Positions 1 through 8,053 of a DNA stretch of 8,053 nt are shown one piece after another. The position numbers were made by a program, and so were the translations under genes. Where the stretch lies: the IMG/VR virus record IMGVR_UViG_2563366906_000012, one strand, 5' to 3'. The notes beneath the pieces were generated by a model. That model ran no database searches and was not told the origin of the DNA. It saw nothing but the letters and a program-made list of their open reading frames with translations. Every line of letters begins with the position of its first letter. Positions within the stretch are counted from its first letter, which is position 1. This DNA is from a virus. Its lineage: Duplodnaviria; Heunggongvirae; Uroviricota; Caudoviricetes.

Positions 1-981
1 TTATAACGTCACTCCGCCTTTTAGTGGATTCAGAGCGACGGCATTTTGCAGATAGTCAGGCGCAAGGTGCGCATAGGCCATCGTCTGCTGAATGCTCGCA
101 TGTCCCAGAATCTGTTGCAGTGCGATTATATTGCCCCCATTCATCATGAAATGGCTTGCGAATGTATGCCGCAGGATGTGGGTTGCCTGATTGGGTGGTA
201 TATCAGGTTTCACTCTGCGTAAAATCCCGCAAAATTTCTCATAATTAACTTTGAATAATTTGGCGCTGGCCTCCTCTTTAACTTTTTTCTCCAGTTCCTC
301 AGAAATCGGCACGGTTCGCTTTTTACCGTTTTTGGTTTTCAGGAAGGTAACCCTGCAATTTGTAATCTGTGCTGGTTTTAGCGTGGCAACTTCCGTCCAT
401 CTTCCTCCAGTGCTCAGACATAAAAGCGCGACAAGTAAGTCATCACCAGCCAAAACATTTAACAGTTTTTCGATTTCTGCTTTTTCCAGGAACGTCATTT
501 CAGGGTTGGCCTCCGCCAGTGGCGGCAGTCCGTGAATTGGGTGTTGCCCGGAAAATTCATCCAATTGAATTAATTTTGTGAACATGCCGGATAATCGGTA
601 CATGTCACGGTTTATCGTTGCGGCACTGATACCATCACGTAGTCGCATGGAACGATAATCCATCAAAGCCCTTTTGCTCATCCTGCTCACTGGTATATCA
701 CCTATGCCGCTGATGGTTTTGAGTAGATGATTAAACTCTTTTGTTCCATGCTCGTGGTTTTGCCCGTGATATTTCCACCAGATGTCCAGCAACTCACTCA
801 AAGTCCGGCGGTCTGCTCGCTGGCCTCCCCATTCTTTCTGACTGGCATTGGCGATTGTGTATCGCTCAAATGCTAGTGCCTCAGCTTTTCTTTCGAATTT
901 CCTGCGGATGCGTTTTCCGTCGCGACCGCGAGGTCTAATGTCCACTTCATAGCGACCATCATCGAGCTTCTTAATTGCCAT
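1..981 (-). CDS. int: Tyrosine integrase, phage P2 Int type
   Basis: Minus-strand ORF 1..1011 (336 aa). The C-terminal half carries the tyrosine-recombinase signature (HILRHTFASHFMMNGG ... LGHASIQQTMAYAHL, with the conserved R/H residues and catalytic Tyr region). The internal Met (MAIKKLDDGRYEVDIRPRG) at 981 is preceded by a strong SD (GGAGGG, rc of 989-994, 7-nt spacer), so 981 is the likelier start than 1011. The gene reads leftward toward the window edge, as expected if attP lies beyond position 1. Confidence 0.9.
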   Translation of the reverse strand: MAIKKLDDGRYEVDIRPRGRDGKRIRRKFERKAEALAFERYTIANASQKEWGGQRADRRTLSELLDIWWKYHGQNHEHGTKEFNHLLKTISGIGDIPVSRMSKRALMDYRSMRLRDGISAATINRDMYRLSGMFTKLIQLDEFSGQHPIHGLPPLAEANPEMTFLEKAEIEKLLNVLAGDDLLVALLCLSTGGRWTEVATLKPAQITNCRVTFLKTKNGKKRTVPISEELEKKVKEEASAKLFKVNYEKFCGILRRVKPDIPPNQATHILRHTFASHFMMNGGNIIALQQILGHASIQQTMAYAHLAPDYLQNAVALNPLKGGVTL

Positions 982-1050
982 AAGAAAGCCCTCCGGCGCT
1001 GTATTCACCATCTTGGTAGCAAATGGTGAAAATGTAATCTTTATATAGAG

Positions 1051-1344
1051 TTAGCCAATCCTTTTCGCGGAGTGGTTGGACTCTGTTGACTCTGGCCCAA
1101 TGTGCGCGAGAGCCGGTGCGATTTGTCCTGCGTCCGGCGCGGTTTTATCTGTCATAAGCCATAGAGCATATTTTTGGAATGTGGGATGCATAGTGATTTT
1201 TAGCAAAGCTGTGCCACCGGGTTCAAAGTTTCCTCCTTCATATTTTTTAAGTGTGCTTAGCGGTAACTCTATGATTTCACAGAATTTTGATTGGCTTAGC
1301 CCTTCAGCCTCACGCAAGGCCTTAATCTTTTCGCTTAATTTCAT
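1051..1344 (-). CDS. C: Immunity repressor, P2 C-like (HTH DNA-binding protein)
   Basis: 97-aa minus-strand ORF directly upstream of int in the same orientation. The N-terminus has an HTH-like segment (LSQSKFCEIIELPLSTLKKYEGG). The C-terminal segment (YALWLMTDKTAPDAGQIAPALAHIG) matches what I recall of the P2 C repressor family. Size (P2 C is about 99 aa) and position fit. Gene symbol is by analogy to P2. Confidence 0.8.
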   Translation of the reverse strand: MKLSEKIKALREAEGLSQSKFCEIIELPLSTLKKYEGGNFEPGGTALLKITMHPTFQKYALWLMTDKTAPDAGQIAPALAHIGPESTESNHSAKRIG

Positions 1345-1465
1345 TTGACATGGTGCCTATATAGGGACTAAATTCCCTCAAAACTGGAACCTATATAGGT
1401 TCCATTGATTTGAGAATAAACCAGCGTCTAAACGGTTTTGAGTGGTTTAGAAAGGGCTGGATCCT
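1345..1465. promoter_or_regulatory. Lysis/lysogeny switch region: candidate early promoter Pe (-35 TTGACA 1345-1350, 18-nt spacer, -10 TAAATT 1369-1374, rightward) with two operator-like palindromes
   Basis: The intergenic region lies between the divergently oriented C and cox genes. The core CCTATATAGG occurs twice (1356-1365 and 1390-1399); the second sits inside a perfect 18-bp palindrome GGAACCTATATAGGTTCC (1386-1403). The first overlaps the spacer of the candidate promoter and the second sits just downstream of the predicted transcription start, which is the arrangement expected for repressor operators. Promoter hexamers are by-eye matches only; the leftward Pc promoter could not be placed confidently. 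Confidence 0.5.
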
Positions 1466-1753
1466 ATGAGGGTACCATATATGGACGCTGAAAATTATGT
1501 GATTCAGTATCCGCTTGATGCGGTTCATGTGGATAAATTTGCTGATTTATTAGGGAAGCCAAAGACAGCAGTCAGTGAAATGGTGAAGGCAAATAAATTA
1601 CCAATTATTGAATTGCGTGATCCTTGCAAACCGAAGGCTCGTGCCGGTGAAAAATGGGTTTTCATTCCTGAGTTTAATCGCGCTGTACGTGATGCGTTTT
1701 ATAACCGACCGGTTGAACAGCGTGATGCATGGCTTTTGTGGATGGGGTTGTGA
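1466..1753 (+). CDS. cox: Cox-like excisionase / transcriptional regulator (P2 Cox family)
   Basis: 95-aa ORF, first gene of the rightward operon opposite the repressor. The C-terminal pattern LPIIELRDP...ARAGEKWVFIPEFN...RPVEQRDAWLLWMGL resembles the P2 Cox family as I recall it. An alternative start at ATG 1481 (SD GAGGG at 1468-1472) would give 90 aa, closer to the 91 aa of P2 Cox. Confidence 0.75.
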   Translation: MRVPYMDAENYVIQYPLDAVHVDKFADLLGKPKTAVSEMVKANKLPIIELRDPCKPKARAGEKWVFIPEFNRAVRDAFYNRPVEQRDAWLLWMGL

Positions 1754-1755
1754 TT

Positions 1756-1926
1756 ATGAATGAGCCGCGTTGTATTGCTCAGTTACTGCGTAACGAAAGC
1801 CCCAGGGCGATTGACTTCACCATCACCCACGGGAAGGGACGCAAGGGAATCATTATCCGTACCAAAAAACAGAGTCCGTTAAAAAAGGCTCTGACCTTTC
1901 TGAAAAGCCGGAGGGGCTGGAAATGA
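1756..1926 (+). CDS. Small basic hypothetical protein (position of P2 orf78)
   Basis: Tracked ORF 1729..1926; the likely true start is ATG 1756, just after the cox stop (TGA 1751-1753), with a G-rich SD at 1744-1747. The 56-aa product is Lys/Arg-rich. Its stop (TGA 1924-1926) overlaps the next start (ATG 1923-1925), indicating translational coupling. No recognisable domain. Confidence 0.5.
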   Translation: MNEPRCIAQLLRNESPRAIDFTITHGKGRKGIIIRTKKQSPLKKALTFLKSRRGWK

Positions 1927-2423
1927 CAGTGATGACACTTAATCTCGTCGAAAAACAGCCAGCAGCTATGCGCCGGATAATTGGTAAGCATCTGGCCGTC
2001 CCTCGCTGGCAGGAGACATGTGATTATTATAATCAGATGATGGAACGTGAACGGCTAACGGTTTGCTTCCATGCGCAGTTAAAACAACGTCACGCAACGA
2101 TGCGTTTCGAAGAAATGAACGATGTCGAACGTGAACGGCTGGTTTGTGCAATTGATGAATTGCGTGGGGCATTCTCAAAACGCCGTCAGGTCGGTGCAAG
2201 TGAGTATGCATATATTAGTTTTTTAACAGTCAGTCAGCGGCGTACTTTATTTATGCATGCCAGATTGACAGAAAAAGAATTCAACCAGCCATACTGGCGA
2301 ATTAATGAAGAATCATGTTACTGGCGTGATGCTTTATTCCGTGCATTACGTGAATTATTCAGTCTGTTTGAGTATGCACCGACAATTCTGACATCGGTAA
2401 AACCAGAGCAATATCTGCATTAA
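1923..2423 (+). CDS. B: P2 B-like replication protein (helicase-loader-like, lagging-strand synthesis)
   Basis: 166-aa ORF, the same length as P2 B, at the P2 B position between cox/orf78 and the orf80-83 cluster. SD GGAGGGG (1910-1916) precedes ATG 1923. Assignment is from synteny, size and recalled similarity, not a search. Confidence 0.8.
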   Translation: MTVMTLNLVEKQPAAMRRIIGKHLAVPRWQETCDYYNQMMERERLTVCFHAQLKQRHATMRFEEMNDVERERLVCAIDELRGAFSKRRQVGASEYAYISFLTVSQRRTLFMHARLTEKEFNQPYWRINEESCYWRDALFRALRELFSLFEYAPTILTSVKPEQYLH

Positions 2424-2444
2424 GTAATTAACCAGAGTTTTTAA

Positions 2445-2472
2445 CGCACTTAATTGTGCGGGGCTTTTTTTT
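2445..2472 (+). terminator. Possible intrinsic terminator/attenuator between B and the next ORF
   Basis: Short hairpin CGCAC (2445-2449) / loop TTAATT / GTGCG (2456-2460), followed by GGGC and a run of 8 T (2465-2472). The stem is only 5 bp and is separated from the T-tract by 4 nt, so this is at best a weak or partial terminator. Confidence 0.3.
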
Positions 2473-2486
2473 GCCTGGAGAAAGTC

Positions 2487-2711
2487 ATGCATACAGTTTC
2501 TGAAAATCAGTGCGGTAAATACGCATTACTGCTGCAACAGGCCAGAACCGAAGCACAGGCCGACGCGGCGACGCGCTTTTCTTCTCATCTTGACGCCATG
2601 ATTCGCCACATCACAAAGGCGGAGTTATCCCGCGTGGAGATAGTCGAGCTGCTCAGTCAGGAGTCGGAAAAATTTCACAATATCGGATTGTCTCGCGGGG
2701 AGGTACTTTGA
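2487..2711 (+). CDS. Hypothetical early protein (position of P2 orf80)
   Basis: The tracked ORF starts at TTG 2454, inside the hairpin/T-run. ATG 2487 with SD GGAG (2477-2480) is the more plausible start (74 aa). The stop TGA (2709-2711) overlaps the next ATG (2711). Confidence 0.6.
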
Positions 2712-3013
2712 TGTCCTGTTCTCATTCAGTTGTATTACTGAATAACGCCTTAAAAATCGCCGTTATGAAAAATGGCGATTTGTCTCTTATTCAACTTTGT
2801 CTTGATAAAGAAAAACGCGACATAACTGAATCTGTTATCGCGATTTATCAGAATGAATTAAACCTCCTGTCTGATGTGGTCAATTTACTTGTTAAACGCG
2901 CTGTATTTCACAAGCAAATTTCCTCCGTGGATGAACTGACGAAATTAACTACAGAAATCGCCAGCTATTGCGCTGATGAATTTAAAAAACTGAACGACAA
3001 AAGGAACTGGTAA
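2711..3013 (+). CDS. Hypothetical early protein (position of P2 orf81)
   Basis: 100-aa ORF from ATG 2711 (the track begins at TTG 2708), with SD GGGAGG at 2697-2702. The stop TAA (3011-3013) overlaps the next ATG (3013-3015). No recognisable domain. Confidence 0.6.
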   Translation: MSCSHSVVLLNNALKIAVMKNGDLSLIQLCLDKEKRDITESVIAIYQNELNLLSDVVNLLVKRAVFHKQISSVDELTKLTTEIASYCADEFKKLNDKRNW

Positions 3014-3237
3014 TGCCGGACAACGTAGATTTTATTCAGGAACAACAGGCTGAATTACTGGAGCGCCAGATTAACGCGGCAAGGGTAAAACATTGCGGTG
3101 CTTCTGCGCTGGTTTGCGAAGAGTGTGACGCGCCAATACCTGCTGCCCGTCGTGCGGCTTATCCGTCAGCCACGCGTTGTGTTTCCTGTCAGGCAGTCTT
3201 TGAAGCAAAAAACAAACATTACCGGAGAACGGCATGA
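3013..3237 (+). CDS. TraR/DksA-family C4 zinc-finger protein (position of P2 orf82)
   Basis: 74-aa product with two Cys pairs, C-x2-C ... C-x2-C (VCEECDAPIPAARRAAYPSATRCVSCQ), preceded by an acidic/helical N-terminus. This is the architecture of the TraR/DksA family of RNA-polymerase secondary-channel binders. The stop overlaps the next start (ATGA at 3234-3237). Confidence 0.75.
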   Translation: MPDNVDFIQEQQAELLERQINAARVKHCGASALVCEECDAPIPAARRAAYPSATRCVSCQAVFEAKNKHYRRTA

Positions 3238-3509
3238 GTATTCGTATTGAAATTGGCGAACGTTATGTCGTTACCAGTGACAGCTTTCAGTTTATTCTCC
3301 ACGAGAAAAAGAGAGCGGAAAGCGGTAAAAACGCCGGTCAGGAATGGCTGTCGGTGGTTGGTTATTACCCGAAATTAAGCCAGCTCGTTTCCGGCCTGAT
3401 GCATCACGATATTCTGACCGGAAGCGCAAAGTCTTTTGCTGATTTAAACGCGCAGGTTGAGCAACTCAGCAAGCGTTGTTCAGAGGCTTTTGGCTCATAT
3501 GGCCGTTAA
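3234..3509 (+). CDS. Hypothetical early protein (position of P2 orf83)
   Basis: 91-aa ORF, translationally coupled upstream, whose 3-prime end overlaps the gene A start by about 11 nt. No recognisable domain. Confidence 0.6.
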   Translation: MSIRIEIGERYVVTSDSFQFILHEKKRAESGKNAGQEWLSVVGYYPKLSQLVSGLMHHDILTGSAKSFADLNAQVEQLSKRCSEAFGSYGR

Positions 3510-5778
3510 AGCCTCCGGGCGTTTTGTCCCTCCGTCAGCATTTGCCGCAGGCACCGGTAAGGCGTTTACCGGTGCTTATGCATGGAACGCGCCACGCGAG
3601 GCCGTCGGGCGCGAAAGACCCCTTACACGTGACGAGATGCGTCAGGTGCAAGGTGTTTTATCCACGATTAACCGCCTGCCTTACTTTTTGCGCTCGCTGT
3701 TTACTTCACGCTATGACTACATCCGGCGCAATAAAAGCCCGGTGCACGGGTTTTATTTCCTCACATCCACTTTTCAGCGTCGTTTATGGCCGCGCATTGA
3801 GCGCGTTAATCAGCGCCATGAAATGAACACCAACGCGTCGTTGCTGTTTCTGGCAGAGCGTGACCACTATGCGCGCCTGCCGGGGATGAATGACAAGGAG
3901 CTGAAAAAATTTGCCGCCCGTATCTCATCGCAGCTTTTCATGATGTATGAGGAACTCAGCGATGCCTGGGTGGATGCGCATGGCGAGAAAGAATCGCTGT
4001 TTACGGATGAGGCGCAGGCTCACCTGTATGGTCATGTTGCTGGCGCTGCACGAGCTTTCAATATTTCCCCTCTCTACTGGAAAAAATACCGTAAAGGGCA
4101 GATGACCACGAGGCAGGCATATTCTGCCATTACCCGCCTGTTTAACGATGAGTGGTGGACTCATCAGCTTAAAGGCCAGCGTATGCGCTGGCATGAGGCG
4201 TTACTGATTGCTGTCGGGGAGGTCAATAAAGACCGTTCTCCTTATGCCAGTAAACATGCCATTCGTGATGTGCGTGCGCGCCGCCAGGCAAATCTGGAAT
4301 TTCTTAAATCGTGTGACCTTGAAAACAGGGAAACTGGCGAGCGCATCGACCTTATCAGTAAGGTGATGGGCAGTATTTCTAATCCAGAAATTCGCCGGAT
4401 GGAGCTGATGAACACCATTGCCGGTATTGAGCGTTACGCCGCCGCAGAGGGTGATGTGGGGATGTTTATCACGCTGACCGCGCCGTCAAAGTATCACCCG
4501 ACACGTCAGGTCGGAAAAGGCGAAAGTAAAACCGTTCAGCTTAATCACGGCTGGAACGATGAGGCATTTAATCCAAAGGATGCGCAGCGTTATCTCTGCC
4601 GTATCTGGAGCCTGATGCGCACGGCATTCAAGGATAATGATTTACAGGTCTACGGTTTGCGTGTCGTCGAGCCACACCACGACGGAACGCCGCACTGGCA
4701 TATGATGCTTTTTTGTAATCCACGCCAGCGCAACCAGATTATCGAAATCATGCGTCGCTATGCGCTCAAAGAGGATGGCGACGAAAGAGGAGCCGCGCGA
4801 AACCGTTTTCAGGCAAAACACCTTAACCGGGGCGGTGCTGCGGGATATATCGCGAAATACATTTCAAAAAACATCGACGGCTATGCACTGGATGGTCAGC
4901 TCGATAACGATACCGGCAGACCGCTGAAAGACACAGCGGCGGCTGTTACCGCATGGGCGTCAACGTGGCGCATCCCGCAATTTAAAACGGTTGGCCTGCC
5001 GACAATGGGGGCTTACCGTGAACTACGCAAATTGCCTCGCGGCGTCAGTATTGCTGATGAGTTTGACGAACGCGTCGAGGCTGCTCGCGCTGCTGCAGAC
5101 AGTGGTGATTTTGCGTTGTATATCAGCGCGCAGGGTGGGGCAAATGTCCCGCGCGATTGTCAGACTGTCAGGGTTGCCCGTAGCCCGTCGGATGACGTTA
5201 ACGAGTACGAGGAAGAAGTCGAGAGAGTGGTCGGCATTTACGCGCCGCATCTCGGCGCGCGTCATATTCATATCACCAGAACGACGGACTGGCGCATTGT
5301 GCCGAAAGTGCCGGTCGTTGAGCCTTTGACTTTAAAAAGCGGCATCGCCGCGCCTCGGAGTCCTGTCAATAACTGTGGAAAGCTCACCGGTGGTGATACT
5401 TCGTTACCGGCTCCCACACCTTCTGAGCACGCCGCAGCAGTGCTTAATCTGGTTGATGACGGTGTTATTGAATGGAATGACCCGGAGGTCGTGAGGGCGC
5501 TCAGGGGCGCATTAAAACAAGGTCTGAGAAGACCAAACCGTCAGCAAAGAAACGGAAGCCCGTTAAAACAGCATGAAATGGCACCATCGGCCAGACTGAC
5601 CCGGTCAGAACGAATGCAAATTACCCGTATCCGCGTTGACCTTGCTCAGAACGGTATCAGGCCGCAGCGATGGGAGCTTGAGGCGCTGGCGCGTGGAGCA
5701 ATTGTAAATTACGACGGGAAAAAATTCACGTATCCGGTCGCTGATGAGTGGCGGGGATTCTCAGCAGTAATGGAGTGA
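3499..5778 (+). CDS. A: Rolling-circle replication initiation endonuclease, P2 gene A / HUH Rep superfamily
   Basis: The tracked ORF is 3457..5778. The likely start is ATG 3499 (MAVKASGRF), or TTG 3490, giving about 759-762 aa against 761 aa for P2 A. It carries an HUH metal-binding motif (HWH, codons 4693-4701, in EPHHDGTPHWHMMLF) and a twin-tyrosine motif YIAKY (Tyr codons 4846-4848 and 4858-4860, in AGYIAKYISKN), like the phiX174 gpA active site. Confidence 0.9.
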   Translation: MAVKASGRFVPPSAFAAGTGKAFTGAYAWNAPREAVGRERPLTRDEMRQVQGVLSTINRLPYFLRSLFTSRYDYIRRNKSPVHGFYFLTSTFQRRLWPRIERVNQRHEMNTNASLLFLAERDHYARLPGMNDKELKKFAARISSQLFMMYEELSDAWVDAHGEKESLFTDEAQAHLYGHVAGAARAFNISPLYWKKYRKGQMTTRQAYSAITRLFNDEWWTHQLKGQRMRWHEALLIAVGEVNKDRSPYASKHAIRDVRARRQANLEFLKSCDLENRETGERIDLISKVMGSISNPEIRRMELMNTIAGIERYAAAEGDVGMFITLTAPSKYHPTRQVGKGESKTVQLNHGWNDEAFNPKDAQRYLCRIWSLMRTAFKDNDLQVYGLRVVEPHHDGTPHWHMMLFCNPRQRNQIIEIMRRYALKEDGDERGAARNRFQAKHLNRGGAAGYIAKYISKNIDGYALDGQLDNDTGRPLKDTAAAVTAWASTWRIPQFKTVGLPTMGAYRELRKLPRGVSIADEFDERVEAARAAADSGDFALYISAQGGANVPRDCQTVRVARSPSDDVNEYEEEVERVVGIYAPHLGARHIHITRTTDWRIVPKVPVVEPLTLKSGIAAPRSPVNNCGKLTGGDTSLPAPTPSEHAAAVLNLVDDGVIEWNDPEVVRALRGALKQGLRRPNRQQRNGSPLKQHEMAPSARLTRSERMQITRIRVDLAQNGIRPQRWELEALARGAIVNYDGKKFTYPVADEWRGFSAVME
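5350..5375 (+). other. Candidate replication origin / A-protein nick site inside gene A
   Basis: In P2 the origin lies inside the A coding sequence. The stretch GCGCCTCGGAGTCCTGTCAATAACTG at about 5350-5375 resembles my recollection of the P2 ori nick region. This is a recollection-based placement, not verified. Confidence 0.3.
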
Positions 5779-6043
5779 ACGTCGCCAGTTGCGAAAATTA
5801 TTTACAGGGGGCAGCGTTAAGCATCTAAAGATCTTGTTCTATGATTAGAATGTTTCCTCGTTGCACTCTCGTATAGTTATTTAATGGGAAGATGTACTCT
5901 ATATGTTGTGTTTTGGTGATAAATGAAGCCAAAGGAAGGAGATTTTGCTTGATTGATGGGCGCTCTTTGCTATACACCTTGTATTGAGAAGGAGAAGTAA
6001 TCAAGGATTAAGCTGGCTTTTGTCAAAAATCTGAAAAGCTTTT

Positions 6044-6073
6044 TTGACTGAATACGATAGCGAGTTGTACTAT
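6044..6073 (+). promoter_or_regulatory. Candidate sigma70 promoter for the cargo cassette (-35 TTGACT 6044-6049, 18-nt spacer, -10 TACTAT 6068-6073)
   Basis: By-eye hexamer match about 35 nt upstream of the first cargo ATG (6108). It sits in an AT-rich spacer and is immediately preceded by nested palindromes (GTCAAAAA ... TTTTTGAC around 6022-6049; AAAAGCTTTT at about 6033-6042). Confidence 0.4.
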
Positions 6074-6107
6074 TTGCGCCCTCAAAAGTAACCGGCGGCT
6101 GGGTAAA

Positions 6108-6488
6108 ATGGGGAAGCAAGGCAAAGGCAAAGGCAAAGGCAACAAAAATCAGGTTAAGGTTACGTGGGCTCAGGCGTGGCGGGATGTAATGATAAGAGCC
6201 ATGTCTAATGGTCAGTTGATACCTATTACCATCAGTATTATTTTAATGATTGCTGCATGGAGGTTACCAAAAACTGACTTGTCCAATTTAGCCTTCTCTA
6301 TTGTTGATGGCTTTAAGGAGCATTCCTTGGTTGGTTGGGCTATCTCGGTAATAGTGGGTTTGGCTTGGTCTGCACATGCGCGAATCATGAGGCGCTGTTT
6401 TAGTTCCGAGGCACAGAGAATCGGTAACGAGAAAACAAAGTATCAACAAAGACAGACCACTCAAGCCTTGGGTACAAGTGATAAATAG
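6108..6488 (+). CDS. Hypothetical small membrane protein with Gly-Lys repeat N-terminus (cargo gene 1)
   Basis: 126-aa ORF. The N-terminus MGKQGKGKGKGNKNQ is encoded by the in-frame hexanucleotide repeat GGCAAA. There are two hydrophobic helices (about residues 36-52, LIPITISIILMIAAW, and 73-90, LVGWAISVIVGLAWSA) and a basic/polar C-terminal tail. AT-rich relative to the phage backbone. No recognisable family. Confidence 0.6.
   Translation: MGKQGKGKGKGNKNQVKVTWAQAWRDVMIRAMSNGQLIPITISIILMIAAWRLPKTDLSNLAFSIVDGFKEHSLVGWAISVIVGLAWSAHARIMRRCFSSEAQRIGNEKTKYQQRQTTQALGTSDK
6114..6143 (+). repeat. In-frame hexanucleotide tandem repeat (GGCAAA x3 perfect, with flanking degenerate copies) encoding (GK)n
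   Basis: Direct reading: aag caa ggc aaa ggc aaa ggc aaa ggc aac. The perfect copies span 6120-6137. Confidence 0.8.
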
Positions 6489-6508
6489 TTGTTTATTTAG
6501 GAGTTATT

Positions 6509-7066
6509 ATGCTGACAGTGCTGTTTTATGTGCTGTTGGGTTTAGGCGCAGCACACTTCATTTACGAGCGAATCATTTTGCCGTCCATCCGACTTCATTA
6601 TAGAAACCAATTGTTTGCGCTTCGTGATGTCGCTAGGAGGAAAATCATTGATGGAGGTTCCGATACTTCCATGCAAGCGGCAACACTTGTGCATGACTCA
6701 TTGAATAACGCTATCAATAGATTGCATTTACTCACGTTGCCAAACAAATTTCGTGCTCAAAAGCGTATGGCAGAAAACCATGCAATAAGGCAGAAAATTC
6801 GGCGTGAGATAGATGTTTTCAAACGCTGTGATGATAGAGAAGTTGTTGATGTACTGTTTAAATCCGGTCGGATACTTGAAAATGTACTGTTATTCAATAG
6901 CTTAATGTTATTGCTTTACATGTTTCCATTTGTCCTTGCTGTATGGTTCTGTGTTAGGGTCATAAAGACAGCAAGTAGTTTAGTACAGTGGGTCAAAGGA
7001 AGAGATTTAGAGGAAGCTATAATGCTGCTTCCTGATACTCAGGTTGAAAAGGTTGTATACGCATAA
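6509..7066 (+). CDS. Hypothetical membrane protein, N- and C-terminal hydrophobic helices flanking a charged central domain (cargo gene 2)
   Basis: 185-aa ORF with a strong SD (AGGAG 6499-6503, 5-nt spacer). Hydrophobic segments at about residues 2-24 (LTVLFYVLLGLGAAHFIY) and 126-152 (VLLFNSLMLLLYMFPFVLAVWFCVRVI), with a roughly 100-residue Arg/Lys/Asp-rich region between. It starts 20 nt after cargo gene 1, so the two are probably an operon. No recognisable family. Confidence 0.65.
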   Translation: MLTVLFYVLLGLGAAHFIYERIILPSIRLHYRNQLFALRDVARRKIIDGGSDTSMQAATLVHDSLNNAINRLHLLTLPNKFRAQKRMAENHAIRQKIRREIDVFKRCDDREVVDVLFKSGRILENVLLFNSLMLLLYMFPFVLAVWFCVRVIKTASSLVQWVKGRDLEEAIMLLPDTQVEKVVYA

Positions 7067-7134
7067 AAATCACCCCTTAGGGGGTAATGCCGATCAGTTA
7101 AGGATCAGTTGACCGATCCAGTGGCTGTGTAAGA

Positions 7135-7168
7135 ATCCGGAAACGCTCACTCGTTTCCGGATTTTTTT
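7135..7168 (+). terminator. Strong intrinsic-terminator-like hairpin inside the IS left end, immediately before the transposase ATG
   Basis: Perfect 11-bp stem ATCCGGAAACG (7135-7145) / CGTTTCCGGAT (7152-7162), 6-nt loop, followed by TTTTTT (7163-7168) and then ATG at 7169. Confidence 0.6.
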
Positions 7169-8053
7169 ATGCACATTGGACAGGCCCTTGATTTGGTATC
7201 CCGTTACGATTCTCTGCGTAACCCACTGACTTCTCTGGGGGATTACCTCGACCCCGAACTCATCTCTCGTTGCCTTGCCGAATCAGGTACTGTAACGCTA
7301 CACAAGCGCCGTCTTCCCCTCGAAATGATGGTCTGGTGTATTGTTGGCATGGCGCTTGAGCGTAAAGAACCTCTTCACCAGATTGTGAATCGCCTGGACA
7401 TCATGCTGCCGGGCAATCGCCCCTTCGTTGCCCCCAGTGCCGTTATTCAGGCCCGCCAGCGCCTGGGAAGTGAGGCTGTCCGCCGCGTGTTCACGAAAAC
7501 AGCGCAGCTCTGGCATAACGCCACGCCGCATCCGCAATGGTGCGGCCTGACCCTGCTGGCCATCGATGGTGTGTTCTGGCGCACACCGGATACACCAGAG
7601 AACGATGCAGCCTTCCCCCGCCAGACACATGCCGGGAACCCGGCGCTCTACCCGCAGGTCAAAATGGTCTGCCAGATGGAACTGACCAGCCATCTGCTGA
7701 CGGCTGCAGCCTTCGGCACGATGAAGAACAGCGAAAATGAGCTTGCTGAGCAACTTATAGAACAAACCGGCGATAACACTCTGACGTTAATGGACAAAGG
7801 TTATTACTCACTGGGACTGTTAAATGCCTGGAGCCTGGCGGGAGAACACCGCCACTGGATGATCCCTCTCAGAAAGGGAGCGCAATATGAAGAGATCAGA
7901 AAACTGGGTAAAGGCGATCATCTGGTGAAGCTGAAAACCAGCCCGCAGGCACGAAAAAAGTGGCCGGGACTGGGAAATGAGGTGACAGCCCGCCTGCTGA
8001 CCGTGACGCGCAAAGGAAAAGTCTGCCATCTGCTGACGTCGATGACGGACGCC
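7169..8053 (+). CDS. insG: IS4 transposase (DDE family), N-terminal 295 codons; truncated by the window end
   Basis: Hand translation from ATG 7169 gives an uninterrupted reading frame to the window end ([86 protein letters not shown] ... [15 protein letters not shown] ... [16 protein letters not shown] ...), which I recognise as IS4 InsG. It is absent from the supplied ORF track because there is no stop within the window. Confidence 0.9.

Follow-up and report, generated by a model that had tools for sequence, protein, structure and literature searches.

What reads the repeated, palindromic sequences that separate the repressor gene from cox in this P2-like phage, and does it read them as direct or as inverted repeats? 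The C repressor of P2 forms a symmetric dimer, resembles proteins that bind palindromes, and has a structure similar to that of P22 c2, its helices being spaced 26 Å apart (PMC2995052). It is cited as a rare case of such a dimer on non-palindromic direct repeats, and how it reads them was still termed puzzling in a 2015 NMR paper (PMC4752584). The three P2-type C operators that have been mapped are all described as two direct repeats, or 'half-sites' (PMC1904268). The DNA analyzed here, called the window throughout, is one stretch of 8,053 nt in which the regulatory region of a P2-like phage was identified. In our reading, to which we give a probability of roughly 80%, positions 1345-1404 hold the early promoter (Pe) of a temperate P2-like phage and a two-part operator for its own C repressor. 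The operator reading draws on the anatomy of the region, its positional homology with Wphi, the co-variation of the two sites among relatives, and mutations in two virulent or clear-plaque derivatives; we infer C as the binding protein, its occupancy of one dimer per site, and the transcription start position.

Genes, promoter and repeats of the switch region

Leftward from a single intergenic region the minus strand encodes a 97-aa helix-turn-helix protein followed by a tyrosine integrase, and rightward lie a Cox homologue, a short orf78-like ORF, and B-like and A-like replication genes. This arrangement, int-C leftward and cox-orf78-B-A rightward, has the order found in the annotated P2, Wphi and L-413C records. 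Over positions 1000-1800, Escherichia phage P2_AC1 is 100% identical to the window, while P24B2, the E. coli O157:H43 T22 prophage, R18C, FSL SP-004, vB_YpM_50, L-413C and HQ103 are 98.6-99.8% identical, HQ103 standing at 98.6%. The P2-like phage of the window has the L-413C / R18C / HQ103 / P2_AC1 immunity type. The L-413C genome was reportedly the subject of Garcia et al. in 2008, and Karlsson et al. in 2006 are said to have distinguished seven immunity classes. The prophage type of the window is common, not rare: a segment of 151 bp around the operator is present in single copy in 420 of 5,426 complete E. coli genomes (about 8%). Two positions inside cox, 1570 (a silent change in a GCA codon) and 1693 (Asp for Glu at cox codon 76, numbered from 1466), distinguish the window, and P2_AC1 with it, from all the rest of the 30 other sequences of the same type.

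The solved P2 C repressor (2XCJ/2L49) matches window C over residues 3-97 (E = 1.9e-21), and window C is 56% identical to Wphi C. The first-pass annotation had suggested an immunity type distinct from that of P2, and this is borne out: identity to P2 C is 43%, the differences are concentrated in the N-terminal helix-turn-helix half with the C-terminal half conserved, and the P2 half-site GTTTAGAT is absent. Helix 3 of window C reads L29-S-T-L-K-K-Y-E-G-G-N39.

The repressor start codon (CAT at 1342-1344, read on the minus strand) is directly followed by TTGACA, the -35 element of a promoter with an 18-nt spacer and the -10 element TAAATT; the promoter adjoins the start codon as had been claimed, and it is the only sigma-70-like match within 1000-1800. 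Consensus and homology support its designation as the early promoter Pe, with transcription predicted to start near 1381, and the description of the region as the switch region is likewise supported. In the closely related HQ103, the Pe fragment drives GFP (PMC10321612). At one prophage-derived contig (locus L089) a 1374 T>C change converts the predicted Pe -10 from TAAATT to TAAATC, possibly a promoter-down change in a defective prophage.

The decamer CCTATATAGG is present twice in this region, at 1356-1365 and 1390-1399, both copies exact as originally reported and 34 bp apart from centre to centre. A third copy was absent from the window even at 2 mismatches, and the complete 33-kb P2_AC1 genome holds no exact copy beyond these two places. 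Distal copies able to support looping were likewise absent from the window and from the whole genome, save for a core with 1 mismatch, CCTCTATAGG, at P2_AC1 (locus L209) 490-499; this lies outside the window, inside a hypothetical gene, and is compatible with chance. The second decamer had been placed within a perfect palindrome of 18 bp, GGAACCTATATAGGTTCC (1386-1403). The palindrome is real but its length was understated, as one extra base on each side yields a perfect palindrome of 20 bp, TGGAACCTATATAGGTTCCA (1385-1404), the sole perfect palindrome of at least 12 bp in the window. The first decamer also lies within a dyad, the imperfect 18-bp sequence GGTGCCTATATAGGGACT, in which 7 of 9 pairs are complementary. 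Each copy of CCTATATAGG is its own reverse complement, and the two copies therefore constitute a direct repeat and an inverted repeat at once, with orientation undefined.

Both copies occupy positions where operators sit, in agreement with the first-pass annotation: the first in the -35/-10 spacer and the second just past the predicted start, with the 18-bp site around it at about +5 to +22 relative to that start. We refer to the two 18-bp sites as candidate operator sites O1 and O2 (Table 1). Written about the dyad centre (slash), O1 is GG TG CCTAT/ATAGG GA CT and O2 is GG AA CCTAT/ATAGG TT CC, so that G at -9 and -8, CCTAT/ATAGG from -5 to +5, and C at +8 are common to both. Published accounts characterize the P2-type repeats as non-palindromic and in direct orientation (PMC2995052, PMC4752584), a description that the window sites do not fit, O2 being a perfect dyad of 18-20 bp and O1 pairing at 7/9. 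To assess chance we shuffled the 121-bp intergenic region 20,000 times with its dinucleotide composition preserved, in place of a 2-mismatch chance estimate unsuited to two exact copies. A direct repeat of at least 10 bp appeared in 76 of the 20,000 shuffles and a palindrome of at least 20 bp in none, and these counts, together with the conservation of the sites, rule out a chance origin of the repeats and the palindrome.

Table 1. Positions of the features of the switch region in the window
Feature	Position	Strand	Description
C immunity repressor gene	1051-1344	-	ORF, 97 aa; N-terminal helix-turn-helix, Pfam HTH_3
Predicted Pe -35, TTGACA	1345-1350	+	Abuts C start codon; same position in Wphi; equivalent to annotated Pe -35 of P2
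Candidate operator site O1, GGTGCCTATATAGGGACT	1352-1369		Imperfect 18-bp dyad; core 1356-1365; fills -35/-10 spacer; positional homologue of Wphi O1
Predicted Pe -10, TAAATT	1369-1374	+	Sigma-70 match; -10 at same place in all 56 related switch regions
Extended imperfect inverted repeat	1377-1414		Outer arms CTCAAA (1377-1382) and TTTGAG (1409-1414) around the perfect inner palindrome
Candidate operator site O2, GGAACCTATATAGGTTCC	1386-1403		Perfect 18-bp dyad (20 bp as 1385-1404); core 1390-1399
cox (probable start)	1481-1753 (ORF listed from 1466)	+	Pfam Phage_Cox, E = 1.5e-23; likely RBS GAGGG (1469-1473)

A hairpin formed by 1385-1404 and followed by TTGATTTG might instead act as an intrinsic terminator or attenuator, and a consensus terminator scan did flag it. 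The T tract TTGATTTG is poor, however, and with the hairpin about 5-25 nt past the promoter the early transcript would stop about 25 nt from its start, before cox and the replication genes; relatives retain the hairpin but continue into a CGGGCGTGAG-like sequence without a T run. Given the weak tract, the position of the site and the absence of the tract in relatives, we consider a terminator extremely improbable and rejected it.

Between O2 and cox, where the repressor promoter Pc is expected, no minus-strand sigma-70 consensus match was found in the scan of 1000-1800, although weak candidates can be picked out by eye around 1425-1454. A 7-bp inverted repeat, TCTAAAC / GTTTAGA (1427-1433 and 1445-1451), lies where Pc and the Cox-binding sites are expected, and a 15-nt direct repeat, TTTTGAnTGGnTTAG, occurs both inside the C gene (1285-1299) and at 1436-1450. 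A mutated, non-functional Pc is reported in the HQ103 paper (PMC10321612). HQ103 (locus L164) carries G1426A in the region where Pc is expected, a change that phage FSL SP-004 shares, as do six further viral contigs (L086, L088, L089, L092 and L096 among them); G1426A is a common polymorphism and therefore may not explain the inactive Pc of HQ103. As to cox itself, the Pfam Phage_Cox match begins at residue 15 of the long form, at profile position 7, and phage P37 has an in-frame stop after the upstream cox ATG. The start at 1466 given in the first-pass annotation is probably five codons too long, and the ATG at 1481, which is annotated in most related phage records, is probably the cox start.

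Comparison with mapped operators and related switch regions

P2 shares with the window its repressor family, a pair of sites flanking the Pe -10 and the Cox switch logic, and its Pe faces a convergent Pc of the kind expected in the window, but its site GTTTAGAT, present twice, is a non-palindromic sequence of 8 bp with the copies 22 bp apart (PMC1904268), and P2 C is unable to bind a single site. P2 Hy dis likewise has a repressor of the same family and a two-site operator, but its sites of 8 bp, 26 bp apart, flank the -35 and not the -10 and are described as non-palindromic (PMC1904268). The third mapped operator, that of Wphi, consists of 10-bp sites 34 bp apart that flank the -10 (PMC1904268). 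Liu, Ahlgren-Berg and Haggard-Ljungquist located the Wphi sites by experiment and mutated them (summarized in PMC1904268 and PMC1904263); mutations in a single site are tolerated and double mutations abolish repression (PMC1904268), and Wphi C is able to bind one 'half-site' alone (PMC1904263).

The Wphi region reads CAT-TTGACA-GTAACC-TATTGGTGAC-TTATAT...TATTGGTGAC, and the window reads CAT-TTGACA-TGGTG-CCTATATAGG-GAC-TAAATT...CCTATATAGG. In both phages the C start codon abuts TTGACA, a 10-bp repeat lies in the spacer, and a second copy follows 34 bp downstream, just past the start; both also encode a repressor of ~97 aa (56% identical) within an int-C / cox-B-A gene order. They differ in the sequence of the repeat (CCTATATAGG in the window, TATTGGTGAC in Wphi), in helix 3, which carries K-K-Y in the window and K-N-Y in Wphi, and in symmetry: the window repeat is its own reverse complement and lies in dyads of 18 bp, and published descriptions of the Wphi repeat call it non-palindromic. 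Because the geometry equals that of the mapped Wphi operator, the two-site layout is not new. The earlier supposition that the palindromes imply a different operator architecture is not supported as stated, the layout being that of Wphi (10-bp repeats, 34 bp apart, flanking the -10); the window differs more narrowly, in the dyad symmetry of each of its sites. What is new, judged from the sequence, is the element itself, a repeated unit that is its own reverse complement and hence a dyad-symmetric variant of the known Wphi layout.

Repeats of the window type have very probably been noticed already in the earlier literature. A full-text literature search for CCTATATAGG yielded nothing beyond papers on other subjects, such as MADS CArG boxes, and a statement that window-type repeats are palindromic was not found in the literature searched, a search that Karlsson et al. 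2006 lay outside. We note that the first operator site of Wphi itself (locus L001, 652-669), when written as 18 bp (AGTAACCTA/TTGGTGACT), has 7/9 complementary pairs and therefore a hidden dyad symmetry, despite being described as one of two non-palindromic direct copies.

Beyond the P2-type operators, those of 434, P22 c2 and lambda, which are palindromes of 14-18 bp bound by dimers of the Xre/HTH_3 type, resemble the window sites in their dyad symmetry, in their similar length, and in having conserved outer positions around an AT-rich centre. They differ in forming three adjacent operators read by two-domain repressors, whereas the window has two sites 34 bp apart and a single-domain repressor of 97 aa. 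Phage 186 is P2-related, like the window, and its CI binds inverted repeats at face-to-face promoters, but this repressor has 196 aa and two domains, assembles into 14-mers, makes use of distal sites and depends on CII (PMC1904263), none of which is seen in the window. A CI switch of the 186 type was accordingly ruled out, window C being a single-domain protein of 97 aa and cox being followed by the orf78-like ORF and B with no cII.

We then placed the two sites among their relatives, drawing on 160 loci encoding C homologues in bacterial genomes and viral contigs (given here as L numbers), which include 56 distinct switch regions with a Wphi-like layout. In these 56 regions the -35/-10 spacer is always filled by O1, with O2 following 30-37 bp further on. 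Within one phage the two sites agree on average at 13.5 of 18 positions, compared with 9.4 ± 1.5 between phages (56 distinct switch regions), and over the central 9 nt the corresponding values are 6.4 within a phage and 4.0 ± 1.3 between phages (38 distinct O1 types). The two sites change together as the repressor changes, which is expected if the phage's own repressor, and not a host protein, reads both.

The orientation of the second site is variable across these relatives. Of the 38 operator types, 16 have O2 in the same orientation as O1 and 22 have it inverted; further loci bearing on the inverted O2 are L113-L116, L140, L145 and L151. The comparison of L016 with L119 and phage P37 (L166) is particularly informative in that all three have the helix segment SGIALGTLKNYEGGHQ and the site CTGACTTAATGAC in common, and yet L016 has a direct O2 where L119 and P37 have an inverted one. 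Orientation therefore seems free, and a free orientation fits a model with one independent dimer on each site.

Dyad symmetry of O1 at a level of at least 5 of 6 pairs was found in the window and in L006, L007, L014, L030, L107, L109 and L121, a score with a null frequency of 3%. Symmetry at this level is restricted to a single clade, in which helix 3 carries x-K-Y-E/D throughout and whose consensus is TCC-W6-GGA, whereas the O1 sites of the K-N-Y group show symmetry at the random level. As O1 lies upstream of the predicted start, its symmetry is not explicable by an RNA hairpin. A close relative with the same helix 3 (L105/L005) has the asymmetric repeat GGAACCTATATGTGT, which lacks the right half of the dyad, so dyad symmetry is common in the clade and not obligatory.

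Substitutions in lytic derivatives

The 801 bp at 1000-1800 were compared over 31 sequences of the same type, comprising nine phage records and 22 prophage or viral contigs. Both 18-bp sites are invariant in 29 of the 31. The two that deviate are R18C, which its publication describes as a virulent phage (PMC6823313), and L-413C, which arose from L-413 as a clear-plaque mutant (PMC3448106). Within the 801 bp, R18C (locus L165) differs privately at only two positions, with G>T at 1364 in the core of O1 and C>T at 1390 in the core of O2. L-413C (locus L002) does so at four, with C>A at 1356 in the core of O1, C>A at 1402 (position +8 of the dyad of O2), T>C at 1373 within the -10, and a change at 1632 in cox. 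Expressed by dyad position the operator-site substitutions fall at -5 and +4 of O1 and at -5 and +8 of O2, all of them symmetric positions that the two sites share; the shared positions give the O1/O2 consensus GGnnCCTATATAGGnnC. The 1402 substitution of L-413C lies outside the 10-bp core and is therefore an operator change only under an 18-bp model of the site. By our arithmetic, two random substitutions would fall one in each 10-mer, as in R18C, with a chance of about 3e-4, and four would hit both 18-bp sites, as in L-413C, with a chance of about 6e-3. A separate scan of IMG/VR with the flanks, leaving the cores free, recovered 34 contigs; both cores are intact in 33 of them, the exception being R18C itself.

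The C gene is intact in both R18C and L-413C. A clear-plaque or virulent phenotype in combination with an intact C is the classical signature of an operator mutant, and the substitutions in the candidate operator are the likely cause of the lytic behavior of the two phages. Repression by Wphi C is lost only with mutations in both sites, and R18C and L-413C show a matching double-site pattern. The R18C paper is without discussion of the cause of its virulence (PMC6823313). A third lytic derivative, HQ103, carries instead a 7-bp deletion in C (1179-1185); its truncated C is inactive, and an intact 294-bp homologue supplied from a plasmid blocks plaques (PMC10321612). In the lytic Yersinia phage vB_YpM_22, which has the Wphi immunity type, we found one change in O2 only, plus several in C.

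Taken at face value, these features would be accounted for by a single C dimer sitting on each dyad-symmetric site. The recognition helices would read CC/GG at about 4-5 bp and G/C at about 8 bp from the AT-rich centre TATATA, much as the 434, P22 c2 and lambda repressors read two successive major grooves and leave an AT-rich centre uncontacted. A dimer on O1, between the -35 and the -10, would exclude RNA polymerase, and with O2 placed just past the start both sites would be required for full repression, as in Wphi. The two dimers, 34 bp apart, would probably cooperate through DNA bending; at about 3.2 turns of the helix, this spacing does not put them on quite the same face of the DNA. Such a one-dimer-per-site model agrees with the binding of Wphi C to a single 'half-site' (PMC1904263).

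Proteins other than C have to be weighed as readers of these sites: Cox is one candidate, and a host nucleoid protein with a preference for AT-rich DNA, for instance H-NS or IHF, is another. H-NS binds and shifts the HQ103 Pe fragment and silences Pe at 21 °C (PMC10321612), from which it follows that C is not the sole protein acting there, and the TATATA at the centre of the core is of the composition that such a protein would favor. The sequence of the sites nevertheless follows the repressor recognition helix, with both sites moving together, which is unexpected for a host protein, and Cox in P2 and Wphi acts at Pc, further downstream (PMC3936717). The virulent and clear-plaque phenotypes with an intact C again carry the signature of operator mutants. 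A site for Cox or a host factor is very unlikely as the explanation of the repeats and fails on the phage-specific co-variation, while an additional action of H-NS may occur.

The inverted repeat around O2 and the reading of the sites

The symmetry around O2 extends beyond the operator dyad. O2 is flanked by inverted arms in every Wphi-like region, for example CCCGAAAAGGT...ACCTTTTCGGG and CTCAAAAGGT...ACCTTTTGAG; a typical form of the arms, seen in L001, L166 and about 50 other loci, is CnnAAAAGGT-N12-ACCTTTTnnG. Covariation of the arms was counted on a structure that we specified ourselves, over 44 related sequences. The arms pair in 78% of cells compared with 67% in shuffles, none of 500 of which reached the observed value, and double changes were found in 53 cells where 21 were expected. 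Sliding the partner by one to three columns brought the pairing to 57% or below. Compensatory change this far out, 12-17 bp from the centre, is more indicative of base pairing than of contact by a protein, and the arms may form an RNA stem-loop in the leader of the early transcript, of the leftward repressor transcript, or of both. Because this inverted repeat, which co-varies across the family, also encloses O2, the palindrome there exceeds 10 bp; its 20 bp appear to combine a dyad-symmetric operator with the inverted repeat of the family.

It might then be argued that the 20-bp palindrome matters mainly as an RNA stem-loop, with a role in mRNA stability or translation, and not as a protein site. 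The predicted hairpin is strong on both strands (-16.4 kcal/mol for the window + strand and -18.4 kcal/mol for the - strand, z about -5) and possible in all 56 Wphi-like switch regions, and the co-varying outer arms, at 12-17 bp from the dyad centre, are too far away for one dimer. The first decamer, however, has the same core with no long arms, lies upstream of the predicted start, and is mutated in both virulent derivatives. Nor would the hairpin account well for R18C, where 1390 C>T retains a G-U pair in the + strand RNA (-13.8 vs -16.4 kcal/mol) and so hardly harms the structure. In Wphi, repression stays intact after removal of 6 or 10 nt upstream of O2 (PMC1904263), nucleotides that on our reading of the Wphi sequence belong to the left arm of the inverted repeat, so that repression probably does not depend on the arms. 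RNAalifold on the 44 related O2 regions gave no consensus structure, an Rfam search over the whole window at E up to 1 gave no match, and wobble pairs, at 22 vs 33 by strand, showed no clear bias. On balance a role mainly as an RNA element is unlikely for the palindrome, and an RNA hairpin as its sole function fails on the first copy, which is not transcribed from Pe, on the mutations in both derivatives, and on the retained G-U pair. The operator model does leave room for a hairpin with a further function that overlaps its own.

More broadly, and only tentatively, we suggest that the C repressors of the P2 family may be ordinary symmetric dimers and not special 'direct-repeat binders', binding one to each site of 16-18 bp whatever the relative orientation of the two sites, with O2 embedded in a conserved RNA stem-loop. 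The palindromic class, the 22 operator types with an inverted O2, and the opposed pair of L016 and L119/P37 all fit the ordinary-dimer part of this suggestion. The palindromic sites, together with the inverted second sites of relatives, suggest that each repeat is a full dimer site. If this is true, the naturally symmetric substrate would open to direct test the question of how an asymmetric repeat is read by a symmetric dimer, and the palindromic class may be a better substrate for a protein-DNA structure. The operator substitutions would in turn offer a simple molecular explanation for the lytic behavior of two phages in practical use, L-413C in plague diagnosis and R18C in Citrobacter/EPEC model work, and would predict that R18C and L-413C plate on lysogens of the window prophage type, which about 8% of complete E. 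coli genomes contain. The inverted repeat that co-varies around O2 is, for its part, a candidate regulatory RNA element in a well-studied switch.

What the first reader, a model, noticed from the sequence alone, without database searches (positions are those of the whole stretch)
6044..7084. Unrecognised two-gene membrane-protein cassette in the position of the P2 tin/old anti-phage locus
In P2 the segment after gene A carries the accessory anti-phage genes tin and old, and this A-proximal position is a known variable cargo site in P2-like prophages. Here it holds two co-oriented genes (6108-6488 and 6509-7066) with their own candidate promoter, neither of which I can assign to a family. Both products are predicted membrane proteins, and the block is AT-richer than the phage backbone (spot counts on 60-nt stretches gave about 37% GC in the cargo against about 52% in gene A). 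Small membrane-protein pairs at such sites are plausible superinfection-exclusion or abortive-infection effectors. That functional call is inference from context only.
Basis: partly seen in the sequence, partly recalled or inferred. Interest (0 to 1): 0.85.

Follow-up and report, generated by a model that had tools for sequence, protein, structure and literature searches.

The report
Known P2 defence cassette, IS4-split
The two membrane-protein genes are the first two genes of a published anti-phage locus ("2TM + 1TM + TIR") of P2-like phage AC1, cut off here from the third gene by an IS4 insertion. Comparison with other genomes shows that the pair travels on its own, without the TIR gene, in many other prophages and bacteria.

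Summary
In detail: ORFs 6108-6488 and 6509-7066 exist, are co-oriented and AT-richer than gene A, and lie between gene A and the portal gene of a P2-like prophage.

They are not unrecognised. Both match PADLOC models full length (2TM-TIR 7e-58, 1TM-TIR 3e-75). Both are residue-for-residue identical to proteins 1 and 2 of plasmid pFD240 ("2TM + 1TM + TIR", phage AC1; Rousset et al. 2022). That three-gene clone protected E. coli against lambda, LF82_P8 and P2.

The window is identical to an E. coli scaffold (KB732428.1). There an IS4 sits in the terminator hairpin just after gene 2, with a 12-bp duplication. The intact TIR gene follows about 1.65 kb further on, outside the window.

New here: the "three-gene system" looks like adjacent independent modules.
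- In every lineage other than the AC1 type, the pair occurs without TIR. This holds in P2-like, lambdoid and other elements, across several phyla, and the 1TM family has about 1,000 clusters.
- The closest TIR relatives sit alone in the same hotspot.
- Each module has its own upstream region, and the pair has its own terminator.

The pair's biochemical function is still unknown. No fold or profile search gave a lead. No published experiment separates the pair from TIR.

The parts
5843..6107 (+). Upstream regulatory region of the pair module. It contains a conserved block (TTGATT...TATACA, about 5949-5976) and the promoter-like site at 6044-6073.
   Evidence: The pFD240 insert of Rousset et al. 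starts at window 5843. Homology with pair-only P2-like hotspots starts at about window 5899. Conservation is shown in alignment A5.
6044..6073 (+). Sigma-70-type promoter-like site, TTGACT-18-TACTAT.
   Evidence: Found by the scan (9 of 12 positions match, which is not significant alone). Conserved in the window and in L025-L028 despite divergent flanks.
6108..6488 (+). Gene for the '2TM' protein (126 aa). It has a Lys/Gly-rich N-terminus, two hydrophobic helices and a highly conserved C-terminal tail (MRRCFSxEAxRIGxEKT...LGTSDK).
   Evidence: PADLOC PDLC02978, 6.9e-58, full length. phrog_33772. Identical to pFD240 protein 1. Alignment A2. The AF2 model is weak, pLDDT 62.7.
6509..7066 (+). Gene for the '1TM' protein (185 aa). 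It is all-helical, with an N-terminal and a C-proximal hydrophobic helix flanking a helical domain. Invariant residues in the 29-sequence alignment A1: H16, Y19, E20, P25, R28, L29, R32, L35, F36, D40, R43, N66, N67, N70, L72, N130, Y137, P140.
   Evidence: PADLOC PDLC02977, 2.7e-75. phrog_24550. Identical to pFD240 protein 2. Alignment A1. AF2 pLDDT 85.8. 1,036 representative clusters in the profile search.
7065..7084 (+). Left half of the pair's rho-independent terminator (intact form AAAAATCACCCCTTAGGGGGTGATTTTTTT). Bases 7073-7084 (CCCCTTAGGGGG) are the left copy of the 12-bp IS4 target duplication.
   Evidence: Comparison with the intact locus L002 and with the right junction in L010. The terminator is conserved in pair-only loci.
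7085..8053 (+). IS4, left end and the first 295 codons of its transposase (ATG at 7169). The window stops where a run of N (scaffold gap) begins inside IS4.
   Evidence: 98-99% identical to annotated IS4 copies in E. coli genomes. Pfam Nterm_IS4/DDE_Tnp_1. Junctions and duplication.

Best explanation
The finding is the '2TM + 1TM' part of the published AC1-type cargo of the P2 gpA-gpQ hotspot. DefenseFinder lists it as Rst_2TM_1TM_TIR; the PADLOC models are 2TM-TIR, 1TM-TIR and TIR-TM.

Shown here:
1. The two proteins are identical to those of the validated clone.
2. In this strain an IS4 has inserted into the terminator hairpin directly after gene 2. It pushes the intact TIR gene about 1.65 kb downstream, beyond the window.
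3. The two genes form a self-contained, co-inherited operon with a conserved promoter-like element, close or overlapping reading frames and their own terminator. This operon moves independently of TIR.
4. The AC1 hotspot is a concatenation of three modules: pair, TIR, and ORF94/ORF305.

Inferred:
1. The two products form an inner-membrane complex, made constitutively in the lysogen.
2. This complex acts at the membrane against incoming phage, by blocking injection or collapsing the membrane, without needing a TIR-made signal.
3. The neighbouring TIR protein is a separate single-gene NAD-consuming defence.
4. The IS4 insertion probably leaves both units expressed. It lies upstream of the conserved ~115-bp TIR leader and downstream of the gene 2 stop codon.

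Confidence by step: identity with the AC1 system about 0.97; modular independence about 0.8; the pair alone being anti-phage about 0.45.
For: Identity:
- PADLOC full-length hits.
- DNA 5779-7085 is 100% identical to phage P2_AC1.
- The proteins are identical to pFD240 proteins 1 and 2.
- The window is identical to L010 with 0 mismatches, and L010 carries IS4 followed by an intact TIR gene.

Modularity:
- All 41 loci that carry a 1TM homologue have a 2TM homologue directly upstream (tblastn). With profile HMMs the same holds for seven of the eight loci added afterwards (L050-L054, L056, L057); L055 has no detectable partner at E<=1e-3.
- TIR is present only where the 1TM protein is 100% identical to the window's (the AC1 type). 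All 26 other loci (1TM 42-86% identical, about 9 lineages) lack it, and so do the eight loci added later.
- In P2-likes L025-28, L031-34 and L018-20 the pair sits between gpA and the portal gene without TIR.
- In lambdoid prophages it lies between Q and the holin, or between the lysis genes and the terminase.
- The closest TIR relatives (78% and 74% identical) sit alone between gpA and the portal gene. A 60% relative sits alone in the Serratia chromosome.
- blastn breakpoints fall in intergenic DNA.
- The TIR leader is conserved with TIR-only loci.
- The pair's terminator is conserved with pair-only loci.
- Divergence of the 2TM and 1TM proteins is correlated (rho 0.95).
- The 1TM family has 1,036 clusters at 50% identity. 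Members occur in Beta- and Gammaproteobacteria, Bacteroidota and Verrucomicrobiota.

Link to defence:
- The three-gene clone is protective.
- Distant pairs sit at a prophage edge, in an integrative element and next to an MmeI-type restriction-modification gene.
- Single-protein TIR systems are validated in E. coli (PMC11350192).
- TIR residue E76 is invariant.
Against: - No experiment separates the genes. Rousset et al. cloned all three together and report no deletions, so the pair may contribute nothing, or may need TIR in the AC1 context.
- The pair matches no domain or fold of known function, so the membrane-exclusion mechanism rests on context only.
- Absence of TIR was tested with tblastn and with one TIR-family HMM. 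A very different partner encoded elsewhere in the genome would not be seen.
- Promoter and terminator calls are consensus matches plus conservation, not transcript data.
- Many loci are near-duplicates, so the independent evidence is about 9 enterobacterial lineages plus 8 distant loci.
Confidence: 0.75

Rival explanations
1. The published model: a single three-component system. The TIR protein senses infection and makes a nucleotide messenger, which activates the two membrane proteins as cell-killing effectors (Thoeris-like logic).
For: The three genes are adjacent and co-oriented in all AC1-type loci. The three-gene clone protects. The authors propose this model. PADLOC holds three matching models.
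Against: - Co-occurrence is limited to one near-clonal lineage.
- Every other pair lacks TIR, and the nearest TIR relatives lack the pair. Protein architectures are unchanged in both cases.
- A terminator and a separate conserved leader lie between gene 2 and TIR.
- About 1,500 TIR homologues were found against 49 (1TM) and 24 (2TM) in the same kind of search.
- Neither membrane protein has a recognisable nucleotide-binding domain.
Confidence: 0.15
2. The pair is not a defence unit. The AC1 phenotype comes from TIR alone, and the pair is a moron with another role, such as prophage or host membrane physiology, an addiction module, or control of lysis timing.
For: Single-protein TIR systems are sufficient in E. 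coli. The pair has no defence-related domain. In lambdoid prophages it sits beside the lysis cassette. Some distant copies are in plain chromosomal context.
Against: - The pair recurs at three different moron or defence sites of unrelated prophage types and next to a restriction-modification gene.
- The host phages already have complete lysis cassettes.
- There are no holin, spanin or antiholin family hits.
Confidence: 0.3
3. In this strain the cassette is a decaying remnant. The IS4 insertion has inactivated the locus, by polar effects on the pair or by silencing TIR.
For: IS4 sits in the pair's terminator. A sister locus, L009, has a truncated TIR and an IS1 in ORF305. IS1 and IS4 insertions are a documented escape route from toxic TIR systems.
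Against: All three ORFs are intact and 100% identical to the functional AC1 alleles. The insertion lies after the gene 2 stop codon and about 220 bp upstream of the TIR start. That is outside the ~115-bp leader shared with TIR-only loci.
Confidence: 0.15

Closest known systems
'2TM + 1TM + TIR' system of P2-like phage AC1 (Rousset et al. 2022, pFD240; DefenseFinder Rst_2TM_1TM_TIR; PADLOC PDLC02978 / 02977 / 03016)
   Same: Proteins 1 and 2 are identical. The DNA from the gpA stop codon to the terminator is identical. The hotspot is the same. An identical TIR gene is present on the source scaffold.
   Different: IS4 (with a 12-bp duplication) separates gene 2 from TIR, so the window holds only two of the three genes. 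My comparisons indicate that the 'system' is a juxtaposition of independently mobile modules.
Thoeris and other TIR-signalling defences (TIR sensor plus an effector activated by an ADPR-derived messenger)
   Same: A TIR protein with the invariant catalytic-type glutamate lies next to candidate membrane effectors. This is the logic the original authors proposed.
   Different: Neither membrane protein has a SLOG, Macro or other ligand-binding domain. The TIR gene and the pair are not co-inherited outside one lineage.
Prophage membrane exclusion or abortive-infection modules (lambda RexAB, P22 SieA/SieB, HK97 gp15, T4 Imm/Sp). This comparison comes from general knowledge and was not tested by homology.
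   Same: Small inner-membrane proteins encoded at prophage moron sites, expressed in the lysogen, and associated with resistance to other phages.
   Different: There is no sequence or fold similarity. The mechanism and even the defence role of the pair alone are untested.
P2 tin / old
   Same: Same genomic position (between gene A and cos/gene Q) and the same role as variable anti-phage cargo.
   Different: Unrelated proteins. Old is an ATPase-nuclease and Tin a soluble exclusion protein (general knowledge).

Membership tests
Rst_2TM_1TM_TIR (AC1 system, Rousset 2022 / PADLOC) | First gene encodes the 2TM component. | tested here: met
   PDLC02978, 6.9e-58, residues 1-126 against model positions 1-124 of 124. 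Identical to pFD240 protein 1.
Rst_2TM_1TM_TIR (AC1 system, Rousset 2022 / PADLOC) | Second gene encodes the 1TM component. | tested here: met
   PDLC02977, 2.7e-75, full length. Identical to pFD240 protein 2.
Rst_2TM_1TM_TIR (AC1 system, Rousset 2022 / PADLOC) | A TIR-domain gene lies directly downstream. | tested here: met
   Not in the window. On the source scaffold (L010 12722-13666) the gene is intact, identical to pFD240 protein 3, matches PDLC03016 at 2.7e-118 and matches Pfam TIR_2. It is displaced by IS4.
Rst_2TM_1TM_TIR (AC1 system, Rousset 2022 / PADLOC) | Located in the gpA-gpQ hotspot of a P2-like prophage. | tested here: met
   gpA lies at 3457-5778. The portal gene lies downstream on the scaffold.
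Rst_2TM_1TM_TIR (AC1 system, Rousset 2022 / PADLOC) | Anti-phage activity. | not testable with these tools
   Published for the identical three-gene insert against lambda, LF82_P8 and P2 (PMC9122126).
Rst_2TM_1TM_TIR (AC1 system, Rousset 2022 / PADLOC) | All three genes act together as one system. | tested here: inconclusive
   No deletions are published. Phyletic patterns and module breakpoints argue against obligate linkage. Function was not assayed.
Thoeris-like TIR signalling system | The effector carries a domain that binds the TIR product and is co-inherited with the TIR gene. | tested here: not met
   Neither membrane protein has a known domain. TIR and the pair co-occur in only one lineage.
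Phage lysis proteins (holin / antiholin / spanin) | Sequence membership of a holin or spanin family, and a role as the phage's lysis gene. | tested here: not met
   No Pfam hit. The PHROG families have unknown function. The host prophages carry separate, complete lysis cassettes.
IS4 | Terminal inverted repeats, an 11-13 bp target duplication and an IS4-type DDE transposase. | tested here: met
   Ends TAATGCC...GGCATTA and a 12-bp duplication CCCCTTAGGGGG. 98-99% identical to annotated IS4 copies. Pfam Nterm_IS4 and DDE_Tnp_1.

The most novel reading that the evidence does not exclude
The 2TM-1TM pair is by itself a complete membrane-embedded anti-phage (exclusion or abortive) system. It is widespread: about 1,000 clusters at 50% identity, spanning Proteobacteria, Bacteroidota and Verrucomicrobiota, mostly on prophages and other mobile elements. 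Current catalogues would then detect it only in the rare AC1 arrangement, because they define it together with an unrelated, independently acting single-gene TIR defence.
Probability: 0.4. Interest if true: 0.6.

Novelty: already known. Interest (0 to 1): 0.35.

Why it matters
As a locus this is a re-discovery. The same DNA was cloned and shown to protect E. coli in 2022, and defence-system finders already carry models for it.

What may matter is the correction to how it is filed. If the pair and the TIR gene are separate units, two things follow:
1. The proposed messenger-to-membrane-effector model for this system is probably wrong.
2. Tools that require all three genes would overlook a large two-gene family found in many phyla and prophage types.

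The question can be settled with three deletion constructs of an existing plasmid.

Tried and rejected
- Pfam on both proteins and on all 29 1TM homologues: only scattered sub-threshold hits.
- Profile searches of the PDB with both families: nothing below E = 0.6.
- Foldseek against viral structures: nothing at E <= 0.001.
- The afdb50 library was unavailable.
- The 2TM model was too poor to search (pLDDT 62.7).
- A holin/spanin reading was rejected (no family hits; lysis cassettes are complete elsewhere).
- Minus-strand ORFs 7298-7765 and 7820-8029 are antisense to the IS4 transposase and were dismissed.
- The exact IS4 junction was not found in any of 5,426 complete E. coli genomes. It was found only in the draft source scaffold.
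- The first genome contigs attempt, with a 54-sequence alignment, failed for lack of a conserved stretch. The narrower alignment returned only 6 loci, so taxonomic breadth is sampled, not measured.
- The Nat Commun 2024 TIR survey could not be mapped to this TIR protein because its supplements are not held.

Full report
**What is in the window.** The window is the left arm of a P2-like prophage. It holds the integrase (1-1011, minus strand), a C-type repressor (1051-1344, minus strand), cox (1466-1753), several small early genes and replication gene A (3457-5778; Pfam Phage_GPA 1e-123). After gene A come the two ORFs of the finding, 6108-6488 (126 aa) and 6509-7066 (185 aa), on the same strand. 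The cargo block 5779-7084 is 41.1% GC against 53.8% for gene A. Hydropathy gives one strong and one weaker hydrophobic stretch in ORF1, and two in ORF2. The observation therefore stands.

From base 7085 the sequence is IS4, with its left inverted repeat and a transposase ORF starting at 7169. It is 98-99% identical to annotated IS4 copies.

**Identity.** Pfam finds nothing in either protein. PADLOC matches both full length: PDLC02978 '2TM-TIR' at 6.9e-58 and PDLC02977 '1TM-TIR' at 2.7e-75. The DNA 5779-7085 is 100% identical to Escherichia phage P2_AC1 (OV192280).

Rousset et al. 2022 (PMC9122126) isolated P2-like phage AC1 and showed that the lysogen resists lambda and LF82_P8. [quoted passage not shown] The clone reproduced the protection and also restricted P2. 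Their Table S2A prints the insert and the three proteins. Proteins 1 and 2 equal the window's ORFs residue for residue, and the insert starts at window 5843. The cassette is thus already published and already in defence-system catalogues, including as Rst_2TM_1TM_TIR.

**Where the third gene went.** An exact-protein look-up found the source: E. coli assembly GCA_000350985.1, scaffold KB732428.1 (locus L010). The window matches it with 0 mismatches, and the window ends exactly where a run of N inside IS4 begins.

In intact loci, gene 2 is followed by a rho-independent terminator, AAAAATCACCCCTTAGGGGGTGATTTTTTT. A 240-bp spacer and a 315-aa TIR gene follow. In the source scaffold IS4 sits inside the hairpin and is flanked by a 12-bp duplication, CCCCTTAGGGGG. 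The remainder of the terminator and an intact TIR gene follow it, and that gene is identical to pFD240 protein 3. None of 5,426 complete E. coli genomes carries this junction. Fourteen of them carry the uninterrupted AC1-type locus.

**Is it really one three-gene system?** I collected loci through exact-protein look-ups, viral contigs, GTDB genomes and complete E. coli genomes, then scanned them with tblastn and profile HMMs. Three results stand out.

1. *The two membrane-protein genes are always together.*
 - In all 41 loci a 2TM homologue lies directly upstream of the 1TM homologue.
 - Among the more distant metagenomic and cross-phylum loci, 7 of 8 keep the pair. The reading frames often overlap by 4 bp, and L051 carries an uncalled 122-aa ORF that is a 2TM homologue.
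 - Divergence of the two proteins is tightly correlated (Spearman 0.95).

2. *TIR accompanies the pair only in the near-clonal AC1 type.* The other lineages are about nine enterobacterial ones with 1TM 42-86% identical, plus the distant loci. All of them lack it.
 - In several P2-likes the pair is the only cargo between gpA and the portal gene (for example L027, L028, L033 and the Proteus loci L018-20).
 - In Klebsiella lambdoid prophages it sits between antiterminator Q and the holin.
 - In E. coli prophages such as that of O91 RM7190 it sits between the lysis genes and the HNH/terminase genes.

3. *The converse holds for TIR.*
 - The TIR protein has about 1,500 homologues in the word-index search, against 49 for 1TM and 24 for 2TM.
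 - Its closest relatives (78% in E. coli, 74% in Klebsiella) sit alone between gpA and the portal gene. A 60% relative sits alone in the Serratia chromosome.
 - Their architecture is unchanged: they give full-length matches to PDLC03016.

**Module boundaries.** blastn of the hotspots against each other puts the breakpoints in intergenic DNA. Coordinates below are in L002; add 3498 for window coordinates.
- Pair-only P2-likes share about 2401-3656 with AC1, then jump to the backbone just before the portal gene.
- TIR-only P2-likes share 3693-4995, then jump to the same backbone.
- A third block, 4996-6453, holds a 94-aa ORF in some strains and a 305-aa ORF with one hydrophobic helix. Neither has a Pfam or PADLOC match, and the block is specific to the AC1 type.

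The ~115 bp upstream of the TIR start codon are conserved with TIR-only loci. The pair's terminator is conserved with, or replaced by an analogous hairpin in, pair-only loci. The promoter-like TTGACT-18-TACTAT at 6044-6073 is not above chance on its own. It is, however, conserved across five diverged copies whose flanks differ.

The pFD240 insert runs from window 5843 to about 390 bp past the TIR stop codon. It contains the first two modules and not the third. The paper reports no single-gene deletions. The published phenotype therefore cannot be assigned to either module.

**Breadth of the pair.** A profile of 29 1TM sequences, scored against 1.84 billion representative proteins, finds 1,036 clusters at E <= 1e-3 and 783 at E <= 1e-10. 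The best 150 listed are 162-194 aa long. Sampled members come from an Alcaligenaceae genome, Aquimarina, Flammeovirga, an Opitutales MAG and gammaproteobacterial MAGs. Their neighbours include:
- a phage lysozyme at a prophage edge;
- an MmeI-type restriction-modification enzyme;
- a primase-AAA / GP88 / integrase element;
- DUF3800 with a Mutator-family transposase;
- an AAA_14/DUF4143 ATPase.

This fits an accessory gene pair of mobile elements and is compatible with defence. It does not prove defence.

**What the proteins look like.**
- *1TM.* The model is confident (pLDDT 85.8) and all-helical. A long N-terminal helix (2-48) starts as the first hydrophobic segment. A helical domain follows, and then a second hydrophobic helix (132-162). 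Invariant polar residues cluster at and just after the first helix (H16, Y19, E20, P25, R28, R32, D40, R43) and in an NNxxN motif (N66, N67, N70).
- *2TM.* The N-terminus is Lys/Gly-rich. The C-terminal tail is strikingly conserved (MRRCFSxEAxRIGxEKTxxQQ...LGTSDK). The model is weak.

**Most likely mechanism.** The pair is transcribed from its own promoter in the lysogen, its translation is coupled, and the products form an inner-membrane complex. I consider it most likely that this complex acts against incoming phage at the membrane, either by blocking genome entry or by abortive collapse of the membrane, and that it does so independently of TIR. The adjacent TIR protein would be a separate single-gene NAD-consuming defence. 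Its WxNFEAG glutamate, E76, is invariant in 120 homologues. Single-protein TIR defences have been validated in E. coli (PMC11350192).

My confidence is about 0.8 for independence of the modules and about 0.45 for the pair being anti-phage on its own. The published messenger-to-effector model remains possible for the AC1 combination, but the phyletic and structural evidence disfavours it (about 0.15).

**The IS4 insertion.** It lies after the gene 2 stop codon and upstream of the conserved TIR leader, and all ORFs are intact. Both units are therefore probably still expressed, although transcripts from the pair promoter should now read into IS4.

A sister locus (L009) has a truncated TIR gene and an IS1 in the 305-aa ORF. 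The TIR survey paper reports IS1 and IS4 insertions as the escape route when a TIR system becomes toxic. Insertional erosion of the TIR side of this hotspot is thus a reasonable, untested reading.

**Verdict.** 'Unrecognised' is wrong, and the IS4 and TIR context was missed. As a locus it is already known. The useful by-product is evidence that the catalogued three-gene system is a mosaic, and that its membrane pair is a widespread autonomous module of unknown mechanism.

Noticed in passing
window 7065-7095; L010 12480-12520; L014 1180-1230 and 2640-2680: IS4 inserted exactly into the GC-rich stem-loop of a rho-independent terminator, duplicating CCCCTTAGGGGG. An unrelated IS4 copy between fumC and fumB in another E. 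coli also sits in an A-run/CCCCGAAGGGGGG hairpin, with the hairpin duplicated. This fits IS4's reputed strong preference for palindromic AAA-N20-TTT-like targets (the preference is recalled from memory).
   Followed up: partly
window 8053 (end); L010 11947 onwards: The window ends exactly at a run of N inside IS4 in the source scaffold KB732428.1. The IS4 length there (1,511 bp against 1,426 bp in a finished genome) is an artefact of the gap, and the 295-aa 'transposase' call is a truncation by that gap.
   Followed up: yes
window 6117-6140: The N-terminus of the 2TM protein is encoded by a GGCAAA hexanucleotide repeat whose copy number varies between strains. The resulting proteins are 124, 126 and 128 aa long (strain D7, this window, P0050). 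The change is in frame, so it alters length but is not a phase switch.
   Followed up: partly
L010 14423-15340 (outside the window); L005 12614-12898: A third AC1-specific block lies downstream of TIR. It holds a 305-aa ORF with one N-terminal hydrophobic helix and, in some strains, a 94-aa ORF. GC is about 35%, and there are no Pfam or PADLOC hits. It was not included in the published clone pFD240, and its function is unknown.
   Followed up: partly
L009 11199-14017: In one genome (GCA_974498275.1) the pair is intact, but the TIR gene is called as only 151 aa and the 305-aa ORF is interrupted by IS1. With the IS4 here, this suggests recurrent insertional erosion of the TIR side of the hotspot.
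   Followed up: no
L051 4636-5004: A 122-aa 2TM homologue overlaps the 1TM gene by 4 bp but was not called as a gene in the metagenome annotation. Small partner genes of this family are probably under-annotated.
   Followed up: partly
window 5893-5979: A second conserved non-coding block lies upstream of the pair (CAC.ATATGT.GTGT ... TTGATT-16-TATACA). It is shared by diverged P2-like copies and could be a second promoter or an operator. The scan tool did not call it as a promoter.
   Followed up: no

Follow-up and report, generated by a model that had tools for sequence, protein, structure and literature searches.

The window analysed here, an 8,053-nt stretch of a P2-like prophage, carries a coding microsatellite whose unit number changes recurrently and in frame on identical sequence backgrounds. 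The tract lies near the 5' end of a gene for a small membrane protein, where each unit encodes one Gly-Lys dipeptide of a cationic N-terminal tail. The defence system to which this protein belongs is already known; the new finding is the recurrent coding-microsatellite polymorphism of its 2TM tail. While the gain is modest, since the system itself has been described before, E. coli is generally poor in coding microsatellites, and the tract represents a rare recurrently mutating example in this species. The length differences are probably a near-neutral product of replication slippage in a disordered cytoplasmic tail that tolerates changes in length.

The repeat-bearing gene and its prophage context

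Based on a Pfam scan, the window was assigned to the left arm of a P2-like prophage. Besides the integrase and gpA genes listed below, this arm encodes an HTH (C) repressor, Cox, a TraR/DksA-type zinc-finger protein and two DUF5405 proteins, and in identical loci the portal and terminase genes follow downstream. The features needed for the following analysis are:

1-1011, minus strand: integrase gene (Pfam scan)
3499..5778, plus strand: gpA replication endonuclease gene, left border of the P2 defence hotspot (Pfam PF05840, E 1e-123; RefSeq annotation)
6044..6073, plus strand: candidate sigma-70-like promoter TTGACT-18-TACTAT, located some 35 nt before the ATG (consensus match; the number of promoter-like sites in the region is not above shuffle expectation)
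6108..6488, plus strand: gene for the 2TM membrane protein, 126 aa (PADLOC, PHROG, identity to P2_AC1, hydropathy)
6509..7066, plus strand: gene for the 1TM partner protein, 185 aa, following the 2TM gene after a 20-nt gap (PADLOC)
7065..7085, plus strand: 5' portion of an intrinsic terminator hairpin that follows the 1TM gene (hairpin detected; intact form AAAAATCACCCCTTAGGGGGTGATTTTTTT)
7086..8053, plus strand: IS4, represented by its left end and the larger part of its transposase gene and continuing past the end of the window (matches to IS4 copies annotated in over 2600 E. coli genomes)

The product of 6108-6488 matched the PADLOC profile '2TM-TIR' (PDLC02978) with an E-value of 6.9e-58, residues 1-126 aligning with positions 1-124 of the 124-position profile, and also matched PHROG 33772. 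Its hydrophobic segments were placed by hydropathy at approximately residues 31-51 and 73-91, and its C-terminal tail is basic and conserved. The product of 6509-7066 matched '1TM-TIR' (PDLC02977) over its full length (E 2.7e-75), and the 2TM and 1TM genes were kept together in all homologous loci examined. Neither protein had a match in Pfam or NCBIfam, and PHROGs assigned them only to families of unknown function. The region 5790-7085 of the window is 100% identical to Escherichia phage P2_AC1, and the 126-aa protein is an exact match to CAH0786489.1 of that phage (protein-cluster entry). Judged by these sequence matches, the product termed 'cargo protein 1' in an earlier note on this DNA is the 2TM protein of Rst_2TM_1TM_TIR, the defence system previously described for P2_AC1.

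According to Rousset et al. 2022 (PMC9122126), the three genes of the AC1 hotspot, two for transmembrane proteins and one for a TIR protein, protect E. coli C from lambda, LF82_P8 and P2; the authors suggest that the TIR protein may produce a nucleotide signal activating the membrane proteins. The anti-phage activity reported there was shown for AC1, whose 2TM-1TM sequence equals that of the window and which carries the 4-unit allele of the repeat described below. Both loci carry this system in the hotspot bordered by gpA and the portal gene; what sets the window apart is an IS4 element in the terminator that lies between 1TM and TIR. In 39 loci an intact, perfect terminator hairpin (AAAAATCACCCCTTAGGGGGTGATTTTTTT) follows the 1TM gene, and in intact loci the TIR gene starts 240 nt after it. 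In the window, the hairpin is interrupted by IS4, so that the element comes to lie between the 2TM-1TM pair and the TIR gene. The window itself ends within IS4, and the remainder of the system was seen in a second locus, L012 (GCA_000350985.1, KB732428.1), which is identical to positions 108-8053 of the window (7946 nt). There, IS4 is flanked by a target duplication of approximately 13 bp (L012 6960-8520), and the TIR gene downstream of it is intact and matches PDLC03016 ('TIR-TM') with E 2.7e-118. The locus thus presents a 2TM protein, an adjacent 1TM protein, a TIR protein and the P2 hotspot position, as expected of Rst_2TM_1TM_TIR.

In the literature, we found no later mechanistic work on Rst_2TM_1TM_TIR and no publication dealing with the tail or its repeat. 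The system was named only by Rousset et al. 2022 and by two surveys, and the available text of these sources does not mention the polymorphism of the 2TM tail.

The protein named '1TM' showed two strongly hydrophobic segments by hydropathy, at residues 1-19 and approximately 125-153. It may therefore have two membrane passages, separated by a domain of about 100 residues.

A hexanucleotide tract in the translated N-terminal tail

The 2TM gene starts with ATG at 6108-6110, followed by GGG AAG CAA, three GGCAAA units (6120-6137) and GGC AAC AAA AAT. The earlier note had described tandem GGCAAA units at 6120-6137; they are present as stated, and the perfect tract is slightly longer. Tandem Repeats Finder (TRF) delimited a period-6 tract of 25 nt at 6118-6142, with 4.2 copies, 100% matches and the consensus AAGGCA. 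The 24-nt repeat pattern, allowing up to three mismatches, occurred once in the window and in 0 of 200 dinucleotide-preserving shuffles. No further repeats were found in 5700-7200, and the repeat region had no match in Rfam. Translation of the open reading frame 6108-6488 yields MGKQGKGKGKGNKNQVKVTW... (126 aa), with the N-terminus MGKQGKGKGKGNKNQ, which follows the pattern MGKQ(GK)3GNKNQ. Two features were delimited within it:

6108..6158, plus strand: coding region of the N-terminal tail, MGKQGKGKGKGNKNQVK (translation; 17 aa with 6 Lys and no acidic residue, predicted to be disordered and cytoplasmic)
6118..6142, plus strand: hexanucleotide microsatellite (AAGGCA)4.2 (TRF; codon register GGC-AAA three times, then GGC-AAC)

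The ATG at 6108 is the first ATG, GTG or TTG past the upstream in-frame stop and is the start used by RefSeq and in the AC1 record. Among 24 homologs from Escherichia, Hafnia, Yersinia, Cronobacter, Plesiomonas and Pectobacterium, nearly all open with MGK. When the 15 codons just upstream of Met28 were compared with four homologs, substitutions at codon positions 1/2/3 numbered 1/1/4, 1/0/5, 5/3/10 and 4/7/10. Because MGK is conserved and the codons upstream of Met28 show this third-position bias, we conclude that the tail is translated from ATG 6108. A start downstream of the repeat, at Met28 or Met32, had been named in the earlier note as a finding that would speak against a repeat-encoded tail; the conserved MGK, the cationic tail and the third-position bias all place the start upstream of the repeat. 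Shine-Dalgarno duplex energies were weak for all four candidates (CTG6099, ATG6108, ATG6189 and ATG6201; -4.4 to -5.3 kcal/mol) and gave no basis for choosing among them.

Directly before the ATG, positions 6099-6107 read CTG GGT AAA (L-G-K) and extend the Gly-Lys pattern; this stretch is conserved in homologs at 83% identity. Some GenBank annotations begin at CTG 6099, which gives rise to 125-aa and 127-aa versions of the protein.

Alleles differ by whole repeat units

The locus was detected in 14 of 5426 complete E. coli genomes, two with the length of the window and 12 shorter by 6 nt. An alignment of three loci showed that these 6 nt correspond to a single whole AAGGCA unit, with no other difference around it. 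At the protein level, the cluster formed at 90% identity contained 15 distinct sequences, which make up the series MGKQ(GK)nGNKNQ with n = 1-5, corresponding to 2-6 units. Outside (GK)n, the proteins are identical or differ by one residue. The alleles were distributed as follows:

n=1, 122 aa: 5 contigs, plus 4 annotated from the upstream CTG
n=2, 124 aa: 336 contigs, plus 135 annotated from CTG, which probably overlap the 336
n=3, 126 aa: 183 contigs; allele of the window and of AC1
n=4, 128 aa: 111 contigs
n=5, 130 aa: 17 contigs

This results in contig totals of roughly 9, 470, 183, 111 and 17 for n = 1-5, in which GenBank and RefSeq annotation of the same genomes may be double-counted. One further cluster member of 132 aa (P0035) was rejected as an artefact, as its N-terminus is adaptor-derived.

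At the nucleotide level, 47 tract-bearing loci carried 2, 3, 4, 5 or 6 perfect AAGGCA units. Since these loci were sampled by allele and the contig counts are biased by clonal sampling, the allele frequencies are unusable for a neutrality test. The 15-member cluster contained no frameshifted allele, and all five alleles (5/5) are in frame. The earlier note had suggested that the unit number could vary between alleles and had proposed to align homologous loci and count the units. Such variation was confirmed, with 2, 3, 4, 5 and 6 units giving proteins of 122-130 aa, so the repeat number is not invariant. Its further argument, that a 6-nt unit keeps the frame and alters only the length of the tail, holds as well, because the differences in the DNA are whole AAGGCA units. 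A profile search of genome contigs with the protein alignment returned nothing, and plasmids gave no matches.

These natural alleles of the AC1 cassette, with 1-5 Gly-Lys units, offer a ready allelic series for probing the role of the 2TM tail. The tract could additionally act as a fine-scale typing marker for AC1-like prophages.

Recurrence, rate and age of the length changes

We next compared the unit number with the divergence of the flanking sequence. The immediate flank of 1250 nt contained 9 variable sites in 47 loci, and its commonest haplotype was combined with 3, 4, 5 and 6 units. A longer flank of 3520 nt, comprising gpA and the remainder of the two genes, showed 232 SNP columns and 0 indels in 44 loci, with backbone lineages approximately 40-60 SNPs apart. 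Over this length, five groups of loci with zero flank differences carried {2,3}, {4,5,6}, {4,5,6}, {2,4} and {5,6} units, respectively. As the unit number differs within five groups of identical flanks, at least seven independent length changes have to be assumed. In the absence of any flank indel, the tract is the only length-variable site at the locus, and it changes faster than the single sites nearby. Recurrence on identical backgrounds is what slippage would predict, which favours the view of the repeat as slippage-prone put forward in the earlier note.

The point-mutation rate of E. coli is about 2e-10 per site per generation. Setting the length changes against 3.5 kb free of SNPs implies a rough tract rate in the order of at least 1e-6 per generation.

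E. coli homologs at 83% identity start with ATGGGGAAGGCGAAAGGCAAC or ATGGGGAAGGGAAAAAGCAAC (MGKAKGN, MGKGKSN) and are devoid of the tandem repeat. From the sequences compared, the microsatellite appears to be young and confined to the AC1-like clade.

Composition, topology and structure of the tail

To place the tail in the context of the protein family, we performed a profile search against 1.84 billion representative proteins, which yielded 576 family members at E <= 1e-3. Tail statistics were calculated for 126 full-length representatives of 50%-identity clusters, taking as tail the segment before the core VTWAQAWRDVM.... Among these representatives, the tail has a median length of 14 aa (10th-90th percentile 9-19) and a median of 4 K/R and 0 D/E; 93% of the tails carry a net positive charge, and their sequence is not conserved. 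The tail would thus be conserved as a compositional feature, cationic and free of acidic residues, with sequence and length left free. By the same measure, the allele tails of 14-22 aa and 4-8 Lys extend from the typical range up to its upper end. The longer alleles, with 20-22 aa and 7-8 Lys, lie at or past the upper end of the family range and may not be neutral.

In the window protein, the net charge is +6 for the N-tail, 0 for the inter-helix loop and +5 for the C-tail. Given this charge pattern, the positive-inside rule predicts an N-in/C-in topology with a cytoplasmic tail, a prediction derived from hydropathy and charge. An AF2 model based on 25 sequences assigned residues 1-15 a pLDDT below 50 and showed coil up to residue 19; the model was poor overall (mean pLDDT 59.8, pTM 0.28) and lends weak support to a disordered tail.

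Near-neutral slippage as the probable explanation

Taken together, we consider it probable that the alleles represent a near-neutral slippage polymorphism in a cationic tail that is disordered, faces the cytoplasm and accommodates differences in length. In such a scenario, replication slippage would gain or lose whole AAGGCA units, each adding or removing one Gly-Lys dipeptide at the head of a small two-helix inner-membrane protein. The disordered and strongly cationic tail would reside on the cytoplasmic side, where it would set the N-in orientation of the first helix in line with the positive-inside rule and probably touch anionic lipid head groups. If what matters for this job is composition and neither a particular sequence nor a particular length, changes of 2-10 residues would be tolerated, and length changes would pile up as near-neutral polymorphism with no role as a switch. 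A caveat to near-neutrality is that a defence gene under diversifying or tuning selection would likewise be expected to change repeatedly.

Such tuning forms the core of the main alternative, which we regard as unlikely: the number of Gly-Lys units might act as an adaptive rheostat of defence, with slippage supplying heritable variants for selection by phages. Possible targets include the dependence of 2TM/1TM on membrane potential or their trigger threshold, the interaction with the TIR protein and the evasion of a phage inhibitor. At least seven independent changes on identical flanks, in a gene of a validated defence system, would fit this idea, as would the addition of one positive charge beside the first transmembrane helix per unit.

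Two precedents can be cited. In lambda, an extra N-terminal positive charge next to the first transmembrane helix distinguishes S107 from S105 and controls helix insertion and timing in a manner dependent on the proton motive force (PMC6116005). As a small phage-encoded membrane protein, S offers a possible model for the effect of an additional Lys in 2TM; it differs in that there is no sequence relationship, that S107 arises from a dual-start motif and not from a repeat, and that the 2TM protein is predicted to be N-in for all alleles. In the HsdS subunits of EcoR124I and EcoR124II, two versus three copies of a 12-bp repeat encoding TAEL change the recognition gap from N6 to N7 and thereby alter specificity (PMC3874165). 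There too, the copy number of an in-frame tandem repeat varies in a protein of a defence system, but the HsdS repeat is located in a structured coiled-coil spacer, whereas the 2TM repeat is located in a tail tentatively predicted to be disordered.

Against a rheostat stand the free drift of tail length and sequence across the family, which indicates weak constraint, the shortness of the tract together with the lack of an ON/OFF outcome, and the typical family tail length of the commonest allele (3 units). A more specific version, which seems to us decidedly unlikely, proposes, by analogy with lambda S107/S105, that the Gly-Lys units shift the membrane-potential threshold at which 2TM/1TM change state upon phage DNA entry, so that variants would trade sensitivity against self-toxicity or against the response to different phages. 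If a rheostat did operate, it would amount to graded, in-frame contingency variation of a defence gene carried by an E. coli prophage.

It appears improbable that the repeat acts at the level of nucleic acid, with the unit number affecting the 2TM-1TM operon through translation initiation or mRNA stability. The tract does begin 10 nt past the ATG and is A-rich, with Shine-Dalgarno-like AAGG motifs and AAA codons for Lys, and the weakness of every candidate Shine-Dalgarno site means that the downstream sequence could count. However, predicted mRNA folding gave a steady unpaired probability of 0.50-0.57 at positions -15 to +12 for 0-8 units, Rfam provided no match, and homologs without the repeat retain a cationic protein tail written in different codons.

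Simple-sequence-repeat phase variation is typical of contingency loci, for instance in surface and restriction-modification genes of Haemophilus and Neisseria. Like these loci, the tract is a tandem repeat prone to slippage, sits at the 5' end of its gene and varies in unit number between close relatives. This likeness could point to classical phase variation, in which unit changes would frequently turn the gene or operon ON and OFF, an explanation that we judge very improbable. In contrast to contingency loci, the 6-nt unit of 2TM preserves the frame in every allele and occurs in only 2-6 copies, and the repeat is found in the translated region and not in a promoter spacer. Variable repeats among close relatives were found, but ON/OFF switching by frameshift or promoter spacing was not. 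In addition, the rate of the 2TM tract, as estimated from length changes and flank SNPs, is probably orders of magnitude lower. The phase-variation-like role that the earlier note had marked as speculative finds no support, since there is no frame-breaking allele, the tract is short, and the predicted accessibility of the start is the same for 0-8 units.

Finally, it is scarcely credible that the length differences reflect sequencing or assembly artefacts, or that a downstream start leaves the tract in an untranslated leader: although the N-terminus of P0035 is adaptor-derived and the Shine-Dalgarno analysis does not separate the starts, tracts of 12-36 nt fit inside single reads, the 3-unit and 4-unit alleles both occur in finished genomes, alleles recur in hundreds of independent assemblies, and the conserved MGK and codon-periodic substitutions contradict a downstream start.

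A 2TM-1TM pair without a TIR gene

In another E. coli lineage as well as in Hafnia and Cronobacter, the P2 hotspot carries a 2TM-1TM pair but no TIR gene, and the portal gene follows directly (L048 4001-4946, L050 5001-5957 and L053 5001-5965). A distant member of the 2TM family is likewise followed by a 1TM homolog (L056 157-1130). Because the pair is found without TIR and because a terminator separates it from the TIR gene in AC1-type loci, it may represent an autonomous module. The definition of the system by three genes may consequently need revisiting, and for those studying its mechanism this lead is probably more useful than the repeat.

Variation around the cassette

The terminator site that is interrupted in the window also carries IS4 in L033 and L041, in the opposite orientation. 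The site after the 1TM gene thus looks like a hotspot for IS4.

Downstream of the TIR gene (L001 8715-9919; L012 10423-11340), the hotspot contains an open reading frame of 305 aa assigned to PHROG 21267, a family of unknown function, and another of 94 aa, which is present in some loci and absent from others. Neither matched Pfam or PADLOC, and both could be further cargo.

In L028 (3740-8151), a 5-unit cassette is situated outside a P2 backbone and adjoins a gene with a SIR2_2 domain. This context suggests that the cassette may move between defence islands.

Follow-up and report, generated by a model that had tools for sequence, protein, structure and literature searches.

The 1TM protein of a known anti-phage locus in a P2-like prophage forms a conserved gene pair with its 2TM partner

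Introduction

When two small membrane proteins are encoded beside a TIR protein in the cargo slot of a P2-like prophage, do the three make up a single anti-phage system, or are the membrane proteins a unit of their own? The question is raised by ORF2, the second of two small genes in a stretch of 8,053 nt of prophage DNA (hereafter the window, to whose numbering all coordinates refer unless another locus is named). The proteins of both genes belong to a locus, 2TM+1TM+TIR, known from phage AC1. An AC1 lysogen of Escherichia coli C is resistant to lambda and LF82_P8, while the cloned three-gene locus shields E. coli C from lambda, LF82_P8, and P2 (PMC9122126). In the authors' hypothesis, the membrane proteins are switched on by a nucleotide messenger, of which the TIR protein is the source (PMC9122126). 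Since the AC1 construct was tested only as three genes together (PMC9122126), the defence phenotype cannot be assigned to the membrane pair. A published survey of a set of bacterial genomes failed to detect the system under its three-gene definition, and we found no literature on its mechanism later than 2022.

Results

Two small genes in the cargo hotspot of a P2-like prophage

Gene calls and Pfam matches identify the window as the early region of a P2-like prophage. A P2-type tyrosine integrase gene occupies positions 1-1011 on the minus strand, and a P2-type gpA replication endonuclease gene positions 3499-5778 on the plus strand (Pfam Phage_GPA, E = 1e-123), the latter being annotated in identical loci as a 759-aa replication endonuclease. 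Between the two lie C-type repressor, Cox-like, and B-like genes, together with a gene encoding a TraR/DksA zinc finger. The gpA gene is the upstream border of the gpA-portal stretch, which is a cargo hotspot of P2-like phages (Rousset et al. 2022, PMC9122126). Downstream of gpA, the G+C content drops (41% vs. 49%), and this is where ORF1 (6108-6488, plus strand) and ORF2 (6509-7066, plus strand) are found. With gpA ending at 5778 and the integrase, repressor, Cox, and B genes upstream, both ORFs are placed in the gpA-gpQ hotspot; its portal side, which lies beyond the window, is present in loci identical to the window's. The original prediction, made from the DNA letters, that ORF2 is a cargo gene is therefore correct.

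ORF2 is the 1TM component of the AC1 locus

As for the identity of the two genes, ORF2 matches the PADLOC model PDLC02977 (“1TM-TIR”) over residues 1-184 with an E-value of 2.7e-75, and ORF1 matches PDLC02978 (“2TM-TIR”) with an E-value of 6.9e-58. The two proteins are 100% identical to P2AC1_00003 (ORF2) and P2AC1_00004 (ORF1), and the DNA between 5779 and 7090 is 99.9% identical to that of Escherichia phage P2_AC1. We conclude with high confidence that ORF2 encodes the 1TM protein of the AC1 locus already described as 2TM+1TM+TIR (Rst_2TM_1TM_TIR in DefenseFinder), and is an obligate partner of ORF1. As a catalogued component of a validated anti-phage locus, ORF2 is thus already known, and the window does not reveal a new type of system. 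The original prediction had overlooked this previous description, the TIR protein encoded by the third gene, and an IS4 element that lies between the pair and the TIR position.

ORF2 has two hydrophobic helices around a charged domain

ORF2 encodes a 185-aa protein in an ATG-to-TAA frame, with its stop codon at 7064-7066. In Kyte-Doolittle plots (19-residue windows, threshold 1.6), values of at least 1.6 are reached only at residues 1-19 (1.88) and across residues 122-159, with a maximum of 2.29 at residues 131-149. Hydropathy defines an N-terminal hydrophobic helix (residues 2-24, nt 6512-6580) and a second hydrophobic helix (residues 126-152, nt 6884-6964), while charge composition defines the helical domain between them (residues 25-125, nt 6581-6883); a tail follows (residues 153-185, nt 6965-7063). 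The 101 residues of the charged domain are 32% charged (6 Lys, 14 Arg, 8 Asp, and 4 Glu), with a net charge of +8. The same layout is seen in 30 diverse homologues, in which peak hydropathy averages 2.12 for the N-terminal segment and 2.36 for the C-terminal one, and the middle is net-positive.

An AlphaFold2 model of ORF2, computed from a 32-sequence alignment, contains only helices (mean pLDDT 85.3, pTM 0.67): a long helix at residues 2-48, four helices across 52-130, and a second long helix at 132-162. The first long helix runs from the N-terminal hydrophobic segment directly into the charged region, and the last holds the second hydrophobic segment. Hydropathy, charge, the 30 homologues, and the all-helical model thus all agree with the original prediction of two hydrophobic helices around a charged domain of about 100 residues, and both peptides that it quoted are found in ORF2.

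Judging from hydropathy and charge, both hydrophobic helices probably span the membrane; the protein was annotated with one TM helix by Rousset et al. (PMC9122126). The charges that follow the first helix favour an N-out orientation, which would leave the bundle in the cytoplasm. The orientation of the second helix is ambiguous since Lys/Arg residues flank it on both sides.

Across 32 1TM homologues, the residues H16, Y19, E20, P25, R28, L29, R32, L35, F36, D40, R43, N66, N67, N70, L72, N130, Y137, and P140 are invariant. One polar cluster sits at the end of the first helix and on one face of its continuation (H16, Y19, E20, P25, R28, R32, F36, D40, and R43), with R39/D40 counted within the conserved Arg-rich helix, and a second cluster lies in the second hydrophobic helix (N130, Y137, and P140).

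ORF2 has zero matches in Pfam and NCBIfam, 30 members of its family gave nothing credible against Pfam, and Foldseek returned no significant match for the model. In PHROGs, both ORF1 and ORF2 fall in families of unknown function, and protein 2 has no match in the HHpred table of the source paper (PMC9122126). The remote-homology searches with the central domain, by sequence and by structure, matched no characterised family, whether defensive or not. Nor does the bundle match known nucleotide-sensing domains.

ORF1 and ORF2 are tightly coupled

The partner protein, encoded by ORF1 (126 aa, TAG stop ending at 6488), has a Lys/Gly-rich N-terminus, hydrophobic helices at about residues 37-52 and 73-89, and an Arg-rich C-terminal tail. 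Its single-sequence AlphaFold2 model (pLDDT 59.9) is good for rough helix positions only. Conserved residues W87, H90, and R95 cluster at the end of the second helix. ORF1 has two chance-level Pfam matches, far below the curated cut-offs, and none in NCBIfam. A GGCAAA hexanucleotide repeat at codons 5-12 (6120-6143) encodes a Gly-Lys run; among otherwise near-identical E. coli loci, it varies by one in-frame unit in either direction, giving ORF1 proteins of 124, 126, or 128 aa.

A candidate sigma-70 promoter (6044-6073, plus strand) lies 35 nt before the ORF1 ATG, with TTGACT and TACTAT separated by an 18-nt spacer. It is a pattern match, obtained in a consensus scan of the identical intact locus (L001, 2546-2575), and falls within the fragment that Rousset et al. 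cloned with its native promoter, the start of which corresponds to position 5843. The gap between ORF1 and ORF2 is 20 nt, and sequence inspection reveals a Shine-Dalgarno motif, AGGAG (6499-6503, plus strand), 5 nt before the ORF2 ATG, as had been noticed at the outset. Across 16 lineages, the gap between the two genes ranges from -4 to +28 nt, with an AAGGAG-type Shine-Dalgarno motif in most. This tight translational coupling, together with the constant pairing and co-divergence described below, bears out the prediction that ORF2 is co-expressed with ORF1.

The 2TM+1TM pair is a conserved unit

A profile search with the 1TM protein through 1.84 billion cluster representatives found 1,035 relatives at E <= 1e-3, of which 783 at E <= 1e-10, each standing for a cluster at 50% identity. 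All 1,035 are 170-195 aa long. A word-indexed search retrieved only 49 clusters, mostly from Enterobacterales, and a scan of GTDB representative genomes a single locus. The few relatives with source names include those from two MAGs, one of Bacteroidota and another labelled Candidatus Paceibacterota, so the family extends past Enterobacterales.

The partner accompanies the 1TM protein wherever we looked. The 1TM and 2TM profiles match the same 51 loci, all of them retrieved by way of the 1TM protein, and in each the 2TM gene directly precedes the 1TM gene in the same orientation. One more locus, L064 from an E. coli prophage, has the pair arranged likewise, for a total of 52. In a metagenome sample, the partner is immediately upstream in 45 of the 47 evaluable loci. 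Moreover, the two proteins diverge together: over 105 comparisons, their pairwise identities correlate with r = 0.95, the mean identity being 0.40 for each. The 2TM+1TM pair is a conserved unit.

Two irregular loci were also seen. In L052/L053 (4643-5004), the 2TM gene is split into calls of 72 and 47 aa next to an intact 1TM gene, which may represent decay of the pair. In a 1.4-kb metagenome contig (L074, 393-1205), the 2TM frame is open into that of 1TM (...KDLKSSQGQ|MTIAMITLL...). Since this 2TM gene starts in a different frame at its 5' end, decay or an error in sequencing would explain the contig as well as fusion does, and we have not used it as evidence; a genuine fusion would place the 1TM N-terminus and the 2TM C-terminal tail on the same side, in conflict with the N-out orientation proposed above.

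IS4 has inserted in the terminator of the pair

Directly after the 1TM gene, intact loci have a hairpin, AAAAATCACCCCTTAGGGGGTGATTTTTTT, which has the features of an intrinsic terminator for the pair and a folding energy of -17.8 kcal/mol (z-score -5.1) by direct folding. This hairpin escaped a scan for consensus terminators, probably since its stem is extended by pairing between the A and T runs on either side. In the window, only the left half of this hairpin is present (7067-7084, plus strand). It is interrupted by an IS4 element (7085-8053, plus strand; left end TAATGCCGATCAG; transposase ATG at 7169) that starts 18 nt after the ORF2 stop codon, between the 1TM gene and the position of the TIR gene in intact loci, and runs past the end of the window. 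The element is 99% identical to annotated IS4 copies, and the empty site corresponds to L001 3569-3598. The TIR gene begins 240 nt after the 1TM stop codon in intact loci, a position filled by IS4, which occupies the sequence to the end of the window. It is owing to this insertion that the window lacks a TIR gene, which we expect to lie beyond 8053 in this locus, as it does downstream of the pair in its intact relatives.

The IS4 junction of the window was found in none of 5,426 complete E. coli genomes, nor in IMG/VR or the metagenome collection. IS4 prefers terminator-like hairpins as targets, and other insertions agree with this: two other copies, L014 (zapB-rraA) and L015 (fumC-fumB), also sit in terminators composed of an A-run, a hairpin, and a T-run, and are flanked by target duplications of 12-13 bp. 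The pair itself appears intact in the window, IS4 having simply landed in its terminator. The insertion represents a natural “uncoupling” allele, suited to asking if the pair depends on TIR in cis.

The TIR gene is linked to the pair only in the AC1 clade

Of the 5,426 complete E. coli genomes, 14 have an intact AC1-type locus, as do phage AC1 and many contigs; in such loci, the 1TM gene is followed by the hairpin, the 240-nt spacer, a gene for a 315-aa TIR_2 protein, ORFs of 94 and 305 aa, and the portal gene. Within this clade, linkage is strict: pair and TIR gene are co-linear without exception in the AC1-type loci that we saw, which come from 14 complete genomes, 10 contigs, and 2 viral contigs, and all 14 complete E. 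coli genomes with either one have both. A consensus scan found no promoter-like site in the 240-nt spacer, so the TIR gene could depend on read-through from the pair. As for the two further ORFs between TIR and portal (L001 5509-6426; L002 8936-9220 and 9223-10140), the 305-aa one has no Pfam match, the 94-aa one has a single chance-level match below the cut-off, and neither is in PADLOC; they lay outside the construct tested in 2022 (PMC9122126).

Beyond the clade, the two part company. Searched with tblastn, the AC1-type TIR is confined to loci with a 100% identical 1TM protein, and it is absent from 16 other pair lineages in prophages and chromosomes. A profile of the AC1 TIR family matched none of 49 metagenome loci, of which 18 contigs have at least 1.2 kb downstream and many are short. 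Conversely, the TIR family, which comprises at least 1,509 clusters, has members that live alone. A 74%-identical Klebsiella homologue is the sole gene called in the gpA-portal hotspot of P2-like prophages (L054-L056), and others, with 60%, 47%, and about 54% identity, are lone genes that lie in Serratia, at the edge of a prophage, and next to an OLD-family nuclease gene (Burkholderia); no pair is found near any of these four. The solitary genes point to a family of single-gene TIR defence proteins with at least 1,500 clusters.

The AC1 TIR protein has an N-terminal TIR_2 domain, whose putative catalytic Glu we take to be E76, and no long hydrophobic stretch on sequence inspection; the PADLOC model for the TIR protein of this locus is PDLC03016 (“TIR-TM”). 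Solitary homologues (L054-L056; L057-L059 from Serratia; L063 from Burkholderia) combine TIR_2 with a C-terminal domain of about 170 residues.

Since the pair is conserved, the TIR gene occurs only in the AC1 clade, and TIR homologues occur alone, the pair is most likely an autonomous membrane module. The strong terminator (-17.8 kcal/mol in its intact form) and the 240-nt spacer, which set the 1TM gene apart from TIR, argue for autonomy as well. Against it stand the strict linkage in the AC1 clade, the lack of a promoter-like site in the spacer, and the location of distant pairs outside defence islands. On balance, we hold with moderate confidence that the pair is functionally autonomous, and that TIR is a neighbouring defence gene that is terminated separately and moves independently.

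The main alternative, an unlikely though serious one, is the hypothesis of Rousset et al. and follows the logic of a signal generator and its effector: on infection, the TIR protein would make an NAD-derived nucleotide signal that activates the 2TM and 1TM proteins, with death or arrest of the cell as the outcome. In the window, IS4 would then uncouple the effector pair from its signal generator. This would account for the defence seen with the three-gene construct, and it sits well with the co-linearity in the AC1 clade and a spacer devoid of promoter-like sites. However, an effector tied to this signal is hard to reconcile with a pair conserved across about 1,000 clusters and in all the TIR-less contexts sampled, with close TIR homologues alone in the same hotspot, with a strong terminator between pair and TIR, or with a 1TM bundle that matches no known nucleotide-sensing domain.

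The pair occupies different accessory slots

Where, then, is the pair found when TIR is absent? In diverged P2-like prophages (46-86% identity), the portal gene lies 350-500 nt after the 1TM gene, which leaves no gene between pair and portal, and in several of these prophages the pair is the entire hotspot cargo. In Klebsiella lambdoid prophages, the pair is between the antiterminator Q and holin genes, while in E. coli O91 and related prophages it is between the lysis genes and the HNH/terminase genes. In distant bacteria, it forms an islet among unrelated chromosomal genes, outside recognisable defence islands, and a Pfam analysis of 121 ORFs flanking metagenome loci revealed no recurrent neighbour. 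Two P2-like hotspots have other cargo upstream of the pair (L028, 3969-5088; L029, 4130-5262), namely a 226-aa unknown protein with a WapI-like immunity-family protein in one, and a DUF3850/ASCH protein with two small ORFs in the other.

Such contexts bear on a second alternative, in which the pair is a prophage “moron” or a chromosomal membrane module that does not act against phages, and AC1 defence comes from TIR alone. The pair would then serve lysis timing, holin regulation, envelope stress, or host fitness. The proximity of the lambdoid pair to the lysis cassette fits this idea, as does the presence of distant pairs among housekeeping genes rather than in defence islands. That TIR could suffice is suggested by its homologues, which are single-gene cargo in the same hotspot and elsewhere, and by the single-gene TIR systems that Rousset et al. 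also reported (PMC9122126). Yet the P2-like slot is enriched for defence genes and often has the pair as its sole cargo, the pair is an accessory cassette that moves from one unrelated prophage slot to another, no match to a holin or any other family was obtained, and annotated holins are separately present beside it. We consider this alternative improbable.

A holin role for the pair was considered and rejected. Neither protein has a Pfam holin match, and the lambdoid prophages have a separate annotated holin (Phage_holin_3_1, 3_3, or 8) before or after the pair. The sole hint of a holin is in the HHpred table of the source paper, where protein 1 aligns with Phage_holin_2_4 at 82% probability and an E-value of 20 (PMC9122126).

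Least probable of all is a toxin-antidote membrane pair, in which one protein would damage the membrane and the other neutralise it, so as to stabilise the mobile element, whether or not phages are affected as well: two small, tightly coupled genes that move as an islet, transposase, integrase, or resolvase genes that are sometimes nearby, and a degraded partner gene in L052/L053 would fit, but the two proteins are equally conserved, co-diverge, and show no similarity to known toxin or antitoxin families.

Discussion

The reading that we prefer, and regard as an evenly balanced proposition, is that the pair is a functional unit at the membrane for which TIR is not obligatory, with ORF2 as its 1TM subunit. 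The 2TM and 1TM proteins would form one inner-membrane complex, N-out and with the charged bundle in the cytoplasm, that acts alone at the membrane upon phage infection. As the two are small membrane proteins in prophage accessory slots, their action might be a collapse of membrane integrity (abortive infection) or a block of genome entry (superinfection exclusion). As originally suggested, ORF2 may act as a sensor or effector, or as a gate for protein 1. The TIR gene of the E. coli AC1 clade would then be a neighbouring, separately terminated, and separately mobile defence gene, and not an obligatory signal generator for the pair. Slightly more tentatively, we propose that the pair is a self-sufficient and phylogenetically broad anti-phage module without TIR, and that the catalogued system consists of two adjacent systems that happened to be cloned together.

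What the present analysis adds to a known locus is the IS4 uncoupling allele and the evidence for two units within one catalogue entry. The comparative data could alter the reading of this entry, which probably merges two independent units. Its three-gene requirement means that tools detect the system almost nowhere, while the membrane pair is widespread and unannotated, and its 1TM family has no Pfam model. If the pair works alone, it would be a compact two-protein membrane defence or exclusion module, whose conserved polar residues invite mutagenesis, and the TIR protein would become a separate single-gene system.

How does the pair compare with known systems? The closest is the system to which it has been assigned. 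The window shares with Rst_2TM_1TM_TIR the same proteins (100% identity), the position after gpA, the promoter region, and the spacing, and differs from it in having IS4 in the terminator and no TIR gene within its limits. The comparative data indicate that the named three-gene system is made of two separately distributed units.

At the level of logic, the AC1 locus, in which a TIR enzyme is encoded beside small membrane proteins, resembles type II Thoeris, where coupling of a TIR protein to a membrane effector is established (TIR ThsB and 2TM-Macro ThsA), as well as CBASS and Pycsar, which use transmembrane effectors. However, ORF1 and ORF2 have no recognisable Macro, SLOG, SAVED, or cNMP-binding domain, and in most lineages the membrane pair is not genomically tied to a signal generator.

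The structural model of ORF2 shows a generic helical-bundle resemblance to 4HB-type chemoreceptor and TorS sensor domains, with 8% identity and no Pfam 4HB match. Chemoreceptor bundles lie in the periplasm and lead into a signalling domain, for which ORF2 has no equivalent.

Finally, lambda RexAB, P22 SieA/SieB, and T4 Imm/Sp are prophage-encoded membrane proteins of exclusion or abortive infection. Proteins of this type are small, reside in the inner membrane, are encoded in the accessory slots of temperate phages, and are expressed by the lysogen against incoming phages. The 2TM+1TM pair has no sequence or fold similarity to them, and the likeness is one of functional analogy.

Follow-up and report, generated by a model that had tools for sequence, protein, structure and literature searches.

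Probable insertion of IS4 into the apex of a terminator within a P2_AC1-type 2TM-1TM-TIR defence locus of a P2-like prophage

Eighteen base pairs after the stop codon of the second cargo gene of a P2-like prophage, the sequence passes abruptly into an IS4 element, which raises the question of how the element came to lie at this very position and what its arrival meant for the genes around it. We analyzed a stretch of 8,053 nucleotides (IMG/VR record IMGVR_UViG_2563366906_000012; hereafter "the window"), the content of which is the early region of a P2-like prophage. The part that precedes the cargo is laid out as follows:

Positions 1-1011, minus strand: integrase
Positions 1051-1344, minus strand: repressor
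After the repressor: the cox-to-gpA block, with gpA at 3499-5778

The gpA gene is located directly 5' of the cargo, and throughout the early region the window is collinear with P2-like prophages. Compared to one of these (L001), the window shows a single different base, at position 3603 in gpA. A search against Rfam at E <= 1 gave zero matches across the window. The following features were assigned to the cargo:

Positions 6044..6073, plus strand: candidate promoter of the two-gene unit (TTGACT-18-TACTAT), 5' of the 2TM gene (consensus scan, weak)
Positions 6108..6488, plus strand: 2TM gene, 126 aa, first in the P2_AC1-type 2TM-1TM-TIR defence locus (PADLOC 2TM-TIR PDLC02978, E 7e-58, full length)
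Positions 6509..7066, plus strand: 1TM gene, 185 aa, second in the locus, with a TAA stop at 7064-7066 (PADLOC 1TM-TIR PDLC02977, E 3e-75, full length)

The 2TM and 1TM genes are adjacent and co-oriented, as the P2_AC1-type system requires; the promoter-like site before them matches the consensus at 9 of 12 positions, but such sites turn up at least as often in shuffled sequences, and it is a candidate by its position only. The DNA of the 2TM gene is identical to gp04 of phage P2_AC1, the 1TM protein shows 100% identity to gp03 of the same phage, and the cargo region of L001 is 100% identical to that of P2_AC1 (NC_070903). The window thus has in common with P2_AC1 and L001 the 2TM gene, the 1TM gene, their spacing and the upstream gpA, save for one gpA base; the position, judged from the gpA side, is probably that of the gpA-gpQ hotspot, the portal side being beyond the window. 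Rousset et al. (2022; PMC9122126) showed that the AC1 hotspot carries three genes which confer protection against lambda, LF82_P8 and P2; these authors treat the three genes as one system and propose signalling from the TIR protein to the membrane proteins. Judged by sequence, the window cargo is two thirds of this known P2_AC1 2TM-1TM-TIR defence locus.

The order of genes in all uninterrupted relatives is gpA, 2TM, 1TM, a terminator, TIR, (a 94-aa ORF), a 305-aa gene, cos and the portal gene. Here the TIR gene starts 240 nt past the 1TM stop and encodes a 315-aa TIR_2 protein which matches PADLOC TIR-TM (E 3e-118). In the window, on the other hand, the 1TM gene is directly followed by IS4, which sits in the terminator that in relatives parts 1TM from TIR, and the sequence up to position 8053 contains no TIR gene. 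The preliminary description of this DNA had considered that the insertion may have removed or displaced further cargo genes, which agrees with the presence of the 315-aa TIR and 305-aa proteins between this point and cos/portal in every uninterrupted relative. It had also placed IS4 downstream of the cargo operon; the element is indeed 3' of two genes, but it is not outside the defence locus, since the published definition puts the element within it, after the second gene and before the third.

To define the boundary of the element, we aligned five independent IS4 junctions. These are invariant from T7085 (TAATGCCGATCAGTTAAGG) on, while their upstream flanks are unrelated; the first base of IS4 is thus 7085 (TAATGCCGATCAG...) and the junction falls between 7084 and 7085, an exact value for the start that had previously been put at about 7085. 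In other genomes, matches extend to 7052-7065, but a boundary in this interval was rejected as target-site similarity because both the five-junction alignment and complete copies place the start of IS4 at 7085. The element carries the following features:

Positions 7085..8053, plus strand: IS4, left 969 bp of an expected 1426 bp, running off the window
Positions 7085..7102, plus strand: left terminal inverted repeat of IS4 (TAATGCCGATCAGTTAAG), unvarying in all aligned copies
Positions 7109..7136, plus strand: promoter-like site in IS4 (TTGACC-16-AAGAAT with TG), 5' of the leader hairpin (consensus scan only)
Positions 7132..7168, plus strand: putative terminator-like IS4 leader hairpin with U-run (by folding)
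Positions 7169..8053, plus strand: 5' part of the IS4 transposase gene (295 codons), with the frame still open where the window ends

Positions 7085-8053 show 98-99.4% identity to complete 1426-bp IS4 copies. Four complete copies measure 1426 bp each and are flanked by duplications of 12-13 bp; on the right, complete copies terminate with ...CTTAACTGACTGGCATTA. The transposase matches Nterm_IS4 (E 6e-32), DDE_Tnp_1 (E 5e-16) and NCBIfam transpos_IS4_1 (209 bits; cutoff 115), and its ATG, at offset 84 from the IS end, is the start that is also annotated in RefSeq copies. The C-terminal third of the protein, with the final E and the YREK motif, is beyond the window. Overall, the left end, the leader hairpin and the N-terminal 295 aa correspond to E. 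coli IS4 (IS4 family, IS4 subgroup; 1426 bp; 11-13-bp duplication) at the identity given above, and the element itself shows no difference from it; what differs is that 969 of 1426 bp are visible and that a set of 5,426 complete E. coli genomes does not contain this insertion site.

The 18 nt between the 1TM stop and IS4 are positions 7067-7084 (aaatcaccccttaggggg). The preliminary description gave the length of this spacer and its place after the TAA at 7064-7066 correctly, but the string that it quoted has 19 letters, as it includes the last A of the stop codon. It had also pointed out a mini-hairpin at 7073-7084, and we do find CCCC at 7073-7076 and GGGGG at 7080-7084. Comparison with uninterrupted P2-like prophages, which had been suggested as a check, revealed an intact terminator at the insertion point, of which this hairpin is half. 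In uninterrupted relatives, including phage P2_AC1, the sequence at the site is ...GCATAAAAATCACCCCTTAGGGGGTGATTTTTTTACATG, arranged as AAAAATCACCCC-TTA-GGGGGTGATTTTTTT with a 12-bp stem which overlaps the 1TM stop codon. Folding of the intact form gives a 12-bp stem followed by U7 on the plus strand (-17.8 kcal/mol, z -4.7) and -21.4 kcal/mol (z -6.1) on the minus strand; on this modelling, the structure is a bidirectional intrinsic (rho-independent) terminator. All 22 uninterrupted AC1-type loci that we fetched carry the intact terminator; in one of them the T-run is shorter by one base. Two relatives with only approx. 85% identity in the 1TM protein retain it with TTCG as the loop.

What the window retains of this structure, and what it has lost, is as follows:

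Positions 7065..7084: surviving part of the terminator, comprising the left arm AAAAATCACCCC (7065-7076), the TTA loop and the Gs with which the right arm begins
Presumably displaced beyond IS4: what is left of the right arm, together with the T-tract (TGATTTTTTT)

The gene has thus been parted from the right arm and from the T-tract, in agreement with the earlier idea that the native 3' end of the cassette had been displaced. On the plus strand, the remnant alone forms about 5 pairs (-9.6 kcal/mol, z -0.6), which is no better than shuffled sequences, and it has no U-tract; the plus strand of the window thus has at this point no structure with the features of an intrinsic terminator, and the mini-hairpin is meaningful only as part of the terminator that is intact in relatives. 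On the plus strand, neither the native terminator nor the leader hairpin of IS4 was picked up by a consensus terminator scan, probably because A-T and G-T extension of the stem consumes the T-run. The strength of terminators was therefore judged by folding against shuffled sequences, in place of the consensus scan.

The location of IS4 within a terminator leads to the question of whether the element prefers targets of this kind. IS4 has been described to show strong specificity in both arms of the target and to generate 10-13-bp repeats (PMC2266710). We collected 44 left ends from a scan of species-representative genomes together with four complete E. coli copies, which yielded 43 unique left flanks. 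A was found at positions -20 to -16 in 25-36 of 43 flanks (30-36 at -20 to -17), positions -14 to -9 were C-rich, and G was found at -4 in 34 and at -1 in 36 of the 43. An A-run combined with a palindromic end was present in 19/43 flanks, as compared to 1.4% of random positions in the same loci. Moreover, 12 distinct IS4 copies are flanked by perfect 11-13-bp duplications, and about 7 of these targets are strong hairpins with A- and T-runs. Three of the four copies examined first are located between convergent or tandem genes (fumC/fumB, zapB/rraA and mdoH/yceK), exactly at the tip of a terminator hairpin, with A- and T-runs flanking and with 12-13-bp duplications. The preferred target of IS4 is a quasi-palindrome between an A-run and a T-run, which resembles a rho-independent terminator.

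The window site is of the same type, with an A-run, a quasi-palindrome and a T-run. It shares with the copies at fumC/fumB, zapB/rraA and mdoH/yceK the order A-run, stem, duplicated tip, IS4, duplicated tip, stem and T-run; these copies differ from it in that they lie between chromosomal housekeeping genes and in that their residual junction hairpins are weaker than those predicted here. Mayaux et al., in 1984, reportedly found IS4 in the pheST attenuator terminator and derived a target consensus AAA-N20-TTT, and the window site fits this consensus, too. Placement of this kind has parallels among other elements. Tn7 inserts downstream of glmS, sparing genes. Tn7, IS1397 and ISRm22 resemble IS4 in that extragenic structured DNA at gene ends is used and gene disruption is avoided, and they differ from it in their transposases and recognition modes. 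For REP-targeting IS such as IS1397 and ISRm22, insertion in extragenic structured DNA at gene ends has been described (PMC1525189).

We further derived a position matrix from the 43 flanks without the window site and scored it on both arms of two intact 20.5-kb loci. The equivalent of the window junction between 7084 and 7085, with a target-site duplication of 12, ranked 1st among 20,506 positions in each of the two loci; the top score was 30.0 bits, as compared to a mean of -15.6 (sd 8.1). The left flank in the window scored 14.2 bits, as compared to a median of 9.7 in the training set. Given this target preference, the location of the insertion is expected to the base and is not accidental. 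Overall, we consider it highly probable that the window holds a canonical IS4 in the apex of the 2TM-1TM terminator of a P2_AC1-type locus in the gpA-gpQ hotspot of a P2-like prophage, where it would have arrived by transposition into the best terminator-type site of the region.

As IS copies often break or mis-join short-read assemblies, and as related draft contigs end at the junction, one might ask whether the end of a prophage contig was chimerically joined to a collapsed IS4 repeat. The draft assembly GCA_958310045.1 argues strongly against such an artefact: its independent contig (L068) shows the identical junction and breaks off after 64 nt of IS4, with a single mismatch to the window over 7,148 bases. 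In addition, a join at the exact terminal nucleotide of IS4 and at the best predicted target is unlike a random mis-join, and we regard an artefact as extremely unlikely. Another draft contig, from GCA_012720935.1, represents a second prophage sub-lineage, with 11 differences, and stops 2 nt short of the junction; this break is compatible with a second, independent insertion.

The distribution of the interrupted form was assessed in several collections. Among 5,426 complete E. coli genomes, 14 have an AC1-type junction, in each case uninterrupted; megablast of positions 6000-8053 against these 5,426 genomes found no record joining the cargo to IS4. The exact left junction (37 nt) had 0 matches in species-representative genomes, IMG/VR and metagenome contigs. 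An exact look-up of the 185-aa protein, covering the 24 blocks with the longest contigs, gave uninterrupted loci only, and the rarer gpA variant led to draft contigs whose ends lie at the IS or inside it.

The right side of the element can be predicted from complete IS4 copies, in which the duplications (11-13 bp) abut TAATGCC. The left copy of the repeat is assigned as follows:

Positions 7073..7084: predicted 12-bp target-site duplication CCCCTTAGGGGG, left copy (from the matrix and by analogy with complete copies)

A simple insertion would have duplicated CCCCTTAGGGGG and would show, at its right side, ...GGCATTA, CCCCTTAGGGGG and then TGATTTTTTTACATGACTTTTG...; the right junction would thus join ...CTGGCATTA to CCCCTTAGGGGGTGATTTTTTT, and the TIR gene would still be located downstream. 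The predicted right junction had 0 matches in metagenome contigs and IMG/VR, and the right side was seen in none of the collections searched. This is also what would be expected if IS4 marked the breakpoint of a rearrangement, i.e., if later recombination with another IS4 copy or an adjacent deletion had taken out or moved the TIR and 305-aa genes, and perhaps the late genes as well, in which case the prophage would be truncated and IS4 would have no matching direct repeat. Many E. coli genomes carry multiple IS4 copies, with up to 32 matching places per genome, and 2 of the 14 distinct complete copies, both from Shigella flexneri (L030 and L046), lack a duplication and have non-matching flanks. 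The remaining 12 of the 14 keep their duplication, and the left junction is the single best two-armed target in 20.5 kb and is in the exact predicted register, as in a primary insertion. These observations bear on the first event and not on a later one. We find a rearrangement unlikely and retain the reading of a simple insertion into the terminator.

A further question is what such an insertion would change in the expression of the genes around it; the effects on transcription set out here are inferred from folding and motif scans. The transcripts of the 2TM-1TM unit, which formerly would have ended at about 7095, would now run to the IS4 leader terminator near 7168, approx. 100 nt past the stop codon. 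As the remnant has no U-tract, the leader hairpin represents the next plausible stop for these transcripts, and the preliminary description had likewise named the hairpin inside the IS as the only obvious one. Folding supports a terminator-like structure there, the next one on the plus strand, with a stem at 7132-7145 / 7152-7165 and a T-run to 7168 (-24.8 kcal/mol, z -6.5); 0 of 200 shuffled sequences were as good. The hairpin ends one base 5' of the transposase ATG and is conserved in all aligned IS4 copies, and it may also shield the transposase gene from read-through.

Transcription leaving IS4 would be stopped at both junctions. At the left junction, the minus strand forms an 8-pair hairpin followed by T5, and the predicted right junction (...GGCATTA joined to CCCCTTAGGGGGTGATTTTTTT) gives, on folding, a stem of 8 bp with U7 after it. 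A general rule by which every IS4 insertion would create outward-facing half-terminators on its two sides was rejected, as other IS4 junctions form weak hairpins only (z near 0). The 8-pair hairpins at this site can be explained by the IS4 ends (ATTA/TAAT), which by chance resemble bases of the native stem (ATCA/TGAT).

The consequences for the TIR gene depend on whether it forms a unit with the two membrane-protein genes. In two IMG/VR contigs (L073 and L074), the 2TM-1TM pair, with the same terminator, is located directly before the portal gene and the TIR gene is absent, while in a third contig (L076) a TIR gene, 74% identical, stands alone between gpA and the portal gene. Approximately 45 nt before the TIR start are conserved between these locus types and contain a promoter-like TTGACG-N18-TTTAAT, which the scan did not call; its -10-like hexamer is imperfect, with T in place of A at position 2. 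The separate occurrence of the two parts, the motif upstream of TIR and the strong terminator between them point to two transcription units, and possibly to two separable modules, one consisting of the 2TM-1TM pair and one of the TIR gene. IS4 appears to sit at the boundary of these modules, and no coding sequence is broken.

These data also bear on the possibility that the insertion was selected, either as polar on the TIR gene or as uncoupling it from the TM genes, and that it silenced a costly or self-toxic TIR defence. Such a view would fit the treatment of the three AC1 genes as one system by Rousset et al. (2022), and the interrupted form is rare, with 14/14 complete genomes that have the locus carrying it uninterrupted. 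A parallel exists in the work of Wang et al. (2024; PMC11350192), where plasmid-borne TIR-V systems were inactivated by IS1 or IS4 when a toxic phage trigger was co-expressed. Against selection, every intact locus already has a terminator with a 12-bp stem between the TM pair and TIR; a conserved motif precedes the TIR gene, which stands alone in L076, as the TM pair does in L073 and L074; and the intrinsic target preference of IS4 explains its position without selection. We therefore regard it as improbable that selection placed IS4 here.

We also consider it improbable that IS4 acts as a natural switch or uncoupler in the AC1 locus, with the split terminator silencing or re-wiring the TIR arm while 2TM-1TM is still expressed. 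If this were true, the possibly recurrent break represented by GCA_012720935.1 would indicate repeated selection against a costly TIR effector, and "2TM-1TM-TIR" would be two independent neighbouring defence modules. Under the favored reading, i.e., insertion of IS4 into its preferred target, the event was probably nearly neutral for both modules, since no coding sequence is broken, the modules occur separately and TIR has a conserved upstream motif of its own.

A known element, a target of a known kind and a known defence system are combined here, each of them already described, and none of our results changes what is known of IS4 or of TIR defence. For annotation, the insertion explains a locus that looks truncated; tools that require three adjacent genes may miss the system. 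The matrix from 43 sites predicts the insertion point to the base and could help to predict or interpret other IS4 insertions. Moreover, the locus offers a natural experiment, as IS-carrying and IS-free lysogens may be separated, in the rest of the 7 kb compared, by no more than one base, and a comparison of such lysogens would bear on whether the AC1 TIR gene needs linkage to the two membrane-protein genes. The separate occurrence of the TM pair and of the TIR gene in P2-like phages likewise bears on whether these genes represent one defence system or two.

Another prophage contig may record a second, independent insertion in the intrinsic terminator in which IS4 sits in the window. This contig (DABCXD010000021.1 of GCA_012720935.1; locus L069) stops 2 nt short of the IS4 junction position, at locus end 9584, and its prophage, with 11 differences from the window, clusters with the uninterrupted loci L061 and L065. 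An IS21-type element, with an rve transposase and IstB, was observed in another AC1-type prophage (CP137765.1, L008:13820-16122), where it is flanked by the 305-aa cargo gene and by the portal gene; the hotspot has thus acquired a different IS elsewhere.

Exact 40-nt left ends of IS4 were also found, in multiple copies and mostly at contig ends, beyond Escherichia and Shigella (within loci L016-L057). The carriers include Kosakonia oryziphila REICA_142, a Scandinavium MAG and Photorhabdus khanii, and the left ends are flanked by an A-run plus palindrome, as at other IS4 sites. An IS4 left end was also present on a 265-nt contig of Methylobacterium mesophilicum NBRC 15688 (L047), with a flank identical to that of an IS4 copy in the E. 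coli chromosome (L021, L031); this contig is probably E. coli contamination of the M. mesophilicum assembly. Two of the complete IS4 copies, L030 and L046 of Shigella flexneri SFBU1023, have flanks that do not match and are without target duplication, which indicates recombination between IS4 copies in this genome.

In P2-like prophages, the same gpA-plus-cargo block is combined with no fewer than three distinct integrases and attachment sites (left flanks L006-L015 and L060-L067); the attachment sites of these prophages adjoin cpxP, yegS/yegR and a radical-SAM gene. Base 1 of record NZ_CP133923.1 is the start of the prophage gpA gene, and in three other complete chromosomes (NZ_CP190018.1, NZ_CM169482.1 and NZ_AP045736.1) the cargo lies at the same offset as in that record, 2502. 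All four records seem to have been rotated onto the phage replication gene rather than onto dnaA.

Within the 2TM gene, a perfect AAGGCA hexanucleotide repeat of 4.2 copies (window 6118-6142) encodes GKGKGKG near the start of the protein, in its N-terminus. The length of the 2TM protein in related loci is 124, 126, 128 or 130 aa, and the repeat therefore varies by in-frame 6-nt steps.

Two further genes close the cargo on the side of cos:

L001:5509-6426, 305-aa cargo gene (uninterrupted AC1-type prophage)
L006:12212-12496, 94-aa cargo gene

The 305-aa protein had no match in Pfam, PADLOC or NCBIfam, and the 94-aa protein none in Pfam or PADLOC; both genes fall outside the three PADLOC models.

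The TM pair and the TIR gene were also found apart, and the "2TM-1TM-TIR" system, published as a set of three genes, may consist of two separable modules. In two IMG/VR P2-like contigs, the 2TM-1TM pair and its terminator immediately precede the portal gene, without any TIR gene, and a third IMG/VR contig carries a TIR gene alone. The relevant features are as follows:

L073:3652-4600 and L074:3653-4600, TIR-less 2TM-1TM pair
L076:1515-6452, stretch with a lone TIR gene, 74% identical, in the interval between gpA and the portal gene
L001:3755-3810 and L076:3950-4003, conserved stretch upstream of TIR

Between the AC1-type locus and the TIR-only locus, conservation covers approx. 45 nt 5' of the TIR start codon. 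This stretch contains TTGACG or TTGATG, followed after 17-18 nt by TTTAAT or TTCAAT, a motif that may represent a promoter belonging to the TIR gene itself.
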